Assembly (NCBI RefSeq): GCF_964355755.1 | Contig: NC_092670.1 | Span: 12,262,795 to 12,326,794 of the forward strand | From: Antedon mediterranea | Taxonomy: Eukaryota; Animalia; Echinodermata | Direction: 5' to 3' | DNA length: 64,000 nt | In this document: one piece after another, positions 1 to 64,000 of the stretch | Layout of the letters: each line of letters starts with the position of its first letter | How positions within the stretch are numbered: position 1 is the first letter of the stretch | Translations under genes and position numbers: made by a program | The notes under the pieces: generated by a model | What the model was told of the DNA's origin: nothing | The model's database searches: none | Seen by the model: only the letters and a program-made list of their open reading frames with translations

Positions 1-249
1 TTTGAGGCCGTTTTAATTAGATTTAGGGTAGCCAAATTTTTCCATTTTGTATGGTATATAGATAAAATACTCTGCGAAAAACACATTGCACGAGATCCGA
101 TGCGATGACTGTGTAAATCCACTCTTTCAATTTTAAAAATGAAGTTCAATATGCCTATCATAGAAAATATACGCGAACGTAAAACTTCCCACGGGCCAAG
201 AGGTATATCGTTATAATCGCAGAGCCGTAGGCAGGTTGCTGTCTGGTGG

Positions 250-1045
250 GGGTGCGAAAATTGTAAATGCGCGAGACTAACACCCATGGGCTGATCTGTA
301 AGAACATTTTGAAAAATAGATCTGCTAGGTCCCCGGAAATTATACATTGATATATGAAAAGAAATTACAAGTCTACCAGAGAACCAGCCCACCGAGGTTG
401 AGATACAGCTAAGAACATTTAAACAAGTTTGTTATGTCCCGGAAATTGGAATATAGTATTTCGAAAAAAAAAGAAAAACTATATACATCTCCAGGACCAG
501 CTACCATTAGGGTTGAGCTGCTAAGAAAATTGTGAAAAATAGAACTGCTAGGTACCTGGAAATTGCACTTATATAGGCCCATATTGATAAATGAAACGAA
601 ATTATAAGTCTACAGGACCAGCCCGCCATAGATGGTTGGATGGAGCTAAGAAAATTTTGAAAAATAGAGCTGCTAGATCCCTGCAAAACATTGAAATATG
701 GAATGAAATTATAGGTCTACAGGACCAGCCCACCAGGGTTGGGGTGGAGCTAAGAACATTTTGAAAAATAGAGTTGCTAGGTCCCGGAAATTTAACTTAT
801 TATACTTCAAAGCATAAAACAAAATATATACCGGTACGTCTCCAGAACCAGCCCTACCATGGATATGGAAAAAAATGTGAAAAAAAGAGAGCTCTATGTT
901 CCCAGACAATGCACTAACTGTATATTGTACATCGAAATATGAAACGAAATGTATAAGTATCCATGACCAGCTCTATAATTGGGGACCGTGACGGTTGAGC
1001 TAAGACAATTTTTGAAAACTAGAGCTGCAGGTCTTCAAAAACTAC
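250..1045. repeat. Degenerate ~110-125 bp tandem repeat (about 7 copies)
   Basis: Recurring core GGACCAGCCC..GGTTG..GAGCTAAGAACATTTTGAAAAATAGAGCTGCTAGGTCCCGGAAAT. Confidence 0.7.
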
Positions 1046-1894
1046 ACTTATGACTTAAACAAATTCAGGCCTAAAGGCTTTAAAAAAGTTACCCTTTTTA
1101 CCTTTTATTTGGAGGGGAATGCGTCCGCAAGCGTAGACCATTTTCATTCGGGGAAAATCAGTTTATTTCCCAGATGTGGAATCTGGAATTTCGATGTATG
1201 ATGAGCAATTCATGACATACAGGACATTGGAATGTAATAACTTAGCTATAATAAGATGTTGGAAAAATGTTTGTTTAGTGATGTAGGCGAGCCTACAGTG
1301 AAACGTCTATTTTAGGGACCCCACGGTACAGGGTTAATCGTAAATAAAAAAAACAATAGATTGCGAACATAATTCGTAACCTTTTGCCGTTGTATAGCGT
1401 ACGTCGATACACAGTACACAACGTAACGCTTCAGTCAAGTTCGCCTGGAAACTACAGTACACATTCTGGTCCCCGGATGGAACATGATATCACGCGTAAA
1501 CCGCAATGGGCCGGGTTAAATGTTAAACGATTCGTACAAATGGACACCGCCAGACAAGTGCGTACCTATTGTTTATTAGATCGCCGGCAATAATGCATGC
1601 AAAAAAGTGAAATTAATAGCTCTTCGTCCGACGTACTAAAAAATGGAACGTCACGGTTTTCTAGGCGCTGAAGTTACGAAGTGAACGCAAATGATTTTTA
1701 CTGTATATTATATTCCCCGACGAAAAGTACTCGCGTTCCCCGACGGGGGGGCTAGGCTCCCCGACGAGGGGGCTACAGCCCCGTACAGCCCATGACATAC
1801 AAAGCTTCTCCCATCTTTCTTCTATTATACGTATTAAGCTTAGGGTTAGCTGTCAGCACAAAAGCGAGAAATTGGAGGACATGAAAAAAGTATA

Positions 1895-2052
1895 CCGTAA
1901 ATCTTCTAATTGTAACCCTGGGTTATTGTTTTTTAAGGTGGGTTACTATTAGAGTAGTGGGTTATTATTATAGATTGACTTATAAGGTGGGTTACTATTA
2001 TTAGAAGGGGGTTACTATTATTAGAAGGGGGTTACTATTAGAAGATTTATGG
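1895..2052. mobile_element. Tc1/mariner-pogo-type MITE
   Basis: TA|CCGTAAATCTTCTAAT ... ATTAGAAGATTTATGG|TA inverted termini, with internal GGGTTACTATTATTAGA repeats. Confidence 0.7.
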
Positions 2053-2103
2053 TAACGCATTTTCTTTGTATGTATGGGTCTATGTAGAGATAATTATACA
2101 AAC

Positions 2104-3919
2104 CTTATAAATATTCTTAAAAACATCTGCCATCTTTTCAGGATGAATAGCTGAAAGTACAAATAGCATGCTTGTCATATCAACACTGCCCTCTGGTATA
2201 TTGTCCATTAATTCATCCTTAGTAAGATCACATTGAAAAGCATTTACTCTTGATTCATCGTATAAAGAATTATTCTAGAAATAAATAAATAAAAAACTGA
2301 TAACAAAAAAGTGATTTAGTTTTAACAATTTAACACCATGCTTGATGAGAGTAGACACTTGACTCAATCGGAAAGTTTTCCCCAAAAACATGAAAATTGA
2401 ATATTAAAAAAAATACTTTGAATAGACCTTTCGTAGTTTTAATAATGCCATAGAAAAAAACTTTAAAAATAATGTTTTCACTTATAAAAAGACAAGATAA
2501 ACGGTTAAATTCAATAATAAAAAAAAGCCCATTGACTTCCAGTTAATTAGACTATCTTTTGTGTTAAATTACAGTTTTTTCAGGTCAATAATTTTTGGTC
2601 AAAGTGGATAATTATGTGACATTAAAATGGCATATTTAACGACAATGTGTTTTTTCAGAGGAAAAATACATCTTGAAACAATCTGCTCTATTAGACACTT
2701 TATAGATGGGTCATTCCATCTCAGATCACCCAATGAGTTAAACCCTACCTCTTCCAATTTTGATGAAATTTGGTATATGGGTGATTCATAGCAATTAAAG
2801 TCAAAATTTCAAATTTTAACTTTATCGGACCAACGGTTTTCGAGATATCGCAATTTCAATTTTCGGTTTTTACGCAAAAAAGGGCGCGTCCGCCACGTTT
2901 CAAAGAGCTGTATCTCGGGAACTATAGGTTCAATTTTAAAAGCAAAGGTATTTTTGTAAAGGGGAGACCATAAGGAATCTAAATATACTAATTGTGTGTG
3001 TTTTATGTTAATTTTAAGTTTAATAAAACTTTGAAATATATTTTGACCTTGAAATTGACACCGTGGAACACGCCCGATTTGTTGGTGACTATCACGAAAA
3101 ATGTAGCCCTACGTGTCAACTACAACATATAAAAAAATTGGAGGGGTTTTTTTCTTTGTTTCCATGAAATTACAATTTGAAGTTGACATACCTCTTCCTT
3201 TTAGTGTATTTTTTGGTGTTGTTATATACTTATACACAGTGTGAACACTAACTGTTAAGGTGTCTTATTGTTACGCTTTCTCATCAGGCCCACTTAAACA
3301 CTACAGTAGATATATTTTGATATGAGAAATACTGGGTAACTCACATACTTTTCAAATCAATTTTGACACATAGTTTAGTGTCCTTACTATGTTATTTTAG
3401 TGTATTTTGGTGTCTGTCCATGCATTACTTCAATGTCAATTTGATGTATTCCAAAAATAATTTTATTTACAAACTAAATATTATTATAATGTTACAATTG
3501 TCTATGTCTGGCCTTTACTCCTTGTCATCTGGCCAATTCAAACAGTATTTAGAAATGTATCAGCAACAATTTCATTTTCATCACTGAAAGATTCTTGAAT
3601 CACTACCACATCCGGAGGGTTTATCTGGGTACTAAGTTTGTAGACCTGCATCTGTGCCAGATAAACGTGAACAAAGCGATGATATTGTAATGTACCCTTG
3701 ATGGTCTGGGCGAGGTTGAATCTCGGCTTTATTTCTTTTTCCACAGTAGATACCTCATCTATTCCCACATGAAAAAAGTTGATGCCTGGAATGTCCATAT
3801 GAGCGAGTCATATGGCCGAGCGGTTAAGGCAGGGGCGTCGTTTACCGTACCTAAAGAGCCAACAACAACATCGGCAAGGGTTCGAGGCCGACTCGCTCCT
3901 AGTTCTGGTGGTGGAACAA

Positions 3920-3953
<34 letters not shown>

Positions 3954-6030
3954 AGTGTACACAGTTATAACCTGTGTGTACTTTAAAGAACCCAGTTCAT
4001 TATTCGAAAAAGAGTAGGGGGTTATCCCGGTGAACTGGTTCACACAATAGCCCCTGTATCAGGGGGATTACCACCTATCTGATAGGACAGTGATTAATTC
4101 ACTATTGGTAATCCTTGGCCACATTGCCTAAAGACATAAATAAAAATAAAAAATTACACAGTAGTCGAACATACTGAGAGATGTGAGAATATGACATTCA
4201 GTCAAACGCTGTAAGCTTCTCTTAGTGACAAGCCTCTTAACTGTTCCACCTATGCCATCACATGCACTCTTGCCATGTGATGTAGCGAAAAAATTCCCCT
4301 CGGCGTCTAAACCAAAATCTTCCTGGTGGTGGCAAAGGTTAATAAAGTTATATTTGTTTTTGTATTGGCCGCCACATCCATCTGTGAAATAATGAACTTT
4401 TTTCATGGTTGGTAGTTTTGATTTTAAATAGGGGATGACAACCTTTAAAAAGGCATCAGTAACTGATGTATGTTCTCTGCAATCACTTATTATGCATTAA
4501 TATGCATAATAACATAGTAAGGACACTAAACTATGTGTCAAAATTGATTTGAAAAGTATGTGAGTTACCCAGTATTTCTCATATCAAAGTATATCTACTG
4601 TTTAAGTGGGCCTGATGAGAAAGCGTAACAATAAGACACCTTAACAGTTAGTGTTCACACTGTGTATAAGTATATAACAACACCAAAAATACACTAAAAG
4701 GAAGAGGTATGTCAACTTCAAATTGTAATTTCATGGAAACAAACAAAAAAACCCCTCCAATTTTGTTATATGTTGTAGTTGACAAGTAGGGCTACATTTT
4801 TCGTGATAGTCACCAACAAATCGGGCGTGTTCCACGGGGTCAATTTCAAGGTCAAAATATATGTCAAAGTTTTATTCAACTTAAAATTAACATAAAACAC
4901 ACACAATTAGTATATTTAGGTTCCTTATGGTCTCCCCTTTACAAAAATACCTTTGTTTTTAAAATCGAACCTATAGTTCCCGAGATACAGCTCTTTGAAA
5001 CGTGGCGGCCGCTCCCTTTTTTGCGTAAAAACCGAAAATTGAAATTGCGATATCTCGAAAACCGTTGGTCCGATAAAGTTAAAATTTGAAATTTTGGCTT
5101 TAATTGCTATGAATCACCCATATACCAAATTTCATCAAAATTGGAAGAGGTAGGGTTTAAAATTCCATTTTTTTTGGGTGAACTGAGATGGAATGACCCA
5201 GATTCAATGTTCAAATAGTATTACTTACCTTCACAAATTGTACTGCTCGTGGAGAAAAATCACATGCATGTATCATCAGGTTGGGATTTTCTTGCAGTAA
5301 TGGAAATAATGCATTGCCAACTCCACAGCCAACCTCAAGGAGAGTTTGCTTTTTATTGTTACCCTAAAAAAAACCAGTCTAGTTAATTTCTGAACTTATT
5401 CAGCTTTGTTCTTTAACTTGCACTCATCAGATGCAACTACTGTACTCTCCATTGTTCACCCCTCTGTCGGTCAAAGTTATGCGATGAGCAGTCATTTATA
5501 GTCGATTCACCGCACTGTGAAACTTGCTTTCACTTTTTGTTTTATTTTCCCTTCTGTTGGTATTTTAAAAATAAAGCTCAGGACATTTATTGTTTGTCAG
5601 TTTAGTCATTGACATTGGTTTTCATTTATGTCTCGTCTTTCCTTTGCTTTATTGGGATAGGAGGTGCCTGAGTTTTAAGAAGGCGCAACTGCTACACCCC
5701 ACTTCCCTCCAGTATATGTTCAATTGCCTTTTATTTGACATCATCTGAGCCTGAGATTATAGACAAATACAAAAGCGCAGAAATACTTACAGGTTCCTTA
5801 AGTTCATCAAATTCTCGTGAGGTCCAATGTCGGTCTTTGAAAAAGTTCACAGAATTACGTTTATAAAACAGGTCCCAATTGCGTTGAGCTTCTTTTTCAA
5901 GTTTACATTTTTTGAATTCAGACACCAGTTCAGAATCATTTAATAATTTTTCAAGTTCTTTTTCTGTTAATTTTCTTGGATGTTCTTCAGTTTTATTTTG
6001 TGGTATGGTAGAACAAGTTTCCTTATCCAT
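2104..6030 (-). CDS. METTL6: tRNA N3-methylcytidine methyltransferase METTL6, first three coding exons (6030-5791, 5363-5229, 2274-2104); remainder presumably beyond the left edge
   Basis: GT-AG exons, all phase 0, translate to ...[32 protein letters not shown] / [38 protein letters not shown] / NAFQCDLT...[14 protein letters not shown]. These are the hallmark METTL2/6/8 motifs, and the short N-terminus fits METTL6. Confidence 0.92.
2708..5199 (-). mobile_element. Internally deleted DNA transposon, Sola2-like, in METTL6 intron
   Basis: ~690-bp TIRs (2708-3396 / 4508-5199) with GGG...CCC termini and a 4-bp TSD AGAT (2704-2707, 5200-5203). Transposase remnant: [16 protein letters not shown]...[20 protein letters not shown] (4128-4406) continuing as DIPGINFF...TIKGTLQYH (3538-3798). 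Confidence 0.85.
3801..4153 (+). mobile_element. tRNA-headed SINE with Deu/Nin-type central domain, inserted in the transposase
   Basis: Acceptor-like stem GAGCGAGT/ACTCGCTC, A-box TGGCCGAGCGG, B-box GGTTCGAGGCC. The core TCTTCTCAGATAAGGACTATAAACCGTAGGTCC...TTAAAGAACCC...AAGAGTAGGGG..CCCGG resembles the DeuSINE domain. A-rich tail. Confidence 0.75.
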
Positions 6031-7984
6031 TTTCAGTCTGTATAGGCTAGCATATATAATTAGAAAGAAATGTTGTTAATAAATCTATAATATAAAGATT
6101 TAGGCCTACTAGACCTACATAGTAGTAGGCTAGTATACTCTCAGCACAGTTTTTAGTACGAGTGAGCCAAGTTGAGTACGAGTTAGGGGGTACGAATTCA
6201 GAGTTGGCATGGATTGGCACATGCATGGTGGGTACGAATTGACCTGTATTACACCGGAGCCTGCTACTTAACTAAGCCTAGGCCTACCTCTGACTAGAGT
6301 AGGGGGGACCCCTGTATGGTAGGCCTGGCCCTATATAGATAGACCTAACCCTACTACTACTTCTAGCCTACTACTACTAGTACTAGCCTAGGCCTAGCTT
6401 AGCTAATAAATTCCCTAGCATTGTGTTTGTTAACTGTAAAGATCCTGAAAACCTGTTAATTTCATCTAAATATATTTTTGTAATTATATTATAAAATACG
6501 GAACTAAAAAAAACCCAAATAAAACCAACCTCACACAGAAAAGTTTTTTCGTGTCTTTTTTCGTAATAAAATATTTTCATAACAACGCCCCCTATAGTCC
6601 ACAATCGTTTAAATGTAAAATGTATTTAATTATTTATTATTATATTAATGAAGCAATAACAATAATTATGGTATGGTACTTTGTTCCAGTCATTAACTTC
6701 TCAGTGAAAATTCAGTTCTGCCTCTGATTATATATGAAATAATGTTTTGTTTTGTTAGATGTATTCTTCAACAGAAAACAATTTAAAAAGAAGATGCAAA
6801 ATGTTGATCTTCTCTTTTAAAGATGTATTGTCCCTTGAAACACAAAAAATGAAGGTCAAAATATTCCAAATTTAAATTGGCCATATCAAAGTAATATTAA
6901 AGATATTCACTTTAAGTCGAATATTCGAGCCAAAAACAACAAGTTTACGTAATTAACAGGTAAATTAATTTGATTACATTTCGTCTGGAATCGTCGCGAG
7001 CGAGTAACAAAGATTTTAAACCACGAGTATGCTGTTGCTGATTAGGATTGTTTACAACAGAAGGTGTTTTCACACAGATCGCGAGGAAGTTTTATGATGA
7101 TGCAGTAGTCAAACAAGCGCGTTTTATGAGATATGTTTTGATCGAAAACTTTTTTTGAACAAAAAAACGTCTGTATTTCAGCAGTTAAATGATTTTTTCG
7201 ACTTATTTTTGGTGAAACTATTATGATACTTCACAATGACCCACTTTTTTTCGAAATATTTTTTATTTTTTTTGGAATTGGTCAAAGGGACAATATATCT
7301 TTAACTTTAATAATAAATATAGTATTTATTACCCCTTATATTTAAAATGTATATTTAGTCTCACCACTGTGACTCCGCTTATGACGATATTTTTCAAGGA
7401 CCCTAGATAAATTCCACATACTCTACATCATGTTTTGTTTGTATAATGGAAACTTGGATTCCGGGTCTATAGTTTTTGTTCTTCTTTATTATATCAAACA
7501 ATTAATCAATACAAAAGGTAGCCAAGATATAGCCGAAGCTACTCAAGCTTGGTACCTTTAAAAAAATCTTAACTAACTTAAGCTACGAAATTAACAAATA
7601 AATAACAGAACTTAAAAGAAAATAAAAATGTGATAACGTCAAAAACAAAACAAAAAATGTTGAATAATAAATAAATAACAAAACATAAAGTGCTGTATGT
7701 ACTGTACTGTAATAAACAAAACCATATCAGTTCAATAGATAATATCTGATGGATTAACAATATATAAAACATTGTAAATTATAGATTATTCTTTCATATA
7801 CTTAAATAAAAGTAATTCTTTAATTTGTTTAGGGACAAAACATTGAAAGGCAACACGATATAGAAGATTTCAGTTTGGACACAGATCTACCAAAAGATCC
7901 AAATCTAATTAAGAAATTCATAACGAAACATGACAATAACATTGTCTTGTTATTAGATGGGTTAGATGAATTACGGTTTAATAA

Positions 7985-8671
7985 TGTATGGTACGGGTTT
8001 TACCCGTCTCCTCGTAGTACATTGTATATCAGCGTGCAGCCCTGTGGTACTTCGCAGTAATAAGTAGTTCTTATTTATGATTATCAATTCTATTATGAAA
8101 TCTATGTTTACTTCATTGATGATAGAGTTTTATGTTTACATGATGAATAATGTATTTGTACAGTAGTTATTATCTAAGTTATGACAATATGATAGAACAA
8201 GGTATAATATGGTGCGGATGATTACACCGCAGGTAATTTGTAATTAGGACTAGCGCATTACTACTGCGCGTACAGTCAGAACGAATCAAGAAGTCAAAAG
8301 GTCAAACACCTCGTGTTTCTCCATGTTAAAGTTTTACCTGTATTGCCTATAAAATAAGAGGCAAGGCCAACGGTCACGCTAGTTACAGTATTGTGTGTTA
8401 AAGGATACCGTGTTGTGTTGTTGTAATACAAGCCAATGGTTTCTTATAAAGTTAATTATGACATGATGTAGTCAAGGACTAACGATAAGTTGTTTGTATT
8501 TTTATATTATATTTTCTAGCTTGGCATACCGGCATTACTTGTCAAGTTGGGGGTGTTTAGTTTTTATAAGTTTTGTGGTTTTATTGCGATACTAGTTCCT
8601 ATTCGATCTGAATAAATTTGTCATCGAAGATTACATCGTCTCTTTGGCTATTATTCTTCCTGTACTTTACA
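7985..8671 (+). repeat. 5' LTR of Gypsy element
   Basis: TGTATGG...CTTTACA, direct repeat of 14581-15271. Confidence 0.95.
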
Positions 8672-8673
8672 TT

Positions 8674-8691
8674 TGGCGTAGTCGGCAGGAT
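8674..8691 (+). promoter_or_regulatory. Primer binding site, tRNA-Ser
   Basis: TGGCGTAGTCGGCAGGAT is complementary to the 3' end of eukaryotic tRNA-Ser and lies 2 nt after the LTR. Confidence 0.85.
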
Positions 8692-9079
8692 GGGAACAAC
8701 AGGATAGTATCCAACCCAAAAAACCCCCCAAAAAACAAACCCCCAGCTTGTACTAACACGTGGATTGGAAAGATGTTTGACACCTCTAAGAAGATTACGA
8801 ACCAAACACTCTGATCGCTACTAACATCGGGCGGAACGTTTACATGTCACCAACCAAGGTATACTGAACAACGAAAACCGATCAAGACTCTGACGTCCGA
8901 GGTTATACATTTGCAACCTTAGATTCAATGTTCTTACATGCATATTTGTTGTGTTTATAGTTCAAATTTCAACCATTTTTTTATGTATGTGGAATTTTTA
9001 TGCAATATTTTTATGCTTGTATTTTAACGATTTTTGTCCCGCATAAATATAATGGAGTTGCAGGAACTCAAAGACCAAA

Positions 9080-10010
9080 TTGACTCGCTCAAAGCTGCAT
9101 TGGCCGCAGAAAAAGTCTGAGACGGCAAAGTTGGATGCAGATGAGGCTCGGGAAGAAATAAAGCGACAGGAGACTGGTACAGAGTCGAAGGCTGTATACA
9201 TTTCCCCTGGTAGAAGATTGGAAGTATTCCAAGGGAGGCCCAAAAAAGCAACCGAACCGATTGTAGAGGACTGGGTGGCCGATGTACCTGCCCAACTTGA
9301 TATGAGACGTTTGTCACCGGGAGCAGCCGTTGCATTTATAAAAGAAAACTTAGGTGGTTATCCCAGGAAAGAAATCAGTGGGCGGGGTAAAGAAGTAGAA
9401 AACAACCCCAATCAAGTTCTAGAAATTCTTCTCAAGGTATTTGGATATGCAAATAATCTCCCGCAATTACAGCAGAAATTCTTCACTTATAAACAGTGTG
9501 CACAGCAAGATTTACTCAGTCTTTCTCTTGAATTGGTCAGCCTATACGACTCGATTGTAATATTAGATGGTGCGTATAAACCGTGCAGAGAGGCATCTTT
9601 GAAGAGCCGCCTGGCAGAAGCTGTCTCGGACCACAATTTACAGAGGGAACTGAGGCATCTAAATATTGAATCACCACGACTGTCTTTCTTTCAGCTACGA
9701 GACCGAGCTGTAGCATGGCTGGGAGACGTGGGAAGAAATCCAACAGAAGCTGCAGTAAGAACCGTGTCTGCTAAGACAAAAATATTAGATCTTTTACAGA
9801 AACAGAATGTGCAGCTTGAGATGCAACAGAGACAGATCAACATGCTCCACCGAACGGTTTGTGCAACCAGTCAGTTGGCAACCACCTCAAGTAACTACAC
9901 AACTACATCCTCAACAAGCACCAATTCCAGACAACAGATGGCAACAACACCCAAGGTCAGTACGTTGCTGTTTCATATGTGGTGAACCTGGACATCTGAA
10001 GAGAGACTTG
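9080..10010 (+). pseudogene. gag: Gypsy gag (frameshift before the zinc knuckle)
   Basis: ORF 9080-9985 plus CFICGEPGHLKRD in the alternative frame. Confidence 0.8.
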
Positions 10011-10329
10011 CACACTTAAAAGCAGAAGATATTTCATCACACCTGACCATTTCTGGCGCACAGGGACTTGAGATACCGTATGTAGGTTACATAGAAGTTT
10101 CATTACAGGCTATGGGTCACAGAGTTGATAACATGGGATTTCTGGTTGTAAAAGATGTAGCTGGTCCGATGGCGGAAAGAAAAAGGCAAGTTCCAGGTGT
10201 CTTGGGTTCCAACGTCCTAAGGGACATGAGGAAACTGATTGGTGACCAACTAGGAACTGAAGAAAGATCGGAAGATGAAAGATATCTTATCCATGCATTA
10301 GCTCTGTATGAAGATTCAAAGTTGCATAG

Positions 10330-10479
10330 AAAATGGACAGAACTTTTGTATATTTAATCTCATGTATACTTTTACGTGTGTTAACTAGTATCAGTATAGC
10401 CATAATAATGTGTTGTTTTTGTAAACTTTATGTGTTTCATATGGACACTTTGTCTGAAATAAAGTTGAATTGAATTGAA
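10330..10479 (+). mobile_element. Very short 5'-truncated non-LTR element 3' end, inserted in Gypsy pol
   Basis: AT-rich segment that breaks the pol frame and ends AATAAA G (TTGAA)3. Confidence 0.55.
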
Positions 10480-12261
10480 GGCGTCTCTGCATCCATACCA
10501 CCCCCTGATATTAACAGTTTGGTAAGAATAGCTGGAGACAAACCAATCCTTATACCATTCAGGACGTTGAAGACAGTCGACTGTACCACAGCATCTTCAA
10601 AGACTGGTGTAATTGAGGCGATTATTGAAGAGAATTATAGTTACGATTTACAAAATGGTGTGACTGTTGCTCAGACGTTAGTTGAAGTAAACCAATTTGG
10701 CAAGATTCCACTACAAATAGCTAACTTTGCTGATGCAGATGTTTATTTACAGCCGAGGACACCAGTTGCCAGGGCAACCACCGCACCACTACAATCAGAT
10801 GTTTGCTTTCAATACCAGACTATGTGTGCAGGACAACATGATATTTCACAGGTCAATAGTGAGAAGAATATAGACGAACTGATGTCCAGAATGAATGTTG
10901 GTAAGGACCTTAATAACTAACAGCAAAATCTATTACAGGGAATGATCAACAAGTATCAGCATGTGTTTAGCAGAGACGAAGATGACATCGGATTTTGCGA
11001 TGAGGTTAAGCACAAAATAATCCTACATGATCAACAGCCTATCAAAATTCCACACAGAATGGTCCCACCACACCAATGTAGATGCAAGCAATAAAGGATT
11101 AGGAGCAGTGCTGTCACAAGACCAAGGTGGTAAGCGTGTTGTTTTGTCATTCGCAAGCAGGTCGCTCCGGAAAAATGAACAGAACATGTCTAATTACAGT
11201 AGTATGAAGTTGGAGTTTCTAGCACTGAAGTGGTCCATAACTGAGAAATTCAGGGATCTACTAATAGGTAACGAGTTCACCGTATTCACCGACAACAACC
11301 CACTGACCCATATTCAAACCTCAACCAAACTAGGTGCAACTGAAACTAGATGGATGGCGGACTTAGCCAAGTTTAATTTCACCATAAAATACCGGCCAGG
11401 AAAAACAAATGCCAACGCCGATGCGCTAAGCAGAAAGACCCAACACTCACCCGAACCGACATTGGTGCGTTTTGAAGAAGTAACTGAGGTAAACTGTTCT
11501 CAAGACCACCAATCATCATTAATACCTAATTTTCTCAGACCAAGGGTAGAAGAAATGTTCAGTGAAGAATTGATCTCAGCAATTAACGGTGAACACCGAA
11601 AAACGGCATCAACAACTATTCCGTCAATTCCAGGTGAGGACATGGCAAAGTTGCAGAATTCTGATGAGAGTATTGCACGTTTAGTACACTTTTGGAAAAT
11701 TGGAAGGACACCGAGAAAACGACAGTTGGCCAACGAATCGAGGAAGGTCAAGAAACTGCTTAAAGAATGGCCCAGACTCACAGAGACGGGAGGAGTACTG
11801 TACAGAAATATCGTCGATAATGGGGAAAAGGTCAAACAGCTATTACTGCCGGAATCAATGAAAACCAAAGTTTTGGGCACAGTGCACGACGATCTTGGTC
11901 ACCAGTCCAGCGGGAAAACTTTAGCTGTGATGCGACGAAGGTGTTACTGGCCTGGGATGGCAGATGAAATACAAGATTACTGTGACAAGTGCCCCAGATG
12001 CACACTAGCGAAATCAGGGAAGAAAGTTCGACCATCGATGGGCTCTCTGATAGCGAAGAAACCACTAGAAGTCTTAGCCATAGATTTCACCACATTAGAA
12101 CCCGGAAGAATAACCTAGAAAATGTTTTAGTAATGACGGATGTTTTTACAAAATACACCCAAGCTATTCCTACGAGGGACCAGAAAGCAACAACAGTGGC
12201 TAGAGTTTTGGTTCGAGAATGGTTTGTGAGGTTTGGAGTTCCTCAACGTCTCCATAGTGAT

Positions 12262-13220
12262 TTTCAATCTTCATTAACGATTTACCTGATGTTGTCGAAT
12301 CTAGTATACGTTTATTTGCAGACGACACCAAGTTGTATAGAGTGGTCAATAACATTGATGATGCGGATTTATTTCAAAGAGACATTGACAGTGCTTCCCA
12401 TTGGTCTAATGTTTGGCAATTGCCTTTTAATGACACTAAGTGCAAGGTATTTCATTATTGTCGTGATAATCCCAATTTCTTGTATTCAATGGCTGGTACT
12501 TTACTACATGAGGTAAAGCAGGAGAAAGATCTAGGTGTTACCTTTGATCCTAGTTTAATCTTTAATTTGCATGTAGCGGATATTTGTAAAAGAGCTAATA
12601 AGAAACTAGGAATGATTTATAGATCTTTTAAATTCTTGAATAAAGATGGATTTTTGAAGCTGTATAAGTCTATTGTCAGGCCAACGCTTGAATATTGTAA
12701 CACTGTTTATAATCCTATTAGAAAACGAGATCAGGATGAAATAGAGAAGGTCCAGCAAAGAGCAACAAGATTGATTCCTAGGTACCGTAATATTCCTTAT
12801 GAACAACATTTGAGAATTCTTGGTCTTCCTACCATGAGATATCGAAGGCAGAGAGCAGATATTATCCAAGTTTTTAGGATTGTTAAAGGTTTCGATCAAC
12901 ACATTTTTTGAATTTGATCTAGAATCTCGGACCCGTGGACACCCATATAAACTCAAGTTTAAAAGCTCTCGTCTTAATATTAGGAGGAACACGTTCTCCA
13001 GGAGAGTTATTCTCTTATGGAATGCTCTGCCTACGGATGTAGTTTCATGTGCTACGGTGAACTTGTTCAAAGCAAAACTTAACGTTGCATGGTCTAACCA
13101 CCCGCTGAAGTTTTCACCCTATATAGAATATGATTTTATTGCTAAGAGGGGCTTTTAAGCACTGAGTGCTTCGCCTCGATCCCGTAGACGAAAGTGTACG
13201 GGAAACAAGTAAACAAGTAA
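12262..13220 (+). mobile_element. 5'-truncated CR1-clade LINE nested in the Gypsy integrase
   Basis: FINDLPDVVESSIRLFADDTKLY, EKDLGV, LYKSIVRPTLEY, RTRGHPYKL, FSRRVILLWNALP; tail (ACAAGTAA)x2. Splits the integrase motif LHSD|(Q)GRNFE. Confidence 0.92.
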
Positions 13221-13976
13221 AGGACGTAATTTTGAAGGTAATGTGATCAAAGAATTATGCCGATTATATAACATCACTAAATCAAGAACGACGCCTTACC
13301 ATCCCCAAGGGGGAATGGGCAATGCGAAAGGTTCAATAGGACAATGCATGATCGGTTACGCACTTTGCAACCTGCAGCTAAGAAGAACTGGCCAGATCAT
13401 CTCCCAGAACTACTTTATGCCTATAACGTCACCCCGCATTCAGCAACAGGTTATTCACCATATTACCTTTTCTTTGGTCGTGAGCCAAAACTACCGATCG
13501 ACCATATTTTGAGAAATGAGCTAGATGCAGATGAAAGTGGAAGTATAGAAGAATGGGTAAGCAACCACCACCATAGGGCGTGCATTCCAAAGTGCTTTAG
13601 TAGAAATAGAGAAGCAAGCTCTAGCACGAAGAGAAAGAAACAATCGCACCGCAGATGAGACGGACCTTCTTATTGGAGCAAGAGTATTTTTAAGAAACCA
13701 TCCTTTCGGTCGAAATAAGATACAAGACTACTGGCAATCTACTGTACACCGTATGTTGTAATCAACCGACCGAATCCGACTGGGAATGTGTACACAATAC
13801 AACCGTTGACCGGTGCTGGACAGGATAAGACTGTCAACAGCCTACTCGAGAAATCAAGCAGAAGAATTTAGACAACCCAGCTACACAAAGTAATAACTTA
13901 ACTGAACTGGAGGTAATTCCAAGTGACACAGTTGACAGACAGTTTTGATGGTCCATTTGAAATATTTCTCCCTGAA

Positions 13977-14161
13977 CAAGAACCTGTAATTATACAACAT
14001 GATGAACCAGAACATGCAGTTATACGGCATGATGAACCAGAACCTGTAGTCATACGATATGACGAACCAGAACCTGTAGTCATACAACATGATGAACCAG
14101 AACCTGTAGTTATACAACATGATGAACCAGAACATGCAGTTATACAGCATGAAGAACCAGA
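13977..14161 (+). repeat. 30-bp coding tandem repeat (QHDEPEPVVI, ~6 copies) in the Gypsy pol C-terminal region
   Basis: GATGAACCAGAACCTGTAGTCATACAACAT units. Confidence 0.9.
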
Positions 14162-14580
14162 AAATGTACATCGAATTGTAAATAGAGATGATGAAGGAGA
14201 ATTAATAAGAAATAAAGAAGATATTGTTCGTGAACCACATTTAGATGTACAAAGTAATAGTGATGCAGACCAGTCTAAAGCAGAAACAATAAGACGATCT
14301 AAACGAATCAAAGATAAAGAAGACAAACAGTCAACAGTGCTATCTTAGCAGAATTTAGCAAAACACAGTTTTTGTTTGCACAAATGTTAGCCGGACAATT
14401 TAATAACAGTTCGACGAAATATTCTACAAATAGTCATGTTGCCGAGGACGACAACGGACAAAGCTGGGGAGAATGTAACAGCTGGATTGAATTTGATTAT
14501 CTATACATATTTTGCTTAATGTTTTTGCTTATTTTTTTGTTTTTGTTGTCAGGGACAACAACGGATAAAGATGGGGAGTA

Positions 14581-15271
14581 TGTAAGGTACGGGTTTTACC
14601 CGTCTCCTCGTAGTACATTGTATATATCAGCGTGCAGCCCTGTGGTACTTCGCAGTAATAAGTAGTTCTTATTTATGATTATCAATTCTATTATGAAATC
14701 TATGTTTACTTCATTGATGATAGAGTTTTATGTTTACATGATGAATAATGTATTTGTACAGTAGTTATTATCTAAGTTATGACGATATGATAGAACAAGG
14801 TATAATATTGTGCGGATGATTACACCGCAGGTAATTTGTAATTAGGACTAGCGCATTACTACTGCGCGTACAGTCAGAACGAATCAAGAAGTCAAAAGGT
14901 CAAACACCTCGTGTTTCTCCATGTTAAAGTTTTACCTGTATTGCCTATAAAATAAGAGGCAAGGCCAACGGTCACGCTAGTTACAGTATTGTGTGTTAAA
15001 GGATACCGTGTTGTGTTGCTTTGTAATACAAGCCAATGGTTTCTTATAAAGTTAATTATGACATGATGTAGTCAAGGACTAACGATGATAAGTTTGTATT
15101 TTTATATTATATTTTCTAGCTTGGCATACCGGCATTACTTGTCAAGTTGGGGGTGTTTAGTTTTTATAAGTTTTGTGGTTTTATTGCGATACTAGTTCCT
15201 ATTCGATCTGAATAAATTTGTCATCGAAGATTACATCGTCTCTTTGGCTATTATTCTTCCTGTACTTTACA
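14581..15271 (+). repeat. 3' LTR of Gypsy element
   Basis: TGTAAGG...CTTTACA, preceded by purine tract AAAGATGGGGAG and followed by TSD ATAA. Confidence 0.95.
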
Positions 15272-16629
15272 ATAATATGGATTAACAATATATAAAACAT
15301 TGTAAATTATAGATTATTCTTTTATATATTTAAATAAAAGTAATTCTTTAAGTTGTTTAGAGACAAAACATTGAAAGGCAACACGATATAGAAGATTTCA
15401 GTTTGGACTCAGATCTCCCAAAAGATTAAGAAATTCATAACGAAACATGACAATAACATTGTCTTGTTATTAGATGGGTTAGATGAATTACGGTTTAATA
15501 ATCAAAGCTTAATTAGTCTCTTCAGAAAGAAGAACTTAAATAAATGTACTGTAGTACTTACTTCACGACTAGAAAACATAGATGAATTTATAGAGTCTGA
15601 TGTACATGTAAGAGTTAAGGGATTTAATAAAGACAGCGTAAGAAATTATATTGACGGACACTTCCGGTATTTTGGAAAACCACATTTAGGAGAATCTCTT
15701 AAAGATGAATTAGATACAAAAAAACATCCAGAAGCATATTCAATGTGCAAAAATCCAATGCTACTTCTTTCAATGTGTGTACTGTGGGAAGACAATCAAA
15801 GTTTTCCTGAAAATAAGGCTGAACTTTTTAAAGAAATATTTCGTAGCATTTTAAATCAGTTTAATAAACAAGGGAACGTTCAAAAGATTTCTAAATTAGA
15901 AGAAACTCCAGTCGAGTATGTAAATTCTATGATTTTGTTAGGAAAATGTATGTATAAAAGCTTAAAGGCAAATCAACTTTCAATTAGCAATGACTAATAT
16001 ACATTCGAACAAAGATTTGGTTGACATGGCCCTAAAACTTGGATTTTTTTACGAAGAACCACCAAATTCAAAATAGTATAATAAATGTGTTTATGTGAAA
16101 AACATGAGATGCTGTATCACAGAAATGTTTCAGTCATTTTCATCTTGTTTTGTCTCCAAATTTTGCTTTAATTTCTATGGTATTATAAAGTGTGCTATTA
16201 CCATTCAATGTTCACTATAACATACTGTATATATATACTGTACTGTATAATATAATTCTATTTATAAGTTTTATATATTATTTGCTTAATATTTCTATTC
16301 TAAAATGTTTAATTTTTAAAAGTGTTATATCATATAAAATACATAACATTTCCAAGGTTTACAGTGGAAAAAAAATAATGTGTCTCTAAAAATATATAAT
16401 ATTTCACTATTGACAACTTTCTTCATATGCTTATTAGTAGAAATATTCTTATGTAGAAATATTAAAAATATTTAAGAAAAATATATACAACTGTGTCTCT
16501 ATAGATCAATTTCATGTATTGACAACTTTCATAATATACTTATGTAGAAATATTCCTAATAAAAAAAAATATGTAAAACTTTGTCTCTAAATATATATCA
16601 ATTTCACGTATTGACAACTTTCATAATTA

Positions 16630-17405
16630 ATTGTCAATCTCAATATGTCACGCAATGGATGCGAATTACACGGTATAAAACTAAACAACCTTAGTTTACG
16701 CGGATGATATGGTACTTTTTGCACCATCTGCCTCCGCCTTACAACATCTAATTCTTATGTGTGAAAAATACTCAATTAACGCATGATATATTGTATAACA
16801 AGAAAAAATCTGTATGTATGTTATTCTGTCCTACAGTCAGGAAATTGTCAGAGCTTCCCACTTTAAACTTATTTGAGTCGGAACTTGACTTTGTTAGAGT
16901 TTTTAATTACTTGGGTCACACTTTGACACCCGATTTGAAAGAAAGTGTTTTTTGTTTAAAACATATTGTAATAACTTATACTGTGCTTCTCTGTGGGCAA
17001 ATGTTAATGTAAAATCTATGGAAGCACTAAAGGTGTGCTTCAACAATGCCTTACGCCTGCTCCTTAATAAACCTAGGTCATGCAGTGCCAGCACCATGTT
17101 TGTAGAAAACCACATCTGCTCGTTCTACGAACTACAACGTAAGGTGGTGTTTGGCATGTTGTGCAGGTTGGGAAGGACAGGCAATATTGTCACAAAATGT
17201 ATTTATGAATTTGCTTTTCCTTCATCCAATCTACATGATAGATGTATGAAGCTATTGTTCTAACCACGTGACTATGTGGCATAGGTTTTTTATTTTTTTT
17301 TATATTTCTATATTATATATTTTTGTTATATTTATAATTATGTACACTAATTTGTTATTGAGCTATGGAGAATTTTTTTTTTCCGAAATAAAAGATGAAT
17401 GAATA
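16630..17405 (+). mobile_element. 5'-truncated, decayed non-LTR retrotransposon (RTE-X-like RT C-terminus)
   Basis: YADDMVLFAPSASALQHLI, HDILYNKKKSVCM, FNYLGH, FKTYC..LYCASLW; AATAAA and (TGAA)-type tail. Clade assignment is tentative. Confidence 0.75.
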
Positions 17406-17448
17406 ATAATGCTTAAGTAGAAATATTCTTAAGTAGAAATATGCTTAA

Positions 17449-19664
17449 TGTAATATATTCATATTAGCAATTTAACGACTGGATTGGAGACTAATAAAGG
17501 AGTTCTACAATATGGCTGATCACATTAGCACATGGTCTGATTTCTTAGTGAAATACTTAGTGTTATCATTCATTCCCAGAGCACAATATATAACATTGGC
17601 GACGAGAATTGTGGATAAGTGAACTCCGTGAATATTATCAGTAAGCAATAATGTCTAAATTTGACATATCGGTGGAGTATTTTGATCCAACCATACAAGA
17701 ATGGGCGAGATGGATCGCCAGGTTTGATAACTACTAGTGGCAGCGAACGTGACTGCTGACGTAAGGAAGAGAGCACTACTGCTACACTTCATTGGCCCAG
17801 GTAACTTTAACACATTTGAAATGCTACCAAATAAAGGTACGACATACGTACAGGCAAAAGAAGCTTTGAAAAATTACTTCTTACCATCATCGAACAGTGA
17901 ATTTGAAAGATCGAAATTTAGAAAGTTACAGCAAAATAAAGGTGAGAGCATTGACGTGTATCACATTAGACTACGTGAACAAGCTGATAAGTGTGATTTC
18001 CATGATATTAGTGGAGAGATTAAATCACATATTATTCAATCGACAACAGATTCTAAGCTAAGAAAATTTGGTTTGAAAACGGGTGGATGTACATTAGATG
18101 AGTTACTTCTACATGGTAGGACAAATGAACTAACAACTAAACAATCTAATGAAATGGAGAACGGTGATAATACTAGTAGTAGTATGCCTAGTCGTAGTGG
18201 CGAGACTAAGGCAGATCATTCAGTTAATAAAATAACACAAGCGAAGCAATGTAATAAGTGTGGTTCTACACCAGGTCATACCGCTTCACAGTGTCCAGCT
18301 AGCAATAGAATATGCTATCGTTGTTCAAGAGTAGGACATTACGCAACACAGTGTTATTCAAAGAGTACACACAAGGGAAATTCTTCATGTGGTAGAAACA
18401 ACCAGCGATATAACGACCAAAGTTCACGCGGTGGTAATAGAAGACGCGGTAATCAAACAGGAAGTATACGAGCGCGAGCTAGACGTGTCAATCAAACAGA
18501 ACGAGGGTTCTCAGATGATAGCGACAGTGATCATTCAATGTTTGTATTAAGTAATAATAAGATAGATAGAAGTCATTTCAAAACTATTTTAAACGTAAAT
18601 GATGTTAATCTTGAAATGCTAATTGATACTCAAGCTGATGATACTATAATGTCTATTGATACCTACAGTACAACAAATATTTTAGTCATATAAAAATTGA
18701 CCCAGATGTTATTGATTCCTCTTAAAACATACAGTGGTGAGAAACTTAAGTTAATTGGAAAAATTAAGTGTAAAGTTGTTGACAAACAAAATGTCATACA
18801 CTATCTGAGTGCTAACGTAGCTGACTATAAAGCTAAACTGACTTTACTTGGTGTAGATTGGCTTAATGTGGTTAAACTAGACTGGTCAAAAATAACCCAA
18901 AACTTAAATTCCAGAAATGTAAATAGTCTGCAAAAAGATAAAGGTGTAAATTTGAGATAATTCTCAGTTACAGGCATTGTTAAAAGAACATGCACAATTG
19001 TTTGAGTCTGATAAGAAAGGTATTACAGGAGAAAAAGTTCATATTAACATGAAACAAAATGTTCAACCCATATATTGTAAAGCTAGATTTGTACCATATG
19101 CAATGAAATCTAAAGTAGAAAGAGAGTTGGTTAAATTAGAAAATGAACATGTACAAACGAAAGTAGAAAAATCAAATTGGGCATCACCTATAGTAGTGGT
19201 TCCTAAATCCGACGGTACTGTTAGAATTTGTGGGGACTATAGTGTTACCATAAACCAACATGTAACAGATGAAGAATACAGCTTACCCAGTGCTGATGAT
19301 TTGTACTCTGAACTTTCAGGAAAACGTGTAATTACAAAGCTTGACTTATCACATGCGTACACACAGTTGAATATTGACGGAGAGAGTAAAGAGTTTGTAA
19401 CTATAAACACACACAAAGGTCTATATACGTTTAACAAACTGCCGTATGGAATTAAACCTGCATCAAAGCTGTTCCAAAAACAAATGGATAAGATGTTAAC
19501 AGGGATTGAATGTTGCTTATGCAATCAAGATGATGTTTTGATCCATACGAAAACCGAAAACTAATAAAGGAGTTCTACAATATGGCTAAACATTAGCACA
19601 TGGTCTGATTTCTTAGTGAAATACTTAAGTATTATCATTCATTCCCAGAGCACAATATATAACA
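17449..19664 (+). mobile_element. Mag-like Gypsy LTR retrotransposon, deletion derivative
   Basis: 147-bp 5' LTR (17449-17595), PBS TGGCGACGAG (tRNA-Ser), 5-bp TSD CTTAA. Gag has two knuckles (CNKC..GH..QC, CYRCSRVGHYATQC); protease LIDTQA; RT WASPIVVVPKSDGTVRICGDY/LDLSHAY/LPYG/NQDD is fused directly to a partial 3' LTR (19560-19664). Confidence 0.92.
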
Positions 19665-20490
19665 CTTAACAGTATTTTACATTGGCCAATATTATTTTTT
19701 TTGCAATTTGAAGTATTTTTCTTAGTTTTATTGTCTTAATTATGGTATGATAAAATGTCTTGAATCTTAAGTAGAAATATGCTTAAATACATGAAAAAGG
19801 CATAGGATACCAACAACTTTCAATACAATGAATAAATCAATAGTTGAGCTATCTTTTGGTTTTTTTGCTGACAATGCCTTTCATACCGATATTACCTATG
19901 GAGAGCAACTAGCACCATTTTAATTTGTTTTAAAATAAAGTATAGTAGACCTATTGCACAATAAGGAATCTTTCAACGAATGAAAAATAATCTGTCCATT
20001 GAATGAATACAAAACACTTGATAATGCACTTTACATTAAGATATAATGAACAGAAACCTCCGCTTCCATCTTGAATAGACTAGGCCACAACAAAAAGCTG
20101 TAGGCAAGAAGAAGAATAATTGCCAGCATAATCTTACATTTATCAACTTATTGAACAACACAAATCTAAGTGCTGTGGCCGTATTCACCATTCACACTTA
20201 GCTAACGGAAACACTTATCTTTAAAAATAAGAAAAATCTCCTATTTAAGTGAATACAATTTTATTTAGGGAAATACTTAAATGTGTATTAAGTTATGTGA
20301 AATACTTAATATTTAAGTGGAATATCTCGCTTAAGTGTGAATATGGCCTCTGGCTTTTGAAAAGAACCATTGAATATTTACTATACCATTGAATATAATA
20401 AATAATAAAATGCTATTTGGTACAAAATCAACCAATCAAATATCAACAATATACAGTACCTGAGTGTGTTATCTAATAACAAAATTGTTC

Positions 20491-23400
20491 TTATAAAACA
20501 TCACATTTACTATTAGAGTTATTTAAATTCTTCTCTTTGTTTTGCTCAGGTCTGACAGTAATTTTGGTTTTGCTAGTGGTTTCTTCTTCTTTTACATTCT
20601 TGTTCTTAATTGAATCTTTAGGTAGTATTATGGTAAACAGTAGCTGACAAAATAAAACAATCAAACTAAAAATATTATGCATTTTAAAAAAAAACCACAA
20701 TATTGCACGGTACAAAGGATAGCCTATAAAATCCTCAAAAGGAATTTACATCCCGAGACGAAACTAAAGTAAAATAATGTATATGCACATATATATATTT
20801 GTACCTTTGAGAGATCAGGGTCATTGACCTCAGATTGCCCTTTGACTTCTGAATGTGAAATTCTGCAGAAAAAAAACATATTTCAAAACTTTTTCTTGTA
20901 TTACAAATTAACATAAATAAAATTAATAATCATTGGACTTCAACCAACACACGCGTATAAATGTATAAAGTTAAAGATATATTGTTCACTAAAACATAAA
21001 AAGAGAAGATTAATTAAAATCAGACTTTGAATAGGTTATTTTGTAGTTTTAATAAAGTTAATCACTTCCATTGGAAAAAAAACGTTTTAACTTATAAAAT
21101 AAATAAATATATGGTTAAATTCAACCAACAACCAATTTGTCTATTTCTTTGATTTGAGTATAATCAAATTTTTGGTCAAAGTGGATAACAATTAGGTGAA
21201 ATTAAAATGGCATATTTAACGAAACATTTTGAGAAGTATTTTTTCAGGAAGACATTACATCTTCAAAGATACAATAGGCCTAGAGTATACTCATACCTTT
21301 GAGAGATCAGGTTAACCTTGGATTGCTCTTTGACATCTGCTTGAAATCGTGCAATGTTTCCAAGAACAGACCTGGGGCATTTGGAGTCAAGTGTAGTTCT
21401 AAAAGACACAAGAACATATTATAAAATAGAGAAGAAATAAATTAAGAGGGAAAAATATGTGTATCCACAAGAAAAGCTAAATATTAAAAATTACCTTTCA
21501 TTCCTAATGTCATTGAGTAAATCTCCTGCTGCAATCGCCAGACTTATGGCTGCTTCAACCGACACACGCAAGTAAAGATCCATTGATTTTCTTGTCAAAC
21601 GAATCTGTCTGTGTGTTTCTGCCCCATCCCTAAATAAATAAAATGAATTGAAGATACTAAAGCTCTGTTTACACTATCAAAGTTTATGTGATGTGCTCAT
21701 ATGGACATGATATACAGTATCACTACCATAATTTTGGCATATCACTACCATATTTTGGCACATCACATTGAAACTAGTTTGATAGTGTAGACAGAGCTTT
21801 AAGCATTCTTTTGTCATTTCTTTTGATATACTGTACATAAAAGGTCTCATTTTTATAGTGATTTTAGTACAAATACAAAGTCAGGATTTGAACTAATTAT
21901 TCTATGGTTGATAAGCAAACATTATAATCACCTAATTACTGTGCCACTCATAAAACTCATGAGCTGCAACAAACTAAAACCAGAGCATACAATGTTCTAA
22001 TGGTATATTTAAATGTATAGCAACTCTTTCCATTCTTGAAAGACAAGCCATGCAACAGATCACTAAGTACAACAGAGATCAAATTGATACACCTCCATGT
22101 CAAGCATAACATTCCCAAGGCACAGTCGAAGAAAAGATTGAATCATTATATTAATCATAAAAAGGTAATTTTTAGAATATGTAATTGCTGTGAGTCTTAC
22201 TTTTCAATCTTCTTAATGATTTCTTTCCATATCTCATCTTCAAGGCAAAACCGATATGGAATTAAGTGCAAGTAAGAAGGAAGTCTTGGCAACATGTGTA
22301 GCTGGATAGCAAAGAGTATCGGTTGAGGACTGAAGCGATGTCTGCAAAGAGCGATATTCAGCTCTTCCATGTGAGGAGGAGATTCTGTGTAGCTTGGAGA
22401 AACAAATGCCACAATCTTTGATGCACTTTCAAGAATTGATCGCTTTTCTTGATCAGAGCAATCACTCGATGCTACTTTGAGATGTGGAGAGAACTCTTTG
22501 ATCATGTCGATGAAGTATGAGGCAAACTTCAAATCAGATTGAGTGCAGCTTACTGCAATGTCATACCTAACATTATCTAACTCTTTGACAGCATCTTCTT
22601 CTTCTTTATCTATCTGTACTGTCTCCTCAAGCTTCAACAACTCTGGTCTCTTTTCATCAGTTCTCTCAATGACATTTTCTATCTTCCTATTTTCTTCTTT
22701 TACATCATTTGTAATTTCAGATAAATTATTATCCCTTTTTTCAAGATCAAATAATTCATTTTTATCAATCTGCACATTCTCCATTTCCCCTTCCAATAAC
22801 TCTGGTCTTTTTCCATCAGTTTCTTTCTTACTTCCATTTTCTTCTTTCATACCTTCTGTAACTACATTCTTGTCCAACTGCAGACCTACATTCTCCTCTT
22901 TCTCATCCAATAACTCTTGTCCTTTTCCATCAGCTTCCTTCAGATCATTTTCTTTTTTTCTTCCCTTTTCTTCTTTTTTGTCTTCTGCAATTATGCTTTT
23001 ATCTGCCAATAATTTTCCCTTAACATCTTTTTCCATCTTTCTTTCTTTTTCTTTCTCACCATCACCTTCAATTTCTTCAACCTTTGCTAACCCTACTTTC
23101 TCTTCTTCTTTCAGGTAAAAACTCTCAAGATCCCATGGAAATACCTTCTTATACCACCTATCATTCAAATTATATCGGGCACAAAGACATGTTCTTCTGA
23201 GTTTTTCTTGACTTTTAAGGATATCTGGAGACTCTTTTGGCTAGAAATATTAAGAATCAAGAATTAATATGGACTTCTCTTTTTCATAATACACATGATC
23301 AAATCCAATGCATTATTTATTATATGCTTGATATGACAAAAGTAAATTGTATTTATTTTAAACAAACTGTACAGTGAACAATGTAAAATTCACTAAATAC

Positions 23401-26400
23401 TGGAAGCTCTATAAGAAAAAATCTCAGAAAATCCAAAATGCGTTTTTTTTTTACTCAATTCAAAGTGGGAAGATATTTAAACAGCCAAGATAAGCCTACA
23501 CTTTTTTTATCATATATCTAAAAATGACTAAACATTTTGTTTACTTTAGTAAATAGATTCTGCATCTTAGATTTTTGTCCTCTGAGATGTTGGAAGATTG
23601 CTGTGCAGGTTGCTTGAATGGCTGGTGTGAATAACTCTCCAGTTGCCTTCACGAGTTGGATCTGTTTGAACTCAAGAGGAAGGTCATCCAGATCATCATC
23701 CACTAGAAACGGTACCATGATCAATTGATCACTCTGTTACAAGAGAAAGAGAACATGTGGCAGCATAAACAAGTTGTAGTGTATGTCAATTGGTCTATCC
23801 ATCATAATCAATCATCAGTTCAATTTCTAGTAAAAATCTCCAAATATGTCTCACCTTTTGACAATGTTTACTCAAGGAGAGATTGAACTCTTCCTGGCAA
23901 ACAGGAGACAGCAAGTATTCTTTAGTTACAACAGCAATGAAGCACTTTGTACCATCAATGGCATGGTACAGCATCTGCTGCCAAGTGGCACCTGAGAGAT
24001 CAAGAAAAATGTTGATGAAGTTGATAATCAATAAAAAATGTCAATACAATGTTACTTTTCTCTGCTTTCTAAGCAGCAAGTTATAGTGCAATTTCTTCAA
24101 TAGGGAGATTCAAATTTTGTTAGGTCAGGTCAATTGATGCGTCTCTGGAGGTAGTCTGGACCTAGAAACAATTAAACTTGTCTTGAGGTGGGGACAGATA
24201 TTCAATATCTCTGTATGCACAGTCGATTAACATGATGGTTGGTTGTTGGTCTTCACAAATCCCAAGCTCTTTATTATCTTAGCATCAACCTTACATCACA
24301 GTACAATAAGGAGCTTTCAATTCAACGACCAAAGACCTAGGAACTACAGTAGTTGCATCATGTTACAGTAATTCATTGTGTGCATGCAGAGGGGACATTG
24401 TGATCTGCTTCCTCACTCGATTGCTAGATTTTGGCCAATTTGTAGGTAGAGTAGTAGGTCTTTACTGTAGGCTCAAGGGTAATGAACCAAATGTTCCCTA
24501 TGAATTAGGAATAAGATGTTTGATTGTAATTTTATTTACTACAGTACACAATGCCATAAACATTTGATGAAATATGGTTCAGTAATATTAGTTTTCTGGG
24601 ACATACCTGTTTTTAGTTCTTCTGTATCAAAAAACACCTTTAAATTAGCATCAAGGGCTTTGACACATTTGATGACCTCTGCAGCCCTATCTGCATTACG
24701 ATGACTGTATGAGATGAACACATCATACGCAAGCTTTGGTTGTTCGTACATGACCTCAGCATGAACTTTGACATCAAGGGTCGCAATGAGTTGTACACAG
24801 GCTGCTGAAATCTTCTCGGTATCTTTAACGCTTAAAAAAACGAACAAAATTAATCATGCTAAAACTGAATAAACAAAGGAGACCTCATACTTCTTATGTA
24901 GTAATTAAAATAAATACATGGATAAACTGATGAGTTATGTTTGCACAGCAAAACACACCTCAAATGTAAATGGAACAATCCATTTTTGAGTGTGTATAAT
25001 TAAAGTTCAATAAAATATTTGTAATTATGTTCTATTATTTGGTATGCTCAAGTATATGAATAAGGTCAAAATATTTAGCTAACTTATAATCTACATAAAA
25101 GCATTGGAATTACAGAACTTACAGACAATCAACATATTGTACAAGTCCCATATAAGTTGGCATGTCAGTAATAGGCTCTGCATAAAATGGCGCCAGCATA
25201 TCACGCTGAGCGGTTCGATTACAACAGAGAGCCATGTTATACTGTTCCATACAGGAAACGCTTTGAAGGTAATGGGGAGTAAGAACTGAAAGTAAAAGAA
25301 TTTGATTGTCAATAATTCTGTTTGATTGGGGATGGTTTAATATGAAACACTTACTCCCTCTGGCTGGAGTGAAACTTATAAGTACAGTAGTAGCCTATGG
25401 TGTATGATTCATAGTTTTGCCAATGTTAAATAAATGTAGGAGTAAATGATAGAGTTTAAATATCCTTACATACAAATGGAGGATATTAATTTTATTAATA
25501 TATCAAAGAAAAATTCTTTCAATAAGTTATTAAGCTGAAAAATTGAGATTTAGATGATTGTACCATTCACTACAGTGGCAATATTTTACTCCAGGGGGTA
25601 ATTGGAACATAAATCAGATGTCAGAATGTCATTCTATGACAAGACACCGACCAATAAATAATCCTACCTGTGATGACCCTGGCACACCTGATCATGACTT
25701 CATACATGTCTTTCTGCCACACCTCCTCTTTGTTTACCTCATGTTGACTGCCAAAGATACGAATGTCAGGCTTAGCTAACCGTAGTTTATCTTTAATAAC
25801 AGTTGCAATATTTTCATCTTCTTTTGAGGTAGAAAGGTACACATCATACTCAATTGGAACATTCTGGAATGTAATTTAATATACTGTGTTGTGATAGTAT
25901 TGGTTACTACCCCGATTTGTAAATTACTTTCTTTGCAAACATGCAAGTGTTCATTCATTTTAAGTATACAATATTGTCTTAAAAACTAAAACTACTTATT
26001 ATATTAAAAACAACTATAAACATTAATAAAACAATGTAAGTGCCCTTCAGATAGGTCGATGAGCTGTTAGTTGCATATCTGCACAATAAGAACACATTAC
26101 ACTATTTAGAAAGAACCAACTCAATGTAGCTGTGAAATACAGTACATTGCCATGATCACTAAATAATCAAATTAAAAAGCATAGCAAAGTGTATTATTTT
26201 TTTAATATGCTGCGATTCAGGTGATTTCAAAAGAATAAATACAGAAAAGAGTTTCTTTTATGGTTGTAAAATGTCATTTTGATTGATGACTCAGGTTTAA
26301 CCCTTTCACTGCGGAGCATTATTCCCATCTCTGTGCGTAATGTATATTTAAGAAAAACATATGGTATTTTAATAAATTGCAAAAAAATACTAATTGAGAT

Positions 26401-29400
26401 AATTGTGTAATTATTTTTGTGGTGTGTGATGGGCAAAGGGTTAGTCTACAGTTAGGTATAAAAAAAAATGTAATTTGCATATTGATGACGTCATGTGACG
26501 TCATTACAGGTATTTTGGATTTCGTGTTTTTTATCGAATCAATGATAAAAACTATATTTTCTATAAGAAATTCTTATGGAATACGTTTTTCCAACTGGAT
26601 ATTGATAAAGATACGTATAACAAATAAAAATATTTAAAAAAATTGAATTATTTTTATTATTTTATAAAAATTATGCACAAATCAAAGTTTTGGGGCAAAA
26701 TCGTGAAAATAATGACATTTCCCAAAAATTCACTATAGTACATAACTAACTATTGTTTCAGAATTTTTTTTTTTTGCGTGTTGTGATAAACACAATGTTG
26801 CCCTATTGGGGCTGGTAAATTTTGGTTACTTTCAAAATGCCCGCCATTACGCTACTCAAAACAACTTTCCAAGATAGAATATTATTACATACTATTATAT
26901 ACACTATACTATATATAATATAACTATAGAGGGCGCATGATTTTCAAGACAATAATACAGCTATAGAGGGCCGTTTTTTTTGCTGGAAAATTTTTTTAAT
27001 GACTTGCAGAAATATTCAAGTTCATCGAACAAATATAGAGGGTGCTATATATTATAGGCAAATACGATTAAATCATTGTTTTGCCCATACCCGGTATTAC
27101 CGGGTATACGCACTTCAACGACGTTTGTTTATACCCGGTAGTACCGGGTATACGCAGTGAAAGGGTTAAGAGCCTTTGGTAAAAGTCTCTGAGAGCCATG
27201 TAACAAAATTTGAATATTATGTATTATTTGTTTTTTTTCATTTTATAAGCTGTTGTTCTCCTCAAATTTCCACTTTCCTTTCATTTTTTGTTAAGGTAAT
27301 TTTATTGAATTTATCTCTCATTGTGATAAGTGGAAATAAAATTTGAAATCAAATAAACAGTAATAAGATTGTACCTTTCGTTGCAGTTCTTTCATTCCAT
27401 AATTTCCTTTCAACTTTTCAAACAATTGACATAATTGTTCATTTTTCTTCAAAAGCAATTCTTTGTTTGATACTTTGGATGCATAAACTACAATTTTTAG
27501 CTTTCGCAGTGGTAGGCCAGCCTTCATCCAGTTTACAGCTGCCTCTACCATACCATTCATCATACTTTTCTCATTATGTCCCTGCAAGGAAAACAAAATA
27601 ATAGGCTAGTAATCTACATACATAAATTTTACCTTTGATTAGTTCAAACATAATTGTTACAGCATCCATTTTATTTCTGTAGCAGAAATCTCACTGGACT
27701 TTTTTTTATTAAGACTGGTAAACTACAGTCTGAAAAACTTACTGAGTTGTGTGGCAAGTTTCACCACTTGTGCAAACATGACCCTTTCTGAGCCACATTC
27801 ACAGAAATCCTTGCTTCTCATATATGGACAATGGTAAGATTTAATTTTTAAGATTTAAATCTCTACTAGATTAATTCCAATGCGAATTGGCCAAAATGAA
27901 ATAATGGCCAATCTTACTATATGCTATTCTACTGGCCCAACTATTGACATTATAGAAAGTTAAATAAAATGTGCAAATCCTTTTTTTTTAATTAGTCTAG
28001 AAGATCAAAAAACTGGTGCCAATTTCAGTACTATTTTACAAAATGGCACAATTTTTTTTTTTTAAATACAGTAGTTCAACACTGCACTATTCTACTTGAT
28101 GGTTTACCTGAGAACCTGTGTTGAGTAACGGTGTAATCACCGATCCATCTTGATTTTTCAATATAGGAATCAAACAACGAAATACATCTCCAACAAGTTC
28201 TTGCGGCCTAGAAAAACCAGTGCTGAAAGAAGAAATTTGTATTAATAACCCAAGTGTATAATTAGTGTCATTGCTAACCGTAACAGAAAATGATATCACA
28301 GTAGGTACAGTAGATAATTTTGGCATACTGTACCTATATTTGAGCTCAAAACGCCCGCTGGTGACATTACAGAAACAATATGTAGCAATTCTATTGGTAC
28401 ACAAACTCTATCCGATTACAGAATTTATTTTATTTTGAAACTTTTGTATCACTGAATTTGAAATGAAAATTTTAAATCAAAAACATGTCTAAGGTTGGTT
28501 TCCACTTGGACTCAATGCAAGGAAATACATGCAAGTGTAATTTGACCAATCAAAAGTCACAGTTCTGATGATTTGTTGGATTCTAGTGTAAAACCCACCT
28601 TTAAGATCGCACATTCTTTCCTACTCTTTCAAGTCAATTTATAAAAAATAGGGAGTTTGACCATAAAATTACCATAATAATTATCACCACTGAACTTACT
28701 GTTTAGCTTCAAAGCACATAAGTCTTTTGAATGGCAGGTGCTCTGGAAGCTTTTGAGACCACCAGCAATGATGAACATCCCGTAGATCTTCAGCTTTATC
28801 CGCAGCAAGTTTGAAGACATCGATTCCAAGATCTCGCTTTAAAGCTCCAATCAGAGATCCTGCTGTTGGCATATAGTTACCTAGAAAATAGAAACTTCAA
28901 TTAAGCAACACTTGGATAGTAAGTATGTTTATTGTGCTTTTTTCTCTATTGGCGTTAAATTGTAGTCTATCAGAGTTACATTGCAGTCTAACCTTTTCTG
29001 CGAAAAATTACATTTCAGATACCAACTATTTTAATCCCTGGAGTGAAAGGGATGCTGTTTCTATAGTTTGTCTGCTGTTTACTCTACATTCTAAAACCTA
29101 CAGTATTTGAGCTAGTTATGCACTTGCCAATTGTATGATCCACTATATGACCCTCGGGATAGGTGCGTCATGGATGCATCATTTACAAATAATTATTGGT
29201 AGGGGTGCGTCACTAAACCTAAATGGTGAGTCACATTAATGAATAATGGTTGTCAATGTCCGTCACTTTACCATCCACCAATCATAAACAGCATGGTCAC
29301 AGTGTGTCAATATGGGTGCGTCATGGTCACCTAAAGGAAAGTCAAATTTTTGTGCGTCATGGTATTCATAAGGAATGATGCACATCGGACAAATGACGTA

Positions 29401-30103
29401 CCTCTACTGGGGGTCGTATAGTGGGTCATACAATTGACATGCATTACTGTACATCAGATGTATATTTAATTTCTTTTTATTTCGGAAATATCATCCATAT
29501 AAATAAACTTATAAACAGAAAAAGAACAATTGTACAATGTACAGTACTGTACATCTTAAACCCATTTGAGGATTTCCTTAGGTATAAGATAGTTAACTGA
29601 TTGCATGGTTAATACTTGGATATTATTCAAATCAGCTGAACACTGTTCAATGGACAATTGTACTGTGTGAACACACCTTTAGTAACAAAATACCCGACAT
29701 ATTCAACCAGTACAACGTCACAAACAAATCAATTCATTTAAACTGTGATTCAGTATGGCATAGAAATGGTAGTAAAACTGCTCAGGGAATAATTTCGCCA
29801 GTAGCATAGAACAACCTTATTGCTACACATTTCTAAAACTGTGTAGCAAAAAATACAATACAAAACTATGTTTCTCGACTAAAAAATCAGTTTGATTAGC
29901 AATAATATTGCTTTAAAAAAATGGTAGAATTGAATTTATCCCTGCTGATGCATGGCATACTAACCTCGAAAGGCTGATGCCACAACAACATCAACTTTAT
30001 CTTTCACAGGTAGTTTAACAATGTCACCGAAACATAGCTCAATATCGCAGCCACCTAATTGAGTCACCACATGGATAACATCCACTACAATGAGGCCTGC
30101 CAT
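20491..30103 (-). CDS. Macro-like domain + three TIR domain protein with C-terminal CaaX-like motif, 1012 aa, 14 coding exons: 30103-29965, 28880-28700, 28222-28108, 27581-27375, 25863-25668, 25285-25123, 24830-24607, 23991-23855, 23733-23545, 23240-22201, 21629-21495, 21398-21297, 20862-20805, 20643-20491
   Basis: All introns are GT-AG and phases match across all 13 junctions (3039 nt, no internal stop). Macro-like motifs: IELCFGDIVKL..KVDVVVASAF and SVITPLLNTGSQG...LRKLKIVVY. TIR box-1 motifs: YDVYLS, YDVFISYSHRN, YDIAVSC. alphaC motifs: SVSCMEQYNMAL, SPVCQEEFNLSL, SPPHMEELNIAL. Ends SKCDVL*. The last three exons are less certain than the domain-coding ones. Confidence 0.85.
21661..21798. 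mobile_element. PIF/Harbinger-like MITE in intron
   Basis: AGCTCTGTTTACACTATCAAA / TTTGATAGTGTAGACAGAGCT inverted termini flanked by TAA/TTA. Confidence 0.65.
26301..27165. mobile_element. Non-autonomous piggyBac-like element in intron
   Basis: TTAA|CCCTTTCACTGCG ... CGCAGTGAAAGGG|TTAA, with two subterminal palindromes ATACCCGGTA.TACCGGGTAT. Confidence 0.88.
29125..29439. mobile_element. MITE with ~30-bp imperfect TIRs
   Basis: TGCCAATTGTATGATCCACTATATGACCC vs GGGTCGTATAGTGGGTCATACAATTGACA. Confidence 0.6.
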
Positions 30104-31343
30104 GTTTGGGATTTTCTGCTTCAAGTCTTAATATTTGTATCAGTCTGTATCTGTGTACTGTTGCATCTATAGAAAAGCAATTTTAATATATATCAATGTT
30201 AATATCAATCAATCTGAAAAACACATTATTATACTGTAATCAAATAAATAAAATTTGTATCAAAATGCTGTTTAAAATCCTCTGAAAATACCATGTTATT
30301 TCTGTTAGTTACACTTCCCTGCACAGCATTGGTTGTTTGTCATCGATCAAAGATGTCTTCCGTTTCGTGAAAAAGCTGTATGGTATTTAATATGTATGCA
30401 AAAATTAATTCACAAAAAAAAAAACTGTACTGTACTATATATTATAATTATTATGGCTCTCCGTCCGCACAGATAGGTCTACTACAAGTAGTACTCGAGC
30501 ATGTAGGCATTCTCTCGACGTTCCTTAGAACGTTGTTTTGTGACAACAATTTTTTTTTAAATGTGCCACTTTTTAGTCTTTATCAATACTAGGCTATACT
30601 GCAAGTCACAGACATTCTCTCACTCACTAGCTACCCTATGATATATAGCCTATAGGCTAGTACCCTAGTCTAGTACACAGTAGGGTAGGGCCATCCGGGA
30701 TGCCTATAGCCTATCGCTCCCTTCTTGCTTGGGCCTCTCTATCTAGGGGCTATGCCAAAACCATGGGATCCAGTCAAGTCACCCCATACAAAGTCGCCCA
30801 ATACAATGTCACCCAACCCATAGAGATATTATAGTGATATAATATCTCTCTCTATCTAGGCCTAGGCCTATGCCCAATCGCAAAGTCGCCCTGGCACAGT
30901 CGCAACCCCCCTCCGCCCATCACCCACAAAGTCGCCCCACCGGAAAGAAAAGTCTCCCCAACGCAAAGCTCCTACTAGTAACTAGGCCCCCTCTAGCTTG
31001 GAACTCCTGGCCTAGCTAGGCCCTACTAGGCTAGCCAGGCCCTGGCCTAGCTAGCTAGCCCTACAACTAGCCTAGGCCCAGAGCTAGCTAGGGCTAAGAA
31101 GGTAAGCCTCTATCTATACTAGCTAGCCTACCTAGCTAGGCCACTCGCTTAGGCCTAGTAGGCTAGCAGTATAATCAACATTATTTTAACTAAGGATCAC
31201 CGTTTACTTAAATACTGAATAAAGGCATATATAGATCTATCATAGAGTAATAGATAGATCTACACAAAATCACCTTATTATAATTATCACCGCATGACCT
31301 ACAGCCGCCCAGCAATTGTCTTTTCAGGTTTTGTTGGTCATCT

Positions 31344-32160
31344 CACAAGAAGAATGAGTATTCCGCGATTTTCCCTGTAACAGTAATATTGTCCATGTGG
31401 TAGGGCGCCGCCATAAGTGTGGATGTATCTGGGATGTATACAACTTTTTGTGACGGTTTCACTAATCAAAGGCTGGACCACCGGTAGTATTTTCATGATA
31501 AAAAATGTTATCAACTACATGCCAACATCATGTTAAATAATATTTGGATATTTAATTGTTCGTTTTATGCAATTTATTTAGTAAAACTGCCGTTATAAAC
31601 AGTTTGCTTTATCAACCGGGCGCTACGATAGCGTGACCGGGCGTGTTGGTGTTTACGCGTTTTCACAAAGGATAGTTTAATAATATTCCTATATTTAACT
31701 TGTTTCTGGTAAAACAAATAAATGTTAATGACATTTAACATTTTGTCCTATTAATAACATGTATTTTATACTAATTTATACTGTATCATAAAAACAATAC
31801 TTAATTTACCGGGCGTAGAGTAGTACACGGCAATGGTAAAGAATAGGCCGTGCTGAGTAACGATTCGTTGATTTTTGGTGTTGCTGTGTTAGGCCTTTTT
31901 TGTGAACTAACTCAGCATGTTAGTAAATAATTGTCTGTAAAAGTGAATGTACACTAGTTTGTTAATAAATATGTATTATAAAATAGTTTACAATTGCAAA
32001 AACTATTATCATAATTCTATTTAATGTGACATGTATAATATCTATTAAATCAAGTCTTATTTAGTATGTATACATCCGCCCTTATGAGGGCGGCCATCAC
32101 TCACTGGAGCTCTCTGTTACAAATTTCTCATGCAAAAATCGCGGAATACTCATTCTTGTG
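31344..32160. mobile_element. Non-autonomous TIR element with CAC...GTG termini (Chapaev/Transib-like), upstream of the Macro-TIR gene
   Basis: CACAAGA(AGA)ATGAGTATTCCGCGATTTT vs AAAATCGCGGAATACTCATTCTTGTG; TSD unclear (ATCT/ATAT). Confidence 0.65.
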
Positions 32161-34015
32161 ATATATATTCTTTGTTATGACTTATTTGTCATACACACCG
32201 CGCCATGCTTTTTTGTTTCGTTTTGGAAAACTATGGGGCGCCTTTTATTCCCGCAGTTTATTATACTAAAGGAAAGAAGCTGTTCACACGGTGGCTTGTA
32301 AATTACAAAAACACCTTTTTAATTTACAGAAATCACGACAAAAACAAGAAAAAACACACAAGCACACACACACTAACAAACAAACCCCCCAAAACATGAT
32401 TTCAATCTTTTTGGTGAAGTTGTATTATGAACCTAGAACGTTAATTGCACACACTGCTGCTGCGAGATAGCGGGATTCTTCAAGGAGATTTTGTTATTCA
32501 CAAGTTTATGTCGCAAATTGTTTTCAATGTCACACATTCTGTTTACTCTGATAAAAAGTGTTATACTGTAATAATACTATGTCGATAAATAACTATATTG
32601 CTATAGATTTAAAAAGTTATTATGATTTATTGGTGTAGGCTACGCGTGGAGGAGAACAATTATTGAGGCACTCAAAAACTTACAAAACTATAACAATTAG
32701 GCCTATAGTCCAGGCATAATGGTTCTATTAATATTAAAATTTCCGCAAAAAAAGCATCCAAGCTTAATTCCTTCCTTTCACCTCTTGTATAATTCTCTAT
32801 TTTTAAAAACAAAGCTATGCTCGTATCCTTCTCCATCTTCCTCCTTCTACTAATTTAACTTCTTTTCACTTCACCATTGTTAATACTCTTTCTTCAGATT
32901 TCGATATCAACTTGGCTGTATTACTTTTAAAGCTCTCCATATTATTCTTGCTCCTCAATCTCCCAGTTATTTGCTAAGATCACATCTAATGGCCGCATGG
33001 GCACACGGCAGATCACTAACGGTAATCTCCTTATACCCAGACTTTACTTGGAACTTTTCAAACAGTCCAATTTTTTAAAATTCTCTTCCTTTTGATATCC
33101 GACTTCATCTTACTCTTCCTTCAAATTTCTACTCAAGAACCATCTTCTTGTTTAGTTGCTTCCTTTTTCCTATCGTTTCTTCTGAGAGGCCAATTTAATT
33201 TAATTTATTTAATTTTTTATTCTAAATTGTTTGTGCTTTATTTTATCTTTTAAATTATATTTATTTTAATTTAATTGTTATTGTTACATGTTTATGTCTC
33301 TCGTCATGATGTATTTCTGTGAGGGTCCCTAATGATCAGCTTCAGCTGGATGGACCACCCTCGTAAAATATTGTTTAAATATTTTTTTTTTTAATGGATC
33401 ACCAGTAAGCCCACTAACTAGAGAACCACCGTAAAAAAGTTTGAAACCATTAAATGAAATGGCATGTGTTATACACAGCCAAACAGATCATTTATCATTC
33501 TTGTACAGGAATTAGATACCGACTTTTAAAAAAAAACATTATTCTTACATAACAGTTAAACATCTTATATAATTCTTGTAATAAACTATTGCTCATAACA
33601 AAAATATAGCGTAGTAAAATACATGTTGTGGCTTAGTTTCCATTAAGCTAAGTACCATCACAATACTGTTTTTATTTTATTGTTCGAACGGTGAATAATA
33701 ATGTTAACAATTGCTAGTTTTAAAAATGGTATATGTGAGAAGCATTTATGTAGCGGGGTAATTATGTAAGTATAAACTATAGCAATTATTGTCCAGGCAT
33801 TTATGGTTACAACTTTGCAAATAAATCACCCTAGAATTTGATCCTCGCACACTATCATGATGATTGGTTGTTATTGAATGAAACAGTACCTGTCGTCAGA
33901 TGAAAAATAGCGTATAGTTTGTTTTTTTGTGGTGTAATCAACCACATTTATTCGTTCATCATAATTATTACAAATAAATATTAACATTCTTTTTTTTTCA
34001 TTTATTATTACTATA

Positions 34016-34208
34016 TTGGTTGGTTTTTTTTCTGCCGTTTTTCGTCAGTACAATCGGTACATTCTATACTATTGTAAGTTGTTTGCAAGTCTGTTCGAAA
34101 AAAAAACGTATTGCTGGTCGGATAGCCGGCCCGAAAGATCGTGTTTGTCGATACCTCAGGATGCGACGGTCAGCTACTACTTCAAACGCCTGCATTTCTT
34201 TGCATTGA
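34016..34208 (+). pseudogene. Decayed paralog of the signal peptide-PAN/Apple exon
   Basis: Alignable to 44485-44750 with deletions and frameshifts (FFLPFFVSTIGTFYTI|VSCLQVCSKK). Confidence 0.8.
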
Positions 34209-34948
34209 AAATCAAATCAAGTCAAATATTCTTTATTCATCAAACATAAAACATTGTGAAATACAACAATAATGAATACATAATATATATAAAGATGAAA
34301 AGGAAACACATAAAAACTCAAAAGAGCTTGGAAAGTTGTGTCCTCCTACATCCCTAACTAGCCTAAAAACTAATACTTAAATAATAATAAGAAGAAGATG
34401 AGTGTGAAAGCGTTCAATTATCTTCTAAACTATAATACTTTTTTTTTAATATCTGGTGGTTCGGCAGAATAATTTGTAATAGCTCAAAAGGAAAGTGAAA
34501 AAACACACCCGAAAACGTAATATTTAAGTTATTGCCTAGTCGTCTAGTTTCCATTAAGCTAAGCGCTTTACTGTTTTATTTATTGTTCGAACGTCGTATG
34601 ACGGGGTCCGATGACCCGTCTCGTCGGGTAAAAATTAAACATGATTAAAGTTCCCGCGACGACATAAAAACTACACCATTTTAGGACGACTCGTCTTGTC
34701 GGGATTCAACTCGGACAGCACAGACGAGTCACTACGTTTCGTCGGGCCTCACCGTACGACGCTGTCTGAGTTGGTCTTTATATTAACAATTGCTAATTAA
34801 AAAATGAGTATATTTGAGAAGCATGTTGGTAGCGAAATAGAGTATTAATTAGCGCACTCACTCAAAAACTTGAAAAAACAATGCCATATAGATGGCTGCA
34901 GTCGCGTGCTCATTAGTGTTTACCGACGACCGACCGACCAACCTAGCA

Positions 34949-36585
34949 ACTGACCGAAATTACTGAACATGTTTAAAAATGTTGAAATGTTTAAAAACAT
35001 TTATATTTTTTTAATTTACACGTGCGTAGCCTGTCACTTTTGACGTGCTCGTATAACGTAATTTCGAGTTGAAAAGTAAGTCAAGAAAACAGAAATCGGG
35101 CAAAAAGAGTGCGCAATAACATTTAACGCGCAGTGCGCGCGCAAATATCTGCGCACTCATGGCAATTTTGTAAACGCCTAAAATTGCCTGAACCGTACTC
35201 TTATTTCATCGAAAATAAATTTTGAAAATTTTAAGCGAGCGTACTCATGCGTTACATTAGCTACGCACGTAATTGTATTGCCATATGATGATTTATGCCC
35301 TGAAATTTATGAGTACCAAATTTTATTTAATTGTGATTCATGGTTGTGAAGACGTGATTTCGTTAAATCGTGCGTAGACCGCGTAATTTTTTATTGCGCA
35401 CCGTGAAAACATATAACCACATCGATTCCTGGCCATAAAGAATATACTGTGAAAAATTGACTTAGCTAGATTAAACTGATATCAAGATAAGGTCAGAAAG
35501 TGATAAAACGCATAGTGATACCGGACCGACAGACAGACAGACCGACAGACCGACCGACCGACATAGTGAACTATAGAGTTGCGTCCACGCGACTAAAAAT
35601 GGGTTTCAGGCAATTATGGTTCTATTATTATAATGTACAACCACGTATTAAACTACAACTGATTTAAGAAACTCATACAGGACGTAAGTTTAACAGACTA
35701 AAACGTAAAACTCTCGCAGATTTTGTTCACTCTCGCAGATTTTGTTCACTCTCACAAATTTTTAGTCGCGTGGAAGCGACTCTATAGTTCACTATGTCGG
35801 TCGGTCGGTCTGTCTGGCTGTCTGTCTGTCGGTCTGTCGGTCTGTCTGTCGGTCTGTCTGTCTGTCTGTCTGTCGGTCCGGTATCACTATGCGTTTTATC
35901 GCTTTATGACCTTATCTTGATATCAGTTTAATCTAGCTAAGTCAATTTTTCACAGAATATTCCTTATGGCCAGGAATCGATGTGGTTATGTTTTCACGGT
36001 GCGCAATAAAAAATTACGCGGTCTACGCACGATTTAACGAAATCACGTTTGTAATCATATCTTAACAACCATGAATCACAATTAAATAAAATTTGGTACT
36101 CATAAATTTCAGGGCATAAATCATCATATGGCAATACAATTACGTGCGTAGCGCATGTAACGCATGCGTACGCGCGCTTAAAATTTTCAAAATTTATTTT
36201 CGATGAAATAAGAGTACGTTTCAGGCAATTTTAAGCGTTTAAAAAATTGCCATGAGTGCGCAGATTTTTGCGCGCGCAGTGCGCGTTAAATGTTATTGCG
36301 CACTCTTTTTGCCCGATTTCTGTTTTCTTGACTTACTTTTCAACTCGAAATTACGTTATACGAGCACGTCAAAAGTGACAGGCTACGCACGTGTAAATTA
36401 AAAATATATAAATGTTTTTAAACATTTCAACATTTTTAAACATGTTCAGTAATTTCGGTCAGTATAGTTCACTATGTCGGTCGGTCCGTCTGTCTGTCGG
36501 TCTGTCTGTCTGTAGGTCTGTTTGTCTTTCGGTCCGGTATCACTATGCATTGTAGCACGCGACTTAATGGCTGTTGGCCTTGTTT
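34949..36585. mobile_element. Two inverted copies (~34949-35600 and 35759-36585) of a microsatellite-bearing HINE/pearl-like non-autonomous element
   Basis: ~650 bp of near-identical reverse-complement sequence, (GACA/GACC)n tracts, termini TTTTAGTCGCGTGGA.GCGACTCTATA and GCACGCGACT..TGGCTGTTGGCCTTGTT. Short relatives at 44759-44853 and 45740-45882. Confidence 0.7.
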
Positions 36586-37618
36586 TCACTCTCGCAGATT
36601 TTTTTCAATGTTGCATATTTTATTCACTCCCGCCGATGTTGTTCACTCTCACTAATTTTGTTTACTCTTCGTGCAGATTTTGTTAACTCTCGCAAATTTT
36701 TTTCACGCTTGCTGATTTTGTTTACTCCAGCAGATATTGTTCCTACTTGAAGATTTTATATTTTTTATTAAATTTACGAAATTATGCGCATGTCACAGAA
36801 CAATAATGTCACAATGGACATTTGGTAATTTTTGTTTGTGCATGTTCACTCCACTAACATTGTTGAATAATCGGGTCCGTTTGATTGTTTAGTGTGACAT
36901 GCGCAGCGTGATGTGATTATGCGCAAATGATATCACTATGAGCATTTTGTAATGGTTTATCAATCATTTTTAATCAAAAAATGATGTTTTACTCAAAAAA
37001 TAAGTAATTCAAAACTATTATATTTTTTTTAAACTGACATAATATGTGAGTTGTACACTACATGATTCAATCACTTTTTTATGGTTTCTTGGTTTAATTA
37101 GCAATACCCCATTTGAATGGTGTTCTTTGTGCACGCGGTTAGTATATCAGATGTATTATACTTCCATCCAGATATGAAAAATAGCATCAGTAGACCATTT
37201 ATACCTGATATTGAATACAGGTTTTCAAAAGACGTGGCTTATTCTTAATTTACTAATGTATTTAAAATGTTAGATAATTGTTGTAATAGAACTTTTGTTC
37301 ATAACAAAAAATATAGCATAGTAAAAATAATTGTTAAGTAGTCTTACTTTACTTTTTTAGTATATTATTGTTCGAAATATTAACAATTGGATATTTGTTG
37401 TTATTTTATTGTGGAAGAAATAAATGTTGATTTGAATTGAATGTATTGTTAGCGAGGGGAGATTAATATTGTCGCCGCACTCAAATACTTATTTTCACTA
37501 ATGGTTGGTATTAGATGGAACATTTTACCTGCCGTTGATGAAAAATAGATAATAGTTTATAAATGTAAGGCAACAGAGTTCGAGGCTAATTTTGATGCAG
37601 ACTTCCTAAAACGTCAGA

Positions 37619-39723
37619 ATGCATTGCCCTAATATATTGGTTGTTTTTTTTCCTGCCGTTTGTCGCCAATGTTATCTCGATTGGTACATTCTATACCAAT
37701 GTTCCTGGTCAGACTCTAGAAGGATGGAGTTATGAATTAAAGGATATCAGTCGTGTAAGTTGTTTGCAAGTCTGTTCGAAGAAAACTTATTGCTGGTCGG
37801 TTAACTATAGCCCGAAAGATCGTGTTTGTCGAATCAGTAAACGTACACCTCTGGATGCGTCAGCTACTGTAAAGATAGATCAAACGCCTGCATTTCTTTA
37901 CATCGAAAAAGTGAGTAAAAACGTTCAATTTCTTCTAAATTACGAAAATTGAACAAACAAAAATTATTTGTTTTTACATTATAATTATGTAAAAAATATC
38001 ATGAAGGTATAGGAAACAAGTAAAACGTGATATATATGAAAATACGTAATATATAATTTATATTGGTTTTCTGTTTCTTAAATGTATTTGCGTTTTTTTG
38101 AGATATAGAGCCTACTTATTTTCTCTATTTTTTGTATTTTAATACAGGTCTTAGACAGTGACTTCAAAAGACGTGAGTATTCCCAAATAACTCTTCCAAA
38201 TGTTTGCAACACAGTCATTTTTGTAATAGAAATATTGTTCAATACAAAAAGATGTCAGGCAATAATATATGTTTGTAGTTAAGTTTCCATTAAAGTAAAG
38301 TGCTTTTACTTGTTTAATATTATTATTCTAAATGTATTATTAGCAACATATTTATTGGGCCTATCGATTTATCGCATCACGTCAATGCAATTAATATTCA
38401 CTATTTAACATCTGATCACTAACTTGGTTCCCATTCTAGGCCGTAATGCAAGTGAGTTATCCAATGGCAAGCGACAGTACGAATAATCTATCACTTGTGA
38501 TTGGTAAAAACCCTCCCTTGCTTTTCGTCCTAATGGGAACCAATCTGTAAAGGTTTGCTTTAAAAAATGTTACATTTTACAAACACGTATCTATATATTT
38601 TATTGATCTTGTTGAGCTCATAATATATCTCTAAACTAATCATTCACATTTTATACTAATATCAATTAGTTACTATCTATTATGTTAATTAACTCGGGCT
38701 ATCAACGTTGGCAAGAAATCCGGCTTTATTCCCTGTATATCAGTTGACAATTGCATATTGTGTATTTTTCATTTTAACTATATCACAACGTACTTTTTTT
38801 CAGATGGCATAGTTTACTATTCGACTGAAGTAACATACGATGACGCTTCAGCTATATGTGAAGATAAGCTAGGTTCACTGGCAACATACGAGCAACTCTA
38901 TGACGCATTCGCCGATGGTGCACAGTGTGCTAAAGGATGGCTTATCAGCAGAGAGATTGCCTTTACAGAAATCTCCTACGCGTGCACAATGAAACCACCG
39001 GTTGAAAGAAGCAATGTGTTTGTTTGTGGACAGTATCGTTTCGGGTTTTATTGTTTTAGAGAAAGAAACATAGTTTCGAGTACACCTACCGCCGATTACA
39101 TTCCAAAATCTCAACGGATAATTAGAATAAGTGAGTCATTGACGACTAAGCTGTATCCTGAAGAGGCAGATCAATGTTGTAGAGATGATTATTCTGGTAG
39201 AATGTCTACATCATTCGAGGCCTACAATGTCACTTACTCAATGAATGTTGATTTTTGTGCTCAAGGTTGGTATGCTGGTGGTCTTGATGGAGACGTATGC
39301 AATACAGATAATCAACCATCGAAATACTGGGATCCTGAAACGTTATGGTTGATCTTTTTAACTGAACCATCTTTCAAACAGTTCAGCTTTTGTTATATTC
39401 CTTTACATGGAGATGGTCTCATTTCTCTCCCTGATCCATACCCGCCTCATCGTGTCATAGTCGCGTCTGGGACGACGGGTGCATGGAGTTACACTTACGT
39501 GGAAGCTATAGCCAGGTGCGCGGTCTATGGCGGTACACTTGCAACGCGCGCTGAAGTTCAGAATGCATATAATATGGGTTTAGAGTGTATACGTGCAGGT
39601 TGGATTAAAGAAGGGTACACCGTGTATGTGTTACAAACACCAAGATCTTGGCAACCAAGTACCGGAATCATCAATCCGAATGACCCGCGTACTGAATCAT
39701 CTGCTTATTGTTACATACCATAA
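37619..39723 (+). CDS. Secreted PAN/Apple + three Link(Xlink)-like module protein; exons 37619-37910, 38148-38172, 38804-39723; +1 frameshift in a T-run of the signal peptide
   Basis: Hydrophobic leader; PAN motif SCLQVCSKKTYCWSVNYSPKDRVCRI; GT-AG junctions with compatible phases (0, 1). Link hallmarks: TYDDASAIC...LATYEQLYDAFADGAQCAKGWL..FYCF and YTYVEAIARCAVYGGTLATRAEVQNAYNMGLECIRAGWI..AYCY. Confidence 0.75.
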
Positions 39724-41839
39724 AGCATATAATTCGCTTTAATGAAAGCGTACTATAGTATCATTTTTCTCTTTAAAATGTCAATATTCATGACAGTACA
39801 CTGCAATTATAATTGTACCACACAACATGACATTATGGTTCACGATGCAAGATGACCCTGAACAATTAACAAACGAACAGTCCTAGGCCTGGACTTGCTC
39901 TCCTCTCCCTACAAACATTGCTGTATACAAAATGTGAAGCAACTTTTTTCTTTTCTTTTTTTCTATTTTTTTTCATTTCTTTGTTTTATATTTTAATTTT
40001 TTTTTTCACATTTCTTACAACATTAAATTTCCCATTTTATCTTTTCTTTCCATTTTTGTTTTCTTTCTTTTATTATTATTATTTTTCTCTTTCCCTTTTT
40101 TTAGCCTACTTTTTTCTCTTTGATTTTTTTTCTACCATTTTGTTGTGTCTGTTAAGTGTTGGCAACGAATGGGTGATTGGCATCATTTTTCAATCTCCCT
40201 CTAACCTTCAGCACGCATTTATCTAAGACCGAGTTCAATTGCACAAGCCATTCGTTTTCTATTCTCGTATCTCTTCAACTGATGATACAAAATGAACGAA
40301 AATATTATTCAAATAATATCGATGTTTTGCTATTTATATTCAATAGTATTCGCTTTAAAAAAATGTATTAATAGATAATTGTATAAAGACATGAATGTAA
40401 GTATAAAATATATATGTAACTATGTTAATAAGAAAAAAATGTTAATGGAAATATGTTACATAGATTGTATGTATAAAAAGAGTAAAGCCGTATACAGTAC
40501 TAGTATAAATTACGTAGGAAAAAGATAAAAACAAAAAAACAATGGAAAATGTGATATGTAACGAAATGAATACAACTTTAAAAAAGCTTGTATTAGCAGA
40601 TGATACAACAAACATTTTTAATAGAATATATGCATAGTGTACTGAAATGAAAATGAGGAACTTATGTATGGAAATAAAAGATGCACATGTAGATTTAACA
40701 AACCACACTGACTTGTTTATTCTGGTATGAAGGTATAGAATGTTTTATTCAATATGGTAATGTTAGAGGTTGATAGTAATTTGTAAATAAACACTGTTTA
40801 ATTTTCCTTCGCTCGCGTACCATCTAGGTCGTGTTCACAGATGGTTCTCGAATACACAGTAATTTCAGCGTAAAAAAACTGGCGATTTCAAATTTACGTA
40901 CCGCAGGACTATAAATACATTGTCGATGTCAGAAACGAATATAGACACGATGATTAATGTAGTCAACTAAAATTAGCACACTGGGAATTTTTCCTACTTC
41001 CGAAAGAGAAACTTGTCTTAAAATGAGTCCAAAAAACTAAAACTGTGCCTGTTAGTCGATTAAAATAGTAAAGTACATGTAACGATGCACCACTACGACG
41101 TTTATATTTTTTATAATTACTATAAATTAATACAATAAACAGTAACCACATTCACAGTAAGAAAATTTCGATTCAAATGGCGACCAAAAATGGTTCGTAC
41201 AGTATTTACAATATTGTCAAAGTATTGCAATGCTATATCTCAGTTTTAAGTTTATTCTCAAAGGGCCCATAAATTTACATACTTGTGTTAAACCATGGAG
41301 GGCTCATAAATTTACCGACAAACTGGGAGTCTGTGAGATTGGAATGTTCCATTCATCGCAAATCAATACATTTGTATAAACGTATATTAAATCTATCAAA
41401 ATAGTATTTTTTTAAAGAAAATCGGCCTGTCTTCAACATTATGATACTGTACTCGAGCTGTTCAACCGGGTTTCAGCTATTAAAAACAATTATCGTAGGA
41501 GGAGATAGGAAAATGCGAAGCAACCTCGTATTATTGTGTGCAGGTATTTTTTAAGAGGACATCCATTAGACAGTGTATACTATGGTCGGAAAACACCTCT
41601 ATTTGGGGCAAATCGTTCAACCTAAGTTCGTTTTAATTGTCAATAACTAATTATCTAACTCAATTTAATTAGTAAACAGGGTTACATCTGGTGGTTTAAA
41701 TCAGTACCAAGATTCTAACCAACTGTATATACCATCGAGTAAACATTCTAGAAATAACGCACGATTTAACAAATTTTGCCCTTACGCAAATTTATATATA
41801 GATAATTTTTATATAGCGCAAAATACAGAGCGCCTCTAA

Positions 41840-42018
41840 AGCGTGGTTTCCACTAGCGACGCAACACAAAGACGTAACGCAACGCAAGGAAATTGACCAA
41901 TCACAAGCGATGGCTTATTCGCTTGTGATTGCTAACTGTCTATAACTTCGCTTGTCATTGGTTAAAACGCTTGCGTTGCGCTTACGTCCTTGCGTTACGT
42001 TCTAGTGGGAACCAAGCT
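41840..42018. mobile_element. Palindromic PIF/Harbinger-like MITE
   Basis: TAA|AGCGTGGTTTCCACTAG ... CTAGTGGGAACCAAGCT|TAA; decayed relatives near 28490-28600 and 38420-38545. Confidence 0.75.
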
Positions 42019-42059
42019 TAAGCGAAAATTGAAAAGGTGTTATTTGGGGAGTTGTTTAA

Positions 42060-42340
42060 ATGTGGAAAGGGCGCATTGTCCACACAATTTTGTGGCCGTG
42101 TAGGTATAGGCCTGATCAAAACCTCTGATGATGACAGTGTCCGTTTTGGCCTGTATGGAGAAATGATATCGGATAGAAATGTTGGAGCCATGTTATGAAG
42201 TGATTTAAATGAGATGAGTAGAATCTTGTACATTACTCTCTTCTCAACTGGTAACCAGAGTGTAGCTGTTCCAATATTGGTGACATATTGGGATGCGAAG
42301 AACAAGACGAGCAGCAATGTTCTGAACACGCTGGACCTTA
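42060..42340 (-). mobile_element. L2/CR1-group LINE RT C-terminal fragment
   Basis: QRVQNIAARLV..., LWLPVEKRVMYKILLISFKSLHNMAPTFLSDII.PYRPKRTL. Confidence 0.75.
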
Positions 42341-42421
42341 GCGCTTAACATTAAACTTTCTAATTATCGTATATCTAACATTCTTATCGTAAAAAGACCA
42401 TATAATTCATGACTGTCTCTA

Positions 42422-43324
42422 CTAACTCACTTCCCTTTTACAACAACAGATGATGATCTTCTTCACATTTTTAATCTTTTTCAAGATAAAAAAAACCTAC
42501 ACCGATGATCCTTCTTCAAATTATCTTCTCTCCGTTTAATTTTAATCTAAATGATATCGATACGGATTGTACATTGCGGAGTGTAACAATACCCTTATCT
42601 TCCTATAAATATACTCTTTAATATACAATGCATTAGTACTTCCCTACATTTATACTGTAATATTGCATGGTCCGGTTCACTGAACAAGTTCGGAAACTTA
42701 TGCCCATGGACAAGCTTCGAAACCCCCAAAAAGAGTCATTCGAATCTGTTCAGTGGGTTGATTTGAACTCTCATTTTTATAACATGAATATCCTAAATAT
42801 TTGTGTCATCAATAAATTACAAACTGGTATCTTTAGGTTTCGATTATCACAAAACTCTCTTCCAACCCTGGAACCCATATCACTTTCCTCTTTACCAAAC
42901 CATTCACTCCACAATCACTGCCTAGCGTCGTCGTGCCTGGCAACCATTGTAAATCGGTCAATCACTGTCTAGCGTCGTCGTGCTTGGCAACCATTGTTTA
43001 AATTGTACTCATACCTAGTTAAGCTTATTGTGTTTGTGCACTTAGTGAATACTATGGCTAACAAACATAATGAAATGAAGCAAACGAAAAAGAAAAAGTT
43101 TATGCCGTTGCTGAACAGGCATAATATATTTTTTTTTTCTGTCAACGATTTCAACTTTTATATGAATTTTATATAATCATTGTAAATTTTTAAGCCTTTA
43201 ATATATTTTATGTCATTTGAATATTTAATATTTTATGTGTTGTACTGTATGTATGTTTTATCGAGGGCCCTGAATGATCAGTTCTATTAGGAACTGGATA
43301 GGCTACCCTCAATAAATATGGTAA

Positions 43325-43363
<39 letters not shown>

Positions 43364-43750
43364 ACTCACTTTCCTTTTACAACATAACAGATGATGATAT
43401 TCTTCACATTTTTAATTTTGTTCTAGATAAAAAAAAACCTACACCGATGATCCTTCTTCAAATTATCTTCTCTCCGTTTGATTTTAATCTAAATGATCTA
43501 GATACGGATTGTACATTGCGCAGTGTAGAAATACCCTTATCTTCCTATAAATATACTCTTTATTATACAGTGCATTAGTATTTCCCTACATTTCTACTGT
43601 AAAAATATTGCCTGGTCCAGTTCACTGAAAAAGTTCGGAAACGTATGCCCATGGACAAGCTTCGAAACCACCAAGAGTCATTCGAATCTGTTCAGTGGGC
43701 TGATTTTAACTCTCATTTGATAATGAATATCCTAAATAGTTTTGTCACCA
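42422..43750 (+). repeat. ~390-bp direct duplication (42422-42810 / 43363-43750) separated by a LINE-like 3' end with a (TAAA)n tail
   Basis: AACTCACTT.CCTTTTACAAC..ACAGATGATGAT...GAATATCCTAAATA is repeated. The hairpin and tail at 43262-43363 resemble 33320-33370. Confidence 0.75.
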
Positions 43751-44467
43751 AGTGAGCTAGTTGTAAACTACATGATTCAATCACCTTTATGTTGGTCCAA
43801 TGAGGTTTGCTGGTTTTTTTATTAGGTTTGTAGGGGTTTGCGGGGATGGCCCCATTTGATTGGTGTTCTTTGGACACGTGGTTAGTATATCAAATAAACA
43901 ATTTATACTGTCAATCAGATGAAAGCATCACACAGTATAGTTCAACAGATCAAAACCATTAGGCAAACAAATATATCATATACCTGATATTTATTACAGG
44001 TCTTCAAAAGAAGATTAATAAAACTACTCTATTTAAAATGATAGATAATTGTTGTAATAGAACTTTTGTTCATAATACACCAAAGTAAAAATAATTGTTA
44101 AGTGGTCTTACTTTACTGTTTTTTTTTTATTATGTTATTGTTTGAAATATTAACCAATTATTGGTAGACTGGAAAAGATCAATTATTGACGAACTCAAAA
44201 ACTTACAAAACTATAACAACTACATATTATTGTTCTATTACTATATAATCATTCCGTAAAGAATCCTCACAAAATGTGAATACATTTATATAAATATCAC
44301 TATTAAATTGATTGGTTTACACAAGCTATTTTCACTAATGGTTGGTATTGGATGGAATATTTTATCTGTCGTCAAATGAAAAATAGATAATAGTTCATAA
44401 ATGTAATACAACAGAGATCGAAACTCATTCGAGGCTAACTTTGATGCAGACTTCCTAAAACGTCAGA

Positions 44468-44752
44468 ATGCACAGGCTTACTTTATTGGTTGTCTTTTTT
44501 CTGCCGTTTTTCGTCAGTACAATCGGTACATTCTATACTATTGAGCCTGGTCAGATTCTAGAAGGCTGGAGTTATGAATTAAAAGATATCAGTCGTGTAA
44601 GTTGTTTGCAAGTCTGTTCGAAGAAAACGTATTGCTGGTCGGTTAACTATAGCCCGAGAGATCGTGTTTGTCGAATCAGTAGACGTATACCTCAGGATGC
44701 GTCAGCTACTGTCAAGATAGTTCAAACGCCTGCATTTCTTTACATCGAAAAG
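44468..44752 (+). CDS. Intact first exon (signal peptide + PAN/Apple) of a paralog; downstream exons not found in the window
   Basis: MHRLTLLVVFFLPFFVSTIG|TFYTIEPGQILEGWSYELKDISRVSCLQVCSKKTYCWSVNYSPRDRVC; donor AAG|GTGAGT. Confidence 0.7.
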
Positions 44753-45263
44753 GTGAGTAACAAGGCCAACAGCCATCAGTCGCGTGCTAAAACGCTTAGT
44801 GATACCGGACCGACAGACAGACCGACACACCGACCGACATAGTGAACTATAGAATAAATTTTTTTAAATAAATTTTCAACAAATAAAAACTTGTAATTAT
44901 AATGTATATTAAGAAAAAATCACCGAGCATGAAAACCATATAATGTACTGTAAACTATATAATGAAAGTATTGGAAATAGAAAACGTGTTATAATATGAA
45001 AATACGTAAAAGAATATTGGTTTAAACTTAAGATGTTTTTCTGTTTCTCAAAGCTCAGCTCAGCAAACGTAAAAACTACTTTAGTAATCTGCTTGGTACA
45101 GGTATAAATTTCAGAAATAAGATATGTTTTGGTTAAATGTACAAATATTACAAGTAATATGTGTAATGTAACAGATTCCCTCATCTTTATCGTTTCAAAT
45201 TAATTAATTAAATTTCAGTATATCACCGGGCGGTTTAGAATTAATGTTCTTTGTCTGCTGTGT

Positions 45264-45305
45264 TTATATATATTTATATATATATATAGATTCATAAATA
45301 GATTC

Positions 45306-45363
<58 letters not shown>

Positions 45364-45391
45364 TTCATAAACATTCATTCATAAACATTCA

Positions 45392-45432
<41 letters not shown>
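45264..45432. repeat. (AT)n microsatellites
   Basis: Direct reading. Confidence 0.95.
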
Positions 45433-45436
<4 letters not shown>

Positions 45437-46889
45437 ACCCGAAAAACTGTAATTTAAAGCTAAAAATAGTCAGTCAAAATGTTGGTTGGGTTTGTTGTTT
45501 TTTTATACGTTTTATACGTTATACGTTTGTGAAGAAATATTCTTGAAAAACGGGTAAAACTAAAGAAAAAAGTATTATATTACGGTTAAAATAAGGCCTA
45601 CTGAAAACCATATTTTAAAACAAATAATATACTATAAACATAATAATTTGTATTTTTATTTCTATTTTAAAGAATGTACACTTGTATTGTTAATCGATAT
45701 ATTTTGAGTATGCTTTCTTGAAAAAGAACATTGTAAATTAAACAAGGCCAACAGCCATAAGTCGCGTGCTCTCAGAAAAAATGAACTTTCAAAAAGTAAT
45801 GTACATCAAAACAGTTCAGAAAGTACAGAAAAGCGATAAAACGCATAGTAATACCGGACCGACAGACCGACCGACCGACATAAGCCCCTTTCTCACAGAT
45901 GTGCCTGCAATATACCGGTACAGTGCTGGCATCGTGCCGGTATCGTTACCGGCATATACCCATTCTCATCGGACTATCGTGCCGGAAATATAACCGGTAT
46001 ATACCGGCTTTCTGTGAGAAAGGAGTCGGGCATATTCGGCCAATAAAAAGTCTCTGACAAAATAATTATTGAGGGCGTCCTTTATTGTTATTATTTTTGT
46101 CTAGCGATGATATGGCGGCGAATGTTAAGTTACAGATTATTATCTTCCTTTATAGCATATTTATGCAATACATGCTATGTACAGTATATTGTGCATATAT
46201 TATACAGGTATAGCAATTAATTTGCCGTCATCGGCAATCTGTAAAACACCTTAGAAGGCTGTAGGCCTACAATTTACAAGGCGACGAAAGGTCACGCACC
46301 AACAAACAAAGAGCTAATAATGGCCTAGCCTAGCGGCCTATATAGATTATGCTACAAATTTCTTCTTGTCCCCTTATTTTAAGCAGCTCTCTTATCTCAT
46401 TATCCCTCCAGTTCCACATTATTATTGTTGAATAGGCGCCAAAGTGATACACTTGACTGCGCAAGGTGTCAAAGCCTCGACGGGGAACCCCGGAATATAA
46501 CGGCAATACGTTCTCACAGAATGCCCGTCTGGCATTGCGGGGAATATCCCTAGAATATTACTAGGTCTAAAGCAGGTCATGTCGATGCCGGCATGGTGCC
46601 GGTGTAAGATTGAATTGTGTCCAGCATTCAAAAGTGTCCGGGTGGACACTTTTCAGCATTGGATAGTGTCCAGTTGCATGTTTCAACGGGTTCGTGGGCG
46701 TTTTTCAACAATTTAATGCTGTCCGGCCCGTTTAATAATGTCTGACCCATGGATTGAAATGCGTCCACTATTAAATACTGTATCATACGTTTTATGATAG
46801 GTGGTTGTTTTTATCACGCCTGCACTTGTCTTGTCTTCTTTTAATAACCAATAATACTTAATGATGCCAAACAAATTTTTTTTTCTAAT

Positions 46890-48353
46890 TAAAGATCGCT
46901 TTGCCTAAACACCTCCAATTAGGGACCATTATATTATATGGTATGTGAAAAGACAAGAAGAATAAATAATTGTTAAGTATGTGACAAAAACAAGTAAATG
47001 AAGTGTTCCTCTTCCAATTAAAAATCACTTTACCTAAAACACCTCCAATTAGCGACCATTATATTATTTAGTATTAATAAAGCAAGAAGAATATATAGTT
47101 TTTAATTATGTGACAAAAAACAAGTAATTGTACTGGACCTCTTTCAATAAAGGACCACTTTACTTAAAACAGCTCCAATTAGCGACCATTTTATTAATTG
47201 GTATGAGTAAAGACAATAATAATTAATAGTTTTAATTATGTGACAAAATTAAGTAACTGTACTGACTGGTCCGCTTCCAATTAAAGATCACTTTACTTTA
47301 AGACACCTCAAATTAATGACCATTTTTATTAATTGGTATGAGTAAAGGCAAGATTAATTAATAGTTTAATTATGTGACAAAATTAAGTAAATGTACTGGT
47401 CCGCTTCCAATTAAAGGTCACTTTACTTTAAGACACCTCTAATTAGCGACCATTTTTATTAATTGGTAGAAGTAAATACAAGAAGAATACATAGTTTTAA
47501 TTATGATAGTGACAAAATTAAGTAACTGTACTAGTCCTCTTCCAGTTATAGATCACTTTACTTAAAGAAACCTCCAATTAGCGACCATTATATTATTTAG
47601 TATTAATAAAGCAAGAAGAATATATAGTTATTAATTATGTGACAAAAACAAGTAATTGTACTGGCCCTCTTTCAATAAAGGACCACTTTACTTAAAACAC
47701 CTCCAATTAGCGACCATTTTATTAATTGGTATGAGTAAAGACAATAATAATTAATAGTTTTAATTATGTGACAAAATTAAGTAACTGTACTGACTGGTCC
47801 GCTTCCAATTAAAGATCACTTTACTTTAAGACACCTCTAATTAGTGACCATTTTTATCAATTGGTATGAGTAAAGGCAAGAATAATTAATAGTTTAATTA
47901 TGTGACAAAATTAAGTAAATGTACTGGTCCGCTTCCAATTAAAGGTCACTTTACTTTAAGACACCTCTAATTAGCGACCGTTATATTATTTTGTATGAAT
48001 AAAGACAAGAAGAAGAAATAGTTTATAATCATGTGATAAAAAACAAGTAATTGTACTGGTCCTCTTCCAATTAAAGATCACTTCAATTTAAACACTTCCA
48101 TTTAGCGACCGTTTTATTATTTTGTATGAGTACAGACAAGAGGAATAAATAGTTTATAATCATGTGATAAAAAACAAGTAATTGTACTGGTCCTCTTCCA
48201 ATTAAAGATCACTTTACTTTAATACACTTCCAATTAGCGACCGTTTTATTATTTTGTACGAGCACAGACAAGAGGAATAAATAGTTTATAATCATGTGAT
48301 TAAAAACAAGTAATTGTACTGGTCCTCTTCCAATTAAAGATCACTTTACTGTA
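46890..48353. repeat. ~131-bp satellite, ~11 copies, with a 4-unit (~530 bp) higher-order repeat
   Basis: ACCTCCAATTAGCGACC recurs about every 131 bp; variant units from 47042 recur in the same order from 47571. Confidence 0.9.
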
Positions 48354-48661
48354 AGAATAACAAATAATAATAACAGGATTTTTATAGCACACATACCACA
48401 GAGTGCTCAAGGCGCATTAAAAAAAAAAATAATAAAAACAAATCATACAACTCTCCCGGTCCCGAGAGCCGCTGTTTTGAGGTTGACCTGACAATTGTGG
48501 CAATTACCAATTGGGACATTACCCTTGTTGGACATCTGGTAAAAATAAATACTGATTATCCTGCCACTTTAGTACACAAAACGATAAATAAAAAAAAATA
48601 ATACAACTTGTAGCATTCCATTTAAACACAGTAGGCCCTGTTCAAAAGAGGGTTTCTTTTC

Positions 48662-49133
48662 TGCGAGTTGCGAGTTGCGAGTTGGAAAATGCGAGTTGCG
48701 AGTTGGAAAATGCGAGTTGCGAGTTGGAAAATGCGAGTTGCGGGTCGGAAAATGCGAGTTGCGGGTCGGGAAGTGCGAGTTGCGGGTCGGAAAGTGCGAG
48801 TTGCGAGTCGGGAAATGCGAGTTGCGGGTCGGAAAGTGCGAGTTGCGGGTCGGAAAGTGCGAGTTGCGGGTCGGAAAGTGCGAGTTGCGGGTCGGAAAGT
48901 GCGAGTTGCGGGTTGGAAAATGCGAGTTGCGAGTCGGAAAATGCGAGTTGCGGGTCGGAAAATGCGAGTTGCGGGTCGGAAAATGCGAGTTGCGAGTCGG
49001 AAAATGCGAGTTGCGGGTTGGAAAATGCGAGTTGCGGGTTGGAAAATGCGAGTTGCGGGTCGGAAAATGCGAGTTGCGGGTCAGAAAATGCGAGTTGCGG
49101 GTCGGAAAATGTGAGTTGCGGGTCGGAAATTGC
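48662..49133 (+). repeat. 21-bp GC-rich minisatellite (GCGAGTTGCGGGTCGGAAAAT)n
   Basis: About 22 tandem units. Confidence 0.95.
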
Positions 49134-50446
49134 AAAAATAATTTTTCAAGGAGGTCGTACCATCCAAAAAAATAATACATGAACCAAACAATCAGTAAAT
49201 AAATTACAATTTAAATTTTGTTTAGTTTTTTTGGTTGAAATGAACTTATTTTGTATTTCAACACAAAACAATTATGTTATTGATACTTTATATTTTGAAA
49301 TAATATAATTGTAAATATAGTAGATTAAAGTTATTATTTAATTTGTTTGCAATTACTGATAATGATACAATTACTAATAATGATACAATAAATTATGTAC
49401 ATGTATTTTTGCCTTGTTAAATGAGAAAATAATAATAAATTGGTAAGAAAAACTCACATTAAAAAGTACAGTTTGTATTGTTTACAGTATTTAGGTAAGA
49501 TGATTAATGATGATTAAAAACAGACATGATGGTTGGAGTCATTAGTACTACTTTGTGTAAAGCAGATCCCATAAACAGCGCAAGGAAACACATACCATAC
49601 CTACAGATAATGGTCAAATTTTCAAAGCTATATTATTTTCTTAGAATCATAGTCAATTCTTTATGTTTATAATATTTTTTTGTTAAACATTTTCAGACAA
49701 ACTGTCCATAGATACATATAAATACATATGAATACAAAAAAAAAGAGAAGAAATACACAGTTTATTATGTGTAACACCCATCAGCAAATCATGGAGAGGA
49801 CCAATTAATGTATCTATTGAAATATAGTGCATCTCTCCAATTAAAATACATTCTGGAATCTAACCATATATTCATAATCTACATTTTGTTTGCTTTTCAT
49901 AATTTTGGAAAGAAGACTGTAAATTGTCAACCTAAAAAATTCATAAGAAGATGGAATATTGTTTTCTACAAATAATTTTCTCTGACTTAGATATCGGATT
50001 GTCAACAACAACATGCGGAATAAACACAAATACATGCTTTAGTATGTACACGTACAGTAGAGTAGGCATCTGTCAAATGTACTATGTGTATTTAAAGTAA
50101 CTTTAGCAGGGTACAGATTTAAATACTGAAATCACTGGTTTGTTTTTAGAGAAAATATAACTTATAACTAAGATAATTCAAATTTACTTGAATTGAATTG
50201 TTGAATTTAGGTGACAATAATCATTGATCTGCGCCCACAATTACATAGGAGAAGGAATTATTATTACTTATATACAGTATTGTTTGATGAAATGTGTGAT
50301 ACATTAGGTGAAATGAAGTTGTATTTTAGTTGTTGTTCAACGCGATGATCAAATATACAACACTTTTTAATTTTAATTTTTTATTTGATTATGTTTTTCC
50401 TTTGTAATGTATTATATATAATATATATATGATGAAATAAAAAAAA

Positions 50447-52024
50447 ACTAGATTTGAACTCGTCACTTTGACGAGTTCGGGTTATCCGCGCAAACGCAAC
50501 ATGCACATACGTTTAAAATATATGAACGCCGATAATTATTATGCCATCCTATGACATGAATTAAATATGTTTACAGTGCTGAATTGTACCTATTTTGTAG
50601 CATACATCATATTACAGTGTTTACAGAATACACTGTATATGTTATATACAGTGAAGCATAGACGGAATTACGAGACCCATCTTTTAAATCTAATTATTAA
50701 CACGATGACTTCATCAAATTGACATATAAAAACAACAATTTTAGAAGATAATTATCTAATTAATTACATTAATACAAATTTGAAAAATTTTGGGCACGTA
50801 AAAGTGAGATGCGCTCTCGTTTAAACGCAATGAACTTTTACGCAAGAGGTGAAAATACGACTTTTTTTATTCAATTGGCCATATGATGACGTCACAACAT
50901 CTGATTGGCAAAATGTTCACATGATTTCGTATCTACAATCCAATAGCTTCCAGAAAACGTTTTAATCATGATTATCACTTTTTATTCAGACGAGCTATAA
51001 CAGAGTAAAATTTACTGTAAAGATGAAAATAAATGACCCACGTTATTTACATTTTTAGACATGATGCCGTCATAACAATTAACATATTTTTATCTCATGC
51101 GAAAGATAATTGATTGACGTAGACAATAATAAAATCTCGGGGGAAATGGAATTCGTATGAGCGAGATGCGCTTTGTTGAATGTGATGAGCAATAACGAAA
51201 TAGACAAAAATCCTATATTTTATATTCGAGTGGCCATATGATGACGTCACAATGTCCGGTTAGCCATTTTCATGCATGATTTGATATCTACAACTCATCT
51301 ACTTCCAGAATCTGAAATTTTAAAAATGTTCACCACGGAGTTTAGAATCTATGACAGTTTAAAAAAAGGCATAATTTTGACAAATTTTTGAACTTTTTCA
51401 TCAAAAATGCGCGCAAATTGTTTAATTCTACGTGCTCGTATGACGTGATTTTAAGTCGAAATTGATTTAAAATTGATCAATTTACTAGAAAAGGCTGAAA
51501 AAACAAAAATCAAGCAAAAAAAAGATGTTTTTGCGCTATGTGCGCACGCGCGCGTAAAAAAATTGCGCACGCGTGGGAATTTTTGAAATGCTCAAAATGA
51601 CATGAAACGCGTAGAAAGTTGATTAGAAATTGATTTTTCGCATTTTGAAATTTCAAACGCGCGTGCGCGCGTAACCTTTTGTGAAACATGCCATTTTTAA
51701 TCCATAGAAAGTTTGCGCATGATATTACTTAAATTTACACAAAGTTTCAATACAAAATGACTTTTGGTTTTTAATCTATGATCAATCATTGAAATTCATA
51801 AAATCGCGCGTAACTTACGCTGCGCAACTCTAAATTCATTAAAAAAAGTTTCTTGCACATCTACAGCTACAGGGCAATCTTTTGACAAAGTTAAACAATT
51901 TTATGTTAACCAGAATTAGAGATATGCCACCAACAAAATTCGGGGAAAGAAAGAAGAATAACATAGAAAAAAAAAAAAAAGATCCTGACAATAACAAGGG
52001 GTTATCCGCCAAGTGCGGATAACC
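50447..52024 (+). mobile_element. ~1.58-kb Helentron-associated (HINE/DINE/pearl-like) non-autonomous element
   Basis: ACTAG terminus, hairpin ACTCGTCA-CTT-TGACGAGT, subterminal GGTTATCCGC, opposite-end palindrome GGTTATCCGC-CAAGT-GCGGATAACC; inserted in an A-run with no TSD. Confidence 0.7.
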
Positions 52025-52920
52025 AAAAAAAAAAATATATATATACAACACACTAAGAATGTAAAATTAAACTGTACATTTTGTATTGCAAGTGAAAAGA
52101 TGCAGTAGAGTCGCATATAAAAAAACACTTGATCCTCAAATAAATGAATACACAGAATACATTAGAAAGTACTGGAATCAACACAGTGTTGCTTGCTTAT
52201 GAATTGGTTAAACTGACTGATTAAATGAGGAGATTGCACCCTTATTTATATCTTATTGATATATGGGGGTGTCAATTATGACTTCATCGCATAACTTAGA
52301 GATGAGAATAGTTAGTTTTTAGATGAAACTTAAATGACATCATCATCTTTAAGAAGAAATTATAGATGACATCATACCAACTTTAAGTCACAATCCCTTA
52401 TTTGGTATAGTACACAACAAGTGTCCATGACAGGTAAATGTCATAACATAATGGGCCCTTTGGGAGTACCTAGTACAAAAGTCTGCATAGTGTAGTGCTG
52501 ACTTATACAAGTAATAATATGTTAACAATTATATGAAAATGATTGTGTAAATAATAAAGTTAAAAGTAAAGTCTAAAAGTAAAAATGCATTAAAAATCAT
52601 GTGGTGGGCTAAACTGTCAGGCTTCTTATATTTATTAGTAGGTAGCAGACACAAATCTACAATGTGGACCTTTATCAAAGCAGTCATTAATTGTTTTAGT
52701 AAAAGATACCTGCCCCAGGGTGTGAGTTGGAGACCATGATGAAGAATTCATTATCTTTTAAACCTACCACCAACCCCACCTCAGCTCCTCCTCCCAACCA
52801 AGATCCACATACCATACATCCCTGAGATGGTTCAAATGTAGTAAATTTTAAATCAGATTATTTGATACAACATTACCTCTAAATGCCAGTATTTCCTTAT
52901 ACATGAACATTCAAACAAAC

Positions 52921-53320
52921 AAAAATAAGCGAGTTAAAAAAAATCTGCGAGTTAAAAAAAATCTGCGAGTAAAAAAAAAATCTGCGAGTTAAAAAAAATC
53001 TGCGAGTTAACAAAAAATCTGCGAGTTAACAAAAAATCTGCGAGTTAAAAAAAATCTGCGAGTTAAAAAAAATTTGCGAGTTAAAAAAAAATCTGCGAGT
53101 TAAAAAAAAATCTGCGAGTTAAAAAAAAATCTGCGAGTTAAAAAAAATTTGCGAGTTTAAAAAAAATCTGCGAGTTAAAAAAAAATCTGCGAGTTAAAAA
53201 AAAATCTGCGAGTTAAAAAAAATTTGCGAGTTAAAAAAAAATCTGCGAGTTAAAAAAAAATCTGCGAGTTAAAGACAAATCTGCCAGTTACAAAACAAAT
53301 CTGCCAGTTACAAAACAAAT
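52921..53320 (+). repeat. ~19-bp minisatellite (AAAAAAAATCTGCGAGTT)n
   Basis: About 20 tandem units; reverse-complement relatives at 35712-35760 and 36583-36740. Confidence 0.95.
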
Positions 53321-54077
53321 GCTTGATTTAAAAACATAAATGTTATATATTTATCAGTTATAATTGGATAACCCTTCTCTTTTAACATTTTGGTGAGCCA
53401 CTTCAGTGTTCATTTCGATTTTTAATCTTTTGGATTTTGAACTCTTTACTTTGTTTTGTTTTTGTCTGATGAAATAAATGAAAAAATATACATATTTGAA
53501 AATTCTTACTCTGTTTATATATATATATGTGTGTGTGGGTGGGGGGGGGGGGGTGGTATTAAGGTGGCACATAAGGAGATACTGGCATGTTTGCATTAGT
53601 AGTTATTATTTGTTTTTTGTACTAAAAACAAGTTAAATTAAATCAATGGCAATCACATAGATAAAAGAAGATAAAAGTAAGAGATAAACTGGTCACTCAT
53701 CTGCAAACAATAATAAATCAAAAGGTATTATATTCCATTTTAAATTACTTGAGATTGTTTTACAATGGACCTAAGAGAGTCCTCCCAACCAACACCAACT
53801 CCTTCAAATGTAGTAAATTTTAAATCAAAGTAGATTATTTTGATACCTCACTACCTTAAATGCATGCCAGTATCTCCTTATATGCACACTTTACCCTGCA
53901 CCCTTAAAAAGCTTCTGTCCATCCATGTACAAATTCCGGTTATCACTATCATCACTTTATCTCTCTTCTACCAGAGAAAATCCAGAAGAATAGTGTTCAG
54001 AACATTCAGAATACAGATACAGGTAGCGGACTGCACTAAACACTTTAAGCATGTCAAAACACGGGTGTTTCGAAACT

Positions 54078-54280
54078 AGAGACCCGAGACCAGAGACCAG
54101 AGACCCGAGACCCTATACGAAAAGGGAGACCCCACTATACGAAAAGGGAGACTCCACTATACGAAAATGGAGACCCCAATATACGAAAAGGGAGACCCCA
54201 CTATACGAAAAGGGAGACCCAAATATACGAAAAGGGAGACCCAAATATACGAAAAGGGAGACCTAAATATACGAAAAGGG
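54078..54280 (+). repeat. 7-bp (GAGACCC) repeat followed by a 22-bp (TATACGAAAAGGGAGACCCCAC) tandem repeat
   Basis: Direct reading. Confidence 0.9.
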
Positions 54281-54756
54281 GTTGTATGGGGTTAAATCAT
54301 ATGTTACGGGCTCTTGGCCTATACTCATCTCGTGGAGTTTTTGCCTGAGAAACAGTGTTTCTTCACCAAGTGAATCTAATCTAGGCCTACCTCCAGTGCT
54401 TAGCCTAGAACTGTAGTAAGCACTGACTTAACTAAAACATAAACAAGTTGAGCATTCAGAAACAAATAATGCTAAAGTGAATAATAAAAAAATATTGTAA
54501 GCAGTGTTAAGAAAATAATTAAATTTCTTGCCATTGTCATTATATGCCACAATAGGTTAATTTTGGTGATCATCCTACACTATGTACAGAGTCTACACAC
54601 CTGGGTGGGTTGTATCATGTCGCACTGGTTGCACATATGCGAGCAAAAATGCAGATCAAATATAATGATTAATTGTTTCATATCACATGCTCAAGCAATT
54701 TGTTTCTAACATCCACAATACAACCCACTCTATTTTGTTTAGGTAGGACTGGTGTA

Positions 54757-55095
54757 TTTGACCAGCAACTCGCGTTTTTTGACCAGCAACTCGCGTTTTT
54801 TGACCCGCAACTTGCGTTTTTTGACCCGCAACTCGCATTTTTCGACCCGCAACTCGCGTTTTCCGACCCGCAACTCGCGTTTTCCGACCCGCAACTCGCG
54901 TTTTCCGACCCGCAACTCGCGTTTTCCGACTCGCAACTCGCACTTTTCGACTCGCAACTCGCACTTTCCGACTCGCAACTCGCACTTTCCGACTCGCAAC
55001 TCGCACTTTCCGACTCGCAACTCGCACTTTCCGACTCGCAACTCGCACTTTCCGACTCGCAACTCGCACTTTCCGACTCGCAACTCGCAACTTGC
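54757..55095 (-). repeat. 21-bp minisatellite, reverse complement of 48662-49133
   Basis: (GACTCGCAACTCGCACTTTCC)n, about 16 units. Confidence 0.95.
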
Positions 55096-55515
55096 ATTGA
55101 AGTAACACTCACACCTGCTAGTGTAGAAAAGTCAAATCCACCCATATAATAAAACCTAGAACTAGCTAATGATGTAGAAACACCAACAGTTTATTTATCA
55201 AATAAAAATCAACATTATACTCATGTACAACTCAACAGGTAATGTAGTAACGAAAATTGCCTCACAGCTAATCTAGTTAATATCGCCAGCTAATAAAATA
55301 TTATATATTTTACAAACCTAAATGTCTAAATCATGTGCAAATGTATTTCTCTACTTGCCGTCAGTCTATCCACCTCTCGTAAGTGATCGGCTTTCAAAAC
55401 TTAGCACTCTGATCGTAAGCAACCACCCTTGTTAGCGACCACCTTTAATATTTAAAAGGGACTACCTCTGTTAAAGGACCGCTTCTCACAATGGACAACC
55501 TCCTGAAGGGGTAAG

Positions 55516-58500
55516 TTCAGGTCATAATGCTAACGTGAACACTTCCTTTTGTCCTCAACCTATCCCCTTAATGTTAATGTTGCACCACTTGCGCGGCGGA
55601 TAACCAAACTCGTCAAAGTGACGAGTTACATGTCTAGTTTTTCTTCTTTCTTTCTGTATGATTTTTGTGTAACGCTTTTCTCTAAAACTTGCAAACATAA
55701 CATTTTGTTACCTATGTTAACATTTTGACATTTATGTAACGTCGTCAAGCGAAGCTTTTCATGATGTTTACAATTGCGCAACGTGACGTACGCGCGATTT
55801 AACGATTTTCTCGTATTTAACATATGTCGAAAACCAAATAACATTTTAAAGTGAAACTTTGCAAAAGTTTAATTTATATCATGCGCTAACTTTCTGTTGA
55901 AAAAAAATTGCGTGTTTTACACAAAGTTATGCGCGCACGCGCATTTAAAATTTCAAAATGCGCAAAATTAATTTATAATCAACTTTCTACGCGTTTCATG
56001 TCGTTTTAAGCATGTCAAAAATTCCCACGCGTGCGCACATTTTTACGTGTGCGGTGCGCACGTAGCATGGAAAACGATTTTTTTTCGCGTGATTTATGTT
56101 TTTCCAGCTTTTTCTAGTAATTTTACCAAATTTTAAACAATTTCGACTTAAAGATACGTCATACGAGCACGTCGAATTGGACAATTTGCGCGCGTTTTTT
56201 ATGAAAATGTTAAAAAATTCGTTTAAAATATGCCTTTTTTTAAACAGTCGTAATTTCTAAACTAGAAGGTCAACTTTTTGTGGATGGGATATTCTAGAAG
56301 TAGATGAGTTGTAGATATCGGATCAGGTATTAATATGGCTAACCGGACATTTTGACGTCATCATATGGCCACGCGAATATAAAATTTAGGATTTTTGTAT
56401 CTTTCGTCATAGCTCATCACATTGAATAGAGCGCATCTCCACTTATCCGTTTTCCATTTTCACCCCGATTTTGACATTGTCTAGGTCAATCAACTATCTT
56501 TCGCATGAGTTAAAAATATTTTAATTTTTTTGACGTCATCATGCCTAAAAATTAAAATCACGTGTGGCAGTAATTTCATCTTTACAGTAAATTTTAATCT
56601 GTTATAGCTCGTAAGAATAAAATGTGATAATCACGATTAAAACTTTTTCTGGAAGCTATTGGATTGTAGATACGAAATTATGTAAAAATGTTGCCAATCG
56701 GATGTTGTGACGTCATCATATGGCCAGTTAAATAAAAAAGGTCGTATTTTCATCTTTTGCGTCATAATTCATTACATTTAAAAGAGCGCGCATCAATATT
56801 TCACGTATTCAAATTTCTTCTACACGTTAATACGTTGTTGCTGAGATAATTTGCTTTCGGAATTACTACCTTCGCGTTTCATTTTAAAACCGTCAACATG
56901 TTAAAAATTGCAATAAATAGCGGGTCCCGTAATTTCACCTATTCTACACTGTATGTGATATGGATACAGATTATACTGTGTATACTATATATGGATTTAA
57001 ATAATAAAATTCAGCAATAACAACATATCATATTCTTCAGTTCAGGTCATAATGCCAACGTGAACACTTCCTTTTGTCCTCAACCTATCCCCTTAATGTT
57101 AATTTTTCACCACTTGCGCGGCGGATAACCAAACTCGTCAAAGTGACGAGTTACATGTCTAGTTAAATTCTAGTTTTTTTTTTCTTTCTGTACACTTTTT
57201 GTGTAACAAATATCTCAAAAAGTTGAATAACAATGATCACAAAAATTTCACAATGTCTTTCAAATACTTTAACTTAGCCATAATAAGCTTTTCAGCGTGA
57301 TCACTGACCCGTGACGTCACGTATACGCCATTTTGTGAAATCACACTATCAATCATATATCCATAATTCATTATCACATATTTATGAAATTCACTACACG
57401 TAAACTTCAGGTCAAGAGTAAAAATATTAGCAAATAAAAACGCGCGCGCACGTAGGGTGATACGCGTGAAATCGCGCATTAAAAATTTAAAAAGCTCAAA
57501 ATTACGTTTTAATCAATTTAGAGCATGAATTAGGCCATTTGCGTGTTTCAAAAAATTACTGCGCAAAAAAATTATTTTGCGCGCGCGATACTTACAAAGT
57601 GTAAAAATTGCAATTTTTTATACAAATCGCATTCTACTCACCATCCTTAGTACATTCACCAAATTTGAGTCAGTTCCGACTTAAAATAACGGTATACGAG
57701 CAGGTTAAAAATATCAAAATGCGCAAATTAATTTCATCAAAGTGATGAAAATGGTGAAAAATAAGGCCTTTTTAAAATGAATATAACTCTTCAGAATGGC
57801 AGGTGACCCCCAATTTTTTTAAGTTATTCGGGAAGCCATTGGGTTTTAGATACATATTCATGTACACATTAGACGTACAAAATGGTATGACGTCATCAAA
57901 TGGCCACTTTAATTTAAAAATTAGTAATTTTTATCTTTTTGTATGGGTTTTCACATTCAATAGAGCGCATCTCCGTTATTTTAGCTCGATTTTCGGAGAA
58001 GTTTTAGTATGTGCTTGCTCAATTAATTATCTTTCTCAGGAGTTGTCAATATTTTTATTTTGATGACATCATCACGCGTAAAAACTTGAATAACGTAGGT
58101 CGTGTAATTTCAGCTACACCTTACATTTGAATATATTATAGCTCTTCAAAATTAAAGGTGACCTTGAAGATTATAACTTATTATGAAAGCTGATGAAATG
58201 TAGATATGAATTAATATAAAAATTAAGCCTATCGGATGTTGTGATGTTATCATATGGCCAGTTGAAGTTAAAACGTTGTTTTTAAATTTCTTTAGTCGAA
58301 GTTATACAAATTTCAAAGAGCGCGCATTGCGCTTCTACGTGTCAAATTCTCTTCCAATCCTTATATTTATTTGCTCAATTCATTATCTTTCGAAATTGTC
58401 ATCTTCGAGTTTATTTTGATAATTCCATCATACCGACAAATTTGAACATGATATATACTGTACATAATAGGTACAACTCAGCACTATAAGTGTATATGCA

Positions 58501-61500
58501 TCATGTCATAGGATGGCGTACATCAACTTTTTACGATCGTATGTTAACGTACGTGCATGTTTAAAAAATGTTAATTTCATTAAAACGATAAATATGATCA
58601 CCTATAATTCGTCAAAGTGACGAATTAAATTCTAGTTAGGTGATCATTTAGAATAAAATGATCACCTATTGTTATTGTATGAAATCTTTATTAGTTATCC
58701 GCATTCAGCGGATAACTCCTTGTAACTGTCCTGTTACTTTTTTTTTTTTTTCTTTCTTTCTCCCTCATATTTGTGGCTCGCGTATCTCAAAAACGTGTAA
58801 ACATAACATGTTATAACTTTGTCAGCATGAGGGCATTCAGGTGAAGTTGTGCACCTCCTATTTTTGAATGACGTCAGAGTTGCGCAACATGACTTACGCG
58901 CGTTTTTACGAATTTCGCATTTTTAACATAGATTGAAAACCATATAGCAATTTAAATTGAAACTTAACGAAAGTTTAATTGATATCTTGCGCTAACAGAA
59001 TGTGAAAAAAAAATGGCATGTTTCACAGGAAGTTACGCGCGCACGCGCGTTTAAAATTTCAAAATGCGAAAAATCAATTTCTAATCAACTTTCTACGCGT
59101 TTCATGTCATTTTGAGCATGTAAAAAATTCCCACGTACGCGCATTTTTTTACGCATGCGGTGCGCACGTAGCGTTGAAAACCATTTTTTTCGCGTAATTT
59201 ATGTTTTTCCAGCCTTTTCTAGTAATTTTACCAACTTTTGAACAATTTCGACTTAAAATTACGTCATACGGGCACGTCGAATTGGATAATTTACGTGCAT
59301 TTTTGATGAAAAAGTTCAAAAAGTCGTCAAAATTTGTCAAAATTATGCCCTTTTTTAAACAGTTATAGTTCCTAAACTAAACGGTGAAAGTTATTTTTAT
59401 TGCATATTCTGAAAGTTGATGAGTTGTAAATTTTGAATCATGCATTAATATGGCTAACCGGACATTGTGACGTCACCGTATGCCCACGCGAATATAAAAT
59501 ATAGGATTTTTGTATCTTTCATCATAGCGCATGACATTTAATAGAGCGCATCTCCAATTATCTGTTTTCCATTTTTACCCCGATTTTTATATTATCTAGC
59601 TCAATCAACTATCTTTCGTATGAGTTAAAAATATTTTAATATTTATGACGTCATCATGTCTAAAAATGTAAATAACGTGGGTCACTTATTTTCGTCCTTA
59701 CAGTAAATTTCAATCTGTTATAGCTCGTCAGAATAAAACGTGATAATCATGATTAAAACGTTTTCTGGAAGCTATTGAATTGTAGATACGAATTCATGTA
59801 AACATTTTGCCAATCGGATGTTGTGACGTCATCATATGGCCAGTTGAATAAAAAAAAGGCGTATTTTCATATTTTGCGTAATAGTTCATCACATTTAAAA
59901 GGGCGCGCATCTATATTTTACGTATTCAAATTTCTTCTACACGTTAATATGTGGTTGCTGAGATAATGTCCTTCCGAAATTGCTAACTTAGTGTTTCATT
60001 TTGATACCGTCGCCATGTTAAAAATAAGAATAAATGGGGGGTCTCGTAATTTCACCTATTCTACACTGTATGTAACATGTATACAGAGTATACCGTTTGC
60101 ACTGTATATACTATATGACACAAAATAGACTGAATTCAGCACTAACAACGTATGATATTCTTCAGTTCAGGTCATAATGCCATAATCTTTATCTGTGTGC
60201 AATATTCCAACGTATGACGTGCACGTGGCGTTTGTCGTGCGGATAACTAACTCGTCAAAGTGACGAGTTTCATGTCTAGTCATCTTTTTATTTTTAGTTA
60301 TCCGCACTTGGCGGATAACTCCTTGTTATTGTATGGGATCAATATTTTTTTCTGTATTATTCTTCTTTCTTTCTCGCTATTTTTGTGTAGAGCGTTTCTC
60401 TAAAATGTGTAAACATAACATTTTATAACTTTGACAACATGTGGGCATTTACGTGAAGTTGTGCACCTCCTATTTTTGAATTACGTCAGAGTTGCGCAAC
60501 GTGACTTACGCGCGATTTTATGATTTTTTATGATTGATCATAGATTAAAAACTAAAAGTGATTTTTAATTGACACTTTGTGAAAGTTTAATTTATATCAT
60601 GCGCTAACTTTCTGTTTGAAAAAAATTGCGTGTTTTAGACAAAGTTACGCGCGCACGCGCATTTAAAATTTCAAAATGCGCAAAAATAATTTCTAATCAA
60701 CTTTCTACGCGTTTCAAGTCATTTTAAGCATGTACAAAATTACCGCGCGCGCGAAAAATATTACGCGCACGGTGCGCATAGAGCATGAAAATCATGTTTT
60801 TTTCTCTTGAATTGTGATTTTCCAGCCTTTCTTAGTCATTTTCAAAAAGATTGACATCATTTCAAATTAAAATTACGTCATACGAACACGTTGATTTAGC
60901 CCATTTGCGCGCGTTTTAGTTGAAAAAGTTACAAAATGTTGTCAAAATTATGCCTATTTTGAATGTTTTTTAGCTTCTCAGGATCAACGATTATCCCTAA
61001 TTTTTTTAACCTAATATGTAAGCAGATATGTTGTAGATATGAATTCATGCAGAATTTTTACCTCACGGATGTTGTGACGTCATCATATGGCCACACGAAT
61101 GTAAAATATAGGATTTTTTTGTCTTTCGTTATTGCTCATCACATTCAATGGAGCGCATCACGCTTATACGTATTTTTTTTTCTCCGATATTTTAATATTG
61201 TCTAGGTCAATCAACTATCTTTCGCATGAGATAAAAATATTTTAATTTTTATGACGTCATCATGCCTAAAAATTTTAATTACGTGGGTCATTAATTTCAT
61301 CTTTACAGTAAATTTTAATCTGTAATAGCCCGTCAAAATAAAATGTGATAATCACGATTAAAACATTTTCTGGAAGCTCTTGGATTGTAGATATGAAATC
61401 ATGTGAACATTTTGCCAATCAGATGCTGTGACGTCATCATATTGCCAGTTAAATAAAAAAAATCGTAGTTCATTATATTTAAAAGAGCGCGCATCAGTAT

Positions 61501-62900
61501 TAAACGTATTCAAATTTCTTCTACACGTTAATATGTTGTTGCTGAGATAATTTGCTTCCGAAATTGCTATCTTAGTGTTTCATCTTGATACCGTCGCCAT
61601 GTTACAAATTTGAATAAATGGCGGGTCCCGTAATTTCACCTATTCTACACTGTATGTAACATGTATACAGATTATACTGTTTGCATGTATATACTATATG
61701 ACACAAAATTGACAGAATTCAGCACTAACAACATATCATATTCTTCAGATCAGGTCATAATGCCATAATTTTTTCTGTGTGCAATATTCTAACGTATGAC
61801 GTGCACGTGGCGTTTGTCGTGCGGATAACTAACTCGTCAAAGTGACGAGTTACATGTCTAGTTGGTTATCCGCCTCAAGCGGATAACCTTTGTTATTGTA
61901 GTGTTACTTTTTTTTTTTATTATTCTTCTTTCTTTCTCCGATTTTGTGTACGCGTTTTCTCTTGAACGTGTTAACATAACATTTTGTAACTTGGTCAACA
62001 TATAGACAATTAACTGAAGATGTACTGCGAAGCTTTTTGACAATGTCAGATCCGCGTAGCGTAAGTTACGCGCGATTTTCTGAAAATCTTAAATCGGTCA
62101 TAACTTCGAAACCGATAAATATTTTTTAACGAAATTTTCAGCCACGTTTTCTTCACATCAATGGCTAACTTTTTCGCTCTTCAGCAAATTTTTGAACACT
62201 AGAAAGTCTGCGCGTAAACTGCGTTTGAAATTTTAAAATGCTCCTAATTTGTGCACGCTGTTTCTCTGTAACGCGTTAACATAACATTTTGTAACTTGTT
62301 CAACATATAGACATTTTACTGAAGTTGTCCAGCCAAGCTTTTTGACGATGTCAGAGCCGCGTAGCGTAAGTTACGCGTGATTTTCTGAAAATCTTAAATT
62401 GGTTATAACTTCGAAACAAATGAATATTTTTTAACGTCATTTTCAGCCACGTTTGCTTCACATCAATAGTTAACTTTTTTAACGCTATCGCAATTTGTAA
62501 CATTAGAAAGTGCGCGCGTAAATGGCGTTTGAAATTTTAAAATGCTTCAAATCAATTTCTGATTAAATTAGAGCACGATTCAGGTCATTTTAAGCGTTTA
62601 AAAAATTGCCACTGGTGCGCACATTTTTACGCGCGCACGGCGCAGGGAACAGGTATGAGCATTTCTTTTACACGATTTGTGTTTTTAAATCTTCTGTTAA
62701 CAATTTTACGTTATTTTATTCACTTTTCAACTTTAAATGGCGTTCTACGAGCACGTTAAACATGACAGGTTGCGCACGAAAACGTCAACAAATTGTGAAA
62801 ATGTTCCAAAATATGTCTACTTTTAAAAATGACACAGTTCATCAGAATGCAAGGTTACCCCCATTTTTTATTTTAATTTCTTGCAGTGTATGAATCATAG
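55516..62900 (-). mobile_element. Head-to-tail array of ~1.5-1.6 kb diverged HINE-like elements (same family as 50447-52024)
   Basis: Terminal GCGGATAAC..ACTCGTCAAAGTGACGAGT....TCTAGT ends at ~55638, 57163, 58636 (variant), 60280 and 61862. Start palindromes GTTATCCGC-n5-GCGGATAAC at ~58693, 60296 and 61864. Confidence 0.8.
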
Positions 62901-63059
62901 GTCTGATTTATTATAGTGTTGAATGCTAAAACGTGTTTGATGGCTACATTATTTGCATATTAAATATAATTTTTGAAATATTTATCATCAAACAAACATA
63001 AACTTATTCAAAGAGCAAAACAATAAACATAACATTTATCTTTTTTCTTTACATGTTAA

Positions 63060-64000
63060 TATATAAAACTTGAAAGTATGTACTTTCATAAAATATCAGC
63101 GTTTAAAATTGTTGAAGATTTCATCATAGTAAAATTTATGATTTAAGTTTGATATGTAATAATCAACTTGCATCGAGGGGGTTCACGACATACCGAATGA
63201 ACGAGGACTCTTTCTTCGGATTTTCGTCAGCAGGTGGTCATATGGCTCGATGTGTAATGCAACCGACTTTGGTATCAGAGGTACCGGGTTCGAGTCCCGT
63301 CACGGGAAAACAATTAATTAAAAGGGTTTAGTTGGTTATTACACTGAGAGGGCAGTTTTAATTTTGAATAGTCACAACTGAAAAGTACTTGAATGCGCAA
63401 GATACGCACTTTTGTAATGTGTCACTGTTTAAAATTTGTGAAGATTTCTTCATAGTTAAAATTATGATTTAGTTTGATATGTAATAATCAACTTGCATCG
63501 AGGGGTGTTCACGACATACCGAATGCACGAGGACTCTTTCTTCGGATTTTTTTCGGCAGGTGCTCATATGGCTCGATGTGTTAGTGCAACCGAATTTGGT
63601 ATCAGAGATACCGGGATCAAATTCCATCACGGGAAAACATTTAAATAAAATGATATAAAAATAACAATTGTTTTGTAAGCGTGAAACAATAAACGTAGTT
63701 TTTCCCGTCAATATTATTTTATAAAAACTTGAAAGTATGTACTGTCACAATATGTGACTTTTTTATTTTGTTGAAAATGCCATCATAGTATAAATCATGA
63801 TTTAATTCGGTATGTAATAATCTATTTCCATCAAGGGGTTCATGACATAGCAAATGGACAAGGAATCTTTCTTCGTGACATATGTAACGGGTGTCCTTAT
63901 GGCTCGATGTGTAGTGCCACCGACTTTGCTATTAGCCGCACAGGGATCGAATCCCAGCATGGGAAACAACGTTAAAACATAAGTTTGTTTTTTTAGTTAC
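63060..64000 (+). repeat. ~330-bp tandem repeat, each unit containing a degenerate tRNA-like segment
   Basis: TATGGCTCGATGTG at 63241, 63567 and 63898, each followed by a B-box-like GG(T/A)TCGA(G/A)TCCC and CA(C/T)GGGA. Confidence 0.75.

What the first reader, a model, noticed from the sequence alone, without database searches (positions are those of the whole stretch)
20491..30103. Animal Macro-TIR-TIR-TIR fusion protein: a candidate single-chain, Thoeris-like NAD+/ADP-ribose signalling system
Seen in the sequence: an intact 14-exon, 1012-aa ORF. Its first ~215 aa carry macro-fold motifs (IELCFGDI..KVDVVVASAF; SVITPLLNTGSQG; LRKLKIVVY) and are followed by three TIR domains; I see no LRR, TM, death or ARM/SAM domain, so it is not TLR, MyD88 or SARM1. 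Established: TIR domains of SARM1, plant NLRs and bacterial ThsB cleave NAD+ to ADP-ribose derivatives; macro domains bind ADP-ribose; type II Thoeris pairs a TIR (ThsB) with a Macro-containing sensor (ThsA). Inference: this protein joins signal writer and reader in one chain, either as an ADPr-gated TIR NADase or as a feedback-controlled generator of an ADPr-type messenger. It may be an uncharacterised animal immune module shared with bacteria.
Basis: partly seen in the sequence, partly recalled or inferred. Interest (0 to 1): 0.9.

Follow-up and report, generated by a model that had tools for sequence, protein, structure and literature searches.

The report
Ancient Macro-TIR fusion shared with bacteria
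This intact, spliced feather-star gene joins a macro-fold domain (the fold that binds ADP-ribose) to three TIR domains and a likely lipid anchor; the same fusion with one TIR is common in bacteria and archaea, so it is likely an unstudied NAD-cutting immune switch shared across life.

Summary
Confirmed: a 14-exon minus-strand gene (30103-20491) gives 1012 aa, identical to an NCBI crinoid protein; one RNA-type contig joins exons 7-10. Residues 1-210 fold as a macrodomain (pLDDT 95; Z 17.8 to macroH2A) that Pfam misses; three TIRs follow. The family spans cnidarians, flatworms, lophotrochozoans, echinoderms, hemichordates and two protists, and matches a large prokaryotic Macro-TIR family (1011 clusters; Glu in 83 of 83) with no fixed partner gene but some loci beside SLATT, patatin, TPR-S or SIR2-STAND genes. 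It is not type II Thoeris: no TM helices, one chain, and ThsA is only a mid-ranking fold match. The better analogy is TIR-STING/TIR-SAVED: a ligand sensor fused to a TIR enzyme. Best model (0.45): ADP-ribose-mark binding clusters the protein at a membrane and switches on TIR2. No activity or immune role is shown. The scan found this family before in octopus. My literature searches found no description of the fusion; two key papers were not available.

The parts
20491..30103 (-). 14-exon gene, 1012 aa: Macro-TIR1-TIR2-acidic linker-TIR3-helical tail-CaaX. Exons 30103-29965, 28880-28700, 28222-28108, 27581-27375, 25863-25668, 25285-25123, 24830-24607, 23991-23855, 23733-23545, 23240-22201, 21629-21495, 21398-21297, 20862-20805, 20643-20491
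   Evidence: model; identical to P0001; spliced contig lengths
30104..30362 (-). 5' untranslated part of exon 1, with an in-frame stop 9 codons before the ATG
   Evidence: X1 contig 6 covers 29963-30362; frame 0
27402..30103 (-). Macro domain, aa 1-205 (exons 1-4): GD26-27 adenine motif, S43-A-F, invariant W86 and E104, loop-2 G143-x-Q145-G146 without the aromatic of hydrolases
   Evidence: fold; conservation
24782..25851 (-). TIR1, aa 219-350: predicted pseudo-enzyme; keeps the C-terminal PxYM..QY.DC motif of the prokaryotic TIR
25242..25244 (-). Gln294 at the catalytic-Glu position of TIR1 (Glu in 0 of 43 rows of A1)
23581..24733 (-). TIR2, aa 367-505: complete predicted NADase pocket (F372, S374, Y375, H377, D402, W412, C440, E443)
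23888..23890 (-). Glu443, predicted catalytic residue of TIR2 (42 of 43)
22578..23111 (-). Acidic low-complexity linker aa 561-738, not conserved, longest in the family
22233..22571 (-). TIR3, aa 741-853: keeps Glu810 (41 of 43) but lacks the BB-loop D/G/W residues
20494..20505 (-). C-terminal CaaX motif CDVL, predicted prenylation site
   Evidence: Cys at -4 in 43 of 65 triple-TIR proteins, 2 of 205 prokaryote-type proteins

Best explanation
The gene encodes a macrodomain fused to three TIR domains and a CaaX tail, and it likely works as an ADP-ribose-gated NAD-cleaving enzyme: the macro domain is predicted to read an ADP-ribose mark, which would cluster the protein at a membrane and switch on TIR2. 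Shown: gene structure, macro fold, three TIRs, unequal catalytic residues, CaaX conservation, and homology to a prokaryotic single-TIR Macro-TIR family. Inferred: (a) the macro domain is a reader rather than an eraser; (b) its ligand is an ADP-ribosylated macromolecule or an ADPr conjugate made during infection; (c) clustering, helped by a prenyl anchor, lets TIRs stack head to tail; (d) after the ancestral TIR was triplicated the work was split, TIR2 keeping the Glu pocket and dead TIR1 keeping the opposite face, which completes the two-TIR active site or docks on the macro domain; (e) the output is NAD loss or an ADPR/cADPR signal in innate defence, with ADPR able to feed back on the macro domain.
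For: Fold: Z 17.8 to macroH2A1.1. Pocket: G26/D27 in 71 and 70 of 74, G143 and E104 in 74 of 74. Reader-like: no aromatic at the loop-2 position in any of 139 domains where the motif was matched (15 of 154 not matched), no Asn or GGG in loop 1; all active macrodomains carry that aromatic according to 10.64898/2026.08.12.744356 (passages). Obligate coupling: 292 of 315 collected macro-bearing proteins have a TIR directly after it, and the other 23 end within 116 residues. TIR2 keeps the six pocket residues conserved in prokaryotes at 0.97-1.0 of 61 rows, TIR1 at 0.03-0.39; the C-terminal M/C/R motif is the reverse, 0.77-0.90 in TIR1 and 0.02-0.28 in TIR2. TIR active sites span two TIRs through a BB/EE interface (10.1101/2022.05.07.491051, passages). 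Sensor-fused TIRs such as STING-TIR and SAVED-TIR oligomerise only on nucleotide binding (PMC11204291, passages). Prokaryotic Glu 83 of 83. Conflict-type neighbours beside 15 of 69 prokaryotic loci.
Against: No binding, enzyme or expression-under-infection data. Ligand-induced oligomerisation is reported only for ThsA macro domains, and this domain is not ThsA-like. Fold rank does not separate readers from hydrolases: AF1521 Z 16.7 and OiMacroD 16.2 tie with macroH2A 16.9-17.0, and one substitution can turn a reader into an eraser. Only 12 of 61 Glu-bearing animal TIRs tested were active. 54 of 69 prokaryotic loci have ordinary or unknown immediate neighbours, the 15 include near-copies (about 10 independent), and I ran no background control. 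The window's neighbours give no immune cluster beyond one NACHT fragment.
Confidence: 0.45

Rival explanations
1. Signal generator with a built-in brake: TIR2 is switched on by some other cue and makes a messenger for a separate effector, while the macro domain binds or hydrolyses the product (eraser or feedback inhibitor).
For: Prokaryotic loci place Macro-TIR beside nucleotide-responsive effector types: SLATT (L037, L043), patatin plus TPR-S (L063, L069 and kin), patatin (L056, fused in P0049), SIR2-STAND (L034, L035). Invariant E104 (74 of 74) and frequent Q145 could be catalytic. Weak NCBIfam hits include OAADPr deacetylases and hydrolases.
Against: No partner gene recurs: the largest neighbour family touches 11 of 79 loci. 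The hydrolase aromatic, Asn and GGG loop are missing. TARG1-type macro is a weak fold match, Z 9.7.
Confidence: 0.22
2. ADP-ribose-recruited scaffold: in eukaryotes the TIRs act as adaptors for TIR-TIR signalling and are not enzymes.
For: TIR1 has lost the Glu and TIR3 the BB loop; best sequence matches among solved structures are TLR15/TLR2, MAL and MyD88 TIRs; invertebrate ecTIR-DC proteins were proposed to be adaptors (PMC6321704, passages); Glu alone does not ensure activity.
Against: TIR2 keeps every prokaryotic pocket residue in 97-100% of 61 sequences and forms one clade (SH-aLRT 97) with the labyrinthulid TIR2, which is what selection on catalysis would give.
Confidence: 0.15
3. A gated NADase as in the best explanation, but with a non-immune job in animals (NAD or calcium signalling at membranes, stress, cell death or development).
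For: No immune data exist for any member here; prenylation points to membrane signalling; animal TIR enzymes such as SARM1 act in neuronal death.
Against: Tandem paralogue expansions in echinoderms and molluscs (several genes per contig), patchy retention, and conflict-type fusions and neighbours of the prokaryotic form fit immune genes.
Confidence: 0.13
4. A fused descendant of type II Thoeris (ThsA macro plus ThsB TIR) that makes and senses His-ADPR.
For: Same two folds; ESM Atlas lists a ThsA_Macro cluster at 0.80, a lead only; EcThsA aligns at Z 12.2.
Against: No TM helices; ThsA_Macro 0 of 74; 25 other chains rank above ThsA; PADLOC ThsB models give only weak partial TIR hits.
Confidence: 0.05

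Closest known systems
TIR-STING and TIR-SAVED (sensor-fused TIR NADases)
   Same: One chain, a nucleotide-binding module fused to a Glu-bearing TIR; activation by ligand-driven oligomerisation is the inferred shared logic (PMC11204291 passages).
   Different: Sensor is a macrodomain, not STING or SAVED; no cyclase partner gene found; eukaryotic form has three TIRs and a CaaX tail.
Type II Thoeris (ThsB TIR + TM-Macro ThsA)
   Same: Pairs a TIR with a macrodomain in NAD/ADPr chemistry; both may act at a membrane.
   Different: Thoeris II has two genes, its macro gates TM helices and binds His-ADPR/ADPR; here one chain, no TM, and the macro is closer to macroH2A, AF1521 and PARP9/14 than to EcThsA.
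macroH2A / PARP9 MD2 / PARP14 macro 2-3 reader macrodomains
   Same: Top fold matches; loop 2 without aromatic, like PARP14 macro 2 GTGNLG.
   Different: 11-17% identity; family-specific insert with invariant D78 and W86, and invariant E104; fused to TIR.
SARM1 / TIR-1
   Same: Cytosolic animal TIR enzyme of bacterial affinity, held off by an N-terminal metabolite-sensing domain.
   Different: No ARM or SAM domains; SARM1 TIR is only a weak sequence match, E 0.02.
ecTIR-DC families of Gerdol et al. 2017 (ecTIR-DC 8 suggested by an earlier scan note)
   Same: Invertebrate, vertebrate-absent cytosolic multi-TIR proteins; the Trichoplax ecTIR-DC 8 protein is 1082 aa with two detected TIRs (PMC6321704 supplement 1).
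   Different: Identity with this family is unverified: neither the paper nor the sequence could be seen; no macro domain is drawn in that figure.

Membership tests
Macrodomain superfamily | alpha/beta/alpha macro fold | tested here: met
   pLDDT 94.7; Foldseek E 1.1e-9; Z 17.8, rmsd 2.8, 179 aligned; profile hit to AF1521 E 5e-4
Macrodomain superfamily | GD adenine motif and glycine phosphate loop | tested here: met
   G26 71/74, D27 70/74, G143 74/74
Macrodomain superfamily | binds ADP-ribose or a derivative | not testable with these tools
   needs ITC or NMR
MacroD-type hydrolases | catalytic Asn, GGG loop, aromatic in the phosphate loop | tested here: not met
   S43-A-F and GSLIG in loop 1; Q145 at the aromatic position, aromatic in 0 of 139 matched (criteria; positions assigned by motif, not by a printed structural alignment)
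Enzymatic TIR (NADase) | Glu in helix alphaC with betaA and BB-loop pocket residues | tested here: met
   TIR2 only: E443 42/43, S374, Y375, D402, W412 42/43; TIR1 not met (0/43 in A1; 0.05 of 61); TIR3 partial
Enzymatic TIR (NADase) | NAD+ cleavage on self-association | not testable with these tools
   assay needed
Type II Thoeris | ThsA with two N-terminal TM helices | tested here: not met
   no TM-like segment; Pfam and AF2 model show none
Type II Thoeris | TIR and Macro in separate genes of an operon | tested here: not met
   fused in 292 of 315 proteins
Type II Thoeris | ThsA-type macro domain | tested here: inconclusive
   PF20016 0 of 74; EcThsA Z 12.2, rank 26, against 17.0 at the top: same superfamily, no special closeness
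Type II Thoeris | His-ADPR production and sensing | not testable with these tools
   LC-MS needed
TLR / MyD88 / SARM1 | LRR+TM, death domain, or ARM+SAM | tested here: not met
   Pfam at E up to 5 finds only TIR families
Catalogued anti-phage systems (PADLOC 2.0, NCBIfam 20) | full-length match to a system model | tested here: not met
   11 proteins scanned: only partial TIR (and for P0049 phospholipase) hits, all below NCBIfam cut-offs
Anti-phage defence genes in general | enrichment in defence islands | tested here: inconclusive
   15 of 69 loci with a conflict-type immediate neighbour, no background control
CaaX-prenylated proteins | C-terminal Cys-a-a-X conserved above chance | tested here: met
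   43 of 65 against 2 of 205; background Cys 0.014; X = Leu in 31 of 43; the modification itself is untested
ecTIR-DC 8 | sequence homology to the defining members | not tested
   sequence not in the held supplements; source paper not read

The most novel reading that the evidence does not exclude
Macro-TIR is an undescribed immune module conserved from bacteria and archaea to protists and invertebrates: a guard that detects ADP-ribosylation (by phage or pathogen transferases, or by host PARPs) and answers with TIR NAD cleavage; eukaryotes triplicated the TIR into a catalytic copy and a dead copy that completes its active site in one chain, and anchored it to membranes by prenylation.
Probability: 0.3. 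Interest if true: 0.88.

Novelty: new variant of a known kind. Interest (0 to 1): 0.7.

Why it matters
It would add an ADP-ribose-reading input to the known set of gated TIR enzymes and give a further bacterial-eukaryotic shared immune module, one kept in oysters, mussels, sea urchins, corals and Hydra. The 340-aa prokaryotic form is a single gene that can be tested in laboratory E. coli or Bacillus at once, and the split of catalytic and partner faces between TIR2 and TIR1 makes a sharp structural prediction about how tandem TIRs build an active site.

Tried and rejected
Sequence profiles alone miss the macro domain: no Pfam hit for P0001, Macro in 3 of 74 relatives at E 0.003 at best, phmmer of P0100 against PDB E 0.15. 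The ESM Atlas scores (0.80-0.83) are below its chance level and were used only as a lead. No RNA holder is on record as RNA; X1 is a guess. A closer read layout over exons 3-6 could not be obtained, so the Macro-TIR1 junction is not shown in RNA. No whole genome is held; no second copy lies in the window. A fixed prokaryotic partner gene was sought and not found. No chordate, arthropod or nematode name appeared among the named hits, but only 150 of 802 representatives were listed and 30 looked up, so this is not absence. Literature: 'macro-TIR', 'TIR-macro', 'macro+TIR', 'TIR+macro', 'macrodomain TIR' gave 0 papers; searches gave no listing that describes the fusion; passages of PMC9503650, PMC8195603, PMC7159879, 10.64898/2026.10.19.760177, 10.64898/2025.12.03.692087, PMC13142454 and PMC5549309 showed none. 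A 2020 J Bacteriol paper on prokaryotic immune components (recalled) was not held and Gerdol et al. 2017 was not read; either may mention the family. Supplements of the bioRxiv TIR screen (10.64898/2026.04.20.719644) could not be seen, so a member may be among its 154 tested TIRs; its main text has no 'macro'. Rejected: annotation artefact (fusion recurs in intronless prokaryotic genes and in single ORFs on 2.7-3.2 kb Logan contigs); recent transfer into this crinoid (13 introns; eukaryotic domains form one side of a branch).
Full report
1. Observation. Reading the minus strand gives 14 exons from the ATG at 30103 to the stop at 20491, every intron GT-AG, 1012 aa. The product is identical to P0001, which its source names an uncharacterized protein of the crinoid Antedon mediterranea; this is a model from the same genome. 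In run X1, which the tool guesses is RNA, one contig holds exon 7 and exon 10 with 326 nt between them, the exact sum of exons 8 and 9, and another extends 298 nt beyond exon 1 against 296 for exons 2+3. The exon 4-5 junction was not seen. Pfam finds three TIR_2 stretches and nothing else.

2. The N-terminal domain is a macrodomain. An AF2 model of aa 1-210 from 74 sequences has pLDDT 94.7 and pTM 0.91. Foldseek ranks macroH2A1.1 first, E 1.1e-9; VIA gives Z 17.8, rmsd 2.8 over 179 residues. Among 48,161 representatives, macroH2A (17.0, 16.9), AF1521 (16.7), OiMacroD (16.2) and both PARP9 macros (15.8) lead; EcThsA is rank 26 (Z 12.2, rmsd 3.2, 176 aligned) and human C6orf130 rank 38 (Z 9.7). 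A profile of the prokaryotic relatives hits AF1521 by sequence at E 5e-4. G26/D27, S43, W86, E104 and G143 are nearly or fully invariant. The loop-2 position that is aromatic in all active macrodomains (10.64898/2026.08.12.744356, passages) is mostly Gln and aromatic in 0 of 139 matched domains (15 of 154 unmatched), and loop 1 lacks the Asn and GGG. This points to a reader, but readers and hydrolases tie in fold rank, and the invariant E104 is unexplained.

3. The three TIRs differ. In 43 aligned eukaryotic proteins the catalytic position is Glu in 0 for TIR1 (Gln in 33), 42 for TIR2 and 41 for TIR3. Against 78 prokaryote-type TIRs, TIR2 keeps the pocket residues F, Y, F, D, G, E in 0.97-1.0 of 61 rows, TIR1 in 0.03-0.39, and TIR3 keeps only the Glu (0.90) and lacks the BB loop; the C-terminal M, C, R of the PxYM..DCR motif are kept by TIR1 (0.84, 0.90, 0.77) and lost by TIR2 (0.02, 0.03, 0.28). 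TIR active sites span two domains through a BB/EE interface (10.1101/2022.05.07.491051, passages), so I infer a division of labour: TIR2 gives the pocket, TIR1 the partner face, or TIR1 docks on the macro domain.

4. A conserved CaaX tail. The protein ends CDVL. Cys lies at -4 in 43 of 65 triple-TIR proteins and 2 of 205 prokaryote-type ones, with background Cys 0.014 and Leu last in 31 of 43. That CaaL motifs are geranylgeranylated is my own knowledge; the modification is untested.

5. Range. The N-terminal domain finds 52 proteins among 1309 candidates, all with TIR families: echinoderms, hemichordates, molluscs, a nemertean, three unnamed Logan proteins and one metagenome patatin-Macro-TIR, P0049. 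A full HMMER scan finds 802 representatives, 150 listed; of 30 looked up, names include Lingula, Octopus, Macrostomum, Porites, Hydra (Macro plus one TIR1-like TIR), the labyrinthulid Mucochytrium (three TIRs) and a Pavlovales haptophyte (partial). The P0049 macro finds 1011 short proteins among 1362 candidates; 118 of the 120 listed carry a TIR, mostly about 343 aa, with the Glu in 83 of 83 aligned. A GTDB scan gave 79 loci from many bacterial phyla and methanogenic archaea. Overall 292 of 315 macro-bearing proteins have a TIR next. In a quick tree of 154 macro domains the 33 eukaryote-labelled rows lie on one side of a branch (SH-aLRT 93; unrooted, no donor can be named; half of the prokaryote-type representatives were left out), and TIR2 of animals groups with that of Mucochytrium (97; 81 rows). 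So the triple form arose once, early in eukaryotes or with later transfer among marine lineages.

6. Prokaryotic context. No partner gene recurs; the largest neighbour family touches 11 of 79 loci. Of 79 loci, 4 partial ones were left out and 6 failed my ORF caller; 134 immediate neighbours of the other 69 were scanned. By my reading 15 of 69 have a conflict-type neighbour: a patatin, TPR-S, Macro-TIR, TIR operon in Chitinophagaceae (L054, L061, L063, L076, L069), patatin (L056), SLATT (L037; L043 with a further TIR gene), SIR2 and STAND on the opposite strand (L034, L035), tandem Macro-TIR copies (L016, L032), kinase-AAA (L055), ParE (L021), Uma2 (L027). About ten are independent, the rest sit among ordinary or unknown genes, and there is no background control. 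Among 60 longer representatives the module is also fused behind kinases, Hsp70, T6SS sheath, FHA, NUDIX, glycosyltransferase and extra TIR domains. PADLOC and NCBIfam give only partial domain hits for 11 proteins.

7. Mechanism. Best model (0.45): a macro-gated TIR NADase. The macro reads an ADP-ribose mark; clustering at a membrane lets TIR2 form a two-TIR active site; NAD is cut to ADPR or cADPR. The logic matches STING-TIR and SAVED-TIR, which oligomerise on ligand (PMC11204291, passages). Against it: ligand-driven oligomerisation is reported only for ThsA macros, so a multivalent ADP-ribosylated target is the likelier trigger than free ADPR; most active animal TIRs make cADPR and only 12 of 61 tested were active (Hurieva et al., 10.64898/2026.04.20.719644, abstract, Results part 1 and section 8), while the ThsA macro does not bind the 2' and 3' cADPR isomers, so a closed write-and-read loop is not given. 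Rivals: signal generator with a macro brake (0.22), scaffold (0.15), non-immune gated enzyme (0.13), Thoeris II descendant (0.05).

8. Comparison and novelty. It works like a sensor-fused TIR enzyme; it is not a member of type II Thoeris (two TM helices plus Macro, separate TIR gene, His-ADPR; passages), nor TLR, MyD88 or SARM1. Ten searches and passages of the papers named under Tried and rejected gave no description of a Macro-TIR fusion; the TIR atlas of Culbertson et al. (PMC13142454; abstract, section 5, term search) does not mention one. The animal proteins may already be catalogued as an ecTIR-DC family; the Trichoplax ecTIR-DC 8 entry (1082 aa, two TIRs; PMC6321704 passages and supplement 1) fits in size but could not be compared.

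9. Verdict. Real, intact and conserved; a new variant of gated TIR enzymes with an undescribed prokaryotic counterpart and a clear experimental path. Function is inferred throughout. Interest 0.7.

Noticed in passing
window:15392-15997 +: 201-aa frame with the C-terminal part of a NACHT domain (E 8.6e-12) between two retroelements; looks like a fragment of an NLR-type gene 4.5 kb from the 3' end of the finding.
   Followed up: partly
window:9000-13700 and 17731-19564 +: Broken LTR-retrotransposon copies (gag, zinc knuckle, RT, RNase H, integrase zinc finger); the second ends about 0.9 kb from the gene's stop codon.
   Followed up: partly
window:37596-45000 +: Two PAN-domain exons (37596, 44459) and a frame with two Xlink domains (38689-39723): a duplicated PAN-Link lectin-like gene.
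   Followed up: partly
window:5731-6075 -: Exon that resembles the N-terminus of METTL2/6 tRNA methyltransferases (recalled resemblance; no Pfam hit).
   Followed up: no
window:21297-21330 and 20805-20835: Exons 12 and 13 end in near-identical sequence read in different frames, suggesting a local exon duplication.
   Followed up: no
window:48570-49200 and 54680-55190: Arrays of a 21-nt tandem repeat that give long repetitive open frames.
   Followed up: no
P0196, P0238, P0310, P0253: Metagenome proteins in which Macro-TIR is fused to the C-terminus of T6SS sheath (VipA-VipB) domains, some with kinase and FHA domains; an odd sheath-tethered module.
   Followed up: no
L063:5357-13710 (also L054, L061, L076, L069): Chitinophagaceae operon patatin, TPR-S, Macro-TIR, TIR-carboxypeptidase-regulatory, porin-like, TPR-S: a candidate nucleotide-signalling conflict system.
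   Followed up: partly
P0004, P0007: Two paralogues from the same species on a contig of the same length as P0001, outside this window.
   Followed up: no
P0259 (Hydra): 363-aa Macro plus a single TIR1-type domain with Gln at the catalytic site: a possible enzyme-dead decoy or adaptor form.
   Followed up: no
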